DNA from: Escherichia coli
GTDB taxonomy: Bacteria > Pseudomonadota > Gammaproteobacteria > Enterobacterales > Enterobacteriaceae
Reading direction: 5' to 3' (one strand)
Length of the DNA stretch: 64,000 nucleotides
Assembly: GCF_003018255.1 (NCBI RefSeq)
Contig: NZ_CP027440.1
Notes under the pieces: model-generated
Database searches by the model: none
The model's input: the letters and a program-made list of their open reading frames with translations, nothing else
What the model was told of the DNA's origin: nothing
Shown: positions 1-64,000 of the stretch, one piece after another
How the letters are laid out: each line of letters starts with the position of its first letter
Numbering within the stretch: position 1 is the first letter of the stretch
Translations under genes and position numbers: made by a program

Positions 1-919
<919 letters not shown>

Positions 920-1249
920 TTTCTTGCGTTATTTTCGGCACCTTTTATGTAGCGAAGGTGCCGGAATATATTCTCTTTTATTGCTTATTTGTATACCGTG
1001 CACAATATTTTTATCCCTCATATTTATAGGGTAAATTACCTGTAAAGTAGTGTCTAATTACCCGCCTCGCAAACTCGAGTTTTCAAATATCTATTTCAGG
1101 TCAAAAGATTGAATTATTCACTGGAGACGATTCGTAAATTCGCTGGATTTTTGACTAAAGTTTCTTTAGGATTTGTCTCATCGTATGATTAATTACACCA
1201 ATCGTTCAACGTCTTGCTGATAAGTGATGGCGATTATATGAGGTTAGCA

Positions 1250-1378
1250 ATGCCTTCTGGAAATCAGGAACCCCGCCGCGATCCTGAATTAAAACGTAAA
1301 GCCTGGCTGGCGGTTTTTCTTGGTTCTGCACTTTTCTGGGTGGTTGTCGCACTGCTGATTTGGAAAGTGTGGGGATAA
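1250..1378 (+). CDS. ymiA: small hydrophobic protein (42 aa), YmiA-like
   Basis: ATG at 1250, TAA at 1376; translation MPSGNQEPRRDPELKRKAWLAVFLGSALFWVVVALLIWKVWG with one predicted TM helix; below the 60-aa cutoff of the ORF track; position matches K-12 ymiA upstream of yciX. Confidence 0.55.
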   Translation: MPSGNQEPRRDPELKRKAWLAVFLGSALFWVVVALLIWKVWG

Positions 1379-1380
1379 CT

Positions 1381-1548
1381 ATGGTCAGTCAGGAGCAACT
1401 GGAGTCGTCACCATTATGTCAGCAAAGTGATGATGAACCAGAAACGAAACGGGAATGTTCCGTCGTTATTCCAGACGACTGGCAACTAACATCGCAGCAG
1501 CAAGCCTTTATAGAACTGTTTGCTGAAGATGATCAGCCGAAACAATAA
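1381..1548 (+). CDS. yciX: small acidic protein YciX (55 aa)
   Basis: ORF 1360..1548; internal ATG at 1381 gives MVSQEQLESSPLCQQSDDEPETKRE…; start choice is uncertain. Confidence 0.55.
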   Translation: MVSQEQLESSPLCQQSDDEPETKRECSVVIPDDWQLTSQQQAFIELFAEDDQPKQ

Positions 1549-1764
1549 TTATCATCATTCTTATTACCCATTTTTAATGAATTACAGGGCTTTTAATACA
1601 CCGCAGCAATAACAGGTTGAGTTATCTCAACACAAAGTAATAACCGTTAAGGGTGTAGCCTATGATCAACACAAATATGAAATATTGGTCCTGGATGGGC
1701 GCATTTTCTCTGTCGATGCTCTTCTGGGCCGAACTCCTCTGGATCATTACTCACTGATCCCTGA

Positions 1765-1788
1765 CCCCGCTGCGGCGGGGTTTTCATT
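1765..1788 (+). terminator. intrinsic-terminator-like hairpin (CCCCGC-tgcg-GCGGGG followed by TTTTCATTT) in the yciX–acnA spacer
   Basis: 6-bp GC stem, 4-nt loop and T-tract read directly from the sequence; lies about 135 bp upstream of the acnA start codon. Confidence 0.5.
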
Positions 1789-1920
1789 TGCTTTGCCACA
1801 AGGTTTCTCCTCTTTTATCAATTTGGGTTGTTATCAAATCGTTACGCGATGTTTGTGTTATCTTTAATATTCACCCTGAAGAGAATCAGGGCTTCGCAAC
1901 CCTGTCATTAAGGAGGAGCT

Positions 1921-4596
1921 ATGTCGTCAACCCTACGAGAAGCCAGTAAGGACACGTTGCAGGCCAAAGATAAAACTTACCACTACTACAGCCTGCCGCT
2001 TGCTGCCAAATCACTGGGCAATATCACCCGTCTGCCTAAGTCACTCAAAGTTTTGCTCGAAAACCTGCTGCGCTGGCAGGATGGTAACTCGGTTACCGAA
2101 GAGGATATCCACGCGCTGGCGGGATGGCTGAAAAATGCCCATGCTGACCGTGAAATTGCCTACCGCCCGGCAAGGGTGCTGATGCAGGACTTTACCGGCG
2201 TACCTGCCGTTGTTGATCTGGCGGCAATGCGCGAAGCGGTTAAACGCCTCGGTGGCGATACTGCAAAGGTTAACCCGCTCTCACCGGTCGACCTGGTCAT
2301 TGACCACTCGGTGACCGTCGATCGTTTTGGTGATGATGAGGCATTTGAAGAAAACGTACGCCTGGAAATGGAGCGCAACCACGAACGTTATGTGTTCCTG
2401 AAATGGGGAAAGCAGGCGTTCAGTCGTTTTAGCGTCGTGCCGCCAGGCACAGGCATTTGCCATCAGGTTAACCTCGAATATCTCGGCAAAGCAGTGTGGA
2501 GCGAATTGCAGGACGGTGAATGGATTGCTTATCCGGATACACTCGTTGGTACTGACTCGCACACCACCATGATCAACGGCCTTGGCGTGCTGGGGTGGGG
2601 CGTTGGTGGCATCGAAGCCGAAGCCGCAATGTTAGGCCAGCCGGTTTCCATGCTTATCCCGGACGTAGTGGGCTTTAAACTTACCGGAAAATTACGTGAA
2701 GGTATTACCGCCACAGACCTGGTTCTCACCGTTACCCAAATGCTGCGCAAACATGGCGTGGTGGGGAAATTCGTCGAATTTTATGGTGATGGTCTGGATT
2801 CACTACCGTTGGCGGATCGCGCCACCATTGCCAATATGTCGCCAGAATATGGTGCCACCTGTGGCTTCTTCCCAATCGATGCTGTCACCCTCGATTACAT
2901 GCGTTTAAGTGGGCGCAGTGAAGATCAGGTCGAGTTGGTCGAAAAATACGCCAAAGCGCAGGGCATGTGGCGTAACCCGGGCGATGAACCGATTTTTACC
3001 AGTACGTTAGAACTGGATATGAATGACGTTGAAGCGAGCCTGGCAGGACCAAAACGCCCACAGGATCGCGTTGCACTGCCCGATGTACCAAAAGCATTTG
3101 CCGCCAGTAACGAACTGGAAGTGAATGCCACGCATAAAGATCGCCAGCCGGTCGATTATGTTATGAACGGACATCAGTATCAGTTACCTGATGGCGCTGT
3201 GGTCATTGCTGCGATAACGTCGTGCACCAACACCTCTAACCCAAGTGTGCTGATGGCCGCAGGTTTGCTGGCGAAAAAAGCTGTAACTCTGGGCCTCAAG
3301 CGGCAACCGTGGGTCAAAGCGTCGCTGGCACCAGGCTCGAAAGTTGTTTCTGACTATCTGGCAAAAGCGAAATTGACACCGTATCTCGACGAACTGGGGT
3401 TTAACCTTGTGGGATACGGTTGTACCACCTGTATTGGTAACTCTGGTCCATTGCCCGATCCTATCGAAACGGCAATCAAAAAAGGCGATTTAACCGTCGG
3501 TGCGGTGCTGTCCGGCAACCGTAACTTTGAAGGCCGTATCCATCCGCTGGTTAAAACTAACTGGCTGGCCTCGCCGCCGCTGGTGGTTGCCTATGCGCTG
3601 GCGGGAAATATGAATATTAACCTCGCTTCTGAGCCTATTGGTCACGATCGTAAAGGCGACCCGGTATATCTGAAAGATATCTGGCCCTCGGCACAAGAAA
3701 TTGCCCGTGCGGTAGAACAAGTCTCCACAGAAATGTTCCGCAAAGAGTACGCAGAAGTTTTTGAAGGCACAGCAGAGTGGAAGGAAATTAACGTCACACG
3801 ATCCGATACCTACGGTTGGCAGGAAGATTCAACCTATATTCGCTTATCGCCATTCTTTGATGAAATGCAGGCAACACCAGCACCTGTGGAAGATATTCAC
3901 GGTGCGCGGATCCTCGCAATGCTGGGGGATTCAGTCACCACTGACCATATCTCTCCGGCGGGCAGTATTAAGCCCGACAGCCCGGCGGGTCGATATCTAC
4001 AAGGTCGGGGTGTTGAGCGAAAAGACTTTAACTCCTACGGTTCGCGGCGTGGTAACCATGAAGTGATGATGCGCGGCACCTTCGCCAATATTCGCATCCG
4101 TAATGAAATGGTGCCTGGCGTTGAAGGGGGGATGACGCGGCATTTACCTGACAGCGATGTTGTCTCTATCTATGATGCCGCGATGCGCTATAAGCAGGAG
4201 CAAACGCCGCTGGCGGTGATTGCCGGGAAAGAGTATGGATCAGGCTCCAGCCGTGACTGGGCGGCAAAAGGTCCGCGTCTGCTTGGTATTCGTGTGGTGA
4301 TTGCCGAATCGTTTGAACGAATTCACCGTTCGAATTTAATTGGCATGGGCATCCTGCCGCTGGAATTTCCGCAAGGCGTAACGCGTAAAACGTTAGGGCT
4401 AACCGGGGAAGAGAAGATTGATATTGGCGATCTGCAAAACCTACAACCCGGCGCGACGGTTCCGGTGACGCTTACGCGCGCGGATGGTAGCCAGGAAGTC
4501 GTACCCTGCCGTTGTCGTATCGACACCGCGACGGAGTTGACCTACTACCAGAACGACGGCATTTTGCATTATGTCATTCGTAATATGTTGAAGTAA
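1921..4596 (+). CDS. acnA: aconitate hydratase A (891 aa)
   Basis: Full-length ORF; aconitase-family Fe-S cysteine motifs (…SCTNTSNP…, …[11 protein letters not shown]…); RBS AGGAGG 6 bp upstream of the ATG. Confidence 0.95.
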
Positions 4597-4601
4597 CAAG
4601 T

Positions 4602-4638
4602 ATTTGCTTGCCGGTTATTTTGCTTCCGGCAAGCAAAT
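4602..4638. terminator. hairpin between convergent acnA and ribA (ATTTGCTTGCCGG … CCGGCAAGCAAAT)
   Basis: 13-bp inverted repeat with an 11-nt loop located between two convergent stop codons. Confidence 0.45.
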
Positions 4639-4659
4639 GAATTACACAATGCAAGAGGG

Positions 4660-5250
4660 TTATTTGTTCAGCAAATGGCCCATTTTCTCGGCTTTGGTAT
4701 CGAGATAATGTTCGTTATTGGGGTTACGACCTACAATCAATGGTACGCGTTCAACAATATTAATCCCTGCTTCGGTCAGAATTTCGACTTTTTTCGGGTT
4801 ATTGGTTAACAAGCGGACTTCATTGACGCCAAGGAGTTTGAACATATCAGCGCAAAGAGTGAAGTCGCGCTCATCAGCGGCGAAGCCTAACTGGTGGTTA
4901 GCCTCTACAGTATCGTAACCTTGATCCTGCAGTGCATAAGCGCGGATTTTATTCAGCAGACCAATGTTACGACCTTCCTGACGGTGATACAGCAAAATAC
5001 CACGGCCTTCTTCGGCAATTTGCGTCAGTGCCGCTTCGAGCTGGAAGCCACAATCGCAGCGCAAGCTGAACAGGGCGTCACCGGTCAGACATTCGGAATG
5101 GACGCGCGCAAGTACCGGGGTATGCCCGGAGATATCGCCATAGACTAGCGCGACATGATCGTGTCCGGTTGCCAGTTCTTCAAATCCCACCATCAGGAAA
5201 TCGCCCCATGGGGTTGGCAGTTTGGCTTCTGCCACACGTTTAAGCTGCAT
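4660..5250 (-). CDS. ribA: GTP cyclohydrolase II (196 aa)
   Basis: ORF 4660..5313; start placed at the internal Met giving [18 protein letters not shown]…, the remembered RibA N-terminus; Cys-x2-…-Cys-x-Cys zinc motif (…[18 protein letters not shown]…). Confidence 0.93.
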
Positions 5251-5419
5251 GAAATTCTCCAGATAATGCTGGTTCTGTATTGGCTTATTTTGCCATAACG
5301 AGAAGGGGTTCACCTAATCACGACGCGTCGATCGTTCACGGAATGGCACAAATCTGTCAATTTTTCCTGGAACTGGCATTTTCAGTTATGATTGTGGGAC
5401 TTATCAAAAAGGAGAGGCC

Positions 5420-6184
5420 ATGCGTTCGATTGCCAGACGTACCGCAGTGGGAGCTGCACTATTGCTTGTTATGCCAGTAGCCGTATGGATTTCTGGCTGG
5501 CGTTGGCAACCTGGAGAACAAAGTTGGCTACTAAAAGCGGCTTTTTGGGTTACTGAAACTGTCACCCAGCCCTGGGGCGTCATTACACATTTGATTTTAT
5601 TCGGTTGGTTTCTCTGGTGTCTGCGTTTTCGCATTAAGGCTGCCATTATGTTATTTGCCATTCTGGCGGCGGCAATTCTTGTGGGACAAGGCGTTAAATC
5701 ATGGATCAAAGACAAAGTCCAGGAACCACGACCTTTTGTTATCTGGCTGGAAAAAACACATCATATTCCGGTTGATGAGTTCTACACTTTAAAGCGAGCA
5801 GAACGCGGAAATCTGGTGAAAGAACAGTTGGCTGAAGAGAAAAATATCCCACAATATTTGCGTTCACACTGGCAGAAAGAGACGGGGTTTGCCTTTCCTT
5901 CCGGTCACACGATGTTTGCTGCCAGTTGGGCGCTGCTGGCCGTTGGTTTGCTGTGGCCGCGTCGGCGAACGTTAACCATTGCTATCTTGTTGGTCTGGGC
6001 AACGGGAGTCATGGGAAGCCGCCTGCTGCTCGGGATGCATTGGCCACGCGATCTGGTGGTAGCTACGTTGATTTCGTGGGCGCTGGTGGCGGTGGCAACG
6101 TGGCTTGCGCAACGAATTTGTGGGCCATTAACACCACCTGCGGAAGAAAATCGCGAAATTGCACAACGAGAACAAGAAAGTTAA
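5420..6184 (+). CDS. pgpB: phosphatidylglycerophosphatase B (PAP2 family, 254 aa)
   Basis: Multi-TM protein with PAP2 motifs (…PSGHT…, …SRLLLGMHWPRD…). Confidence 0.93.
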   Translation: MRSIARRTAVGAALLLVMPVAVWISGWRWQPGEQSWLLKAAFWVTETVTQPWGVITHLILFGWFLWCLRFRIKAAIMLFAILAAAILVGQGVKSWIKDKVQEPRPFVIWLEKTHHIPVDEFYTLKRAERGNLVKEQLAEEKNIPQYLRSHWQKETGFAFPSGHTMFAASWALLAVGLLWPRRRTLTIAILLVWATGVMGSRLLLGMHWPRDLVVATLISWALVAVATWLAQRICGPLTPPAEENREIAQREQES

Positions 6185-6332
6185 CGCTGGTTGATTTTCC
6201 GAATTTAGCCCTTAAATCATCATCAATGCGCGTGGATGCCATTTCGCAGGCGGCGCGAAAATGGTACTTTAAAGGGCTATTGCGGTAAGTTGACCATAAT
6301 TTATTCGCTCTAACCACATAACGGGAAGTAAT

Positions 6333-6641
6333 GTGAAATATTTACTCATTTTCTTACTGGTGTTAGCGATCTTCGTGATTTCGGTCACGTTAGGTGCGCA
6401 GAACGATCAACAGGTGACGTTTAATTATCTGTTAGCGCAAGGGGAGTACCGTATTTCCACATTGCTGGCGGTATTGTTTGCTGCGGGGTTTGCTATCGGT
6501 TGGCTGATTTGCGGTCTGTTCTGGCTGCGAGTTCGTGTTTCCCTGGCGCGCGCTGAACGTAAAATAAAGCGACTGGAAAACCAGCTTTCACCCGCGACTG
6601 ACGTGGCTGTAGCGCCGCATTCGTCAGCGGCGAAGGAATAA
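6333..6641 (+). CDS. lapA: LPS assembly protein LapA (YciS), small inner-membrane protein
   Basis: 102-aa ORF with two hydrophobic helices immediately upstream of lapB (7-bp gap). Confidence 0.9.
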   Translation: MKYLLIFLLVLAIFVISVTLGAQNDQQVTFNYLLAQGEYRISTLLAVLFAAGFAIGWLICGLFWLRVRVSLARAERKIKRLENQLSPATDVAVAPHSSAAKE

Positions 6642-6647
6642 CTTTCT

Positions 6648-7817
6648 ATGCTGGAGTTGTTGTTTCTGCTTTTGCCTGTAGCCGCTGCCTATGGCTGGTA
6701 TATGGGCCGCAGAAGTGCGCAACAAAACAAGCAAGATGAAGCCAACCGCTTGTCGCGTGATTACGTAGCGGGGGTTAACTTCCTGCTTAGTAATCAACAG
6801 GATAAAGCGGTAGACCTGTTTCTCGATATGCTTAAAGAGGATACGGGTACCGTTGAAGCCCACCTTACGCTCGGAAACCTGTTCCGTTCGCGTGGCGAAG
6901 TTGATCGCGCTATTCGCATCCATCAGACCCTAATGGAAAGCGCTTCGCTGACCTATGAACAGCGTCTGTTGGCGATTCAACAACTGGGGCGTGATTACAT
7001 GGCCGCCGGGTTATACGACCGCGCGGAAGACATGTTCAATCAGCTGACCGATGAAACTGACTTCCGCATTGGCGCGCTGCAACAGTTGCTACAAATCTAC
7101 CAGGCTACCAGCGAGTGGCAGAAAGCAATTGATGTTGCCGAACGTCTGGTGAAGTTGGGTAAAGATAAGCAGCGCGTCGAAATTGCCCATTTCTACTGTG
7201 AGTTAGCCCTGCAGCATATGGCCAGCGACGATCTCGATCGCGCCATGGCCTTGTTAAAAAAAGGTGCGGCGGCAGATAAAAACAGCGCCCGCGTATCCAT
7301 CATGATGGGACGCGTATTTATGGCGAAAGGAGAATACGCCAAAGCCGTCGAAAGTCTGCAACGCGTGATATCTCAGGACAGAGAACTGGTCAGCGAAACG
7401 CTGGAAATGTTGCAAACCTGCTATCAGCAGTTGGGTAAAACTGCCGAATGGGCAGAATTCCTGCAGCGCGCGGTGGAAGAGAACACCGGTGCCGATGCTG
7501 AATTGATGCTTGCGGATATTATCGAAGCGCGCGACGGTAGTGAGGCCGCACAGGTCTATATTACGCGTCAGCTTCAGCGTCATCCGACCATGCGTGTGTT
7601 CCATAAGCTAATGGATTACCACTTAAATGAAGCGGAAGAAGGGCGTGCCAAAGAGAGTCTGATGGTGCTGCGTGACATGGTTGGCGAGAAGGTGCGTAGT
7701 AAGCCTCGTTATCGCTGCCAGAAATGTGGTTTTACCGCATACACCCTCTACTGGCATTGTCCGTCTTGTCGGGCCTGGTCAACCATTAAACCGATTCGCG
7801 GTCTTGATGGCCTGTAA
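6648..7817 (+). CDS. lapB: LPS assembly protein LapB (YciM), TPR repeats plus C-terminal rubredoxin-like zinc finger
   Basis: 389 aa; N-terminal TM helix, TPR-like repeats, C-terminal CxxC…CxxC (…YRCQKCGFTAYTLYWHCPSCRAW…). Confidence 0.93.
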   Translation: MLELLFLLLPVAAAYGWYMGRRSAQQNKQDEANRLSRDYVAGVNFLLSNQQDKAVDLFLDMLKEDTGTVEAHLTLGNLFRSRGEVDRAIRIHQTLMESASLTYEQRLLAIQQLGRDYMAAGLYDRAEDMFNQLTDETDFRIGALQQLLQIYQATSEWQKAIDVAERLVKLGKDKQRVEIAHFYCELALQHMASDDLDRAMALLKKGAAADKNSARVSIMMGRVFMAKGEYAKAVESLQRVISQDRELVSETLEMLQTCYQQLGKTAEWAEFLQRAVEENTGADAELMLADIIEARDGSEAAQVYITRQLQRHPTMRVFHKLMDYHLNEAEEGRAKESLMVLRDMVGEKVRSKPRYRCQKCGFTAYTLYWHCPSCRAWSTIKPIRGLDGL

Positions 7818-8008
7818 TTTTTAAAAAAATCCGACTTTAGTTACAACATACTAATTGTTGATGTTCCATTGTGCTCCGGTAACTCAGGCGCAGAAAAGCC
7901 TGCCAGGGGAGAAATCGCAACTGTTAATTTTTTATTTCCACGGGTAGAATGCTCGCCGTTTACCTGTTTCGCGCCACTTCCGGTGCCCATCATCAAGAAG
8001 GTCTGGTC

Positions 8009-8746
8009 ATGACGTTAACTGCTTCATCTTCTTCCCGCGCTGTTACGAATTCTCCTGTGGTTGTTGCCCTTGATTATCATAATCGTGATGCCGCGCTGGC
8101 CTTTGTCGACAAGATCGACCCACGCGATTGTCGTCTGAAAGTCGGCAAAGAGATGTTTACGCTGTTTGGACCTCAATTTGTACGCGAACTTCAACAGCGT
8201 GGTTTTGATATCTTCCTCGACCTGAAATTCCACGATATTCCCAACACTGCAGCGCACGCTGTCGCTGCTGCAGCTGGCTTAGGCGTGTGGATGGTGAATG
8301 TTCACGCCTCCGGTGGGGCGCGTATGATGACCGCAGCGCGTGAGGCACTGGTTCCGTTTGGCAAAGATGCACCGCTTTTGATTGCTGTGACAGTATTGAC
8401 CAGCATGGAAGCCAGCGACCTGGCCGATCTTGGCGTGACACTGTCACCTGCAGATTATGCAGAACGTCTGGCGGCACTGACGCAAAAATGTGGCCTTGAT
8501 GGTGTGGTGTGTTCTGCTCAGGAAGCTGCGCGCTTTAAACAGGTATTTGGTCAGGAGTTCAAACTGGTTACGCCGGGCATTCGTCCGCAGGGGAGTGAAG
8601 CTGGTGACCAGCGCCGCATTATGACGCCAGAACAGGCGTTGGCGGCTGGTGTTGATTATATGGTGATTGGTCGCCCGGTAACGCAATCGGTAGATCCAGC
8701 GCAGACGCTGAAAGCGATCAACGCCTCTTTACAGCGGAGTGCATGA
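8009..8746 (+). CDS. pyrF: orotidine-5'-phosphate decarboxylase (245 aa)
   Basis: ORF 7949..8746; start at the internal ATG 8009 ([23 protein letters not shown]…); OMP-decarboxylase motifs (…[10 protein letters not shown]…). Confidence 0.93.
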
Positions 8747-9072
8747 TGAGTGATTCCAACAGCCGTCTGGTCTACTCAACGGAAACCGGACGTATTGATG
8801 AGCCAAAAGCGGCCCCTGTACGCCCTAAAGGCGACGGTGTGGTGCGTATTCAGCGTCAGACCAGTGGACGTAAAGGTAAGGGCGTTTGCCTGATTACCGG
8901 TGTCGATCTCGATGATGCCGAACTGACAAAACTGGCAGCGGAACTGAAGAAAAAATGCGGCTGCGGCGGGGCAGTTAAAGATGGAATTATTGAAATCCAG
9001 GGTGATAAGCGCGATTTATTAAAATCACTGCTTGAAGAGAAAGGGATGAAGGTAAAACTCGCTGGCGGTTAA
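8746..9072 (+). CDS. yciH: SUI1/eIF1-family translation factor-like protein YciH
   Basis: ORF 8743..9072 overlaps the pyrF stop (ATGATGA); the 108-aa form starts at the second ATG ([12 protein letters not shown]…). Confidence 0.88.
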   Translation: MSDSNSRLVYSTETGRIDEPKAAPVRPKGDGVVRIQRQTSGRKGKGVCLITGVDLDDAELTKLAAELKKKCGCGGAVKDGIIEIQGDKRDLLKSLLEEKGMKVKLAGG

Positions 9073-9080
9073 CATAAAAA

Positions 9081-9105
9081 GCCACGGATATATCCGTGGC
9101 TTTCG
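9081..9105. terminator. bidirectional intrinsic terminator between yciH (+) and osmB (-)
   Basis: Perfect 10-bp inverted repeat GCCACGGATA/TATCCGTGGC (9081..9100) flanked by A-run and T-run. Confidence 0.8.
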
Positions 9106-9197
9106 AATATTTTACTGTGTGTATTATTCAGTTATTTCGTACTGAACAGAATCAAGCGTATTATAATTGCGAGTCGATAATCGACATTTATTTACGA

Positions 9198-9416
9198 TTA
9201 TTTACCGACCTGGTGACCAATAACACCACCGACAGCTGCGCCACCTAATGTACCCAACGTACTGCCATCGGTTAGTACTGCACCGCCTAATGCACCTGCA
9301 CCCGCGCCAATTGCGGTGTTACGGTCTCGTTTAGACCAGTTAGAACAGGCACTCAGAGACATTGCCAGGGTAATTGCCAGAACAGCCGCGGTCATTTTTT
9401 TGCTCGTTACAAACAT
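9198..9416 (-). CDS. osmB: osmotically inducible lipoprotein OsmB
   Basis: 72 aa; signal peptide with lipobox (…LSAC…) and Gly-rich repeats. Confidence 0.93.
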   Translation of the reverse strand: MFVTSKKMTAAVLAITLAMSLSACSNWSKRDRNTAIGAGAGALGGAVLTDGSTLGTLGGAAVGGVIGHQVGK

Positions 9417-9684
9417 AATACTCTCTCCTGAATTTATGATTCACGGAAGTAAGCTCTCTATAACTATAATAGCTAAGAATAAGCCTGGTGAAATTATTCC
9501 GTGAAATCCGCTCGCGCGCAGGGTTATATCACGCAGGTGATAATGACTTCCTGTTATATCGCTGATAATAATTTTATATCTTGAGAGTGTTAATAACAGG
9601 TAAATAGTCTTAATTATCAACCAGGAATCATCTTAGAGCGGATGATTTGCCAAACTGCAAATCATCCGTAGAGAAGGGAAATGG

Positions 9685-10434
9685 TTAAATGTCAACGACG
9701 TGAACGGTGAGTTTACTGTGCTCAAGATGCATCAGATCGCTGGCGCGTATTTTCGAATCGGTAATCACGCGATTGAATCGCTCAACGGGACCGATGGAGT
9801 ATGAATGTACAGCACCAAATTTCGAGCTGTCAGTCAGGACTATTGCTTCGCACTCTTTTTCCAGCACGGCATTGACCACATCGGTACGCATCATATCGCG
9901 ACCGGTGAATCCAGTTTCAGGTTGCCAGCCATCAATACCAATAAATGCTTTGCTGAAATGTACCTGTTGGATGCACTGGCGTGTCAACGGGCCAACCATA
10001 CTTTCGCTTTTTTTCTGGTACACGCCACCGAGCAAAATAACTTCACAAGGCGCGTCTTTCAGCAAATGCGCGATGTAGCTGCTGACCGTGATGATAGTGA
10101 CATTTTTCTTCTGCTCGCCCAGAGTCCGGGCGAGCAGGGCATTGCTGCTGCCATTTTCGATAAAGATGGTTTCGCCCGGTTGAACCAGTGACGCGGCAAA
10201 CTCGGCGAGTTCACGCTTCAGCGTATAGTTGCTCATCATACGAGTTTCGACGTCATCACTATCAAGCGATACTGCAAAGCCATGTGCACGGCGGAGGTAA
10301 CTCAGTTTTTCGAGGGTGTTGAGATCCTGGCGAATGGTAACTTCAGAAACTCCAGTGGCTTTTGCCAGATCGGTTACGCTAACCTGACCCTGGTCAATGA
10401 CCATCTGTAGAATAGTTTGTTGTCGGGAATTCAT
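9685..10434 (-). CDS. yciT: DeoR-family transcriptional regulator YciT
   Basis: 249 aa; N-terminal DeoR HTH (…[31 protein letters not shown]…) and C-terminal sugar-phosphate-binding domain. Confidence 0.9.
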
Positions 10435-10523
10435 CGCTGTAATTCTTATAACGTTATAATACTAAATAAAAAAATACTGACGCGCCGGGCATCCTCAAAT
10501 AGGAAAACCTGAAGGCACGATTG

Positions 10524-10697
10524 TTAAATCTCCCACGGTGCCTTCGGGATGTCTGGCGTAGATTCAGCAACCTGGCGCAAGAGTTCTGCTTTAAGTATCT
10601 CGAGATTATGTATCGCAGAGTGGTAATCGCCTGCCACAAGGATATCTAACACAATATCAATACGTTCGGCAACGCGCTGGGCATCAAATTCAGACAT
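10524..10697 (-). CDS. yciZ: small protein YciZ (UPF0509 family)
   Basis: ORF 10524..10706; start is ambiguous, either MSLMSEF… at 10706 or MSEFDAQRV… at 10697. Confidence 0.7.
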
Positions 10698-10844
10698 CAA
10701 GGACATCCTTATAGCAAAAGGGGGAAAATGAATAATGCAAAAATTGCCGCTAAAAGAGAAGTGTTTAACAGCAACGGCTAATTATCATCCGGGAATACGA
10801 TATATAATTACGGAATATATCGCTAAGTATATATATTCATCTAC

Positions 10845-12830
10845 TTATGCGCGCTTCAGATAGCGTTTATACCAACGTTCGAAGGCGACGGCGGGCATCG
10901 GTTTGGCAAACAAAAATCCTTGCCGCTCATTGATCCCGTTCTTGGTTAAAAAAGCATCTTCCTTTGCACTCTCTACACCTTCGGCGATCACCTGAAGATT
11001 CAATGCCTGGGCCACAGCGACGATCGCCCGGACCAGTGACTGCGAGACAGGTTGTTTGTGAATATCTCGAACAAAAACCTGGTCAAGTTTGATGGCATCG
11101 ATCGGAAAGCGCGCCAGTTGCGAAAGTGAAGAGTAGCCGGTACCAAAATCGTCCAGATGCACTTGCGCACCTAGTTGGCTAAATTGTTGAATAACAGACA
11201 GTGCCAGCTCATCATTCTCAATCAGGCAGCTCTCCGTCAGTTCAACATCAATAGGGCAGTATTCAAAATTGAGTTCCTGGAGAACCTGTTTCAGGGCGGT
11301 GAAAATGGTTTGATCGGCGAGCTGACGTGCAGAAATGTTTACCGCCACTCGCAGGTTAATGCCTTTATCCCGCCACTTCGCCACCTGGCGTACGACATCG
11401 AGAATCACCCAACGGCCTAAAGGCACAATTAGCCCTGACTCTTCGGCGTAGGAAATAAAGTCCAACGGTGGAATTAACCCACGTTCAGGTGACTGCCAAC
11501 GTACTAAAGCTTCCAGACTGCGTACTTCGCCACGCCAGGTGATTTTCGGTTGATAGTGAATAACCAACTGATCGTTTTCCAGTGCTTTACGCAAGTTGGT
11601 ATCCAGCCAGAGATATTCAAATACCCGCTGATTCATTTCTGGAGTAAAAACGCAAAATTGTCCTCGTCCGCCTTCCTTCGCTGTGTACATTGCTGTGTCG
11701 GCGTGACGAATAATAGCCGCGCTGTCCGAACCATGTTCGGGAGAGAGTGAAATACCCACTGAACAGCTGGTATAAACTTCAATTAAACCAATGCGGAAGG
11801 GGAGTCGTAAGCGGGTCAAAATTCGTGATGCCATTGCTTCCAGCGCGCTTTGTGAGGTATTGGATGCCAGTACCAGAAACTCATCGCCACCTGGACGCGC
11901 CAACACCTGATCATGTTCGAGACAGCTTAAAATGGCCAATGACACGTCGCGTAATAGCTGGTCACCAAACAAATGCCCATAAGCGTCGTTGACCTTTTTA
12001 AAATTATCCAAATCAAGATACACAACCCCAACTTTATTGTTATCTGCCTGATTAATGGCGTGATCGATTAACTCCTGCATTGCGTTACGATTCGGCAGTC
12101 CGGTGATACTGTCGGTATTTGCCAGAATACGCAGTCGCTCCTGAGCGCGGCGCTCTTCGGTAATGTCGGTGCCGGAACAGATTAAAAAAATTTCGTTCTT
12201 GCCACTGCCGCTGTGGACAAATTTATTGCGAAACAGAAACAGCCGCTGGCCTTTACGTGTTGGTATCCACAGTTCGACTTCATATGCATTGCCGCTTCGA
12301 AAAAATACACGGTTATTGCGCCTGGATGCCGCTGCTTCACGACGGCTCATAAACAGTTTAAACACGCTTTGGCCAATGACGTCGTGTTCTTTCAACCCAG
12401 TGTAATCTTCACATAACCGATTGAAGCGTTGGATATTCCCCCGGCTGTCGAGAATCACTATTGCGGAATGTGCTTCAGAAACTACCTGCTCAGCAAAGGA
12501 AAGTCCGTGTGATAAATCACGAGCAACTGCTGGTGTGTCATGCCATGCAGACGCGTTGCCAGCCCATTCCCGTTTATTGATTTTTCGTCCTACCAGATGC
12601 ACAGAAAGATCGCTTTCATCGACGGTCAGACTCATCATCAGGCTGGAGGTGATGACCGTCATTTCCCTGATGCGAGCAGCCTGTTCGGCAGATAACTGCA
12701 ACGTACGTTCAGGTTCTGTGGTTTCGGTGGTAGAAAAGCGCAAAACATCGCTGCTTTCCGTTAACCGCCAGTATGGATTGTGCGATCCGAGAAAGTTGTA
12801 CAACGTTGTGGACTCCCTAACGGTTTTCAT
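10845..12830 (-). CDS. pdeR: cyclic-di-GMP phosphodiesterase PdeR (Gmr/YciR): PAS–GGDEF–EAL
   Basis: 661 aa; degenerate GGDEF (…RPGGDEFLVL…) followed by an EAL domain (…EALVRW…); matches remembered PdeR. Confidence 0.93.
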   Translation of the reverse strand: MKTVRESTTLYNFLGSHNPYWRLTESSDVLRFSTTETTEPERTLQLSAEQAARIREMTVITSSLMMSLTVDESDLSVHLVGRKINKREWAGNASAWHDTPAVARDLSHGLSFAEQVVSEAHSAIVILDSRGNIQRFNRLCEDYTGLKEHDVIGQSVFKLFMSRREAAASRRNNRVFFRSGNAYEVELWIPTRKGQRLFLFRNKFVHSGSGKNEIFLICSGTDITEERRAQERLRILANTDSITGLPNRNAMQELIDHAINQADNNKVGVVYLDLDNFKKVNDAYGHLFGDQLLRDVSLAILSCLEHDQVLARPGGDEFLVLASNTSQSALEAMASRILTRLRLPFRIGLIEVYTSCSVGISLSPEHGSDSAAIIRHADTAMYTAKEGGRGQFCVFTPEMNQRVFEYLWLDTNLRKALENDQLVIHYQPKITWRGEVRSLEALVRWQSPERGLIPPLDFISYAEESGLIVPLGRWVILDVVRQVAKWRDKGINLRVAVNISARQLADQTIFTALKQVLQELNFEYCPIDVELTESCLIENDELALSVIQQFSQLGAQVHLDDFGTGYSSLSQLARFPIDAIKLDQVFVRDIHKQPVSQSLVRAIVAVAQALNLQVIAEGVESAKEDAFLTKNGINERQGFLFAKPMPAVAFERWYKRYLKRA

Positions 12831-13028
12831 GATGCATATCCTCCGGTTAACAGCGGAGTCCGCGGTTAAATAAAAGGAACAACATGACTTACATGAAATT
12901 AACGGCGGCTAAACGCATTGTTTTTTTTATATATTTATTTGTAATCCAGTTTTGGAAAAACGCCAGTTTTCAAACGAAAGTCAGTTAAAAAACTGCCGGG
13001 ATATGATGAAGGTAGAGCGGGGAAATAA

Positions 13029-13055
13029 ACGGCCCATTCATAAGGAATGGGCCGT
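13029..13055 (-). terminator. intrinsic terminator downstream of rnb
   Basis: ACGGCCCATT-cataagg-AATGGGCCGT stem-loop followed on the minus strand by TTTATTTCC. Confidence 0.7.
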
Positions 13056-13064
13056 GAAAGGAGA

Positions 13065-14999
13065 TTACGCGACCGGGCGCGCAATAATGCTGCGGGTTTC
13101 CATGCGGACTTCGGCAATGGTGACGTCAATAACGTCAGTCACTTTGTAAGCCGTTTCACCTTTAATTTGTACAGTGCCGTTTTCCTGGCTGCAAACCAGT
13201 TCATCGCGCACAGCGTGTAAGAAAGGTGCCGGAATAAAGGCGATAGCGCCGTTATCAACCAAACGCACACGCATGCCGCCACGGCTGATATCGACAATTT
13301 CCGCCGCGAAACGGGTGTCGGTCCCGGCTTTGTCTTTCAGGAAGCGTGCGTATAACCAGTCGCCAACATCACGTTCTGCCATTCGGTTGAGACGGCGACG
13401 CTCGGCCATTTGGACAGTGATTTCATCCTGCGGACGCGTCGCAGTTTCGCCTTTGATAACCGCTTTCAGCAGACGGTGGTTGATCATGTCGCCATATTTA
13501 CGGATCGGCGAAGTCCAGGTGGCGTATGCCTCCAGACCGAGGCCAAAGTGAGGACCGGGTTCAGTGCTAATTTCAGCAAATGACTGGAAGCGACGAATGC
13601 GGCTGTCGAGGAAACCAGTTGGTTGCGCATCCAGTTCACGACGCAGTTTGCAGAAACCGTCCAGCGTGAGCACTTCTTCAGCATCGACATGCAGACCGTG
13701 CGTTTTCAGCAACGCTGCCAACGCGTCGGCATTCGCCGGATCAAAGCCCATATGCACGTTATAGATGCCAAAACCGAGCTTATCGCGCAGTACGCGGGCC
13801 GCACAAATGTTAGCGGCAATCATCGCTTCTTCGACGATACGGTTGGCAATGCGACGAGGCTCGGCGACGATATCCAGCACTTCACCTTTTTCACCGAGAA
13901 TAAAGCGGTAATCCGGGCGATCTTTAAACACCAGTGCGTGGTTATGACGCCACTCGCCGCGGCGTTGGCAAATTTGCGCTAACAAACGGACTTGTTCAGC
14001 AATTGCTTCACTTTCAGGCTTCCAGTCACCGGTATTTTCCAGCCAGTCAGAAACCAGGTCATACACCAGCTTCGCTTTGGATTCGATGGTGGCGGCAAAG
14101 AATTCGATATTATCTTCAATGGTGCCATCAGCGGAGAGCGTCATGCGGCATGCCAGTACCGGGCGGACTTCATTGGCGCGCAGTGAGCAGAGATCGTCAG
14201 AAAGCTCGCGAGGCAGCATAGGGATGTTGAAGCCAGGCAGATAGTTGGTGAATGCGCGAATTTTCGCGGCTTTGTCCAGCTTGCTGCCTTCAGCAATCCA
14301 CGCGGTTGGATCGGCAATCGCCACAATCAGCTGAAGTTTGTCATCCGGCAACGCCTTAGCGAAAAGGGCGTCATCCATATCTTCTGTGCTGGCACTGTCG
14401 ATGGTGACAAAATCCAGCGCGGTCAGATCTTCACGAACCAGACCTTCATCGAGCATTTCGGTAGCGACGCCGTCTGGTGCTTCTTTCTCCAGATTATGGC
14501 GCGCAAGGGTAACCCACCACGGTACAAAGTGGTCGTCACCAAAAGTGATGTATTGTGTCAGTTCAGCATAGAAAGAACGATCGCCTTTCAGCGGATGACG
14601 GCGCATTTCGGCAACCGCCCAGTCGCCTTCTTTAAACTCGTGGTTCAGGCCACGGGCTGCGCGGCAAGGAATGGCGTCTTTTAAGAGTGGATGATCAGGA
14701 ACGATGGCCAGACGGTCATTTTTGCCCTGAACTTTACCCACGAAACGAGTCAGAAACGGTTCAACCAGTTCTTCTGGCTCTGCGGATTCACGTTCTTTTT
14801 CACTGTGGATAACCGCGATAATTCGGTCGCCATGCATGACTTTTTTCATCTGCGGCGGCGGAATGAAATAACTTTTTTGCGCGTCGACTTCCAGGAAGCC
14901 AAAGCCTTTTTCTGTGGCTTTTACCACCCCTTCAGCGCGTGGCGTCTGGGAATGCAGTTGCTGTTTAAGCTGCGCTAGCAGCGGGTTGTCCTGAAACAT
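13065..14999 (-). CDS. rnb: exoribonuclease II (RNase II)
   Basis: 644 aa; RNB catalytic domain plus C-terminal S1 domain; matches remembered RNase II. Confidence 0.95.
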
Positions 15000-15066
15000 A
15001 ATTGTCTATTTTGGTGGCCATTAGAGCGGCTGACAGTTTTACGCGAATCTGTCTGACGCGGCAAGG

Positions 15067-16194
15067 TTAATATGTCTCACCCAACGCGATTTTTAAGCGA
15101 TTTATCCAGCCACACAGCCCGCTCCATACCAGCAGATTAATAATCTGCGTTGATGATTTTTCGTGTTCGAGTAATGGGCTGAACTGGGCGGCGCTAAAGC
15201 GATCGGGTGCTCGGGTCAGCCATTGTATCGCCTGAACGGTAGCGCGCTCAACAGAATGACGGTCAGCCCATTGGTTAATTTCATTTTCGCCCTTGCGCAG
15301 AAGGGCGCTGATTTTTTTATATTCATTTGATGAATTCATACAGGTGGCAAAACAAGCAGGACTGCCATTTATCCGCGCGCATAACAACGCCGCAAGCTGA
15401 TTATCCGGCTGTGTATTGACCCGTGTGCTGTTTAGCAACTTTTCGAGAAGGGAAAGTGAAATAGGGTGGAGAGAGAGTGTTTCGGCCAGTTGGCAAAGTT
15501 CTGCAGTTGAACTTTTTGTGTGCTCTTCAGGGAGTTTTTCCACCTCATAGCTGCTTCGCCAGCGTATTGATTCATCAGCAAACAGTGACGCGTCGGCATA
15601 GTTTTGTATCTCCAGACCGGGTAACCAGCGTACCGGATGCCCGAGATAAGCCTGAAATGTCGCAATTGACCGCGCCTGAAAGCCAATAAAACCAATGATT
15701 TGGTTAATGATTACACAGTCCCAGGCAGTTAGGCCGACGTCATTCAGATGCTGGCGCGATCGGTTGTCGATAATAGAAGGCGAGCTAGCCAGTTGGCGGG
15801 CATATTGCGTGATTTGTGCTAACCGATGATTACTTTCCCTGGAGGAATCAGGCCCGGGGAGCGGCGTAAGTCGCGCCGAATAGTAGTTACATAACCGTTG
15901 GACGCCGCAAACCTGAGCAACCGTCAGGGCCGTCGACAAGCGTTCATAAGCGGTGAAGGTCTGTGAACGGGTCACGGTAAGCTGGTCAGGGAACAACTCT
16001 ACTGCAAGAACGCGCGCAGGGACCAGCCATGAAAGGAAGGGTGCCAGCGTTTCTTCATCAAGGATCACGTCGAGCAGAAAGGGATCGCTGACCTTTGCGG
16101 CTTCCGGGACCAGAGGCAGAACGTCATACTCCGCAGTACTGGATTGCGTTTCATGATACCAGTGGCTTTTGCCGGTGATGTGGCGTTGTTCCAT
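15067..16194 (-). CDS. yciW: uncharacterised protein YciW (carboxymuconolactone-decarboxylase-like)
   Basis: ORF 15067..16272; start placed at the internal Met ([15 protein letters not shown]…), 375 aa. Confidence 0.85.
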
Positions 16195-16299
16195 GGGCGC
16201 TCCTTGGTCGTAAAGGAAATCGTTATCCTGACGCAAGGCGGGAAGGGGAGAAAGACGGATCGGCGATAACAAATATCAGAAAGGTATAACAGAGATAAC

Positions 16300-16318
16300 G
16301 GGCGGCAGAACGCCGCCC
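16300..16318 (-). terminator. GC-rich hairpin downstream of fabI (GGGCGGC-agaac-GCCGCCC)
   Basis: 7-bp GC stem 20 bp after the fabI stop. Confidence 0.55.
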
Positions 16319-16337
16319 ATCTTTACCAACAGAACGA

Positions 16338-17126
16338 TTATTTCAGTTCGAGTTCGTTCATTGCAGCGATGCTGAAACCGCCGTCAACGTGGACCACTTC
16401 ACCGGAGATACCGGCAGAGAGATCGGAGCACAGGAATGCCGCGGAGTTACCCACATCTTCAATAGTAACGGTACGGCGAATCGGGGTAACGGCTTCGCAA
16501 TGAGCCAGCATTTTGCGGAAGTCTTTGATACCGGAAGCCGCCAGAGTACGGATCGGACCCGCAGAGATGGCGTTAACACGCACACCTTCCGGACCCATCG
16601 CGTTCGCCATATAGCGCACGTTCGCTTCCAGAGACGCTTTTGCCAGACCCATAACGTTGTAGTTCGGGATAGCGCGCTCAGCGCCAAGGTAGGAAAGGGT
16701 CAGCAGGGCAGAACCCGGATTCAGCATGGAGCGGCAAGCTTTTGCCATTGCAACGAAGCTGTAGGAGCTGATGTCGTGGGCAATTTTGAAGCCTTCACGA
16801 GTAACGGCGTTAACATAGTCACCATCCAGCTGATCGCCAGGTGCAAAACCAATAGAGTGTACGAAACCGTCAAATTTCGGCCAAACTTTCCCCAGTTCAG
16901 CGAACATGGTGTCGATGCTGGTATCTTCGGCAACATCGCACTGCAGAACGATGTCAGAACCCAATTGAGCGGCAAATTCTTCTACGCGGCCTTTCAGTTT
17001 GTCGTTCTGGTAGGTGAATGCCAGTTCAGCTCCTTCGCGGTGCATCGCCTGAGCGATACCGTAGGCGATGGACAGTTTGCTGGCAACACCGGTTACCAGA
17101 ATGCGCTTACCGGAAAGAAAACCCAT
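16338..17126 (-). CDS. fabI: enoyl-[acyl-carrier-protein] reductase (NADH)
   Basis: 262 aa; SDR fold with N-terminal Gly-rich NAD-binding motif and conserved FabI sequence. Confidence 0.96.
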
Positions 17127-17603
17127 AGCTTTAATCCTTATTGTTGATGCTTGTTGTGCCTGAAAATCAGGCGATTCGTCGTTTTAGTAAACAGTACGAA
17201 CAGATAAACGGTTATTATAATCAACCTGGCTGTGGGTGGCTATAGTTGCGCTTTCTGTACCGGAGAGAAGCTGCGGTACAGAGCATTTTGCGTTATCTAC
17301 TCTTGACGCCTGCAAGGGGTAGGTTGGGGGAATATCTTATAGAATCTGACTATGAAACTATTCGTATTAGCTCCGATAAGTTTGATGATGAAAACAGAAC
17401 TGGCGACAACAAGTAGCAGCCTTTCTGATGAATTGACCCCAACTTAATATTGTCAACTATCTTCACAGAATCTCCACAATCTCTTCATTATCAGAATATG
17501 CACCATGAATAAGATAAAAATACTTTCCATTACTTTGGAGAAACGTATAATCAGCAAAAATGAGAACGATCATTCTCACCAAGTGATAGGCCAGGAGACA
17601 GAA

Positions 17604-18170
17604 ATGACCAGCAAGCTGGAGATACGCCACAAACAGCGTCAGGATGAAATCATTAACGCCGCCCGTCGGTGTTTTCGTCGCTGCGGATTTCATGCCGCCA
17701 GTATGTCGCAAATTGCCAGCGAAGCTCAGCTTAGCGTGGGTCAGATATATCGTTACTTCGCCAACAAAGACGCCATTATTGAAGAGATGGTTCGCCGTAT
17801 CATCGACTTTCGTATTGCCCAAATGGACATTGACGCGCGTACCGATCACTTCCCGGAAGTCCTTGCCTTGCGTAAATCCTTAAATGAGGACGACGACGCG
17901 CTGATGCTGGAAGTGGCTGCAGAAGCCACACGCAACCCGCGGGTTATGGCAATGCTTGAAGAAGCTGACGCCAGAATGTTCGCTAACGGTTGTGCACATA
18001 TGAAAAGAATGCATCCCCATCTTAGCGACGAGCACATTCGTTGCTGCGTTGAAGTGTTTGCTACCATGATGGAAGGTACGGTTTATCGTCGTTTAACACC
18101 GCAAAAAAGCGATCCACAACATCTGCAGGAAATATATCAGGATATTGTTAGTATGTTGATAAATAAATAA
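17604..18170 (+). CDS. TetR/AcrR-family transcriptional regulator, likely repressor of the adjacent efflux operon
   Basis: ORF 17505..18170; start at ATG 17604 preceded by AGGAGA; N-terminal TetR HTH (…AARRCFRRCGFHAASMSQIASEAQLSVGQIYRYFANKDAI…). Confidence 0.85.
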   Translation: MTSKLEIRHKQRQDEIINAARRCFRRCGFHAASMSQIASEAQLSVGQIYRYFANKDAIIEEMVRRIIDFRIAQMDIDARTDHFPEVLALRKSLNEDDDALMLEVAAEATRNPRVMAMLEEADARMFANGCAHMKRMHPHLSDEHIRCCVEVFATMMEGTVYRRLTPQKSDPQHLQEIYQDIVSMLINK

Positions 18171-18190
18171 GAACAGAATTAACCAATAGC

Positions 18191-18216
18191 GGGGGATATT
18201 AATCCCCCTTATTTCA
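18191..18216 (+). terminator. intrinsic terminator after the TetR gene (GGGGGA-tattaa-TCCCCC followed by TTATTTCATT)
   Basis: Stem, loop and T-rich tail read directly, 21 bp after the TetR stop. Confidence 0.7.
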
Positions 18217-18218
18217 TT

Positions 18219-18292
18219 GCGAAATTCATTTCGCGATGCGGGTTCGTTATAACTGAATATCCCTGACATATCCTCATTAATTTCAATGAGGA
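18219..18292. promoter_or_regulatory. two palindromes upstream of the efflux operon, candidate TetR operators and promoter region
   Basis: GCGAAAT-TC-ATTTCGC (18219..18234) and TCCTCATT-aatttc-AATGAGGA (18271..18292), 27–100 bp upstream of the adaptor gene start. Confidence 0.4.
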
Positions 18293-18318
18293 GGGTATTT
18301 CTCACCCTGGAGAAAATA

Positions 18319-19440
18319 ATGAAGTATATAGCAACATCTGTAGTGGCAATGCTGCTCTTATCGGGTTGTGATAATACGCAAAGTAACAATTCATCCCCGT
18401 CAGAAACAGAAGTCGGCGTTGTTACGCTCAAATCTCAACCGGTTTCGGTAGTCAGTGAATTAACCGGACGCACCAGTGCTGCGCTCAGTGCTGAAGTACG
18501 TCCGCAGGTTGGGGGAATTATCCAGAAACGCTTATTTAAGGAAGGTGATCTGGTCAAGGCTGGACAGCCGCTCTACCAGATTGATGCGGCCAGTTATCAG
18601 GCTGCATGGAATGAAGCTCGGGCAGCATTACAACAAGCACAGGCACTGGTAAAAGCCGATTGCCAGAAAGCGCAGCGTTATGCCCGACTGGTGAAAGAGA
18701 ACGGTGTTTCACAACAGGATGCTGATGATGCTCAGTCTACCTGTGCACAAGATAAAGCCAGTGTAGAGGCGAAAAAAGCCGCACTGGAAACTGCGCGCAT
18801 TAATCTTGACTGGACCACGGTAACCGCACCGATTTCGGGGCGTATTGGTATTTCGTCGGTAACCCCTGGCGCACTGGTGACCGCGTCGCAGGATACAGCG
18901 TTAACGACTATTCGTGGTCTGGATACAATGTATGTCGACCTCACTCGCTCTAGTGTCGATTTATTACGTCTGCGTAAACAGTCACTGGCGACCAACAGTG
19001 ACACCATGAGCGTCTCACTTATTCTGGAAGATGGCACAACTTACAGCGAAAAAGGGCGTCTGGAACTCACCGAAGTCGCTGTAGATGAGTCTACCGGTTC
19101 GGTGACATTACGGGCGATTTTTCCCAATCCACAACAGCAGTTATTACCGGGAATGTTTGTTCGCGCTCGTGTCGATGAAGGCGTGATGGAAGACGCTATT
19201 CTCGCGCCGCAACAGGGCGTCACGCGCGATGCTAAAGGCAATGCAACTGCGCTGGTGGTGAATAAAGACAATAAAGTAGAGCAGCGAACGCTCGAAACGG
19301 GAGAAACGTATGGTGATAAATGGCTGGTGCTGAACGGCCTGCACAACGGCGACCGACTGATTGTTGAAGGTTCTGCCAAAGTCACTTCAGGGCAGACCGT
19401 CAAGGCTGTTGAAGTTCAGGCTAATGGAGGCAACGCCTGA
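18319..19440 (+). CDS. RND efflux periplasmic adaptor (membrane fusion protein), AcrA/MexA-like lipoprotein
   Basis: ORF 18286..19440; start at 18319 (MKYIATSVVAMLLLSGC…, lipobox); strong AcrA-like similarity (…GRTSA…EVRPQVGGII…, …TLRAIFPNP…LLPGMFVRAR…). Confidence 0.9.
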   Translation: MKYIATSVVAMLLLSGCDNTQSNNSSPSETEVGVVTLKSQPVSVVSELTGRTSAALSAEVRPQVGGIIQKRLFKEGDLVKAGQPLYQIDAASYQAAWNEARAALQQAQALVKADCQKAQRYARLVKENGVSQQDADDAQSTCAQDKASVEAKKAALETARINLDWTTVTAPISGRIGISSVTPGALVTASQDTALTTIRGLDTMYVDLTRSSVDLLRLRKQSLATNSDTMSVSLILEDGTTYSEKGRLELTEVAVDESTGSVTLRAIFPNPQQQLLPGMFVRARVDEGVMEDAILAPQQGVTRDAKGNATALVVNKDNKVEQRTLETGETYGDKWLVLNGLHNGDRLIVEGSAKVTSGQTVKAVEVQANGGNA

Positions 19441-21425
19441 TGTTTTCGCGCTTTTTTGTTCGCCGCCCGGTCTTTGCCTGGGTTATCGCCATTTTGATTA
19501 TGTTGGCGGGGATTCTGGCTATTCGCACATTGCCCGTCGCGCAATATCCTGACGTTGCACCGCCGACCATTAAAATTTCAGCCACTTATACTGGTGCTTC
19601 TGCCGAAACGCTGGAGAACAGCGTGACTCAGGTTATCGAGCAACAACTCACTGGGCTTGATAATTTACTCTATTTCAGCTCAACCAGTAGCTCTGATGGT
19701 TCGGTCAGTATTAATGTGACCTTTGAACAAGGTACCGATCCAGATACTGCACAGGTTCAGGTGCAGAATAAAATTCAGCAGGCGGAGTCGCGCCTACCCA
19801 GCGAAGTGCAGCAAACGGGTGTTACGGTGGAGAAATCACAAAGCAACTTTTTGCTGATTGCTGCCGTGTATGACACCACTGACAAAGCCTCCAGTTCGGA
19901 TATCGCCGACTGGCTGGTCAGTAACGTTCAGGACCCCCTGGCGCGTGTTGAAGGTGTGGGGAGTCTGCAAGTCTTTGGCGCGGAATACGCTATGCGCATC
20001 TGGCTCGACCCGGCCAAACTGGCGTCTTACTCGCTGATGCCTTCAGACGTGCAAAGTGCTATTGAAGCGCAAAACGTGCAGGTTACTGCCGGGAAAATAG
20101 GGGCATTGCCTTCACCGGATACTCAGCAACTGACCGCAACGGTACGTGCGCAGTCTCGCTTGCAGACGGTGGATCAGTTCAAAAATATTATCGTGAAAAG
20201 CCAGTCAGACGGCGCAGTTGTTCGTATAAAAGATGTGGCTCGCGTTGAGATGGGCAGTGAAGATTATACCGCTATTGGCAAACTTAACGGTCACCCGTCT
20301 GCCGGGGTTGCTGTAATGCTTTCGCCCGGTGCGAATGCGCTGAATACGGCGACGCTGGTCAAGGATAAGATTGCCGAATTCCAGCGGAACATGCCGCAGG
20401 GATACGACATCGCATACCCGAAAGACAGCACTGAATTTATTAAAATCTCCGTAGAGGACGTAATTCAGACGCTGTTTGAAGCCATCGTATTGGTGGTTTG
20501 CGTGATGTATTTATTCCTGCAAAACCTGCGTGCCACACTGATTCCGGCGTTAGCTGTCCCCGTCGTTTTGCTGGGCACATTCGGCGTTCTTGCGTTGTTT
20601 GGCTATTCGATTAATACCCTGACGTTGTTTGCAATGGTGCTGGCGATCGGCTTGTTGGTGGACGATGCCATTGTGGTGGTGGAGAACGTCGAACGCATTA
20701 TGCGTGACGAAGGGTTGCCCGCGCGTGAAGCCACGGAAAAATCAATGGGCGAGATTTCTGGCGCACTGGTTGCCATTGCGCTGGTGTTGTCAGCCGTATT
20801 CCTGCCGATGGCCTTCTTTGGGGGATCTACGGGGGTAATTTATCGTCAGTTCTCCATCACCATCATCTCCGCAATGCTGCTTTCCGTGGTGGTGGCATTG
20901 ACCTTGACTCCCGCCCTGTGCGGTTCCGTCCTCCAGCATGTTCCACCACATAAAAAAGGCTTTTTCGGCGCATTTAACCGCTTTTACCGCCGTACTGAAG
21001 ATAAATATCAGCGAGGCGTAATTTATGTCCTGCGCCGTGCAGCCCGAACGATGGGGCTTTATGTCGTGCTGGGTGGTGGAATGGCACTGATGATGTGGAA
21101 GCTGCCGGGCAGTTTCTTACCCACTGAAGACCAGGGCGAAATCATGGTGCAGTACACGCTGCCGGCCGGGGCGACCGCTGCCCGTACAGCAGAAGTGAAT
21201 CGCCAGATTGTTGACTGGTTCCTGATTAACGAGAAAGCAAATACCGATGTCATCTTTACCGTTGATGGTTTCAGTTTTAGCGGCAGCGGACAGAACACCG
21301 GGATGGCGTTTGTTTCGTTGAAAAACTGGTCTCAACGTAAAGGGGCAGAAAACACCGCCCAGGCTATCGCCCTACGGGCTACCAAAGAGCTGGGCACAAT
21401 TCGTGTGCCACGGTATTTGCGATGA
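19440..21425 (+). CDS. RND multidrug efflux permease, AcrB-like, N-terminal ~660-aa fragment ending at a frameshift-induced stop
   Basis: Start overlaps the adaptor stop (TGATG); AcrB-like over its length (MFSRFFVRRPVFAWVIAILIMLAG…); terminates seven codons after the frame change, where an intact AcrB continues. Confidence 0.8.
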   Translation: MFSRFFVRRPVFAWVIAILIMLAGILAIRTLPVAQYPDVAPPTIKISATYTGASAETLENSVTQVIEQQLTGLDNLLYFSSTSSSDGSVSINVTFEQGTDPDTAQVQVQNKIQQAESRLPSEVQQTGVTVEKSQSNFLLIAAVYDTTDKASSSDIADWLVSNVQDPLARVEGVGSLQVFGAEYAMRIWLDPAKLASYSLMPSDVQSAIEAQNVQVTAGKIGALPSPDTQQLTATVRAQSRLQTVDQFKNIIVKSQSDGAVVRIKDVARVEMGSEDYTAIGKLNGHPSAGVAVMLSPGANALNTATLVKDKIAEFQRNMPQGYDIAYPKDSTEFIKISVEDVIQTLFEAIVLVVCVMYLFLQNLRATLIPALAVPVVLLGTFGVLALFGYSINTLTLFAMVLAIGLLVDDAIVVVENVERIMRDEGLPAREATEKSMGEISGALVAIALVLSAVFLPMAFFGGSTGVIYRQFSITIISAMLLSVVVALTLTPALCGSVLQHVPPHKKGFFGAFNRFYRRTEDKYQRGVIYVLRRAARTMGLYVVLGGGMALMMWKLPGSFLPTEDQGEIMVQYTLPAGATAARTAEVNRQIVDWFLINEKANTDVIFTVDGFSFSGSGQNTGMAFVSLKNWSQRKGAENTAQAIALRATKELGTIRVPRYLR

Positions 21426-31117: not shown

Positions 31118-32503
31118 TTACGTTTCGCTCACCGGCGTTCTGTCACCATCATACAACGGCACTTTGCGATAGCGGCGGATCAGATACCACAAATATGCGC
31201 CGCCTAACGAAGCCCATACCAGACCGAGTGTCAGTGACGTTGACTCGAGGTTAACCCACAACACACCCACCGTCAGCGCGCCAACCAGCGGCATCAGCAA
31301 ATAGTGGAAGTGATCCTTCCAGCTTTTATTCATTCCTTTACGCCGCCAGAAATGATTAAACACCGACAGATTTACGAAGGTAAATGCCACCAGAGCACCG
31401 AAGTTAATCAATGCTGTCGCGGTGACTAAATCAAAGAACAGCGCTGACAACGCGACAATCCCGACCATAATGACGTTCAGTGCCGGAGTCCGCCATTTCG
31501 GGTGCACATAGCCAAACACGCGCTCCGGAAACACATTGTCACGCCCCATCACATACAGCAGACGCGACACGCTGGCGTGCGACGCCAGGCCAGACGCTAA
31601 CGTGTTCACAAACGTGGTACAGAGGAAAATCGACTGGAAGAGCTTGCCGCCGACGTATAGCGCAATTTCAGGCAGTGCGGCGTCCGGGTCTTTAAAGCGG
31701 CTGATATCGGGAAAGAACAGCTGCATAAAGAACGACGCAGCGATAAAGATAACGCCGCCGTATACCGCCGTCAGGAAGATGGCTTTCGGGATCACGCGTG
31801 CGGCGTCCGGCGTCTCTTCCGAAAGCGTGGTCACCGCATCGAAACCGAGGAAGGAGAAACAGACAATCGTCGCCCCGGTAATAATTGGGATCAGGTGCGC
31901 GTTCTCGCTGATAAACGGCTGAAGTGACCAGACGGTGCCAACGCCTTCTCCTTTATGCAGTCCCTGAACAACCAGGAAGATAAACACCACCATGATGGAG
32001 ATTTGCACCAGTACAAACAAGGTATTGAAGTTAGCGACCAGGTTGACGCTCTTCAGATTCGCGGCGGTTAAAATGGCAACGAAGGTTACCACCCACACCC
32101 ACGGCGGCACTTCCGGGAAGAGGGCGGAGAGATAGATTTTCGCCAACAAAACGTTGATCATCGGCAAAAAGAGATAATCCAGCAGCGATGACCAGCCGAC
32201 CATAAATCCGACGTGCGGGTTAATCGACTTTTGCGCGTAGGTATAGGCCGAACCGGCCTCCGGAAACTGGCGAACCAGTTTGCCGTAGCTGATAGCGGTA
32301 AACAGCACGCCCGCCAGCGCCAGCAAATAGGACGCCGGAACGTGACCGTCGCTAATGCCGGAGACAATACCAAAAGTATCAAATACGGTCATCGGCGTGA
32401 GATAGGCCAGACCCATCATCACCACCTGCCACAATTTCAGTGATTTTCGCAGACGGGTTTTGCCAGGTTGCGCAGCAATATTCAGTGGTGAATTAATAGC
32501 CAT
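31118..32503 (-). CDS. puuP: putrescine:H+ symporter PuuP (APC superfamily)
   Basis: ORF 31118..32557; start at the internal Met ([18 protein letters not shown]…), 461 aa, 12 TM. Confidence 0.92.
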
Positions 32504-32805
32504 AATTGCTGCCTCCCCTGCGTAATAAGGTTTGCGGTCGTGTCGACCTGAAATCAAACCTGTTTAGCAAGGGAAGCAGAGGGGGCGGAGTCCAGTCAGT
32601 CGCAGGAGGGGCGCATACGCAGCCTCCCTCGCCATGCGGGGATTTAATCATCGGCATCATCTCATTTCCTCGTCACAGTCTTAATCGTTAACGGAAGCCC
32701 GTTGCCGCCTGCGCTCCATAACGCGACATCCGGGAAATGTCTGGATTACCAGCAAATGTCAGGCCTGGCTCCGCTCAGGCCGATGAAACAACCCCGCAAG
32801 GGGTA

Positions 32806-34224
32806 TTACGCGTTTTTCAACATCCACTCAATTTCTGTTTCTGTGATGAGGCGCTCAAACTGCAACAGCTCATCATTTTTACAGGCGTGATAGACATGGC
32901 AGAAGCGTTCGCCTAAATAGCGGCGCAGGTGATCATTCTCGATAAACTCACCCAGGGCATCGCTCTGGCGAATCGGGAAGGGTAAGCCTTCCTGTTCCAG
33001 CCCGTTACCTTCGACTTCTTCCTGTAATGGCAGTTCGTTATCAAGGCCATGCAAAATACCGGCAAAAATCGCCGCCATCACCAGATACGGGTTGGCATCG
33101 GCACCCGCCACGCGATATTCCACGCGGTGATTATGGCGATCGCCGCAGGGAATACGCAGGGCGACGGTGCGGTTGTTATGGCCCCACGACGCCTGCGTCG
33201 GTACATACATCCCCGGCTGGAAGCGGCGATACGAGTTCACGTTTGGTGCCAGCAACGCCATTGATGACGGCATCAGGTCAATCATCCCGGCGAGCATCTT
33301 TTTCAGCAGCGGCGAATCTTCGCCTTCCGCGTCAGAAAGCACGTTCTCGCCACGATTATTTTGCATACTGATATGGATATGCATCCCGCTGCCCGCGTGC
33401 TCTTCATACGGCTTCGCCATAAAAGTGGCGTGCATCTTATGCTTTTCTGCCATCAGACGCACCAGGCGTTTTAGTGCCAGCGCATCATCGCAAGCTTCCA
33501 GCACGTTATCGGTATGGTAAAGATTGATTTCAAACTGACCTGGCGAGGCCTCGGCGACCGCGCCATCTGCCGGAATCAGCTGTAACTGCGCCAGCTCATC
33601 AATATCATTGAGCACGTCGGCGAAGTGGTTGAGGTTATCAACGGAGTAAACCTGGCTTTGTGTATTGCGGTCATCGGTGCCGGGCGCGCAGGGCGGTTGC
33701 AGATATCCTTCAGCGTCGCGCTGGCGATCCAGTAAATAGAACTCCAGCTCTACCGCTACGACCGGGAACAATCCGCGCTGGCGCAGCTGCTGCCACAGGC
33801 GGTTAAGAACGTTCCGCGGCTCAACGTCAAAGGGAGCGCCATCTTCATCGACCATGGTCAGGAGCATCTGACCTATAAACTCTGGATCGGCGGCAGAAGG
33901 GGTTAAGGAACCGAGAACAGGAACACAGGTACGATCCGGCTCGCCCATTTCCTGACCCAGGCCCGCTTCTTCTACTACGTTGCCCAGAATATCCATTGCA
34001 AACACCGAGGCCGGGAAATAACACCCTTTCTCGAGCTTCTTCAGGCTTGAAACAGGAATACGTTTTCCACGGAAGCAACCATTCAAATCGGTAAGTAAAA
34101 CATCAACATATTGCGTATTCGGGTAGCGCTCCAGGTAGCGTTTCACTTCCTGCGTAAAGGCGCTACCCCGCCTCTCTTCTGACTGCTGAACAAAGTTCTC
34201 TACTTCAACGATATTGGTTTCCAT
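32806..34224 (-). CDS. puuA: gamma-glutamylputrescine synthetase (glutamine-synthetase family)
   Basis: ORF 32806..34302; start at the internal Met (METNIVEVENFVQQSEERRG…), 472 aa. Confidence 0.93.
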   Translation of the reverse strand: METNIVEVENFVQQSEERRGSAFTQEVKRYLERYPNTQYVDVLLTDLNGCFRGKRIPVSSLKKLEKGCYFPASVFAMDILGNVVEEAGLGQEMGEPDRTCVPVLGSLTPSAADPEFIGQMLLTMVDEDGAPFDVEPRNVLNRLWQQLRQRGLFPVVAVELEFYLLDRQRDAEGYLQPPCAPGTDDRNTQSQVYSVDNLNHFADVLNDIDELAQLQLIPADGAVAEASPGQFEINLYHTDNVLEACDDALALKRLVRLMAEKHKMHATFMAKPYEEHAGSGMHIHISMQNNRGENVLSDAEGEDSPLLKKMLAGMIDLMPSSMALLAPNVNSYRRFQPGMYVPTQASWGHNNRTVALRIPCGDRHNHRVEYRVAGADANPYLVMAAIFAGILHGLDNELPLQEEVEGNGLEQEGLPFPIRQSDALGEFIENDHLRRYLGERFCHVYHACKNDELLQFERLITETEIEWMLKNA

Positions 34225-34435
34225 GATTCTTCGCCTTTGGTTTGTTTTCCGCTCGTTATCAAAGCGTAAAATATAATGACCACCATTCGAATCTGTATGC
34301 AAACTAAATGTTTGTCAAATGTTAAATTGAGTTTGCAAAAATGAAAATCCACTGCTAGATTGAAAAAATATTGAACATAAAGGTCATTTAAAGCGCAGTA
34401 ATGGCGATAATTTAGTCCACTTTGTGAGATTGAGC

Positions 34436-35200
34436 ATGGAAAATATAATGAACAATCCGGTTATCGGTGTCGTAATGTGCAGGAACAGGCTTAAGGGTCA
34501 TGCGACCCAGACTCTGCAAGAAAAGTACCTGAATGCCATCATCCACGCAGGCGGCTTGCCAATTGCGCTGCCACATGCGCTGGCGGAACCGTCATTACTT
34601 GAACAACTTTTGCCGAAACTCGATGGTATTTATCTTCCTGGTAGTCCCAGCAATGTGCAGCCGCACCTATATGGTGAAAACGGCGATGAGCCTGACGCCG
34701 ATCCCGGGCGTGATCTTCTGAGCATGGCGTTAATTAATGCCGCACTCGAAAGGCGCATCCCCATTTTCGCCATCTGCCGGGGTTTACAGGAACTGGTGGT
34801 GGCAACCGGTGGTTCGTTGCATCGCAAGCTGTGCGAACAGCCTGAATTGCTGGAACATCGGGAAGATCCCGAACTGCCGGTGGAGCAGCAATATGCGCCG
34901 TCGCATGAAGTTCTGGTTGAAGAGGGGGGATTACTGTCTGCGTTGTTACCTGAATGTAGCAACTTTTGGGTAAACTCTCTGCATGGACAAGGGGCGAAGG
35001 TCGTTAGCCCACGGTTGCGTGTTGAAGCTCGCTCGCCGGATGGCTTAGTTGAGGCGGTTAGCGTCATCAATCATCCTTTTGCGCTGGGCGTACAGTGGCA
35101 CCCGGAATGGAACAGTAGCGAGTACGCGCTTTCGCGTATATTGTTCGAGGGCTTTATCACCGCTTGTCAGCACCATATCGCTGAAAAACAGCGACTCTGA
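34436..35200 (+). CDS. puuD: gamma-glutamyl-gamma-aminobutyrate hydrolase (class-I glutamine amidotransferase-like)
   Basis: ORF 34424..35200; start MENIMNNPVIGVV…; catalytic Cys context …IFAICRGLQ…. Confidence 0.93.
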   Translation: MENIMNNPVIGVVMCRNRLKGHATQTLQEKYLNAIIHAGGLPIALPHALAEPSLLEQLLPKLDGIYLPGSPSNVQPHLYGENGDEPDADPGRDLLSMALINAALERRIPIFAICRGLQELVVATGGSLHRKLCEQPELLEHREDPELPVEQQYAPSHEVLVEEGGLLSALLPECSNFWVNSLHGQGAKVVSPRLRVEARSPDGLVEAVSVINHPFALGVQWHPEWNSSEYALSRILFEGFITACQHHIAEKQRL

Positions 35201-35226
35201 CCACTACAGTTTAAGGAAATGCAAAT

Positions 35227-35784
35227 ATGAGTGATGAGGGACTGGCGCCAGGAAAACGCTTGTCGGAAATCCGCCAGCAGCAGGGGCTTTCACAACGTCG
35301 TGCCGCCGAACTCTCCGGGCTGACTCACAGTGCTATCAGTACGATAGAACAAGATAAAGTCAGCCCTGCCATCAGTACGCTGCAAAAGCTGCTGAAGGTG
35401 TATGGTCTGTCACTCTCGGAATTCTTTTCCGAGCCGGAAAAACCTGATGAGCCGCAGGTCGTCATTAATCAGGACGACTTAATTGAGATGGGCAGTCAGG
35501 GTGTGTCAATGAAGCTGGTTCATAACGGTAACCCGAATCGCACGCTGGCGATGATCTTTGAAACGTACCAGCCGGGCACAACCACTGGGGAAAGAATTAA
35601 GCATCAGGGTGAGGAAATAGGCACTGTACTGGAAGGTGAAATTGTTCTGACGATTAATGGTCAGGATTATCATCTCGTCGCGGGGCAAAGTTATGCCATT
35701 AATACCGGCATCCCGCACAGTTTCAGTAATACGTCGGCAGGTATTTGCCGAATTATCAGCGCCCATACGCCCACCACGTTTTAA
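35227..35784 (+). CDS. puuR: HTH (XRE)–cupin repressor of the puu genes
   Basis: 185 aa; N-terminal XRE-type HTH and C-terminal cupin. Confidence 0.93.
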   Translation: MSDEGLAPGKRLSEIRQQQGLSQRRAAELSGLTHSAISTIEQDKVSPAISTLQKLLKVYGLSLSEFFSEPEKPDEPQVVINQDDLIEMGSQGVSMKLVHNGNPNRTLAMIFETYQPGTTTGERIKHQGEEIGTVLEGEIVLTINGQDYHLVAGQSYAINTGIPHSFSNTSAGICRIISAHTPTTF

Positions 35785-35933
35785 TCTTTTTGTTCTGTAA
35801 GCCGGGTAAGCGCAATGTGCCCGGCAATCCATAAAGAATGTCGCCAGAAATAAACGGGCATGCGGCCCGGGGATCTCTGCGCCCTGACGTTCACAAACTG
35901 CATATATCTGATAGACGTGAAACAGGAGTCATA

Positions 35934-37421
35934 ATGAATTTTCATCATCTGGCTTACTGGCAGGATAAAGCGTTAAGTCTCGCCATTGAAACCCGCTTAT
36001 TTATTAACGGTGAATATACTGCTGCGGCGGAAAATGAAACTTTTGAAACCGTTGATCCGGTCACCCAGGCACCGCTGGCGAATATTGCCCGCGGCAAGAG
36101 CGTCGATATTGACCGTGCGGTGAGCGCAGCACGCGGCGTGTTTGAACGTGGCGACTGGTCACTCTCTTCTCCGGCTAAGCGTAAAGCGGTGCTGAATAAA
36201 CTCGCCGATTTAATGGAAGCTAACGCTGAAGAACTGGCGCTGCTGGAAACGCTCGACACCGGCAAACCGATTCGTCACAGCCTGCGTGATGATATTCCCG
36301 GCGCGGCGCGCGCCATTCGCTGGTACGCCGAGGCTATCGACAAAGTGTATGGCGAAGTGGCGACCACCAGTAGCCATGAGCTGGCGATGATCATGCGTGA
36401 ACCGGTCGGCGTGATTGCCGCCATCGTGCCGTGGAACTTCCCGCTGCTGCTGACTTGCTGGAAACTCGGCCCGGCGCTGGCGGCGGGAAACAGCGTGATC
36501 CTAAAACCGTCTGAAAAATCACCGCTCAGTGCGATTCGTCTCGCGGGGCTGGCGAAAGAAGCGGGGCTGCCGGATGGTGTGTTGAACGTGGTGACGGGTT
36601 TTGGTCATGAAGCCGGGCAGGCGCTTTCGCGCCATAACGATATCGATGCCATTGCCTTTACTGGCTCAACCCGCACCGGGAAACAGCTGCTGAAGGACGC
36701 GGGCGACAGCAACATGAAACGCGTCTGGCTGGAAGCGGGCGGCAAAAGCGCCAACATCGTTTTCGCCGACTGCCCGGATTTGCAACAGGCGGCAAGCGCC
36801 ACCGCCGCAGGCATTTTCTACAACCAGGGCCAGGTGTGCATCGCCGGAACGCGTTTGTTGCTAGAAGAGAGCATCGCCGATGAATTCTTAGCCCTGTTAA
36901 AACAGCAGGCGCAAAACTGGCAGCCGGGCCATCCACTTGATCCCGCAACCACCATGGGCACCTTAATCGACTGCGCCCACGCCGACTCGGTCCATAGCTT
37001 TATTCGGGAAGGCGAAAGCAAAGGGCAACTGCTGCTGGATGGCCGTAACGCCGAGCTGGCTGCCGCCATCGGCCCGACGATCTTTGTGGATGTAGACCCG
37101 AATGCGTCCTTAAGCCGCGAAGAGATTTTCGGTCCGGTGCTGGTGGTCACGCGTTTCACATCAGAAGAACAGGCGCTACAGCTTGCCAACGACAGCCAGT
37201 ACGGACTTGGCGCGGCGGTATGGACGCGCGACCTCTCCCGCGCGCACCGCATGAGTCGCCGCCTGAAAGCCGGCTCCGTCTTCGTCAATAACTACAACGA
37301 CGGCGATATGACCGTGCCGTTTGGCGGCTATAAGCAGAGCGGCAACGGGCGCGACAAATCCCTGCATGCCCTTGAAAAATTCACCGAACTGAAAACCATC
37401 TGGATAAGCCTGGAGGCCTGA
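35934..37421 (+). CDS. puuC: gamma-glutamyl-gamma-aminobutyraldehyde dehydrogenase (NAD(P)-dependent aldehyde dehydrogenase)
   Basis: ORF 35838..37421; start at internal Met (MNFHHLAYWQDK…), 495 aa; catalytic Cys motif …QGQVCIAGTR…. Confidence 0.92.
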   Translation: MNFHHLAYWQDKALSLAIETRLFINGEYTAAAENETFETVDPVTQAPLANIARGKSVDIDRAVSAARGVFERGDWSLSSPAKRKAVLNKLADLMEANAEELALLETLDTGKPIRHSLRDDIPGAARAIRWYAEAIDKVYGEVATTSSHELAMIMREPVGVIAAIVPWNFPLLLTCWKLGPALAAGNSVILKPSEKSPLSAIRLAGLAKEAGLPDGVLNVVTGFGHEAGQALSRHNDIDAIAFTGSTRTGKQLLKDAGDSNMKRVWLEAGGKSANIVFADCPDLQQAASATAAGIFYNQGQVCIAGTRLLLEESIADEFLALLKQQAQNWQPGHPLDPATTMGTLIDCAHADSVHSFIREGESKGQLLLDGRNAELAAAIGPTIFVDVDPNASLSREEIFGPVLVVTRFTSEEQALQLANDSQYGLGAAVWTRDLSRAHRMSRRLKAGSVFVNNYNDGDMTVPFGGYKQSGNGRDKSLHALEKFTELKTIWISLEA

Positions 37422-37422
37422 A

Positions 37423-38703
37423 ATGACCGAACATACCAGCAGTTACTACGCCGCCAGTGCGAATAAATACGCGCCATTCGACACGCTGAATGAGTCGATT
37501 TCCTGCGACGTTTGCGTGGTCGGTGGCGGCTATACCGGGCTGTCTTCCGCGCTGCATCTGGCGGAAGCGGGCTTTGACGTGGTGGTTCTTGAAGCCTCAC
37601 GCATCGGCTTCGGCGCAAGCGGACGCAACGGCGGGCAGCTTGTGAACTCCTACAGCCGCGACATCGACGTCATTGAAAAAAGCTACGGCATGGACACCGC
37701 CCGTATGCTCGGCAGCATGATGTTCGAAGGCGGCGAGATCATCCGCGAACGTATCAAACGTTATCAGATTGACTGCGACTACCGCCCCGGCGGCCTGTTT
37801 GTGGCGATGAATGATAAACAGCTCGCGACTCTGGAAGAGCAGAAAGAGAACTGGGAACGCTACGGCAATAAACAGCTGGAGCTGCTGGACGCCAACGCTA
37901 TTCGCCGCGAGGTCGCCAGCGATCGCTACACTGGTGCGCTTCTGGATCACAGCGGTGGGCATATTCATCCGCTAAACCTCGCCATTGGCGAAGCGGACGC
38001 CATCCGCCTGAACGGAGGGCGCGTGTATGAGCTTTCTGCCGTGACGCAGATCCAGCACACCACGCCAGCCGTGGTGCGGACTGCCAATGGTCAGGTGACG
38101 GCGAAGTATGTGATTGTCGCCGGGAATGCGTATCTGGGCGATAAAGTAGAGCCGGAACTAGCGAAACGCAGCATGCCGTGCGGCACGCAGGTGATCACCA
38201 CCGAGCGGCTGTCGGAAGATTTAGCTCGTTCGCTGATCCCGAAAAACTACTGTGTGGAAGACTGTAACTATCTTCTTGATTACTACCGTCTTACCGCCGA
38301 TAACCGCCTGTTGTACGGCGGCGGCGTGGTCTACGGCGCACGCGACCCGGACGATGTTGAGCGCCTTGTGGTGCCGAAACTGCTGAAAACCTTCCCGCAA
38401 CTGAAGGGCGTGAAAATTGATTACCGCTGGACGGGCAACTTCCTGCTGACCCTGTCACGCATGCCGCAGTTTGGTCGCCTCGATACCAACATCTACTACA
38501 TACAGGGCTACAGCGGCCACGGCGTCACCTGTACCCACCTCGCCGGGCGTTTGATTGCTGAACTGCTGCGCGGTGACGCCGAGCGTTTCGACGCCTTCGC
38601 CAATCTGCCGCATTACCCGTTCCCCGGCGGGCGCACGCTGCGCGTTCCGTTTACCGCGATGGGCGCGGCTTATTACAGCCTGCGCGATCGTCTGGGCGTT
38701 TAA
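37423..38703 (+). CDS. puuB: gamma-glutamylputrescine oxidase (FAD-dependent)
   Basis: 426 aa; N-terminal FAD-binding motif (VCVVGGGYTGLSSA). Confidence 0.93.
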   Translation: MTEHTSSYYAASANKYAPFDTLNESISCDVCVVGGGYTGLSSALHLAEAGFDVVVLEASRIGFGASGRNGGQLVNSYSRDIDVIEKSYGMDTARMLGSMMFEGGEIIRERIKRYQIDCDYRPGGLFVAMNDKQLATLEEQKENWERYGNKQLELLDANAIRREVASDRYTGALLDHSGGHIHPLNLAIGEADAIRLNGGRVYELSAVTQIQHTTPAVVRTANGQVTAKYVIVAGNAYLGDKVEPELAKRSMPCGTQVITTERLSEDLARSLIPKNYCVEDCNYLLDYYRLTADNRLLYGGGVVYGARDPDDVERLVVPKLLKTFPQLKGVKIDYRWTGNFLLTLSRMPQFGRLDTNIYYIQGYSGHGVTCTHLAGRLIAELLRGDAERFDAFANLPHYPFPGGRTLRVPFTAMGAAYYSLRDRLGV

Positions 38704-38740
38704 TTTCCGATTAACAGTGAAGAGTCAAAAGGTGTGAAAC

Positions 38741-40006
38741 ATGAGCAACAATGAATTCCATCAGCGTCGTCTTTCTGCTACCCCACGCGGGGTTGGCGTG
38801 ATGTGTAACTTCTTCGCCCAGTCGGCAGAAAACGCCACGCTGAAGGATGTAGAGGGCAACGAATATATCGATTTCGCCGCAGGCATTGCGGTACTGAATA
38901 CCGGGCATCGCCACCCTGATCTGGTCGCGGCGGTGGAACAGCAATTGCAACAGTTTACCCACACGGCGTATCAGATTGTGCCGTACGAAAGCTACGTCAC
39001 GCTGGCGGAGAAAATTAACGCCCTTGCCCCGGTGAGCGGGCAGGCTAAAACTGCGTTCTTCACCACCGGTGCGGAAGCGGTGGAGAACGCGGTGAAAATC
39101 GCCCGCGCCCATACCGGACGCCCTGGCGTGATTGCGTTTAGCGGCGGCTTCCACGGTCGTACATATATGACCATGGCGCTGACCGGAAAGGTCGCGCCGT
39201 ACAAAATCGGCTTCGGCCCGTTCCCCGGTTCGGTATATCACGTACCTTATCCGTCAGATTTACACGGCATTTCAACGCAGGACTCCCTCGACGCCATCGA
39301 ACGCTTGTTTAAATCGGACATTGAAGCGAAGCAGGTGGCGGCGATTATTTTCGAACCGGTTCAGGGCGAAGGCGGTTTCAACGTTGCGCCAAAAGAGCTG
39401 GTTGCCGCCATTCGCCGCCTGTGCGACGAGCACGGCATTGTGATGATTGCCGATGAAGTGCAAAGCGGCTTTGCGCGTACCGGTAAAATGTTTGCCATGG
39501 ATCACTACGCCGATAAGCCGGACTTAATGACGATGGCGAAAAGCCTCGCAGGCGGGATGCCGCTTTCGGGCGTGGTCGGTAACGCGAATATTATGGACGC
39601 GCCCGCGCCGGGCGGGTTGGGTGGTACCTACGCCGGGAACCCGCTGGCGGTGGCTGCCGCGCACGCTGTGCTCAACATTATCGACAAAGAATCACTCTGT
39701 GAACGCGCGAATCAACTGGGCCAGCGCCTGACAAACACGTTGATTGATGCCAAAGAAAGCGTTCCGGCCATCGCGGCGGTACGCGGTCTGGGGTCTATGA
39801 TTGCGGCAGAGTTTAACGATCCGCAAACGGGCGAGCCGTCAGCGGCGATTGCACAGAAAATCCAGCAACGCGCGCTGGCGCAGGGGCTGCTTCTGCTGAC
39901 CTGTGGCGCATACGGCAACGTGATTCGTTTCCTGTATCCGCTGACCATCCCGGATGCGCAATTCGATGCGGCAATGAAAATTTTGCAGGATGCGCTGAAC
40001 GATTAA
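38741..40006 (+). CDS. puuE: 4-aminobutyrate aminotransferase (PLP-dependent class III)
   Basis: 421 aa; class-III aminotransferase signature. Confidence 0.93.
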   Translation: MSNNEFHQRRLSATPRGVGVMCNFFAQSAENATLKDVEGNEYIDFAAGIAVLNTGHRHPDLVAAVEQQLQQFTHTAYQIVPYESYVTLAEKINALAPVSGQAKTAFFTTGAEAVENAVKIARAHTGRPGVIAFSGGFHGRTYMTMALTGKVAPYKIGFGPFPGSVYHVPYPSDLHGISTQDSLDAIERLFKSDIEAKQVAAIIFEPVQGEGGFNVAPKELVAAIRRLCDEHGIVMIADEVQSGFARTGKMFAMDHYADKPDLMTMAKSLAGGMPLSGVVGNANIMDAPAPGGLGGTYAGNPLAVAAAHAVLNIIDKESLCERANQLGQRLTNTLIDAKESVPAIAAVRGLGSMIAAEFNDPQTGEPSAAIAQKIQQRALAQGLLLLTCGAYGNVIRFLYPLTIPDAQFDAAMKILQDALND

Positions 40007-40021
40007 TAGCCCAACGCAATA

Positions 40022-40106
40022 ATGTCTGATGCGCTGCGCTTATCAGGCCTGCAAACAACGTATTGATTATGTATGCCGGATAAGGCGTTCACGCCGCATC
40101 CGGCAA
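40022..40106. repeat. BIME-like pair of REP elements in opposite orientation between puuE and pspF
   Basis: TGATGCGCTGCGCTTATCAGGCCTGC (40027..40052) and GCCGGATAAGGCGTTCACGCCGCATCCGGCA (40074..40104), both REP consensus-like. Confidence 0.8.
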
Positions 40107-40125
40107 GTTGTATTGCCCAACTTCG

Positions 40126-41103
40126 CTAAATCTGGTGCTTTTTCAACAACGCGCGGAACTGATGATAGGTTAACCCCAGTAATTCAGCCGCGCGCTTCTG
40201 GTTATATTTCCCTTGTTGCAAACTGAGTTGCAGCAACTCTTTTTCCTGCTGCATCTGAAACTCACGTAAATCCAGCGGCAGTGTTGGAAGCGAGGTGATT
40301 TCTGAAACGGCGATAGCGTCTTCAGGCGGACGCCGTTTAAAGGGATCAATAATAATGTCATCAAGCGGATAATCGCTGGTGCCGTGGCGATATACTGAAC
40401 GTTCCACCACGTTTTTCAATTCACGAATATTTCCCGGCCAGCGATAATTCAGCAATGTTTCTCTGGCGCGCTCCGTAAACCCCGGGAACAGAGGCAGCTT
40501 GATTTCCCGACACATCTGGATGGCAAAGTGTTCTGCCATCAGCATAATGTCGCTTTCGCGCTCGCGCAGGGGTGGCAGTTGCACAACATCAAAAGCCAGC
40601 CGGTCGAGCAGGTCAGCGCGAAAAGTGCCTTCATTGACCATCGCCGGGAGATCGGCATTCGTCGCGCATACCAACCGCACATTCACCTGCAATGGCTGGC
40701 TACCGCCAACGCGCTCCAGTTCACCGTACTCAATCACACGCAATAATTTTTCCTGCACCATCATCGGTGCCGTAGCGAGTTCATCAAGAAATAGCGTACC
40801 GCCATCGGCACGTTCAAATCTCCCAGGATGACGTTTTTGCGCACCGGTAAACGCCCCCGCTTCGTGACCAAACAGTTCGGAATCCAGCAGATTTTCATTT
40901 AACGCCGCGCAGTTAAGGGAAATAAACGGCCCTTGCCAACGGGAGGAGAGATAATGCAGGCGGCTGGCAATCAACTCTTTACCGGTGCCGCGTTCGCCGA
41001 TGATGAGCACCGGTTTATCCAGTGGTGCGAGATGCGAAACCTGTTCCAGCACTTCGAGAAAGCTATTCGCCTCACCAAGTAAATTATCTTTGTATTCTGC
41101 CAT
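40126..41103 (-). CDS. pspF: sigma-54-dependent activator PspF (AAA+ bEBP lacking a regulatory domain)
   Basis: ORF 40126..41118; start MAEYKDNLLGEANSF…; Walker A (GERGTGKE), GAFTGA loop, C-terminal HTH. Confidence 0.93.
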   Translation of the reverse strand: MAEYKDNLLGEANSFLEVLEQVSHLAPLDKPVLIIGERGTGKELIASRLHYLSSRWQGPFISLNCAALNENLLDSELFGHEAGAFTGAQKRHPGRFERADGGTLFLDELATAPMMVQEKLLRVIEYGELERVGGSQPLQVNVRLVCATNADLPAMVNEGTFRADLLDRLAFDVVQLPPLRERESDIMLMAEHFAIQMCREIKLPLFPGFTERARETLLNYRWPGNIRELKNVVERSVYRHGTSDYPLDDIIIDPFKRRPPEDAIAVSEITSLPTLPLDLREFQMQQEKELLQLSLQQGKYNQKRAAELLGLTYHQFRALLKKHQI

Positions 41104-41197
41104 GATGAAATTCGCCACTTGTTAGTGTAATTCGCTAATTCATCCTGGCATGTTGCTGTTGATTCTTCAATCAGATCTTTATAAATCAAAAAGATAA

Positions 41198-41938
<741 letters not shown>

Positions 41939-41991
41939 TAACATCCAGGCGGCGTCCGAACGCGCCGCCGCTCATCGTCTAAGGAGTCCTT

Positions 41992-42216
41992 ATGAGCGCG
42001 CTATTTCTGGCTATTCCGTTAACCATTTTTGTGCTGTTTGTTTTACCGATCTGGTTATGGCTGCATTACAGCAATCGTTCTGGTCGCAGTGAATTGTCGC
42101 AAAGTGAGCAGCAGCGATTAGCGCAACTGGCTGATGAAGCAAAACGGATGCGCGAACGTATTCAGGCGCTGGAATCCATTCTTGATGCAGAACATCCGAA
42201 CTGGAGGGATCGCTAA
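41992..42216 (+). CDS. pspB: phage shock protein B
   Basis: 74 aa with a single N-terminal TM helix. Confidence 0.93.
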   Translation: MSALFLAIPLTIFVLFVLPIWLWLHYSNRSGRSELSQSEQQRLAQLADEAKRMRERIQALESILDAEHPNWRDR

Positions 42217-42575
42217 TGGCGGGCATTAATCTCAATAAAAAATTATGGCGTATTCCACAGCAGGGCATGGTCCGTGGCGTCTGCGCCGGGATTGCCAACT
42301 ATTTTGATGTACCAGTAAAACTGGTGCGTATCCTGGTGGTGCTGTCGATTTTCTTCGGTCTGGCGCTGTTTACCCTGGTTGCTTACATCATTTTGTCATT
42401 TGCGCTTGATCCAGTGCCGGACAACATGGCCTTTGGTGAGCAGCTACCTTCCAGCAGTGAATTGCTGGATGAAGTCGACCGTGAACTGGCGGCAAGTGAA
42501 ACGCGTTTACGCGAGATGGAACGTTATGTCACTTCCGATACTTTCACGTTACGTAGCCGTTTCCGTCAACTGTGA
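42216..42575 (+). CDS. pspC: phage shock protein C (PspC domain)
   Basis: 119 aa; start overlaps the pspB stop. Confidence 0.93.
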
Positions 42576-42583
42576 GGAAAGTT

Positions 42584-42805
42584 ATGAATACTCGCTGGCA
42601 ACAGGCCGGGCAAAAGGTGAAGCCTGGTTTCAAATTAGCAGGCAAGCTGGTACTTCTTACCGCGCTGCGCTATGGCCCGGCGGGTGTAGCTGGCTGGGCG
42701 ATAAAATCAGTTGCTCGCCGACCACTGAAAATGTTGCTGGCTGTGGCGCTGGAACCGCTGTTAAGTCGGGCTGCCAATAAACTGGCGCAGCGTTATAAAA
42801 GGTGA
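42584..42805 (+). CDS. pspD: phage shock protein D
   Basis: ORF 42572..42805; start [13 protein letters not shown]…, 73 aa. Confidence 0.88.
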
Positions 42806-42879
42806 GGGGAGTTTCGCAAAAATTGTTAAAGCTAAGGCGTATTATGGATGGCAATTTTCATCCATAGAAGGACGCTTAC

Positions 42880-43194
42880 ATGTTTAAAAAAGGCTTACTT
42901 GCTCTGACACTGGTGTTTTCACTGCCCGTTTTCGCCGCTGAACACTGGATCGATGTTCGTGTTCCAGAGCAGTATCAGCAAGAGCACGTTCAGGGAGCCA
43001 TCAATATTCCTCTGAAGGAAGTGAAAGAGCGCATTGCCACCGCCGTTCCGGATAAAAACGACACCGTGAAAGTGTATTGCAATGCCGGACGCCAGTCAGG
43101 GCAGGCAAAAGAGATCCTTAGCGAGATGGGATATACCCACGTTGAGAACGCCGGCGGCCTGAAAGACATCGCAATGCCGAAGGTCAAAGGTTAA
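42880..43194 (+). CDS. pspE: periplasmic rhodanese (thiosulfate sulfurtransferase) PspE
   Basis: 104 aa; signal peptide; rhodanese active-site Cys (…VYCNAGRQS…). Confidence 0.93.
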   Translation: MFKKGLLALTLVFSLPVFAAEHWIDVRVPEQYQQEHVQGAINIPLKEVKERIATAVPDKNDTVKVYCNAGRQSGQAKEILSEMGYTHVENAGGLKDIAMPKVKG

Positions 43195-43210
43195 AAGAAT
43201 CCACCCTAAG

Positions 43211-43236
43211 CGGCGCTTATGCGCCGTTTACTTTTT
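43211..43236 (+). terminator. intrinsic terminator of the psp operon
   Basis: CGGCGC-ttat-GCGCCG followed by TTTACTTTTT. Confidence 0.75.
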
Positions 43237-43407
43237 CTGTCACACCTTATTTACATCCCCATAGATTATTTGCGTCAGCTCACAAATACGCTTTTTCCCT
43301 GGTAAAAAATGATTTCCTGCGTGACTAAAACCCTTGTGCTCAATTGACAGTTTATTTTCTGCGGAGTAGTCTCTCGCTTCATGGGACCGCTACCACGGAA
43401 AGGCAAC

Positions 43408-45087
43408 ATGAAACAGAAAATTACGGATTACCTGGACGAAATCTACGGTGGAACATTTACCGCAACTCATTTACAGAAACTTGTAACGCGTCTTGAGAGT
43501 GCGAAACGATTAATTACACTGCGACGTAAAAAACACTGGGATGAAAGTGATGTCGTGTTAATCACCTATGCCGATCAATTTCACAGTAATGATTTAAAAC
43601 CACTACCCACATTTAATCAGTTTTACCCTCAATGGCTGCAAAGCATTTTTTCACATGTTCATTTATTACCTTTTTATCCATGGTCATCTGATGATGGCTT
43701 TTCGGTAATTGATTATCATCAGGTCGCCAGTGAAGCAGGGGAGTGGCAGGATATTCAGCAACTCGGTGATTGCAGTCATTTAATGTTTGATTTTGTCTGC
43801 AACCATATGTCGGCAAAAAGTGAATGGTTTAAAAACTATTTACAACAGCAGCCAGGTTTTGAAGATTTTTTTATTGCGGTTGATCCGCAAATCGATCTCA
43901 GCGCCGTCACCCGTCCGCGTGCGTTACCGTTATTAACGCCATTCCAGATGCGCGATAATTCAACGCGTCATTTATGGACCACCTTTAGCGACGATCAAAT
44001 TGACCTCAATTACCGTAGCCCTGAAGTGTTACTGGCGATGGTGGATGTTTTACTGTGTTACCTTGAGAAAGGTGCTGAGTATATCCGTCTGGATGCCGTT
44101 GGCTTTATGTGGAAAGAGCCGGGAACAAGCTGCATCCATCTGGAAAAAACACATCTGATTATCAAACTGTTACGGTCGATTATTGATAACGTTGCGCCAG
44201 GCACAGTGATCATTACCGAGACCAATGTTCCGCATATAGACAACATTGCTTACTTTGGCAACGGTGATGACGAAGCGCATATGGTGTACCAGTTCTCGCT
44301 GCCGCCGCTGGTGCTGCATGCGGTGCAAAAACAGAACGTTGAGGCACTTTGTGCGTGGGCGCAAAACCTGACACTACCTTCCAGCAACACCACCTGGTTT
44401 AACTTCCTTGCCTCTCACGATGGCATCGGGCTTAACCCACTGCGGGGGTTGTTGCCCGAAAACGAAATATTAGCGCTGGTCGAGGTGTTACAGCAGGAAG
44501 GGGCATTAGTAAACTGGAAAAATAATCCCGACGGTACGCGTAGCCCCTATGAAATGAATGTCACCTATATGGATGCGTTGAGCCGCCGTGAGTGTAGCGA
44601 CGAAGAACGGTGTGCCAGGTTTATTCTCGCCCATGCGATTTTGTTAAGTTTCCCCGGTGTGCCAGCGATATATATTCAAAGCATTCTGGGGTCGCGTAAT
44701 GATTACGCAGGTGTCGAAAAACTTGGATATAATCGTGCGATTAACCGTAAAAAATACTCTAGTAAAGAGATAACGACAGAACTGAACAATAAAGCGACAT
44801 TAAGGTATTTGATATATTATAAGTTGTCGCATTTAATTACACTTCGTCGCAGTCATAAAGAGTTTCATCCGGATAATAATTTCACCATTGATGCGATTAA
44901 TTCATTTGTAATGCGAATTCAAAGAAGCAATGCGGATGGCGATTGCCTGACGGGATTGTTTAATGTCAGTGAAAATATTCAGCATATAAATATTACTGAC
45001 CTGCACGGTCGGGATCTGATTAGTGAAGTTGATATATTGGGTAATGAAATAACACTGCATCCCTGGCAGGTTATGTGGATTAAATAA
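43408..45087 (+). CDS. ycjM: GH13-family sucrose-phosphorylase-like enzyme YcjM (reported as glucosylglycerate phosphorylase)
   Basis: ORF 43381..45087; start MKQKITDYLDEIYGG…, 559 aa. Confidence 0.88.
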   Translation: MKQKITDYLDEIYGGTFTATHLQKLVTRLESAKRLITLRRKKHWDESDVVLITYADQFHSNDLKPLPTFNQFYPQWLQSIFSHVHLLPFYPWSSDDGFSVIDYHQVASEAGEWQDIQQLGDCSHLMFDFVCNHMSAKSEWFKNYLQQQPGFEDFFIAVDPQIDLSAVTRPRALPLLTPFQMRDNSTRHLWTTFSDDQIDLNYRSPEVLLAMVDVLLCYLEKGAEYIRLDAVGFMWKEPGTSCIHLEKTHLIIKLLRSIIDNVAPGTVIITETNVPHIDNIAYFGNGDDEAHMVYQFSLPPLVLHAVQKQNVEALCAWAQNLTLPSSNTTWFNFLASHDGIGLNPLRGLLPENEILALVEVLQQEGALVNWKNNPDGTRSPYEMNVTYMDALSRRECSDEERCARFILAHAILLSFPGVPAIYIQSILGSRNDYAGVEKLGYNRAINRKKYSSKEITTELNNKATLRYLIYYKLSHLITLRRSHKEFHPDNNFTIDAINSFVMRIQRSNADGDCLTGLFNVSENIQHINITDLHGRDLISEVDILGNEITLHPWQVMWIK

Positions 45088-45100
45088 AAAGGAACATTTC

Positions 45101-46393
45101 ATGATTAAATCAAAAATCGTGCTGTTATCAGCACTGGTTTCCTGCGCCCTGATTTCAGGCTGTAAAGAAGAAAATAAAAATAATGTATCCATCGAATTTA
45201 TGCATTCTTCGGTGGAGCAGGAGCGCCAGGCCGTCATCAGCAAATTGATTGCCCGTTTTGAAAAAGAAAACCCAGGTATCACCGTAAAACAAGTGCCCGT
45301 GGAAGAAGACGCCTATAACACCAAAGTCATTACCCTTTCACGTAGCGGTTCGCTGCCGGAAGTGATCGAAACCAGCCATGACTACGCCAAAGTGATGGAC
45401 AAAGAGCAGCTTATCGATCGTAAAGCGGTTGCCACGGTCATCAGCAACGTCGGTGAAGGCGCGTTCTACGATGGCGTACTGCGGATTGTGCGCACCGAAG
45501 ATGGCAGCGCCTGGACCGGTGTTCCTGTCAGCGCATGGATTGGCGGGATCTGGTATCGCAAAGATGTGCTGGCAAAAGCTGGGCTGGAGGAGCCAAAAAA
45601 CTGGCAGCAATTGCTGGACGTTGCACAGAAACTGAATGACCCGGCGAATAAAAAATACGGTATTGCGCTGCCTACAGCAGAAAGCGTGTTGACGGAACAG
45701 TCTTTCTCCCAGTTTGCGTTATCCAATCAGGCTAACGTCTTTAACGCCGAAGGCAAAATCACCCTTGATACACCAGAGATGATGCAGGCGCTGACCTATT
45801 ACCGCAACCTTGCTGCCAACACCATGCCAGGTTCTAACGACATCATGGAAGTGAAAGACGCTTTTATGAACGGCACCGCGCCGATGGCGATTTACTCCAC
45901 CTATATCCTTCCGGCTGTGATTAAAGAAGGCGATCCGAAAAACGTTGGTTTCGTTGTACCCACCGAGAAAAACTCTGCGGTCTACGGCATGTTGACCTCG
46001 CTGACCATTACCGTCGGGCAAAAGGCCGAAGAGACGGAAGCGGCTGAAAAATTTGTCACCTTTATGGAGCAGGCAGACAACATTGCCGACTGGGTGATGA
46101 TGTCGCCAGGCGCGGCGCTGCCGGTGAACAAAGCGGTTGTCACTACCGCCACCTGGAAAGACAACGACGTTATTAAGGCGCTGGGTGAGCTGCCAAATCA
46201 GTTAATCAGCGAACTGCCAAATATTCAGGTCTTTGGCGCAGTAGGGGATAAAAATTTTACCCGCATGGGCGATGTGACGGGTTCTGGCGTGGTGAGCTCC
46301 ATGGTGCATAACGTCACCGTGGGTAAAGCCGACCTCCCTGGCACGCTGCAAACGAGCCAGAAAAAGCTGGATGAGTTGGTTGAACAGCGCTAA
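45101..46393 (+). CDS. ycjN: sugar ABC transporter periplasmic substrate-binding lipoprotein
   Basis: 430 aa; lipobox (…LISGC…). Confidence 0.9.
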   Translation: MIKSKIVLLSALVSCALISGCKEENKNNVSIEFMHSSVEQERQAVISKLIARFEKENPGITVKQVPVEEDAYNTKVITLSRSGSLPEVIETSHDYAKVMDKEQLIDRKAVATVISNVGEGAFYDGVLRIVRTEDGSAWTGVPVSAWIGGIWYRKDVLAKAGLEEPKNWQQLLDVAQKLNDPANKKYGIALPTAESVLTEQSFSQFALSNQANVFNAEGKITLDTPEMMQALTYYRNLAANTMPGSNDIMEVKDAFMNGTAPMAIYSTYILPAVIKEGDPKNVGFVVPTEKNSAVYGMLTSLTITVGQKAEETEAAEKFVTFMEQADNIADWVMMSPGAALPVNKAVVTTATWKDNDVIKALGELPNQLISELPNIQVFGAVGDKNFTRMGDVTGSGVVSSMVHNVTVGKADLPGTLQTSQKKLDELVEQR

Positions 46394-46413
46394 ACCCAGG
46401 ACAGGAATCCGCA

Positions 46414-47295
46414 ATGAACAGGCTTTTTTCAGGTCGTTCCGATATGCCCTTTGCGCTGTTGCTTCTCGCGCCCAGCTTATTACTGCTGGGCGGTCTGGTG
46501 GCGTGGCCGATGGTGTCGAATATCGAAATCAGTTTTTTACGTCTGCCGCTTAATCCCAACATCGAGTCAACGTTTGTTGGGGTGAGCAACTACGTGCGTA
46601 TTCTCTCCGATCCCGGCTTCTGGCACTCGCTGTGGATGACGGTCTGGTATACCGCGCTGGTGGTGGCGGGCAGCACCGTGCTCGGGCTGGCCGTGGCGAT
46701 GTTTTTCAACCGCGAGTTCCGCCTGCGCAAAACCGCGCGTTCGCTGGTGATCCTCTCCTACGTAACGCCGTCTATTTCGCTGGTGTTCGCCTGGAAATAC
46801 ATGTTCAACAACGGTTACGGCATTGTGAACTACCTCGGCGTCGATCTTCTGCATCTCTATGAGCAGGCACCGCTGTGGTTCGATAATCCGGGCAGTAGCT
46901 TTGTGCTGGTGGTGCTGTTCGCCATCTGGCGCTACTTCCCCTATGCCTTTATTTCGTTTCTGGCGATTTTGCAGACCATCGACAAATCGCTGTACGAAGC
47001 GGCAGAGATGGATGGCGCTAATGCCTGGCAACGGTTTCGTATCGTCACGCTGCCCGCGATTATGCCGGTCCTGGCGACGGTGGTGACCCTGCGCACCATC
47101 TGGATGTTCTACATGTTCGCGGATGTTTATCTGCTGACCACCAAGGTCGATATTCTCGGTGTCTATCTCTACAAAACCGCCTTTGCCTTTAATGACTTAG
47201 GGAAAGCGGCGGCGATCTCGGTGGTGCTCTTCATCATTATTTTCGCTGTCATTCTGCTGACCAGAAAACGGGTGAACCTCAATGGCAACAAATAA
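46414..47295 (+). CDS. ycjO: sugar ABC transporter permease (MalF-type)
   Basis: 293 aa, multi-TM. Confidence 0.9.
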   Translation: MNRLFSGRSDMPFALLLLAPSLLLLGGLVAWPMVSNIEISFLRLPLNPNIESTFVGVSNYVRILSDPGFWHSLWMTVWYTALVVAGSTVLGLAVAMFFNREFRLRKTARSLVILSYVTPSISLVFAWKYMFNNGYGIVNYLGVDLLHLYEQAPLWFDNPGSSFVLVVLFAIWRYFPYAFISFLAILQTIDKSLYEAAEMDGANAWQRFRIVTLPAIMPVLATVVTLRTIWMFYMFADVYLLTTKVDILGVYLYKTAFAFNDLGKAAAISVVLFIIIFAVILLTRKRVNLNGNK

Positions 47296-48124
47296 ACGCA
47301 CACTCAGTCGCATCGGTTTTTACTGCGGGCTGGCGCTGTTTCTCATCATCACGCTGTTTCCGTTTTTTGTGATGCTGATGACCTCGTTCAAGAGCGCAAA
47401 AGAGGCGATCTCGCTGCATCCTACGCTGCTGCCGCAACAGTGGACGCTGGAGCATTATGTCGACATTTTTAACCCGATGATTTTCCCGTTTGTCGACTAC
47501 TTCCGTAACAGCATGGTGGTGTCGGTGGTTTCATCCGTGGTGGCGGTATTTCTCGGCATTCTCGGAGCTTACGCGCTTTCCCGCCTGCGCTTTAAAGGCC
47601 GGATGACCATCAACGCCAGCTTTTACACGGTGTACATGTTCTCTGGCATTTTGCTGGTGGTGCCGCTGTTCAAAATCATCACCGCGCTTGGTATTTACGA
47701 CACCGAGATGGCGCTGATCATTACCATGGTGACGCAAACCCTGCCCACCGCCGTGTTTATGCTGAAAAGCTACTTCGACACCATCCCTGATGAGATCGAA
47801 GAAGCGGCGATGATGGATGGCCTCAACCGTCTGCAAATCATCTTCCGTATCACCGTGCCCCTGGCGATGTCCGGGCTGATATCCGTGTTCGTCTACTGCT
47901 TTATGGTGGCGTGGAACGACTATCTGTTTGCGTCGATTTTCCTCTCCAGCGCCAGCAATTTCACCTTACCTGTGGGACTGAACGCGCTGTTCAGTACGCC
48001 TGATTACATCTGGGGACGGATGATGGCGGCCTCGCTGGTGACCGCATTGCCGGTGGTGATTATGTACGCGCTTTCGGAACGTTTTATTAAGAGTGGTTTG
48101 ACCGCCGGTGGCGTGAAGGGCTAA
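47282..48124 (+). CDS. ycjP: sugar ABC transporter permease (MalG-type)
   Basis: 280 aa; overlaps ycjO by 14 bp. Confidence 0.9.
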   Translation: MATNKRTLSRIGFYCGLALFLIITLFPFFVMLMTSFKSAKEAISLHPTLLPQQWTLEHYVDIFNPMIFPFVDYFRNSMVVSVVSSVVAVFLGILGAYALSRLRFKGRMTINASFYTVYMFSGILLVVPLFKIITALGIYDTEMALIITMVTQTLPTAVFMLKSYFDTIPDEIEEAAMMDGLNRLQIIFRITVPLAMSGLISVFVYCFMVAWNDYLFASIFLSSASNFTLPVGLNALFSTPDYIWGRMMAASLVTALPVVIMYALSERFIKSGLTAGGVKG

Positions 48125-48154
48125 AGCGGCGAGTTTCTTGACAAGGAGTTTTAC

Positions 48155-49207
48155 ATGAAAAAGTTAGTAGCCACAGCACCGCGCGTTGCTGCGCTGGTTG
48201 AGTATGAAGATCGGGCGATTTTAGCCAATGAAGTGAAGATCCGCGTGCGCTTCGGCGCACCGAAGCACGGGACGGAAGTGGTCGATTTCCGCGCTGCCAG
48301 TCCGTTTATCGATGAAGACTTTAACGGCGAATGGCAGATGTTCACCCCGCGTCCGGCAGATGCGCCGCGCGGCATTGAGTTTGGCAAATTCCAGCTTGGC
48401 AACATGGTGGTTGGCGACATTATCGAGTGCGGCAGCGACGTTACCGACTACGCGGTGGGCGACAGCGTATGCGGCTACGGCCCGCTCTCCGAGACGGTCA
48501 TCATTAACGCAGTGAATAACTACAAGCTGCGCAAAATGCCGCAAGGCAGTTCGTGGAAAAACGCTGTCTGCTACGACCCGGCGCAGTTTGCCATGAGCGG
48601 CGTGCGCGATGCCAATGTGCGCGTGGGCGATTTTGTGGTGGTGGTAGGGCTTGGCGCGATCGGTCAAATTGCCATTCAACTGGCTAAACGTGCTGGCGCG
48701 TCGGTGGTGATTGGCGTCGATCCTATCGCCCATCGCTGTGAGATTGCCCGTCGCCACGGCGCGGATTTCTGCCTTAACCCCATTGGCACTGACGTAGGCA
48801 AAGAGATCAAAACGCTAACCGGCAAGCAGGGTGCCGATGTGATTATCGAAACCAGCGGCTATGCCGACGCGCTGCAATCGGCGCTACGAGGTCTGGCATA
48901 TGGCGGCACCATCTCGTATGTCGCGTTTGCCAAACCGTTTGCCGAAGGTTTTAACCTCGGACGCGAAGCCCATTTCAATAACGCCAAAATTGTTTTCTCC
49001 CGTGCGTGCAGCGAGCCGAACCCGGATTATCCGCGCTGGAGCCGCAAACGTATCGAAGAAACCTGTTGGGAACTGCTGATGAACGGTTATCTCAATTGTG
49101 AAGATTTAATCGACCCGGTGGTGACCTTTGCCAATAGCCCGGAAAGTTACATGCAGTATGTCGACCAGCATCCGGAACAGAGCATCAAAATGGGCGTTAC
49201 GTTTTAA
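48155..49207 (+). CDS. ycjQ: Zn-dependent medium-chain dehydrogenase (reported D-guloside 3-dehydrogenase)
   Basis: 350 aa; MDR fold with Rossmann motif (…VVVGLGAIGQ…). Confidence 0.88.
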   Translation: MKKLVATAPRVAALVEYEDRAILANEVKIRVRFGAPKHGTEVVDFRAASPFIDEDFNGEWQMFTPRPADAPRGIEFGKFQLGNMVVGDIIECGSDVTDYAVGDSVCGYGPLSETVIINAVNNYKLRKMPQGSSWKNAVCYDPAQFAMSGVRDANVRVGDFVVVVGLGAIGQIAIQLAKRAGASVVIGVDPIAHRCEIARRHGADFCLNPIGTDVGKEIKTLTGKQGADVIIETSGYADALQSALRGLAYGGTISYVAFAKPFAEGFNLGREAHFNNAKIVFSRACSEPNPDYPRWSRKRIEETCWELLMNGYLNCEDLIDPVVTFANSPESYMQYVDQHPEQSIKMGVTF

Positions 49208-49224
49208 TTCAAAGGAATGAAAAA

Positions 49225-50013
49225 ATGAAAATCGGCACACAGAATCAGGCGTTCTTTCCGGAAAACATTCTGGAGAAATTTCGTTATATCAAAGAGATGG
49301 GTTTCGATGGTTTTGAGATCGACGGCAAACTGCTGGTCAACAATCTCGAAGAAGTCAAAGCAGCAATCAAAGAAACCGGTTTACCGGTGATCACCGCCTG
49401 CGGTGGCTATGACGGTTGGATTGGCGACTTTATCGAAGAGCGTCGACTTAATGGCTTAAAGCAGATCGAACGCATTCTTGAAGCTCTGGCAGAAGTGGGC
49501 GGTAAAGGTATCGTCGTTCCGGCTGCATGGGGCATGTTTACCTTCCGCTTACCGCCGATGACCTCGCCGCGTAGCCTGGACGGCGACCGCAAAATGGTGA
49601 GTGATTCCCTGCGCGTACTGGAAAAGGTGGCCGCATGTACCGGAACCGTGGTGTACCTCGAACCGTTAAACCGTTATCAGGATCACATGATCAACACCCT
49701 CGCCGATGCCCGCCGTTACATCGTCGAAAACGATCTTAAACATGTACAGATTATCGGCGATTTCTATCACATGAATATCGAAGAAGATAACCTGGCGCAG
49801 GCGCTGCATGACAACCGCGACCTGCTCGGTCATGTGCATATTGCCGATAACCATCGCTACCAGCCGGGCAGCGGCACCCTGGATTTCCACGCGCTGTTTG
49901 AACAGCTGCGCGCGGATAACTATCAGGGCTATGTGGTGTATGAAGGGCGTATCCGGGCAGAAAATCCTGCCCAGGCGTACCGTGATTCGTTGGCCTGGTT
50001 GCGCACCTGCTAA
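49225..50013 (+). CDS. ycjR: sugar-phosphate isomerase/epimerase (TIM-barrel xylose-isomerase-like)
   Basis: 262 aa. Confidence 0.88.
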   Translation: MKIGTQNQAFFPENILEKFRYIKEMGFDGFEIDGKLLVNNLEEVKAAIKETGLPVITACGGYDGWIGDFIEERRLNGLKQIERILEALAEVGGKGIVVPAAWGMFTFRLPPMTSPRSLDGDRKMVSDSLRVLEKVAACTGTVVYLEPLNRYQDHMINTLADARRYIVENDLKHVQIIGDFYHMNIEEDNLAQALHDNRDLLGHVHIADNHRYQPGSGTLDFHALFEQLRADNYQGYVVYEGRIRAENPAQAYRDSLAWLRTC

Positions 50014-50022
50014 GAGGTCTTT

Positions 50023-51078
50023 GTGAAAAGTGCAATGACAAGCTCTCCGCTGCGTGTCGCGATAATCGGCGCAGGCCAGGTGGCGGATAATGTTCATGCT
50101 TCGTACTACTGCACCCGCAACGATCTGGAACTGGTGGCTGTCTGTGACAGCCGCCTTTCCCAGGCGCAGGCGCTGGCAGAAAAATACGGGAATGCATCCG
50201 TGTGGGACGATCCGCAGGCCATGCTGCTGGCGGTGAAACCTGATGTGGTTAGCGTCTGCTCACCTAACCGTTTTCATTACGAACATACCCTGATGGCGCT
50301 GGAAGCGGGCTGCCATGTGATGTGCGAAAAACCGCCCGCCATGACGGCAGAACAGGCGCGGGAAATGTGCGATACCGCGCGCAAACAGGGCAAGGTGCTG
50401 GCCTACGACTTTCATCATCGTTTTGCACTCGATACGCAACAGCTGCGTGAACAGGTGACCAACGGCGTTTTGGGAGAGATTTACGTTACCACCGCCCGCG
50501 CCCTGCGTCGTTGCGGTGTTCCCGGCTGGGGTGTCTTTACTAATAAAGAATTGCAGGGCGGAGGCCCGCTGATCGACATCGGCATTCATATGCTGGATGC
50601 GGCGATGTATGTGCTGGGTTTTCCAGCGGTGAAAAGCGTGACTGCGCATAGCTTTCAAAAGATCGGCACGCAAAAGAGCTGCGGTCAATTTGGCGAGTGG
50701 GACCCGGCAACCTACAGCGTCGAAGATTCGCTGTTTGGCACCATTGAATTTCATAACGGCGGCATTCTGTGGCTTGAGACCTCATTTGCACTCAACATCC
50801 GCGAACAGTCGATTATGAACGTCAGCTTTTGTGGTGATAAAGCCGGGGCGACGCTGTTTCCAGCACATATCTACACCGATAACAACGGTGAGTTAATGAC
50901 GCTGATGCAACGGGAAATGGCAGACGACAACCGTCATCTGCGCAGTATGGAAGCCTTTATCAACCACGTACAAGGTAAGCCCGTGATGATAGCCGACGCC
51001 GAGCAGGGATACATCATCCAGCAACTGGTGGCGGCGCTTTATCAATCCGCAGAAACAGGGACGCGTGTGGAATTATGA
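50023..51078 (+). CDS. ycjS: Gfo/Idh/MocA-family NAD-dependent oxidoreductase
   Basis: 351 aa; probable GTG start; N-terminal Rossmann motif (…RVAIIGAGQVA…). Confidence 0.85.
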   Translation: MKSAMTSSPLRVAIIGAGQVADNVHASYYCTRNDLELVAVCDSRLSQAQALAEKYGNASVWDDPQAMLLAVKPDVVSVCSPNRFHYEHTLMALEAGCHVMCEKPPAMTAEQAREMCDTARKQGKVLAYDFHHRFALDTQQLREQVTNGVLGEIYVTTARALRRCGVPGWGVFTNKELQGGGPLIDIGIHMLDAAMYVLGFPAVKSVTAHSFQKIGTQKSCGQFGEWDPATYSVEDSLFGTIEFHNGGILWLETSFALNIREQSIMNVSFCGDKAGATLFPAHIYTDNNGELMTLMQREMADDNRHLRSMEAFINHVQGKPVMIADAEQGYIIQQLVAALYQSAETGTRVEL

Positions 51079-53342
51079 TCAGGCCAGTAACGTTAACGGA
51101 ACCCCATTTCAGCCAGCATACCCTGAACAAGTATGCTTCGCTGATGGCGCAGGGGAACGGCTATCTTGGGCTTCGCGCCAGCCATGAAGAAGATTACACG
51201 CGCCAGACGCGCGGCATGTATCTGGCAGGGCTTTATCATCGGGCGGGTAAAGGTGAAATCAACGAACTGGTGAACCTGCCTGATGTCGTGGGGATGGAGA
51301 TTGCCATAAATGGTGAGATTTTCTCGTTATCCCGCGAAGCATGGCAGCGTGAGCTTAACTTTGCCAGTGGCGAATTACGCCGCAACGTTGTCTGGCGTAC
51401 CAGCAACGGCGCAGGTTACACCATCACCAGCCGTCGCTTTGTTTCGGCAGACCAACTGCCGCTCATTGCGCTGGAAATCACTATTACGCCACTGGACGCC
51501 GACGCGTTAGTGCTGATTTCAACAGGCATTGACGCCACGCAAACCAACCACGGACGACAACATCTCGACGAAACCCAGGTGCGGGTGTTTGGTCAGCATT
51601 TGATGCAGGGGATCTATACCACTCAGGATGGACGCAGTGATGTGGCCATCAGCTGTTGCTGCCAGGTGAGCGGTGACGTGCAGCAATGCTATACCGCCAA
51701 AGAGCGCCGCTTGCTGCAACATACCAGTGCACAACTACCTGCGGGCAAAACGCTGTCGCTGCAAAAACGGGTGTGGATCGACTGGCGGGACGACAGACAC
51801 GTCGCTTTAGACGAGTGGGGTAGTGCATCGCTTCGTCAGCTTGAAATGTGTGCGCAGCAGAGTTACGACCAACTTCTTGCAGCATCCACAGAAAACTGGC
51901 GTCAGTGGTGGCAGAAACGTCGTATCACGGTAAACGGCGGCGATGCGCACGATCAGCAAGCGTTAGATTATGCGCTTTATCACCTACGCATCATGACGCC
52001 TGCTCACGACGAGCGCAGCAGTATTGCGGCAAAAGGTTTGACCGGGGAAGGCTACAAAGGCCACGTTTTCTGGGATACGGAAGTATTTTTACTGCCGTTC
52101 CATCTGTTTAGCGAACCGACGATTGCCAGAAGTTTACTGCGTTATCGCTGGCACAACTTGCCTGGCGCGCAGGAGAAAGCGCGACGCAATGGCTGGCAGG
52201 GTGCGCTATTTCCGTGGGAAAGCGCGCGCAGCGGCGAAGAAGAGACGCCGGAATTTGCCGCCATTAACATCCGCACCGGACTGCGCCAGAAAGTGGCCTC
52301 GGCGCAGGCTGAACACCATTTGGTGGCTGATATCGCCTGGGCGGTTATTCAATACTGGCAGGCAACGGGGGATGAAAGTTTCATTGCCCACGAAGGCATG
52401 GCGTTACTTCTGGGAACCGCAAAATTCTGGATTAGCCGCGCTGTACAGGTAAACGATCGTCTGGAAATTCACAATGTTATTGGGCCAGACGAATATACCG
52501 AACATGTCAATAATAACGCCTTCACCAGCTATATGGCGTATTACAACGTCCAGCAGGCGCTGAATATCGCTCGTAAGTTTGGTTGTAGCGACGACGCGTT
52601 TATTCATCGTGCCGAAATATTCCTCAAAGAACTGCGGCTGCCAGAAATTCAGCCTGACGGCGTTTTGCCGCAGGATGATTCGTTTATGGCGAAACCAGCG
52701 ATTAATCTGGCGAAATACAAAGCGGCGGCGGGGAAGCAAACCATTCTGCTGGATTATTCACGCGCAGAAGTGAACGAGATGCAGATCCTCAAACAAGCTG
52801 ATGTGGTGATGCTCAATTACATGCTGCCGGAGCAGTACTCAGCGGCATCGTGTCTTGCCAATCTGCAATTTTATGAACCGCGCACCATTCACGACTCTTC
52901 ACTGAGTAAAGCGATCCACGGCATTGTTGCCGCACGCTGTGGCCTGTTGGCGCAAAGTTATCAGTTCTGGCGCGAGGGGACTGAAATCGATCTTGGTGCT
53001 GACCCGCATAGCTGTGATGACGGTATCCACGCAGCCGCAACTGGCGCTATTTGGCTGGGGGCGATTCAGGGTTTTGCCGGGGTGAGCGTGCGTAACGGTG
53101 AATTGCATCTCAATCCAGCGTTACCTGAGCAGTGGCAACAGTTGTCTTTCCCTCTGTTCTGGCAGGGCTGCGAATTACAGGTCACTCTCGACGCGCAGCG
53201 TATTGCGATTCGAACTTCTGCGCCCGTTTCACTGCGTTTGAACGGGCAGCTTATATCTGTGGCTGAAGAATCTGTTTTCTGTTTGGGTGATTTTATTTTG
53301 CCCTTCAATGGGACCGCTACCACGCATCAGGAGGATGAATGA
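51075..53342 (+). CDS. ycjT: GH65 glycoside phosphorylase (reported kojibiose phosphorylase)
   Basis: 755 aa; ATGA overlap with ycjS. Confidence 0.9.
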
Positions 53343-53998
53343 AACTGCAAGGGGTAATTTTCGATCTGGATGGTGTAATCACCGATACCGCGCATCTGCA
53401 TTTCAAGGCGTGGCAGCAGATTGCCGCTGAAATTGGCATCAGCATTGATGCGCAGTTTAACGAATCCCTAAAAGGGATCAGCCGCGATGAGTCTCTGCGG
53501 CGCATTCTGCAACACGGGGGCAAAGAGGGCGACTTTAACCCGCAGGAGAGGGCGCAACTGGCGTATCGCAAAAATCTGCTCTACGTCCACTCACTGCGCG
53601 AACTGACGGTTAATGCTGTGCTGCCCGGCATTCGCAATTTGCTGGCAGATCTCCGTGCACAGCAGATCCCTATAGGGCTGGCTTCTGTCTCCCTGAATGC
53701 GCCGACGATTTTAGCAGCGCTGGAGCTGCGCGAGTTTTTCACCTTCTGCGCGGACGCTTCCCAACTTAAAAACTCGAAACCGGACCCGGAAATCTTTCTC
53801 GCCGCCTGTGCCGGACTGGGCGTGCCGCCGCAGGCATGTATCGGCATTGAAGATGCGCAGGCGGGCATTGACGCCATTAACGCCAGCGGTATGCGCTCGG
53901 TGGGGATCGGCGCGGGCTTAACCGGGGCGCAATTATTGTTGCCCTCAACGGACTCCCTGACCTGGCCGCGGTTATCGGCCTTCTGGCAAAACGTATAG
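53339..53998 (+). CDS. ycjU: beta-phosphoglucomutase (HAD superfamily)
   Basis: 219 aa; HAD motif I (…DLDGVITDT…). Confidence 0.92.
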
Positions 53999-54011
53999 CA
54001 AAGGAATCAAC

Positions 54012-64000: not shown

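Follow-up and report, generated by a model that had tools for sequence, protein, structure and literature searches.

STnc180 is filed in Rfam as an enterobacterial 'Gene; sRNA' (RF02079). It originates from Sittka et al. (2008), in which it was listed as a Salmonella candidate located between acnA and cysB. It was enriched 5-fold in Hfq co-immunoprecipitation from Salmonella, but this figure corresponds to 5 versus 1 cDNA reads, and northern blotting detected a species of ~2000 nt, which the authors considered a processed mRNA species and not a small RNA (Sittka et al. 2008). It was also reported that ymiA is PhoQP-dependent and induced by low Mg2+, and ymiA-yciX-ymiC has been described by Vellappan et al. 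as a PhoQP-dependent operon (PMC11429745). YmiC has been validated by chromosomal SPA epitope tagging (PMC6001520), is membrane-localised, and is induced at low Mg2+ (PMC11429745). In addition, ymiC-acnA is one of the candidate uORF-gene pairs proposed from transcript 3′ ends (Adams et al. 2021).

The window analysed here is a stretch of 64,000 nucleotides of Escherichia coli DNA, whose positions are converted into MG1655 coordinates by adding 1333910. Its first 5 kb contains the genes cysB, ymiA, yciX, ymiC, acnA, and ribA, in this order. The features of the locus are as follows:

Up to 919: cysB, the gene 5′ of ymiA.
1238–1378, + strand: ymiA, which opens the upstream unit and encodes a small membrane protein (annotated by RefSeq both in the identical sequence and in MG1655).
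1381–1548, + strand: yciX, second gene of the unit (RefSeq annotation).
1549–1920: gap of 372 bp between yciX and acnA.
1589–1791, + strand: match to Rfam RF02079 (STnc180), which runs from the structured leader of ymiC through its ORF to the predicted terminator (cmscan).
1662–1757, + strand: ymiC coding sequence, 31 aa, MINTNMKYWSWMGAFSLSMLFWAELLWIITH (ORF list, RefSeq, NF041484, SPA tag).
1763–1782, + strand: predicted terminator stem-loop GACCCCGC-tgcg-GCGGGGTT, with its GC core at 1765–1780 (consensus scan, folding, covariation, last helix of the Rfam model).
1773–1786, + strand: the 14 bases CGGCGGGGTTTTCA that are deleted in part of the species, with loss of the 3′ arm and the U-tract (strain A26 alignment, junction-specific search).
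1781–1790, + strand: U-tract TTTTCATTTG, which has T at 1783 where K-12 and 60% of E. coli genomes have G.
1813–1871, + strand: acnA P2 promoter block, with an extended -10 GTTATCTT at 1857–1864 and the transcription start site (TSS) at 1870–1871.
1921–4596, + strand: acnA (aconitate hydratase A), followed by ribA (ORF list, RefSeq).

The 801 bases around the hairpin are present in 5421 of 5426 complete E. coli genomes and underlie four RefSeq genes (ymiA, yciX, ymiC, and acnA). YmiA matches the NCBIfam model NF000536 with 97.2 bits, and an NCBIfam profile search with yciX gave zero matches. Another hairpin, CGGCACCTT-N10-AAGGTGCCG, is located 3′ of cysB at window positions 935–985; because no T-tract adjoins it, cysB transcription may run on into ymiA-yciX-ymiC. 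From the cysB TSS, mapped at MG1655 1333760 (PMC6131387), to the end of ymiC at the hairpin there are about 1.9 kb, a length that would be compatible with the ~2000-nt STnc180 band of Salmonella.

In the original prediction, the 370 bp at 1549–1920 were regarded as a long non-coding leader of acnA. This is refuted by ymiC, an annotated, tagged, and conserved gene that lies inside the gap at 1662–1757 and is annotated in MG1655 as b4741. YmiC scores 66.3 bits against the NCBIfam equivalog NF041484 (cut-off 42), a match that was taken to settle its family membership. The ORF is preceded by an AAGGG Shine-Dalgarno-like sequence at 1649–1653, its orthologues have the motif KYWSW..S.LFW..W in common, and the mean pairwise differences at codon positions 1, 2, and 3 (8.5, 4.6, and 13.0, respectively) follow a coding-type pattern. 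With regard to the 60-aa ORF at 1685–1867, which had been judged to look non-coding, the present analysis agrees: its frame differs from that of the conserved ymiC and it crosses the terminator into the acnA promoter block, and it was rejected as a gene on these grounds. The stretch taken for a long non-coding leader holds a 31-aa gene and a terminator that are already present in RefSeq, NCBIfam, and Rfam, and the lesson for the reading of raw sequence is that small ORFs should be tested before a leader is called non-coding.

The leader of ymiC (1589–1661) has structural features of its own. It begins with a conserved box, AATACAC(C)GCAGCAAT, which is followed by the hairpin GTTGAG-ttat-CTCAAC at 1616–1631; the sequence of this hairpin varies between genera and its fold is kept. 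In the Rfam consensus, ACACC (1598–1602) pairs with GGGTGT (1651–1656), adjoining the ymiC Shine-Dalgarno sequence. These structures may allow translational control of ymiC. E. coli EC261 (locus L084, positions 1–661) carries an IS1A insertion in the 5′ end of ymiC, which leaves a shortened YmiC, annotated with 27 aa, and the terminator.

The stem of the hairpin begins 5 nt downstream of the ymiC stop codon (1755–1757). A GC-rich stem-loop with a T-rich tract is indeed found at the site where a terminator-like hairpin had been noticed, and its core is composed of CCCCGC (1765–1770), the loop tgcg, GCGGGG (1775–1780), and TTTT (1781–1784). The motif had been placed at 1765–1788, of which the start is correct and the end is not, as the motif as written stops at 1784. 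A-U and G-U pairs lengthen the stem to 1763–1782, giving 8 bp with 6 GC pairs and a 4-nt loop. The RNA folds with -16.4 kcal/mol (z = -3.0 versus dinucleotide shuffles), and the hairpin is still predicted in 83-nt and 212-nt contexts, with a pair probability of about 0.89 in the ensemble of a 194-nt context. A consensus scan likewise returned the stem-loop at 1763–1782, followed by TTCATTTG / TTCATTTGCT. The hairpin lies 137–138 nt from the acnA ATG (1921), close to the original estimate of about 135 bp.

The U-tract is short and interrupted (UUUUCAUUUG), as 4 U are followed by CAUUUG; in TTTTCATTTG, T occupies 6 of the first 8 bases. Its T-tract score of 3.82 is lower than the values of 4.9–5.3 obtained for three of the other genera and higher than the 2.63 of the K-12 allele. 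Such a standardised comparison was used instead of a d'Aubenton-Carafa-type score, which varies depending on whether A-U pairs are counted as stem or tail. A strict scan for sites with a perfect stem of 7 bp, 5 or more GC pairs, a loop of 3–8 nt, and a T-rich tail gave 4 distinct sites on the two strands of the 64-kb window, compared with 0.5 ± 0.7 in dinucleotide shuffles (~8 times chance). A bidirectional terminator was rejected for this window, since on the minus strand the stem is not followed by a T tail (TCAGGGATCAG); an A-tract 5′ of the stem is present in several other genera but not in E. coli. Antiterminator folds were also searched for by folding 1589–1782 with either arm of the terminator blocked, and no conserved alternative emerged. 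One candidate, CCGCAGC (1601–1607) with GCUGCGG (1769–1775), has 7 bp, is 4.5 kcal/mol worse, and is specific to E. coli and absent in the orthologues; it was rejected.

The match to RF02079 reaches 202.7 bits (gathering score 50, E = 2e-44) and covers model positions 1–208 of 208, with the hairpin at 1763–1782 as the final helix of the model. The hairpin is, in other words, a catalogued one: Rfam has it at the 3′ end of STnc180, and it follows the annotated ymiC gene. In addition, the STnc180 northern probe, JVO-2448, falls within the ymiC reading frame, as read from the oligonucleotide sequence.

For comparison across Enterobacterales, loci were retrieved via the AcnA N-terminus with one genome per species, covering at least 9 Enterobacteriaceae and at least about 10 other Enterobacterales; no Salmonella locus was among the matches listed. 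Six species among the matches listed have ymiC upstream of acnA (Enterobacter cloacae, three 'Enterobacter sp.', Pseudocitrobacter, and Superficieibacter). In all six, a GC hairpin and a T-tract of divergent sequence come after ymiC, and the hairpin 3′ end is located 136–142 nt before the acnA ATG. When the hairpins of seven species (E. coli, E. albertii, and five ymiC-bearing species) were aligned, all base-pair cells (56/56) were paired with standard pairs, and five of the eight pairs had changed on both sides; a covariation score as high was reached by 0 of 500 shuffles, and slid controls were 32–57% paired. Between the stop codon and the GC core, the species differ in spacing (7, 9, 12, 12, 10, about 38, and about 65 nt). 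In E. albertii, ymiA, yciX, and ymiC are gone and the hairpin is retained, with a compensatory change from C-G to U-A. In its locus (L003, 2180–2400), remnants of the ymiA upstream region (GGGATTTGTCTCATC) abut the retained hairpin almost directly.

Neither a KYWSW ORF in the 700 nt upstream of acnA nor an STnc180 match was found in Serratia, Yersinia, Pectobacterium, Rahnella, Photorhabdus, Providencia, and two Citrobacter species, and most of these species keep the acnA P2 block, TTGTTATCAAA..GTTAC..TTTGTGTTATCTTTAA. In Citrobacter sp. FP75 (L002) and C. werkmanii (L005), at ~2200–2400 of the respective loci, yciX is kept and unrelated sequence replaces ymiC/STnc180; a canonical hairpin with a T-tract was not seen there by eye. 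With ymiC-less species judged by the KYWSW ORF and the STnc180 match, the hairpin travels with ymiC rather than with acnA.

The hairpin is most probably the Rho-independent terminator of the PhoQP-induced ymiA-yciX-ymiC unit, by which acnA is insulated. As in intrinsic terminators generally, a stable GC-rich stem-loop is followed by a 3′ U-rich tract, a gene on the same strand ends upstream, and the structure is conserved over the sequence. The structure, its position after a conserved ORF, its compensatory conservation, and its linkage to ymiC were shown here; actual termination in this strain would be expected from them. The suggestion of a terminator for a short transcript associated with yciX, or for a small RNA, was essentially right, as the hairpin stands 5 nt past the stop codon of the operon's last gene, ymiC, and forms the terminal helix of STnc180. 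Briefly, RNA polymerase would arrive from the PhoQP-dependent ymiA promoter, from any cysB read-through, or from any internal start, and would transcribe ymiC. At 5 nt past the ymiC UGA, the nascent RNA would form the 8-bp GC-rich hairpin, and the RNA would be released in the UUUUCAUUUG tract, at about 1787–1790. Upstream transcription would in this way be kept off acnA P2, which would drive acnA alone. Termination may be only partial because the U-tract is short (score 3.82). The insulation appears to be leaky, by design or by decay, since the tract is not only short but also interrupted, the weaker TTGT form prevails in E. coli, and about one-fifth of the genomes are without the hairpin.

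The P2 start of acnA is located downstream of the hairpin, the promoter block begins ~30 nt past it, and conservation of this block extends to Serratia, Yersinia, Pectobacterium, and Rahnella. Between 1827 and 1864, over the P2 -35 to -10 region, there are TGTTA/CGTTA-like repeats with a spacing of ~11–12 bp, which are conserved across Enterobacterales. These repeats resemble ArcA direct repeats, and such sites would fit the repression of acnA by ArcA. Cunningham et al. reportedly placed, in 1997, a sigma-S-dependent start, P1acnA, 407 bp upstream, which corresponds to window position 1514, inside yciX and 5′ of the hairpin. If this start is real, its transcripts must cross the hairpin to reach acnA. 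No mention of P1acnA (-407) was found in the literature searched. By 5′ RACE, the acnA TSS was mapped to -50/-51 with the -10 box GTTATCTT, and a further 5′ end was found at -5 (PMC2760140). SMRT-Cappable-seq detected a single full-length acnA transcript class, which starts at MG1655 1335780, i.e., window position 1870 (PMC6131387). Because the hairpin follows ymiC and acnA starts at -50/-51, the hairpin belongs to ymiC, and acnA has its own downstream promoter. In the acnA 5′ UTR (window 1874–1925), an invariant CCCTGA..TCAGGG hairpin occurs just after the P2 start, and for a second CCCTG, pairing with the GGAGG Shine-Dalgarno sequence is predicted; these elements display no covariation, all being invariant. 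It was also reported that CsrA binds the acnA leader (PMC11052181).

Published transcript 3′ ends were also considered. The two Term-seq lists of Adams et al. (2021) that cover this region contain no 3′ end at MG1655 13356xx–13357xx; MG1655 carries the TTGT allele, and the operon is induced by low Mg2+. The sole + strand 3′ end within 1333823–1339157 in these lists is 1335835 (window 1925), which is four bases into acnA and not Rho-dependent (Adams et al. 2021). It is this end, and not the hairpin, that underlies the ymiC-acnA uORF entry. The locus is not mentioned in the TERMITe supplements. The lack of an MG1655 3′ end at the hairpin is weak evidence because of the TTGT allele and the mainly low-Mg2+ induction, and because the K-12 terminator allele differs, the published K-12 3′ end maps are not simply transferable to this strain. 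In the region of the acnA start codon, the Term-seq 3′ end at window 1925 and the 5′ RACE end at -5 occur together, and this clustering of ends suggests cleavage or protection there.

The terminator is polymorphic within E. coli. Its alleles were counted in 5426 complete genomes with allele-specific queries of 41–43 nt, in which a central mismatch leaves no 28-mer seed:

TTTT allele (this window): 865/5426 (16%), e.g., strain DETEC-S792.
TTGT allele: 3254/5426 (60%), e.g., K-12 and O157:H7.
14-bp deletion allele: 1138/5426 (21%), e.g., Nissle 1917 and the type strain ATCC 11775.
Other alleles: about 164/5426, one with IS1 in ymiC.

In the alignment, MG1655 has GCGGGG-TTGTCATTTG, with a T-to-G change at window position 1783, the third U of the tract, and this G lowers the T-tract score from 3.82 to 2.63. 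Strain A26, in the same alignment, lacks the 14 bases at 1773–1786; after this deletion, no hairpin remains. The TTTT allele of this window looks ancestral because TTTTCATTT is common to Pseudocitrobacter and Superficieibacter and E. albertii has TTTTC. No report of the TTTT/TTGT/14-bp-deletion polymorphism was found in the papers searched. As the terminator is weakened or deleted in most E. coli, the insulation of acnA would therefore differ by lineage and be weakest where most transcript mapping has been done. A tentative and rather doubtful extension of this idea is a strain-variable insulator, in which the TTTT allele would shield acnA from the PhoQP/low-Mg2+ unit, the TTGT allele would leak, and the deletion would let transcription read straight into acnA. 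If so, aconitase A would come under Mg2+/PhoQP or sigma-S input in a way that depends on the lineage, which could explain the distal 'P1acnA' and the listing of ymiC as an acnA uORF in K-12 studies, and ymiC translation, which stops 5 nt ahead of the stem, might adjust the leak as well. The natural TTTT, TTGT, and 14-bp deletion alleles form a ready series for examining how much upstream transcription reaches acnA.

Another reading is the attenuator of acnA considered in the original prediction. Here, transcripts started upstream, at P1acnA (-407) or the ymiA promoter, would feed acnA, and the hairpin would set their passage; in one variant, a ribosome finishing ymiC, whose stop codon is 5–7 nt before the stem, could cover the 5′ arm and so favour read-through. 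Such control would be consistent with the position of the reported P1acnA, 5′ of the hairpin, and with the 5-nt gap between stop codon and stem, which, judged from the ribosome footprint size, would put a terminating ribosome over the 5′ arm. It would also agree with a terminator that is weakened or absent in 81% of E. coli genomes, where read-through into acnA would thus be tolerated or even favoured. The candidate uORF-gene pair ymiC-acnA points in the same direction, but the 3′ end on which it is based lies at window 1925, off the hairpin (Adams et al. 2021). On the other hand, there is no conserved antiterminator, and the terminator helix has a probability of 0.89. The distance from stop codon to GC core is not conserved, ranging from 7 to about 65 nt, and ribosome masking is therefore not a conserved design. 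YmiC, for its part, is a conserved membrane protein rather than a leader peptide that acts as a sensor, and acnA and its P2 block occur without ymiC or an STnc180 match in Serratia, Yersinia, Pectobacterium, Rahnella, and the two Citrobacter species. Moreover, 5′ RACE and SMRT-Cappable-seq give acnA starts only at -50/-51, in addition to the 5′ end at -5, and 21% of E. coli genomes are without the hairpin. An attenuator of acnA is thus unsupported and appears unlikely, as the hairpin tracks ymiC, has no conserved antiterminator, lies upstream of the published starts, and is missing from those genomes; any control of acnA via the hairpin is more likely to be simple leakage than a switch.

The hairpin could otherwise be the terminator/Hfq module of a stand-alone, trans-acting STnc180 sRNA of ~200 nt with its own promoter near 1589–1605, a reading that we consider highly improbable. 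It would account for the Rfam class 'Gene; sRNA', for the Salmonella Hfq co-immunoprecipitation enrichment, which comprises only 5 versus 1 reads, and for the conserved AATACAC(C)GCAGCAAT box and the covarying hairpin at the 5′ end of the match. It is at odds with the northern signal of ~2000 nt in Salmonella, where no discrete small transcript was seen, and with the translated, conserved protein that the region encodes. No sigma-70-like promoter was found by a consensus scan of the + strand. The 4-U tail is also short for Hfq binding compared with the terminators of Hfq-dependent sRNAs. In reporters, promoter activity from the sequence directly upstream of ymiC was negligible (PMC11429745). 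A chance hairpin without function can be given almost no credence: its deletion in 21% of E. coli genomes, where nothing visibly takes its place, would be in keeping with this reading, but covariation across genera makes it very unlikely, and the constant position after ymiC and the rarity of such structures in shuffles also argue against it. The terminator of ymiC is accordingly retained as the preferred reading.

Among the described systems, RF02079 STnc180 is the same locus, strand, and sequence family, with the hairpin of the window as the 3′ terminal helix of the model; its name implies a non-coding sRNA, whereas here and in the literature it is an mRNA segment encoding YmiC. Like the 3′-end-derived Hfq sRNAs of the CpxQ/DapZ type, the segment is an mRNA 3′ end with an intrinsic terminator and a weak Hfq co-immunoprecipitation enrichment in Salmonella. 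Unlike them, it has a short U tail and no known seed region, and no discrete small species has been reported. With the attenuators of the trpL type and of mdtU-mdtJI (Adams et al. 2021), the locus shares a short translated ORF, a terminator, and a metabolic gene, as well as a stop codon near the stem. It differs from them in that there is no antiterminator fold and there are no regulatory codons, the peptide is a conserved transmembrane one, acnA has its own conserved promoter after the terminator, and the STnc180 match is missing where the ORF is missing. In comparison with the canonical Rho-independent terminators at E. coli operon ends, the U-tract here is short, interrupted (UUUUCAUUUG), and polymorphic within the species. 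In all other respects listed, the hairpin resembles them, with a GC-rich stem of 6–8 bp, a tetraloop, a 3′ U-tract near a stop codon, a T tail on the + strand only, and compensatory changes that preserve the structure.

What the first reader, a model, noticed from the sequence alone, without database searches (positions are those of the whole stretch)
9417..9684. Perfect 12-bp stem-loop between yciT and the osmB promoter
CGGATGATTTGC-caaact-GCAAATCATCCG (9,629–9,658) lies 27 bp after the yciT stop, with no T-tract on either strand, inside the region that must carry the osmB promoter. It may be a protein-binding palindrome or a Rho-independent-like insulator between the two genes.
Basis: seen in the sequence. 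Interest (0 to 1): 0.22.

Follow-up and report, generated by a model that had tools for sequence, protein, structure and literature searches.

The report
Hairpin ending the yciT messenger RNA
The palindrome is real (10 bases from where it was reported) and is an ordinary RNA hairpin that marks and protects the 3' end of the E. coli yciT transcript, just upstream of the osmB control region.

Summary
The window is the E. coli pyrF-yciH-osmB-yciT-pdeR region. A perfect 12-bp inverted repeat with a 6-nt loop exists, but at 9639-9668, not 9629-9658. It lies 16 nt, not 27, after the yciT stop. yciT and osmB are both on the minus strand. Shuffled windows give no such palindrome.

Published Term-seq data (Adams 2021) place a dominant yciT 3' end at window 9635, four nt after the stem (...CAUCCG-CUCU). 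The same study reports a Rho termination region peaking at 9453 on that strand.

In 78 of 79 Enterobacteriaceae species a stable hairpin follows the yciT stop. Its sequence differs between genera, and only 8 have a T-tract. The next element, the osmB RcsB box (9635-9622), is conserved in sequence.

No ChIP-exo site for YciT or 33 other factors is assigned to this locus. There is no Rfam match, and the palindrome is single-copy.

Best reading: a U-tract-less 3'-terminal stem-loop of the kind Dar and Sorek (2018) described. Rho would terminate downstream, and exonucleases would trim back to the hairpin. Weak intrinsic termination is the main rival.

This is an ordinary new member of a known kind, and of low interest.

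The parts
9639..9668 (-). Stem-loop in the yciT 3' UTR. RNA 5' arm 9668-9657 (CGGAUGAUUUGC), loop 9656-9651 (AGUUUG), 3' arm 9650-9639 (GCAAAUCAUCCG).
   Evidence: Perfect 12-bp inverted repeat. Folds at -18.1 kcal/mol alone. z = -4.56 in context. No such palindrome in shuffled windows.
9635..9635 (-). Dominant steady-state 3' end of yciT RNA (...CAUCCG-CUCU-3'), 4 nt after the stem.
   Evidence: Adams et al. 2021, Supplementary file 1: MG1655 position 1343547 (-), class 'primary', gene yciT, heights 107065 and 37489. Conversion: MG1655 coordinate = window + 1333912.
9669..9684 (-). 16-nt spacer between the yciT stop codon and the stem (CCAUUUCCCUUCUCUA). It is pyrimidine-rich and has no G.
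   Evidence: Read directly from the sequence. The sequence varies but stays G-poor in other Escherichia, Citrobacter and Salmonella.
9685..10434 (-). yciT coding sequence (DeoR-family regulator). The stop codon TAA is at 9687-9685.
   Evidence: ORF list. RefSeq annotation of MG1655.
9622..9635 (-). RcsB box of osmB (TAAGATGATTCCTG), starting 3 nt after the stem.
   Evidence: It is at the position of the Salmonella box TAAGACTTTTCTGA, which was validated by EMSA (PMC7913699). Key positions are conserved in 78 species. It is the only relaxed-pattern match in the intergenic region.
9596..9614 (-). Highly conserved block ATTAAGACTATTTACCTGT in the osmB upstream-promoter region. Its function was not established here.
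   Evidence: At least 90% identity across 78 species.
9571..9576 (-). Conserved TAAAAT, the likely -10 of the upstream osmB promoter. The inferred transcription start is about 9562-9563.
   Evidence: Conservation. In Salmonella the box lies at -73 to -59 from the mapped start. Transfer to E. coli is by alignment, so this is an inference.
9453..9453 (-). Peak position of a bicyclomycin-sensitive (Rho) termination region, 182 nt downstream of the 3' end.
   Evidence: Adams et al. 2021, Supplementary file 2: position 1343365 (-), class 'orphan'. Reads without BCM 101 upstream and 25 downstream; with BCM 259 and 233. Rho score 3.63, p = 9.7e-9. The score is computed from 800-nt windows.
9198..9416 (-). 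osmB coding sequence, the next gene on the same strand.
   Evidence: ORF list and annotation. yciT followed by osmB on one strand in 79 of 79 species.

Best explanation
The palindrome acts as RNA on the minus strand, which is the yciT sense strand. It is the terminal stem-loop of the yciT messenger RNA.

**Proposed sequence of events.**
1. RNA polymerase transcribes past the yciT stop codon and through the hairpin. Little is released there, because no U-tract follows the stem.
2. Rho loads on the untranslated, G-poor RNA of the yciT-osmB spacer. It terminates diffusely further downstream, before or within the osmB leader.
3. 3'-to-5' exonucleases trim the RNA back to the base of the 12-bp stem and stall there. 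This leaves the sharp 3' end at 9635 and protects yciT mRNA from decay.

**Consequence.** The hairpin together with Rho sets the boundary between yciT and the osmB control region, which begins 3 nt later with the RcsB box.

**What is shown and what is inferred.**
- Shown: the hairpin, the 3' end, the Rho-sensitive region, and conservation of a hairpin at this position.
- Inferred: that Rho acts on yciT read-through transcripts, exonuclease trimming, and any insulating effect on osmB.
For: **Transcript mapping.**
- A dominant 'primary' yciT 3' end lies 4 nt after the stem. It appears in two of the three Term-seq condition tabs and only on the minus strand.
- A Rho termination region is reported on the same strand, peaking 182 nt downstream, with Rho score 3.63 and p = 9.7e-9.

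**Fit to a described class.**
- Dar and Sorek (2018) found that Rho-dependent E. coli transcripts end immediately after stable stem-loops.
- Those stem-loops lack U-rich tails and have mild C-over-G enrichment downstream. The authors provide evidence that they protect against PNPase and RNase II.
- Here the tail is CUCUAAGA. The next 100 nt have a C/G ratio of 1.1-1.8 and only 5-7 G per 50 nt.

**Comparative evidence.**
- 78 of 79 species have a hairpin of -8 kcal/mol or better, starting a median 9 nt after the yciT stop. Sequences are unrelated between genera, and only 8 have at least 5 T in the next 8 nt.
- In 69 of 76 species the interval from the stop codon to the RcsB box folds at z < -2 against shuffles.
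- Within Escherichia, Citrobacter and Salmonella the loop and flanks vary while the stem is kept. Compensatory changes occur (A-U to G-C, C-G to U-A), and the core-stem (columns 9-19) exceptions are 12 G-U cells and 6 mismatches.
- Sense-strand stability stays between -12 and -20 kcal/mol in all 22 sequences. The antisense version drops to -8 in several.

**E. coli population.** 5413 of 5426 complete genomes keep the region. The sampled variants change only the loop or the end pairs of the stem.
Against: **Limits of the Rho evidence.**
- The Rho score comes from 800-nt windows. It cannot say which transcripts are terminated; they could be osmB leader transcripts or read-through from further upstream.
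- The downstream region is AT-rich rather than clearly C-rich.

**Limits of the 3'-end evidence.**
- The 3' end is only 4 nt from the stem. From general knowledge, this is shorter than the usual stalling distance of RNase II or PNPase.
- It was not among the curated ends in the third condition, which by position in the file is LB at OD 2.0 (an inference).

**Limits of the strand evidence.**
- The strand asymmetry of wobble pairs rests on few independent events, roughly 6 against 3.
- It is not significant as a stability difference (Wilcoxon p = 0.58).
- One E. coli lineage (E69) and the O157 lineage carry changes that favour the antisense strand.

**Limits of the insulation idea.** osmB rises 3.6-fold in a yciT deletion strain. 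So the two genes are not fully independent, although the cause is unknown.
Confidence: 0.58

Rival explanations
1. Weak, non-canonical intrinsic terminator. The strong 12-bp hairpin itself makes RNA polymerase release the yciT transcript a few nt downstream despite the poor U-tract (CUCUAAGAU). A little trimming then gives the 9635 end. Rho acts only on the fraction that reads through.
For: - There is a sharp, tall Term-seq peak right after the stem.
- The hairpin is stable, at -18.1 kcal/mol.
- Eight of the orthologous hairpins, in Leclercia, Cedecea and others, do carry T-tracts. The ancestral element may therefore have been a standard terminator.
- Tails in Citrobacter and Salmonella are pyrimidine-rich (UCUCUCU).
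Against: - Only 2 U occur in the first 8 nt, and the element fails the terminator scan.
- 48 of 78 orthologues have at most 3 T in the 8 nt after the stem.
- There is no A-tract upstream of the stem.
- A Rho-sensitive region lies downstream.
- The end is 4 nt from the stem, not the usual 7-9 nt (the latter figure is general knowledge).
Confidence: 0.27
2. A DNA operator. The 12-6-12 palindrome binds a dimeric transcription factor, possibly YciT itself, that modulates the adjacent osmB promoter.
For: - The palindrome is perfect and lies 3 nt from the RcsB box.
- The 10-bp core GATGATTTGC/GCAAATCATC is invariant or nearly so across Escherichia, Citrobacter and Salmonella.
- YciT binds palindromic motifs, and osmB is up 3.6-fold in a yciT deletion.
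Against: - No ChIP-exo site of YciT or 33 other factors has osmB or yciT as its nearest gene.
- Enterobacter, Kosakonia, Kluyvera, Leclercia and others have unrelated GC-rich hairpins in the same place. The neighbouring RcsB box and promoter blocks, by contrast, are conserved in sequence.
- Stem length and loop length vary.
- Internal changes in Citrobacter break the DNA symmetry but keep G-U pairs.
Confidence: 0.06
3. A processing product or stable fragment. The 9635 end belongs mainly to an abundant hairpin-protected decay intermediate or a small RNA from the yciT 3' end, which may have a function of its own.
For: The Term-seq height (107065) is about half that of the fabI end (223252) in the same table. 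Yet yciT is a modestly expressed regulator gene, with baseMean about 358.
Against: - No 5' end or small RNA has been reported here.
- There is no U-tail of the kind Hfq normally binds.
- There is no Rfam match.
- The CU-rich spacer shows no special complementarity to the osmB ribosome-binding region: -6.5 kcal/mol against a shuffle mean of -8.6.
Confidence: 0.06
4. A chance palindrome with no function.
For: None beyond the general possibility.
Against: - No palindrome of this kind occurs in 30 shuffles of the window.
- It is kept in more than 99% of E. coli genomes.
- A hairpin at this position is conserved across a bacterial family.
- A mapped RNA 3' end sits at its base.
Confidence: 0.02

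Closest known systems
[quoted passage not shown]
   Same: - A stable stem-loop with no U-rich tail.
- A precise steady-state 3' end immediately after the stem.
- G-poor sequence downstream.
- Bicyclomycin-sensitive termination reported downstream on the same strand.
   Different: - Whether yciT was in their Rho-dependent set could not be checked, because their tables are not held.
- The Rho evidence used here comes from another study and has low resolution.
- The stem here is unusually long and perfect for its class, and only 50% G+C.
Canonical intrinsic (Rho-independent) terminators
   Same: - A hairpin shortly after a stop codon.
- A transcript 3' end close to the stem.
- Orthologues in a few genera have a true T-tract.
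   Different: - No U-tract: 2 U in the first 8 nt.
- No upstream A-tract.
- An AU-rich stem.
- The 3' end is 4 nt, not 7-9 nt, from the stem.
Rut sites split by a hairpin, as at lambda tR1 (rutA-boxB-rutB). This comparison is from general knowledge.
   Same: Pyrimidine-rich, G-free segments flank a hairpin ahead of a Rho-dependent termination zone (CCAUUUCCCUUCUCUA before the stem, CUCU after it).
   Different: The flanking segments are short. No Rho-binding data exist for this site. This is a resemblance only.
Repetitive extragenic palindromes (REP/BIME)
   Same: An intergenic palindrome that can stabilise upstream mRNA against exonucleases.
   Different: It is single-copy per genome and shows no REP consensus.

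Membership tests
3'-terminal protective stem-loop of a Rho-dependent transcript | A stable stem-loop immediately upstream of the steady-state RNA 3' end | tested here: met
   The hairpin folds at -18.1 kcal/mol at 9639-9668. The Term-seq end is at 9635, 4 nt after the stem.
3'-terminal protective stem-loop of a Rho-dependent transcript | No uridine-rich tract after the stem | tested here: met
   The tail is CUCUAAGAUG. It is not called by the terminator scan. 48 of 78 orthologues have at most 3 T in the 8 nt after the stem.
3'-terminal protective stem-loop of a Rho-dependent transcript | Rho-dependent read-through beyond the 3' end when Rho is inhibited | tested here: inconclusive
   The published Rho region peaks at 9453 on the same strand, with score 3.63 and p = 9.7e-9. 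It is computed from 800-nt windows, so the terminated transcript is not identified.
3'-terminal protective stem-loop of a Rho-dependent transcript | The 3' end is generated or protected through exonuclease (PNPase, RNase II) stalling | not testable with these tools
   This needs 3'-end mapping in exonuclease mutants.
Canonical intrinsic terminator | A G+C-rich stem-loop | tested here: inconclusive
   The stem is 12 bp and stable but only 50% G+C, with an AU-rich middle.
Canonical intrinsic terminator | A U-tract directly after the stem (about 5 or more U in 8 nt) | tested here: not met
   At most 3 T in any 8-nt window starting 0-2 nt after the stem.
Canonical intrinsic terminator | Factor-independent release of RNA polymerase in vitro | not testable with these tools
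   This requires in vitro transcription.
Transcription-factor operator palindrome | Sequence, not merely structure, conserved at orthologous sites | tested here: not met
   The core is conserved only in Escherichia, Citrobacter and Salmonella. Elsewhere it is replaced by unrelated hairpins, while the adjacent RcsB box stays conserved.
Transcription-factor operator palindrome | In vivo occupancy by a factor | tested here: not met
   No ChIP-exo site of YciT or 33 other tested factors is assigned to osmB or yciT. Factors outside that set were not tested.
RcsB box | A match to TN(G/A)GAN4TC(T/C)NA | tested here: not met
   The hairpin arms do not match even a relaxed pattern. The only match in the intergenic region is 9635-9622, next to the hairpin.
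REP/BIME or other repeated palindromic element | Many copies per genome sharing a consensus | tested here: not met
   The median is one place per E. coli genome. The two exact copies of the arm in the window are the palindrome's own two arms; other matches differ by one base and do not exceed chance.
Known structured RNA family (Rfam 15) | A covariance-model match | tested here: not met
   The only hit is a chance-level one elsewhere in the region, with E = 3.3.

The most novel reading that the evidence does not exclude
The hairpin is a tunable boundary rather than a passive end. The share of yciT transcription that escapes Rho after the hairpin reads across the RcsB box and the osmB promoters. 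yciT is preferentially transcribed by sigma-S RNA polymerase in vitro, so this read-through would couple osmB output, or interference with RcsB activation, to yciT promoter activity. The 3.6-fold rise of osmB in a yciT deletion strain could then be a cis effect. So could any phenotype of the natural 34-bp hairpin deletion allele in strain AF26.
Probability: 0.1. Interest if true: 0.4.

Novelty: new member of a known kind. Interest (0 to 1): 0.15.

Why it matters
The matter is mostly one of annotation.
- It fixes the 3' boundary of the yciT transcription unit.
- It shows that the osmB regulatory region starts directly after that boundary, with the RcsB box 3 nt from the stem.
- It adds a well-documented example of a U-tract-less terminal stem-loop whose position, but not sequence, is conserved across Enterobacteriaceae.

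There is also a practical use. Constructs that tag or delete yciT, or that fuse the osmB promoter to a reporter, should take care to keep or remove this hairpin deliberately. Read-through from yciT could otherwise confound osmB measurements.

Tried and rejected
**Ideas tested and rejected.**
- Repeated element (REP-like): rejected, because the palindrome is single-copy.
- Known RNA family: no Rfam match.
- The hairpin as a second RcsB box: the arms share GATGATT with the box but fail the pattern.
- The look-alike TAAGAATAAGCCTGG at 9475-9489 (+ strand) as a real second box: rejected, because it is not conserved.
- Roadblock by RcsB creating the 3' end: rejected. The end lies on the first base of the box, whereas a roadblocked polymerase would stop well upstream of it (this is an inference).
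- An anti-Shine-Dalgarno small RNA from the CU-rich spacer acting on the osmB ribosome-binding region: its duplex energy is worse than that of shuffles.
- Strand asymmetry as proof of RNA function: it is only suggestive. By cells it is 12 G-U against 6 mismatches in sense orientation in the core stem (columns 9-19). By independent events it is roughly 6 against 3. The stability difference is not significant.

**Searches that gave nothing.**
- The osmB promoter paper of Boulanger 2005 is not held.
- The supplementary tables of Dar and Sorek 2018, Choe 2022, Herzel 2022 and Maciag 2011 are not held.
- The TERMITe and SMRT-Cappable-seq supplements do not mention yciT.

Full report
**Locus.** The window is Escherichia coli chromosome and is 99-100% identical to thousands of complete genomes. 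The genes around the finding are pyrF and yciH on the + strand. On the minus strand lie osmB (9198-9416), yciT (9685-10434), yciZ and pdeR. MG1655 coordinates equal window coordinates plus 1333912.

**The observation.**
- A perfect inverted repeat CGGATGATTTGC / GCAAATCATCCG with a 6-nt spacer is present. It sits at 9639-9650 and 9657-9668, ten bases to the right of the reported 9629-9658.
- It lies 16 nt, not 27, downstream of the yciT stop codon. Neither strand has a T-tract after it, and a consensus terminator scan does not call it.
- It is far beyond chance. Only three perfect hairpin palindromes with stems of 12 bp or more occur in the 64 kb, and none in 30 shuffles.
- The minus-strand RNA folds with z = -4.56. 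The hairpin alone is worth -18.1 kcal/mol.
- It is single-copy and matches no Rfam family.

**Transcript evidence from the literature.**
- Adams et al. 2021 (PMC7815308) mapped RNA 3' ends in MG1655 by Term-seq. Their curated table lists a 'primary' yciT 3' end at 1343547 on the minus strand, with heights 107065 and 37489.
- The printed flanking sequence is identical to the window. The position converts to window 9635, so the RNA ends ...GCAAAUCAUCCG-CUCU, four nt past the stem.
- By position in the file, the two entries are the LB OD 0.4 and M63 tabs (an inference). No plus-strand end is listed nearby.
- The same paper's table of bicyclomycin-sensitive regions has an 'orphan' entry at 1343365 on the minus strand, which is window 9453.
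  - Read counts without drug are 101 upstream and 25 downstream.
  - Read counts with drug are 259 upstream and 233 downstream.
  - The Rho score is 3.63 and p = 9.7e-9.
- That entry lies 182 nt downstream of the 3' end, between the hairpin and the osmB start codon. The score uses 800-nt windows, so it shows Rho-dependent termination of minus-strand transcription in this neighbourhood. It does not identify the transcript.

**Comparative evidence.**
- A scan of one genome per species with the YciT protein returned 80 loci. yciT is followed by osmB on the same strand in all 79 loci that extend far enough, mostly 252-304 bp apart.
- In 78 of 79 species a single hairpin of -8 kcal/mol or better (range -9 to -22) begins a median 9 nt after the yciT stop.
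- In 69 of 76 species the stop-to-RcsB-box interval folds at z < -2 relative to shuffles, with a median z of -3.95.
- The hairpin sequences are unrelated between genera.
  - Escherichia, Citrobacter and Salmonella have GATGATTTGC...GCAAATCATC.
  - Enterobacter has GCGCCCG...CGGGCGC.
  - Kosakonia has GCCCGC...GCGGGC.
- Only 8 of the 78 hairpins are followed by at least 5 T in 8 nt, and 48 have 3 or fewer.
- In an alignment of the whole spacer, the hairpin is the least conserved part in sequence. What follows it is strongly conserved.
  - The motif TCT[G/A]AGAnnnnTTCc at 9638-9622.
  - The block ATTAAGACTATTTACCTGT at 9614-9596.
  - The hexamer TAAAAT at 9576-9571.
  - A long block at 9563-9523.
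- The first of these elements is at the position of the Salmonella osmB RcsB box TAAGACTTTTCTGA, which was validated by gel shift (PMC7913699). The osmB control region therefore starts 3 nt after the stem. The hairpin is next to the promoter region, not inside it.

**Variation within the clade that shares the E. coli hairpin (22 sequences, alignment A1).**
- Loops and flanks vary freely. The ten core pairs are kept, and pair 9-36 switches between A-U and G-C. Pair 19-26 shows one C-G to U-A change.
- Non-Watson-Crick cells in the core stem (columns 9-19) are 12 G-U and 6 mismatches when read as yciT-sense RNA. The same positions read as antisense RNA would be 16 mismatches and 2 wobbles.
- Sense-strand stability stays between -12.2 and -20.1 kcal/mol in all 22. 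Antisense stability falls to about -8 in several Citrobacter.
- This argument is weak, however. It comes down to roughly six events against three. The paired stability test is not significant (p = 0.58). One E. coli lineage (E69) and the O157 lineage carry end-of-stem changes that favour the other strand.
- Among 5426 complete E. coli genomes, 5413 keep the region. Sampled variants change the loop, the outermost pair (C to U, giving U-G) or the loop-closing pair.

**The protein-binding alternative.**
- Gao et al. 2021 (PMC8464067) mapped 49 YciT sites and sites of 33 other factors by ChIP-exo. None has osmB or yciT as its nearest gene.
- The palindrome does not match the RcsB pattern.
- Replacement by unrelated hairpins in other genera argues against a conserved operator, because the flanking DNA-binding sites stay fixed. 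A lineage-specific site for an untested factor cannot be excluded.

**Mechanism.**
- The anatomy matches the class described by Dar and Sorek 2018 (PMC6061677). In that class, Rho-dependent E. coli transcripts have precise steady-state ends immediately after stable stem-loops.
- Those stem-loops lack U-rich tails and have mild C-over-G enrichment downstream. The authors provide evidence that they protect against PNPase and RNase II.
- Downstream of the yciT hairpin, the first 100 nt are G-poor, with a C/G ratio of 1.1-1.8. The 16-nt spacer before the stem has no G.
- I therefore favour this sequence: read-through of the hairpin, Rho termination in the untranslated spacer, then trimming back to the stem.
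- The main rival is weak factor-independent termination at the hairpin. It is supported by the height of the Term-seq peak and by true T-tracts in a few genera.
- I put about 0.85 on 'RNA element that forms the yciT 3' end'. Within that, I favour the Rho-plus-protection route over intrinsic release by roughly two to one.

**Assessment.** This is an ordinary feature of a known kind. The 3' end is already listed in a published table. The hairpin's family-wide conservation of position, and its placement against the RcsB box, are modest additions.

Noticed in passing
L083 3030-3050 (E. coli AF26); corresponds to window 9661-9628: This strain has a natural 34-bp deletion between two GATGATT direct repeats, one in the hairpin's 5' arm and one in the RcsB box. 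It removes the loop and the 3' arm, and turns the box from TAAGATGATTCCTG into ACGGATGATTCCTG. It is a ready-made hairpin-less allele and was found in 1 of 5426 genomes.
   Followed up: partly
L084 2985-3010 (E. coli FMU073332); junction at about window 9644: An IS1 element is joined inside the hairpin's 3' arm, and osmB plus the rest of the spacer are missing. This looks like an IS1-mediated deletion.
   Followed up: partly
window 9523-9563 (minus strand): A 41-nt block, AGCGATATAACAGGAAGTCATTATCACCTGCGTGATATAAC, is about 90-100% conserved across 78 species and contains GATATAAC twice. It lies just downstream of the inferred upstream osmB start site. Its function is unknown.
   Followed up: no
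window 9496-9505 and 9440-9448 (minus strand): A conserved inverted repeat, UUUCACGGAA / UUCCGUGAA, lies in the osmB leader and brackets the downstream promoter region. The published Rho-score peak (9453) lies between its arms. The leader as a whole does not fold better than shuffles, with z = -1.39.
   Followed up: partly
osmB, window 9198-9416: In the published RNA-seq, osmB is up with log2 fold change 1.83 (adjusted p = 0.011) in a yciT deletion strain. There is no YciT ChIP-exo site at the locus. A cis effect of the deletion on read-through is possible.
   Followed up: no
window 9475-9489 (+ strand): TAAGAATAAGCCTGG resembles an RcsB box and is the inverted partner of the real box region (17 nt, 76% complementary). 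It is not conserved in other species, so the resemblance is probably chance.
   Followed up: yes
window 61398-61432: A perfect 16-bp palindrome, AATATGCCTGATGGTG-CAA-CACCATCAGGCATATT, lies between two convergent ORFs (59824-61392 on + and 61436-61942 on -). It looks like a shared terminator hairpin.
   Followed up: no
window 30531-30561: A perfect 12-bp palindrome, GTTGAACAGATG-ACGTCGC-CATCTGTTCAAC, lies about 105 nt upstream of the start of a 547-aa minus-strand ORF (28783-30426). It may be an operator.
   Followed up: no
L003 (JAEWQO010000093.1): A 3.6-kb contig labelled 'Actinomycetes bacterium' MAG encodes a YciT 100% identical to E. coli and an identical hairpin. This is almost certainly E. 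coli contamination of the bin.
   Followed up: no
L079 2257-2290 (Entomohabitans teleogrylli); L026 (Intestinirhabdus alba): These are exceptions to the conserved layout. In L079 the yciT stop codon abuts the RcsB-like box with no hairpin. L026 has a 588-bp spacer with inserted GC-rich sequence.
   Followed up: no

Follow-up and report, generated by a model that had tools for sequence, protein, structure and literature searches.

The 477-bp spacer between fabI and the TetR-family gene eefR would be a two-way regulatory region, serving two divergent genes and built from three pieces, an explanation that we hold as a whole with a probability of about 0.75. The first piece (17127-17249) would comprise the fabI leader and its core sigma-70 promoter. 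The second, from 17250 onwards, would be specific to the haplotype; in eef-type genomes it would consist of a diverged stretch that can still be aligned, followed by variable filler. The third (17445-17603) would be a conserved eefR promoter with an 18-bp palindrome, the likely site of self-repression by EefR. The locus itself has already been published (Pugh et al. 2026, PMC12817139). New here are the boundary between the two alleles of the site at the level of single bases, the predicted EefR operator, and the finding that eef-type fabI promoters lack a FadR box. All coordinates are those of the window, i.e., the whole stretch of 64,000 nucleotides that was analysed. The features discussed below are:

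17127..17213, minus strand: predicted fabI 5' leader of ~81 nt, lying between the predicted -10 and the fabI ATG
17214..17242, minus strand: predicted fabI sigma-70 core promoter (consensus scan, 10/12 matches)
17249..17250, no strand: left boundary of the eef and ycjD haplotypes (genome searches, pairwise and multi-lineage alignments)
17250..17292, no strand: diverged zone, alignable with the FadR-box region of K-12, FadR box absent (alignments)
17254..17282, no strand: inverted repeat TCTGTACCGGAG / CTGCGGTACAGA (repeat search)
17293..17444, no strand: variable filler without conserved element (alignments)
17445..17603, plus strand: conserved eefR regulatory region (consensus scan, 10/12 matches; conserved in all Escherichia eef loci)
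17561..17578, no strand: 18-bp palindrome TGAGAACGATCATTCTCA, predicted EefR operator (repeat search, orthologue scan)
17604..18170, plus strand: eefR, gene of a TetR/AcrR-family regulator, first gene of eefRABCD (Pfam, RefSeq annotation, PMC12817139)
25100..25136, minus strand: sapF terminator hairpin, right edge of the variable cassette (alignment)

The window comes from an E. coli O157:H7-like genome, and its spacer is 99.8% identical to that of strain PV15-279. The limits given by the sequence-only reading are correct: the spacer runs from 17127 to 17603, between the start of fabI at 17126 (gene at 16338-17126, minus strand) and the ATG of the TetR gene, eefR, at 17604. Its description as AT-rich holds in so far as the spacer has 60.4% AT against 48.6% for the whole window, but the excess is only moderate. 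Beyond the spacer, the genes follow in the order TetR gene, adaptor, RND pump (in two ORFs), outer-membrane factor and MFS pump, and then comes sapF on the opposite strand. The protein encoded by the first of them matches the Pfam profile TetR_N (PF00440) with E = 1.2e-15 and 57.5 bits, for a cut-off of 24. Open reading frames, tblastn and the RefSeq annotation of the 99.8%-identical O157:H7 genome concur on five co-oriented genes between fabI and sapF, the arrangement of eefRABCD. The "efflux block" is eefRABCD, an operon already described in the literature; its eefB is frameshifted here by a 1-bp deletion that splits the gene. According to previous work, strains of phylogroups B2, D, E, F, and G carry eefRABCD between fabI and sapF, whereas those of phylogroups A, B1, and C, as well as ST69 and ST182, have ycjD instead (PMC12817139). 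That study gives no account of the junction at base level, of the promoters, of an operator, of FadR, or of the frameshift.

If the spacer serves both genes, it must hold two promoters, as the sequence-only reading had expected. A consensus scan gave one good candidate for each gene, and both are kept across species. The predicted fabI promoter has a -35 element TAGCCA (17242-17237), a 17-nt spacer, and a -10 element TATAAT (17219-17214), which places the predicted transcription start near 17207, upstream of a leader that contains a hairpin, GCCTGA-AAA-TCAGGC, at 17158-17172. The same promoter is found in every Escherichia lineage examined, of the eef as well as of the ycjD type, with TAGCTA as the -35 element in K-12. 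More generally, all Escherichia genomes examined share the segment 17127-17249 at ~98% identity, whether they carry the block or not. In E. albertii too, the fabI promoter and leader reach this level, compared with 93% for the fabI coding sequence.

The conservation of this segment ends abruptly. We searched the spacer against 5,426 complete E. coli genomes and found it whole in 2,034 of them; the other matching genomes match query positions 1-123 only (window 17127-17249). In the reciprocal search, the K-12 interval identified 3,375 genomes with the ycjD allele, and its match in the eef genomes listed likewise stops after 123 bp. Since the match is limited to these 123 positions, high identity stops at 17249/17250. 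These numbers (2,034 eef-type and ~3,375 ycjD-type among 5,426 genomes) fit the split between phylogroups described by Pugh et al. (PMC12817139). The breakpoint had been expected to lie inside the spacer, unless genomes lacking the block were identical to it over its entire length; such identity was looked for and not found, as these genomes match the spacer over 17127-17249 only, and the boundary does lie inside the spacer. The boundary is located 7 bp upstream of the predicted fabI -35 element, at about -42 from the predicted transcription start, and 5 bp before the inverted repeat.

Immediately past the boundary, some resemblance between the alleles persists. With a word size of 7, blastn extends the alignment with K-12 to window position 17276. 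The eef allele keeps the flanking motifs CTCCGGT and CAACTATAG, between which it has ACAGAAAGCG, versus CGGACCTGG in K-12. Hence, the alleles look homologous but deeply diverged just past the boundary, a similarity that is statistically weak (unanchored p ~0.05). Beyond the inverted repeat, the homology between the window and K-12 is not significant, as 626 of 1000 shuffles reach the observed score. There, the comparison of E. albertii with K-12 gives a 13-mer, ATTGTGGAAATAT versus ATTGTGCAAATAT, with p ~0.012-0.016, which is suggestive only. At the other end of the cassette, high identity with K-12 returns at 25145, the stop codon of sapF. The sapF terminator hairpin is common to both alleles. 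Its stem is kept in all Escherichia lineages examined, and in the window it carries a compensatory pair of changes, T>C and A>G.

What K-12 has at the boundary is a FadR box. The first 13 bases past it, CCGGTCgGACCTG, differ by one mismatch from the consensus CTGGTCnGACCwG, of which a longer form is also quoted, aaCTGGTCnGACC(T/A)Gtt or aaCTGGTCnGACCwGtt (PMC9329746). Read in the sense of fabI, K-12 has CTCCGGTCGGACCTGGC directly upstream of the -35 element, a near-consensus 17-bp FadR palindrome that spans ~-57 to -41 from the predicted transcription start. The one-mismatch box occupies the same place, -136 to -124 from the fabI ATG, in the alleles of K-12, A287, and L064. The box is present in K-12, A287, and one non-coli Escherichia lineage carrying the DUF559 allele.

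The eef-type lineages examined are without this FadR box because the boundary between the eef and ycjD alleles falls exactly at its edge. At the position homologous to the K-12 box, the window has mismatches at 6 of the 12 core positions. Tolerating up to three core mismatches, we found no FadR box in six full eef-type spacers (the window, ST131, E. albertii, E. whittamii, MOD1, and SCPM). A scan of the 260 bp upstream of fabI, with up to two mismatches, gave none in these six, nor in E. marmotae and E2748. At the same threshold, the box was also absent from the N96 variant, Salmonella, Citrobacter, and Klebsiella. Finally, the whole 64-kb window has no FadR box with at most one mismatch.

In previous works, fabI was reported to be activated by FadR, with a FadR site in its promoter (PMC8115981; PMC6339880). 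By the coordinates of PMC8115981, this site starts ~115 bp upstream of the fabI ATG, at 7-9 bp from the edge of the K-12 box. The published site and the K-12 box overlap or abut, each of them touching or straddling the boundary, and they are perhaps not identical. The FadR-activated promoters of K-12 (fabA, fabB, fabHDG, and fabI; My et al. 2013, 2015, as cited in PMC6339880 and PMC8115981) include the K-12 allele of this very promoter, whose core the window keeps. Where K-12 has the box, however, the sequence of the window allele is unrelated or diverged, and the spacer offers no substitute for it.

Judging by this distribution, activation of fabI by FadR is probably specific to the haplotype, and eef-type fabI would escape activation through the site used in K-12. 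That fabI regulation as such differs between the two main halves of E. coli, namely phylogroups A, B1, and C, acting through the FadR box, and the eef carriers that lack it, is a more tentative proposal, to which we give a little less than even odds. The carriers predicted to be without the box are phylogroups B2, D, E, F, and G, including O157:H7 and ST131, as well as E. albertii and E. marmotae. FadR could still influence fabI in eef-type strains, either indirectly or by way of a site that is weak or non-canonical. If the proposed difference is real, the fabI response to fatty acids described in K-12 would not apply to most pathogenic lineages. The gene is essential, encodes enoyl-ACP reductase, and is the target of triclosan; its allele-specific control by FadR is a testable prediction.

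On the other side of the spacer, the predicted eefR promoter consists of a -35 element TTTCCA (17524-17529) and a -10 element TATAAT (17546-17551), with a ribosome-binding site AGGAGA at 17593-17598 and a transcription start predicted around 17558-17560. The arrangement of TTTCCA and TATAAT recurs before the eefR orthologues of Enterobacter, Lelliottia, and Leclercia, and a -10 element of the TATAAT type also precedes the orthologue of Kluyvera. The palindrome TGAGAACGATCATTCTCA begins 9 nt past the eefR -10 element, covers the predicted transcription start, and has its only match in the 64-kb window at this place. Allowing up to two mismatches, we found TGAGAAYGATCRTTCTCA upstream of 35 of the 44 loci with eefR orthologues that were scanned in other genera and in Escherichia species, directly past or overlapping the TATAAT -10 element. 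The genera concerned include Enterobacter, Kluyvera, Lelliottia, Leclercia, Kosakonia, and Phytobacter. The C at 17567 had been considered as a sign of operator decay in O157, a possibility that we rejected as TGAGAACGATCATTCTCA is the commonest form in the other genera.

As a phylogenetic footprint, the conservation of the palindrome points strongly to an EefR operator, and TGAGAACGATCATTCTCA is likely the site that EefR would bind. With a TetR_N domain in the regulator and a conserved palindrome over its own promoter and transcription start, eefR has the layout of a self-repressed gene of the TetR family. It resembles in this the AcrR/acrAB and EnvR/acrEF type of system, where a TetR_N helix-turn-helix protein is encoded beside an RND pump and a palindrome covers its own promoter. 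It differs from this type in that eefR is the first gene and lies on the same strand as the pump genes, not divergent from them, in the presence of a terminator-like hairpin after eefR, at 18191-18208, and in a predicted operator sequence of its own, TGAGAAYGATCRTTCTCA. The predicted operator offers a handle on the inducer and on the function of the EefABC pump.

The site between fabI and sapF is not empty in genomes of the K-12 type: it contains ~600 bp of unrelated DNA, made of the FadR box, a boxC-like repeat, a partial duplicate of the 3' end of ycjD, and ycjD itself (DUF559). The boxC-like repeat recurs elsewhere in the K-12 genome. While conserved fragments of the operon were described in eef-negative strains (PMC12817139), our blastn search with 7-nt words identified no remnants of eef genes in the K-12 allele, all matches having E-values of at least 0.88. 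Other carriers of the eef allele at this site are E. albertii, E. whittamii, E. marmotae, Escherichia sp. E2748, MOD1-EC7003, and the divergent strain SCPM-O-B-8794. The DUF559 allele, together with the FadR box, was also found in one non-coli lineage that is labelled E. coli (91% identity in rnb) and whose flanking genes are as distant from the window as those of E. marmotae. Both alleles are thus present across several Escherichia species. In other genera, among them Enterobacter, Kluyvera, and Lelliottia, the eef orthologues are at unrelated loci, and the cargo between fabI and sapF is quite different. Salmonella, Citrobacter, and Klebsiella have neither allele, and upstream of fabI they can be aligned only near the -10 element and the ribosome-binding site. 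With so little to align, these three outgroups do not polarise the ancestral state.

The simplest reading of these data is that the boundary is the edge of an old cassette with two alleles, eefRABCD and ycjD, and not the scar of an insertion. By the same reading, the interval between fabI and sapF is a hot spot for cargo in which two old alleles are found. The cassette would be swapped by homologous recombination in the conserved sequences that flank it, with the fabI promoter as its left and the sapF terminator as its right neighbour. The published account has the operon lost two or three times (PMC12817139), and the exact boundary refines it, in that we would have old alternative alleles exchanged by homologous recombination and not simple insertions or deletions.

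One may instead suppose that the block entered an empty site between fabI and sapF, by transposition or site-specific integration, with the inverted repeat as the end of the element or the remnant of an attachment site. The sequence-only reading pointed in this direction when it spoke of the acquisition of the block. K-12-type genomes do lack the block, and its orthologues occupy other loci in other genera, so that it must have been gained between fabI and sapF at some point; lateral acquisition was also suggested by Pugh et al. (PMC12817139). However, the supposedly empty allele is occupied, at least five Escherichia lineages other than E. coli have the block at this very site, and its AT content (48.8%) is that of the window (48.6%). 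Only eefRABCD lies between fabI and sapF, and the block has no integrase or transposase. We searched its ends for target-site duplications, terminal repeats, and mobility genes and found none, and no direct or inverted repeat of at least 7 bp is common to the two junction zones. Furthermore, upstream sequences of three different kinds (eef, ycjD, and the N96 variant) meet the conserved promoter within ~8 bp of one another, and this near-common join point agrees better with a limit imposed by selection on the core promoter than with a site-specific mechanism. Acquisition is too simple a description of this junction, and we regard an insertion scar as highly improbable.

The inverted repeat does exist as described, with CTGTACCG at 17255-17262 and CGGTACAG at 17274-17281 separated by 11 nt, and it even extends to 12-nt arms (17254-17265 and 17271-17282) around a 5-nt loop, in which nine perfect pairs are followed by a mismatch and two more pairs. 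It could be functional, either as the site of a dimeric regulator coordinating fabI and eef, or as a hairpin that insulates the divergent promoters from each other or terminates transcription between them. Its location, at -47 to -75 from the predicted fabI start, is a plausible one for an activator, and a TTTT run follows it on the plus strand. Folding is stable on both strands (z = -2.8 and -2.4), and MOD1, E. whittamii, and E. marmotae keep a 7-bp core, TCTGTAC/GTACAGA. In 1000 dinucleotide shuffles of the spacer, counting perfect stems with loops of 3-20 nt, stems of at least 8 bp arose in 12.3% and stems of at least 9 bp in 3.5%, so that the repeat exceeds chance only marginally.

Comparison with other lineages argues against such a function. 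All five other E. coli eef lineages sampled have a C>G change at 17260 that disrupts the stem in its middle, and no compensating change. The stem is also broken in E. albertii and E2748, and it is absent from SCPM-O-B-8794. A search with the 85-bp junction retrieved 702 genomes at 99% identity or more and, out of 2,183, about 1,480 at 95-99%, a band that is consistent with the single change at 17260. In ST131 the folding z is only -0.8, and E. albertii has a value of +1.35. Of the 11 pairs compared across seven lineages, none changed on both sides and five depart by unpaired cells only, and covariation does not exceed that of shuffles. The repeat does not have the makings of an intrinsic terminator: on the plus strand it is followed by GCATTTTGCG, with only four T after a 3-nt gap, and on the minus strand by AAGCGC. 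Our scan of 17000-17750 gave no terminator-like site, and the repeat has no Rfam match. Nor does it resemble the EefR palindrome or the FadR consensus. We found no evidence for a function of the repeat and deem one highly improbable, even if a role restricted to some lineages may exist, given the z of -2.8 and the persisting 7-bp core. The sequence-only reading gave weight to the repeat, but it is not a meaningful landmark: it hardly exceeds chance, the other E. coli eef lineages sampled have it broken, and it shows no covariation. Under the explanation in three pieces, it would be a chance product of the diverged eef-type stretch.

The spacer might also be, in the main, a nucleation site for H-NS that silences eefRABCD. 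This is compatible with the explanation in three pieces, on which it would form an additional layer, although we find it rather unlikely as the main role. The 264 bp proximal to eefR (17340-17603) reach 64% AT, to be compared with 48.6% in the window, and there is a conserved A-tract upstream of the eefR -35 element. Yet, the excess is modest, and such values are not unusual in intergenic regions of E. coli. In K. aerogenes, eefABC is silenced by H-NS according to the work cited in PMC12817139. As summarised there after Masi et al., this pump is called orthologous and its upstream region is AT-rich, as it is here; the K. aerogenes operon lacks eefR and occupies a different locus. Against this reading, Pugh et al. 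consider silencing improbable in such proximity to the promoter of the essential fabI (PMC12817139).

The remaining candidates in the spacer concern coding sequences and structured RNAs. The antisense ORF of 128 aa that overlaps the start of eefR (17463-17849, minus strand, GTG start) exists, and it is spurious, as had been guessed, because it has no Pfam match and the corresponding stretch contains stops in relatives. Stops interrupt this stretch in three other Escherichia lineages (L003, L004, and L006) and in three of the four loci checked in other genera (L008, L011, and L032). We also discarded an ORF of 56 aa on the plus strand (17246-17416), which is unconserved and without Pfam match, and an ATG at 17352, again without Pfam match, which is lost in ST131 and other lineages and whose frame contains a 48-bp indel. 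A search of Rfam with the region 16900-17900 returned no match at E <= 1. The indel just mentioned, near 17397/8, lies in the filler (17293-17444), which holds most of the SNPs between E. coli lineages. The filler has an ERIC-like insertion near 17338 in MOD1-EC7003 and is wholly replaced in strain SCPM-O-B-8794.

The RND pump gene eefB (19440-22546) is a pseudogene in the O157:H7-like window. Relative to the intact E. marmotae gene (3108 nt), 1 bp is missing after position 21405, and because of this deletion the gene is broken into two open reading frames. In the O157:H7 genome PV15-279, RefSeq labels eefB as 'frameshifted', while the paper on eefRABCD (PMC12817139) does not mention the frameshift. 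The fragments, and two hairpins discussed below, lie as follows:

17158-17172, perfect 6-bp hairpin, GCCTGA-AAA-TCAGGC, inside the fabI leader
18191-18208, terminator-like hairpin, GGGGGATATTAATCCCCC then TTATTTCATT, immediately 3' of eefR
19440-21425, first eefB fragment
21422-22546, second eefB fragment

The transcription of eefABCD may follow either of two routes, read-through of the hairpin at 18191-18208 or a promoter of its own, since a terminator-like structure follows eefR and the predicted EefR palindrome occurs only once within the 64-kb window.

On the fabI side, the leader and core promoter (17127-17249) keep about 98% identity throughout Escherichia, including in lineages whose fabI coding sequence has only 93-96% identity. 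The leaders of Salmonella, Citrobacter, and Klebsiella, in contrast, are very unlike that of Escherichia. The spacer between fabI and eefR also varies by insertions and deletions. Escherichia sp. MOD1-EC7003 carries a repeat of about 125 bp resembling ERIC/IRU elements (locus L005, about 9580-9705), inserted at a point corresponding to about 17338 in the window, and 48 bp present in the spacers of E. albertii, E. whittamii, and MOD1 are missing from the window at about 17397/17398.

Among Escherichia lineages, yciW (15067-16194) is unusually diverged, with 78-81% nucleotide identity to the window, whereas its neighbors in the same comparison have 93-96% (fabI) and 90-91% (rnb). Two assemblies labelled E. 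coli, GCA_020783085 and SCPM-O-B-8794, have 90-91% identity to the window in rnb and 86-88% in pdeR, a divergence equal to that of named non-coli Escherichia species. The former has the DUF559/FadR-box allele, and the latter an eef allele whose central spacer differs. In the window, pdeR (10845-12830) is uninterrupted and encodes 661 aa, unlike the pdeR of O157:H7 PV15-279 (locus L002, 2406-5704), which is broken by an IS1203-family element.

The spacer between fabI and ycjD in the K-12 allele (locus L001, 3155-3367) contains a boxC-like palindromic repeat, with further genomic copies, for example between tkt and ypfG, and a partial duplication of the 3' end of ycjD. Matches to the K-12 interval occur at a median of 4 places in each genome.

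The interval between fabI and sapF is a cargo hot spot. The loci of other genera (L059, L060, L061, and L068) carry the following genes between fabI and sapF:

Salmonella, two genes, one EAL-like and one of 457 aa
C. koseri, one gene encoding an SdiA-regulated domain
C. freundii, an EAL-like gene
K. aerogenes, a permease gene and a HutD-like gene

What the first reader, a model, noticed from the sequence alone, without database searches (positions are those of the whole stretch)
40007..40125. BIME-type REP pair between convergent puuE and pspF
Two REP consensus elements in opposite orientation occupy nearly the whole 119-bp gap between the puuE and pspF stops. Such elements can stabilise upstream mRNA and bind gyrase or IHF. 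REP-like elements also occur after ymjA and ompG.
Basis: partly seen in the sequence, partly recalled or inferred. Interest (0 to 1): 0.2.

Follow-up and report, generated by a model that had tools for sequence, protein, structure and literature searches.

The report
Known REP pair between puuE and pspF
The 119-base gap between the converging E. coli genes puuE and pspF holds an ordinary, already catalogued repeat: two inverted REP hairpin elements around a short linker that carries an IHF-binding motif.

Summary
The window is E. coli. The 119-nt gap (40007-40125) lies between the stops of convergent puuE (+) and pspF (-). It holds two REP elements with their tails facing: a Z1-type REP at 40024-40052 (+; 3 mismatches) and a Y-type REP at 40071-40104 (-; 1 mismatch). 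Shuffles give no such matches.

A profile built from 73 non-orthologous Y-L-Z1 elements of other enterobacteria matches 40022-40106 end to end (E 4.7e-20). The only differences are two deletions that shorten the usual ~35-nt L linker to 18 nt. The retained core is an exact IHF consensus (40056-40068, -). This makes it a BIME-1 (RIB/RIP)-type element, not the gyrase-associated BIME-2.

Each mRNA first meets a forward-oriented REP, 17 or 21 nt after its stop, and there is no intrinsic terminator. The likely role is therefore a 3'-end protective hairpin plus an IHF site. This is inferred, not shown.

The locus is in 5,320 of 5,426 E. coli genomes but is polymorphic. The commonest (K-12) allele has a decayed Y stem, and one strain carries the REP-specific IS1397 in the Y loop.

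From memory, this K-12 element was described in 1997 as the goaG-pspF RIB element. It is already known and of low interest.

The parts
40004..40006 (+). puuE (goaG) stop codon TAA; 17 nt upstream of the Z1 REP
   Evidence: ORF 38741..40006; annotated puuE in strain 104 and K-12
40024..40052 (+). Z1-type REP (palindromic unit), forward orientation for the puuE transcript. The tail is CTGC instead of CTAC.
   Evidence: 3 mismatches to the 29-nt Z consensus, 0 expected by chance. RNA hairpin -10.5 kcal/mol in puuE sense only. The type label was fixed by comparison with the rayT flanks and the L-linker partners.
40053..40070 (-). 18-nt linker: a shortened L motif of BIME-1, with 10-nt and 7-8-nt deletions relative to the ~35-nt consensus
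   Evidence: MAFFT and nhmmer alignments to 73-79 Y-L-Z1 copies. The same 10-nt deletion occurs in a non-orthologous E. albertii copy, L046.
40056..40068 (-). Exact IHF consensus WATCAANNNNTTR (AATCAATACGTTG), at the position homologous to the IHF core of the L motif
   Evidence: 6 matches in 64 kb, 2.55 expected. Homology of position shown. The other 14 alleles sampled have TCG in place of TTG.
40071..40104 (-). Y-type REP, forward orientation for the pspF transcript. The tail is ATAC instead of CTAC.
   Evidence: 1 mismatch to the Y consensus, 0 expected. RNA hairpin -22.9 (pspF sense) and -21.9 (puuE sense) kcal/mol, z -4.9 and -4.6. Sub-threshold Rfam naRNA4 hit. IS1397 is inserted in its loop in strain 98210.
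40126..40128 (-). pspF stop codon (TAG on the - strand); 21 nt upstream (in pspF sense) of the Y REP
   Evidence: ORF 40126..41118; annotated pspF = window 40126..41103
40022..40106 (-). Whole composite BIME-1-like element as matched by the family profile
   Evidence: nhmmer, model positions 2-103, 67.1 bits, E 4.7e-20. blastn to 50+ non-orthologous BIMEs covers only window 40011-40111.

Best explanation
The gap holds a single-copy BIME of the BIME-1 (RIB/RIP) kind. A Y REP and a Z1 REP sit in inverse orientation with their tails facing, joined by a shortened L linker that keeps the IHF-recognition core.

Shown here:
- identity with the repeat family;
- hairpin potential;
- an exact IHF consensus in this strain;
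- absence of intrinsic terminators;
- retention across the species together with allelic decay.

Inferred mechanism:
- Transcription of puuE (+) and of pspF (-) runs into the element. Each mRNA first meets a forward-oriented REP, Z1 at 17 nt after the puuE stop and Y at 21 nt after the pspF stop.
- The REP folds into a stem-loop. After termination further downstream, probably Rho-dependent, 3'-to-5' exonucleases trim back to that hairpin. It then defines and protects the 3' end.
- On the DNA, IHF binds and bends the linker between the two REPs. This may modulate read-through or termination between the convergent genes.

The element itself is a product of the REP/RAYT repeat system. With both GTAG feet mutated, it is probably no longer mobile.
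For: Family identity:
- Consensus matches, with 0 matches in any of 100 shuffles.
- Profile match from 73 independent copies, E 4.7e-20, end to end.
- blastn similarity to more than 50 non-orthologous BIMEs, confined to window 40011-40111.
- The intact Y segment matches a median of 34 places per E. coli genome.
- The REP-specific IS1397 sits in the Y loop in strain 98210 (specificity from PMC1525189).

Class:
- L linkers pair Y with the 29-nt Z in 73 of 74 cases.
- The 36-nt Z flanks rayT, so it is Z2.
- BIME-1 is defined as y + z1 + L, single copy, with an IHF site (PMC3333891).
- The IHF consensus is exact at 40056-40068.

RNA role:
- Y hairpin -22.9 / -21.9 kcal/mol, z about -4.9 / -4.6. 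Z1 hairpin -10.5 in puuE sense.
- No intrinsic terminator in the gap.
- REP hairpins are reported to resist exonucleases and to mark the 3' ends of Rho-terminated transcripts (PMC6061677; Newbury 1987 as cited).

Conservation:
- The locus is in 5,320 of 5,426 genomes.
- It is kept after an 8.7-kb deletion of the puu cluster.
- There is a compensatory G-C to A-T change in the Y stem of that lineage.

From memory only, not retrievable here: Jovanovic & Model 1997 (J Bacteriol 179:3095) described this K-12 locus as a RIB element, with IHF binding in vitro and effects on the 3' ends and stability of pspF transcripts.
Against: - No experiment or transcript data for this locus could be reached. Attempts to retrieve the 1997 paper by search or by id failed, as did a search for pspF with 'extragenic palindromic', and no supplementary files were held for the IHF ChIP-seq or Term-seq papers.
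- The linker is half the normal L length.
- The exact IHF consensus is specific to this allele. The other 14 alleles have TCG for TTG.
- The Z1 hairpin is weak (-10.5 kcal/mol, z -2.0).
- The commonest allele (K-12 type, exact in 2,419 genomes) has three G>A changes that destroy the Y hairpin in puuE sense and weaken it in pspF sense. One allele has almost no Y hairpin (-2.8 / -6.1). An IS insertion is tolerated.
- There is no C-over-G (rut-like) bias downstream on either transcript.
- Both GTAG feet are mutated.
All of this is compatible with a largely neutral relic.
Confidence: 0.8

Rival explanations
1. It is a neutral relic. The BIME was deposited by the REP/RAYT system in a gap where it does no harm, and it has no locus-specific function. 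Its persistence reflects only the lack of a deletion mechanism.
For: - Both REP feet differ from the GTAG that the RAYT transposase needs (GTAT and GCAG; requirement from PMC3333891).
- The L linker is truncated.
- The Y stem decays stepwise in the majority lineage, and one allele folds at only -2.8 / -6.1 kcal/mol.
- An IS1397 insertion is tolerated.
- The Z1 stem carries different single mismatches in different lineages.
- The element persists unchanged where puuE has been deleted.
Against: - The locus is retained in 98% of 5,426 genomes.
- A compensatory double change keeps the Y stem in one lineage.
- In K-12-type alleles the hairpin is still kept in pspF sense through G.U pairs (-16.1 kcal/mol, z -3.0).
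- From memory, K-12 experiments showed IHF binding and transcript effects.
Confidence: 0.3
2. It is a DNA-level barrier between convergent genes. IHF bound to the linker, or REP-assisted Rho termination, stops read-through. This prevents antisense transcription and polymerase collisions between puuE and pspF.
For: - Convergent arrangement with no intrinsic terminator on either strand.
- IHF consensus centred between the REPs.
- BIMEs are reported to attenuate transcription and to assist Rho-dependent termination (cited in PMC2817692, and PMC6061677).
Against: - No C>G rut-like bias downstream of the element.
- The IHF consensus is imperfect in 14 of 15 alleles.
- No data are available on read-through.
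Confidence: 0.25
3. It is a preferred DNA gyrase site that relieves the positive supercoiling built up between the two converging transcription units.
For: - Convergent transcription accumulates positive supercoils.
- REPs were reported to bind gyrase, and gyrase cleaves y-type REPs more often than z2 (PMC6379681).
Against: - Strong gyrase sites are BIME-2 arrays (tandem Y+Z2 with S linkers). This is a single Y+Z1 pair.
- Gyrase cleavage sites are slightly under-represented at IHF sites.
Confidence: 0.07

Closest known systems
BIME-1 / RIB / RIP elements of E. coli (Y REP - L linker with IHF site - Z1 REP)
   Same: - Same two REP types, in the same tail-to-tail inverse orientation.
- Single copy, at the 3' ends of transcription units.
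- The linker core aligns with the IHF core of L.
   Different: - The linker is 18 nt instead of about 35, through two deletions.
- The deletion junction creates AATCAA, closer to the IHF consensus than the usual ATTCAA. Only 1 of 74 canonical L linkers matches the consensus exactly.
- Both feet deviate from GTAG.
The goaG-pspF RIB element of E. coli K-12 (Jovanovic & Model 1997, J Bacteriol 179:3095; recalled from memory, not retrievable here)
   Same: It is the orthologous locus. The K-12 gap is 119 nt and 98% identical over the 151 nt compared.
   Different: In the window strain all three stem positions that are A in K-12 are G, so the Y stem is intact. A fourth difference in the linker makes the IHF consensus exact.
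BIME-2 arrays (tandem Y + Z2, S linkers), e.g. the rayT flanks and REP325/naRNA4
   Same: It shares the Y REP, which gives a sub-threshold Rfam naRNA4 hit of 36.8 bits.
   Different: - No 36-nt Z2 REP, no tandem repetition and no S linker.
- Gyrase association is therefore not expected.
REP mRNA stabilisers (Newbury et al. 1987) and REP-protected 3' ends of Rho-terminated transcripts (Dar & Sorek 2018, PMC6061677)
   Same: Stable hairpins just downstream of the stop codons, with no intrinsic terminator.
   Different: No 3'-end or half-life data for this locus were available here.

Membership tests
REP / palindromic unit, Y type | About 35-nt imperfect palindrome matching the Y consensus | tested here: met
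   33 of 34 identical at 40071-40104 (-), 0 expected by chance. Y-only profile 42.0 bits, E 5e-12.
REP / palindromic unit, Y type | Folds into a stable stem-loop | tested here: met
   -22.9 / -21.9 kcal/mol, z -4.9 / -4.6
REP / palindromic unit (Y and Z1) | Conserved GTAG (CTAC) tetranucleotide at the foot of the palindrome (PMC3333891) | tested here: not met
   The Y foot is ATAC and the Z1 foot is CTGC, one change each. This argues against current mobility, not against descent from the family.
REP / palindromic unit | Extragenic, highly repeated in the genome | tested here: met
   The element lies wholly between two stop codons. The Y-containing 84-mer matches a median of 34 places per E. 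coli genome.
REP / palindromic unit | Recognised as a target by the REP-specific insertion sequence IS1397 | tested here: met
   In strain 98210 IS1397 sits in the Y loop, flanked by ATTC on both sides. Specificity from PMC1525189.
REP / palindromic unit, Z1 type | 29-nt Z consensus, which is the partner of L linkers | tested here: met
   26 of 29 identical at 40024-40052 (+). The 29-nt Z accompanies 73 of 74 L linkers. The 36-nt Z flanks rayT, so it is Z2.
BIME-1 (RIB/RIP) | One Y and one Z1 in inverse orientation, single copy | tested here: met
   There is no tandem repetition in the gap.
BIME-1 (RIB/RIP) | Long, conserved L linker (about 32-36 nt) | tested here: not met
   The linker is 18 nt. 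It aligns to the L core with 10-nt and 7-8-nt deletions. Short L derivatives of 24-25 nt exist elsewhere.
BIME-1 (RIB/RIP) | IHF recognition sequence in the linker | tested here: met
   Exact WATCAANNNNTTR at 40056-40068 (-). K-12 and 13 other alleles match 12 of 13 positions.
BIME-1 (RIB/RIP) | IHF protein actually binds | not testable with these tools
   Needs a gel shift, footprint or ChIP. The supplements of the IHF ChIP-seq paper are not held.
BIME-2 | Y + Z2 (36-nt) units in tandem arrays with short S linkers; strong gyrase site | tested here: not met
   No Z2 and no tandem copies. Gyrase binding itself is not testable here.
Rfam RF02564 naRNA4 | Score at or above the gathering threshold (59.5 bits) | tested here: not met
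   36.8 bits, covering only the Y hairpin

The most novel reading that the evidence does not exclude
The decay of the Y REP in the majority (K-12-type) allele may be shaped by selection at the RNA level. Its three G>A changes, and the related T>C change in another allele, each turn a Watson-Crick pair into a G.U pair in the pspF-sense RNA but into an A.C mismatch in the puuE-sense RNA. The hairpin thus survives only as the pspF 3'-end structure (-16.1 versus -8.3 kcal/mol). At the same time the element loses its identity as a DNA repeat, dropping from 34 megablast places per genome to 1. That would be a REP being domesticated into a gene-specific, strand-specific mRNA stabiliser.
Probability: 0.12. 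Interest if true: 0.3.

Novelty: already known. Interest (0 to 1): 0.1.

Why it matters
It matters little beyond correct annotation. REP/BIME elements are a long-described repeat class in E. coli, with about 600 REPs per genome, and from memory this locus was characterised in K-12 in 1997.

The useful outcomes are:
- A precise classification: Y + Z1 with a shortened L linker, which points to IHF rather than gyrase.
- The window strain carries an intact Y stem and an exact IHF consensus, unlike K-12. K-12 results on pspF 3'-end stability and IHF binding may therefore not transfer quantitatively to this strain.

Tried and rejected
- **My Z1/Z2 labels.** I first labelled the 29-nt REP as Z2 from memory. 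This was wrong. The 36-nt Z flanks rayT, which the literature calls Z2, and the 29-nt Z accompanies 73 of 74 L linkers. The element is therefore Z1.
- **Literature on this locus.** Attempts to retrieve the 1997 paper by search or by id found nothing usable, and a search for pspF with 'extragenic palindromic' found nothing relevant. Older BIME papers and the Liang/Deutscher paper are not held. Supplements of the BIME, IHF ChIP-seq and Term-seq papers are not held.
- **K-12 annotation.** The RefSeq K-12 copy lists no repeat feature in the gap.
- **Rfam.** It has no REP family. The only result was a sub-threshold naRNA4 hit.
- **Intrinsic terminators.** None in the gap.
- **Rut-like C>G bias downstream of the element.** None.
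- **Strand-biased substitutions as evidence of RNA-level selection.** The count is 4 against 1 independent events, which is not significant.
- **Orthologues in other species.** None of the 120 loci from the genome-contig scan is orthologous. The age of the insertion outside E. coli was therefore not determined.

Full report
**1. Observation**

The window is E. coli. A 731-nt stretch around the finding is 100% identical to strain 104 and many other genomes, where the flanking genes are annotated puuE and pspF. K-12 MG1655 has the same arrangement.

The puuE ORF ends with TAA at 40004-40006. The pspF ORF on the minus strand ends with TAG at 40126-40128.

Two REPs lie in it in opposite orientation:
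- 40024-40052 (+): GTCTGATGCGCTGCGCTTATCAGGCCTGC, 3 mismatches to the 29-nt Z consensus.
- 40071-40104 (-): GCCGGATGCGGCGTGAACGCCTTATCCGGCATAC, 1 mismatch to the 34-nt Y consensus.

No match to either consensus occurred in 100 dinucleotide-preserving shuffles of the window.

A Y-type REP at 30675-30708 lies 30 nt downstream of the ymjA stop. A more diverged Y-type REP at 56059-56092 lies 13 nt after the ompG stop, in the short gap before convergent ycjW.

**2. What it is**

To compare the element with the family rather than with a remembered consensus, I scanned the species-representative genome collection for canonical tail-to-tail Y...Z pairs. This gave 138 pairs in 120 loci from Escherichia albertii, Citrobacter, Pseudocitrobacter and others.

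The linkers fall into two classes:
- 74 are 32-36 nt long, with consensus AAAATCnTGCAAATTCAATATATTGCAGAAACCTT. This is the L motif. In 73 of the 74 it is paired with the 29-nt Z.
- 58 are 10-21 nt long. Many of these occur in tandem arrays, paired with either Z type.

My recalled Z1/Z2 labels turned out to be swapped. In K-12 the rayT (yafM) gene is flanked by Y and the 36-nt Z. Nunvar et al. state that these flanks are Y and Z2 (PMC2817692). The 29-nt form is therefore Z1.

Ton-Hoang et al. define BIME-1 as z1 + y, single copy, with a long conserved L linker that frequently carries an IHF site. They define BIME-2 as z2 + y in tandem copies with short S linkers (PMC3333891).

The window element, read on the minus strand, aligns end to end with the Y-L-Z1 consensus. 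The only structural differences are two deletions in L, of 10 nt and 7-8 nt, which leave ATAA|TCAATACGTTG|TTT.

A profile HMM built from 73 of these independent copies hits 40106->40022 across model positions 2-103, with 67.1 bits and E 4.7e-20. None of the 120 loci is orthologous, because blastn similarity is confined to window 40011-40111. The whole composite, linker included, is therefore a dispersed-repeat family member.

The retained linker core is an exact match to the IHF consensus WATCAANNNNTTR at 40056-40068 (-) (six matches in 64 kb against 2.55 expected). It sits at the position homologous to the IHF core of L. The deletion junction creates AATCAA, where canonical L has ATTCAA. Only 1 of 74 canonical L linkers matches the consensus exactly.

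Rfam has no REP family. The only hit is a sub-threshold match of the Y hairpin to naRNA4, a REP325-derived RNA (36.8 bits against a threshold of 59.5).

Independent biological confirmation comes from strain 98210. There, IS1397 is inserted in the loop of this very Y REP, flanked by ATTC on both sides. IS1397 is experimentally known to insert specifically into REPs (PMC1525189).

**3. Anatomy relevant to function**

The tails of the two REPs face each other. Each convergent mRNA therefore first meets a REP in its forward orientation:
- puuE mRNA meets Z1 17 nt after its stop.
- pspF mRNA meets Y 21 nt after its stop.

As RNA, the Y hairpin is strong in both senses (-22.9 and -21.9 kcal/mol; z -4.9 and -4.6). 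The Z1 hairpin is modest and forms only in puuE sense (-10.5 kcal/mol, z -2.0), because a U.G pair in that sense becomes A.C in the other.

No intrinsic terminator is predicted in the gap on either strand.

The literature reports that REP hairpins resist 3'-to-5' exonucleases, stabilise upstream mRNA, and often mark the steady-state 3' ends of Rho-terminated transcripts (PMC6061677; Newbury 1987 as cited). I found no C-over-G bias downstream on either transcript that would point to a rut site.

Strong gyrase cleavage is a BIME-2 property, and gyrase sites are slightly depleted at IHF sites (PMC6379681). IHF is therefore the expected protein partner, not gyrase.

**4. Population picture**

The locus is present with at least 80% coverage in 5,320 of 5,426 complete E. 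coli genomes. Fifteen alleles were compared.

Linker:
- The window's linker (AAACAACG) is the only one with the exact IHF consensus.
- The other 14 have AAACGACG, which reads TCG in place of TTG.

Y stem:
- It is intact in the window, O157:H7 and one other strain.
- It carries a compensatory GGCG/CGCC to AGCG/CGCT change in a lineage that has lost the puu cluster.
- It decays stepwise by G>A changes on the plus-strand arm in K-12-like alleles.
- In K-12 the Y hairpin is lost in puuE sense (-8.3) but kept through G.U pairs in pspF sense (-16.1, z -3.0).

Allele frequencies:
- The K-12-type 84-nt segment is exact in 2,419 genomes and matches only one place per genome.
- The window-type segment is exact in at most 953 genomes and matches a median of 34 places.

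The strand bias of independent substitutions is 4 against 1, which is not significant.

Other variants:
- An 11-nt indel lies between the puuE stop and Z1 (O157 and the puu-less lineages).
- A clean 8,722-bp deletion (window 31222-39943) removes the puu cluster but leaves the BIME.

**5. Mechanism, rivals and status**

The best-supported reading is a BIME-1/RIB-type element. Its REP hairpins define and protect the 3' ends of the two convergent mRNAs, and its linker binds IHF. The identity is shown here. The mechanism is inferred from anatomy and from what is established for the family.

The main rival is that it is a functionally neutral relic. Support for that rival: mutated GTAG feet, a truncated linker, allelic decay, and a tolerated IS insertion.

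A barrier or termination role is compatible with the data. A gyrase role is unlikely.

From memory, this exact K-12 locus was published as 'the RIB element in the goaG-pspF intergenic region' (Jovanovic & Model, J Bacteriol 1997), with IHF binding in vitro and effects on pspF transcript 3' ends. I could not retrieve that paper, so it is cited as recollection only.

**6. Verdict**

The element is already known and of low interest.

Noticed in passing
window 1589-1791 (+): Full-length match to the enterobacterial sRNA family STnc180 (Rfam RF02079; 202.7 bits, E 2.8e-42). It is the only Rfam hit above threshold in the window.
   Followed up: no
window 56059-56092 (+): A diverged Y-type REP (5 mismatches) starts 13 nt after the ompG stop and fills most of the 50-nt gap before convergent ycjW. 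From memory (Liang, Rudd & Deutscher 2015; paper not retrievable), REPs within about 15 nt of a stop codon can stall terminating ribosomes. If so, this one, unlike the puuE and pspF REPs at 17 and 21 nt, would fall in that range.
   Followed up: partly
window 30675-30708 (+): A single Y-type REP (3 mismatches; foot CAAC) lies 30 nt downstream of the ymjA stop, between ymjA and sapA. It is read in inverted orientation by the ymjA transcript.
   Followed up: partly
window 31222-39943; loci L004, L005, L136-L138: Some E. coli lineages carry a clean 8,722-bp deletion running from inside puuP to 63 nt before the puuE stop, with about 4 nt of junction overlap. It removes the whole puu putrescine-utilisation cluster but keeps the BIME next to pspF.
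   Followed up: partly
L006 (strain 98210), corresponding to window about 40088-40091: An IS1397-family element (frameshifted transposase) is inserted in the loop of the Y REP, with ATTC on both sides.
   Followed up: yes
window 40061 (linker) and 40079, 40084, 40087 (Y REP arm), compared with K-12 locus L001: The window strain differs from K-12 at four positions inside the element. One makes the IHF consensus exact. The other three restore a perfect Y stem. The K-12-type allele is the commonest in the species (2,419 genomes).
   Followed up: yes
window 40007-40023; loci L002-L005: There is an 11-nt indel between the puuE stop and the Z1 REP. O157:H7 and the puu-less lineages read TACGCAGAAGCAGGGnnAACGC, which moves the REP from 17 to 28 nt after the stop.
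   Followed up: partly
window 40969-40981 (+): A second exact IHF consensus (AATCAACTCTTTA) lies inside the 5' part of the pspF coding region, about 120-135 nt downstream of the pspF start and so close to the divergent pspF-pspA control region. It could be chance, since 2.55 matches are expected per window.
   Followed up: no
window about 19700-25096 (L007 1-5397): An RND efflux permease, an outer-membrane efflux subunit and an MFS transporter gene are annotated next to sapF in strain 104. I did not check whether K-12 has them at this position.
   Followed up: no
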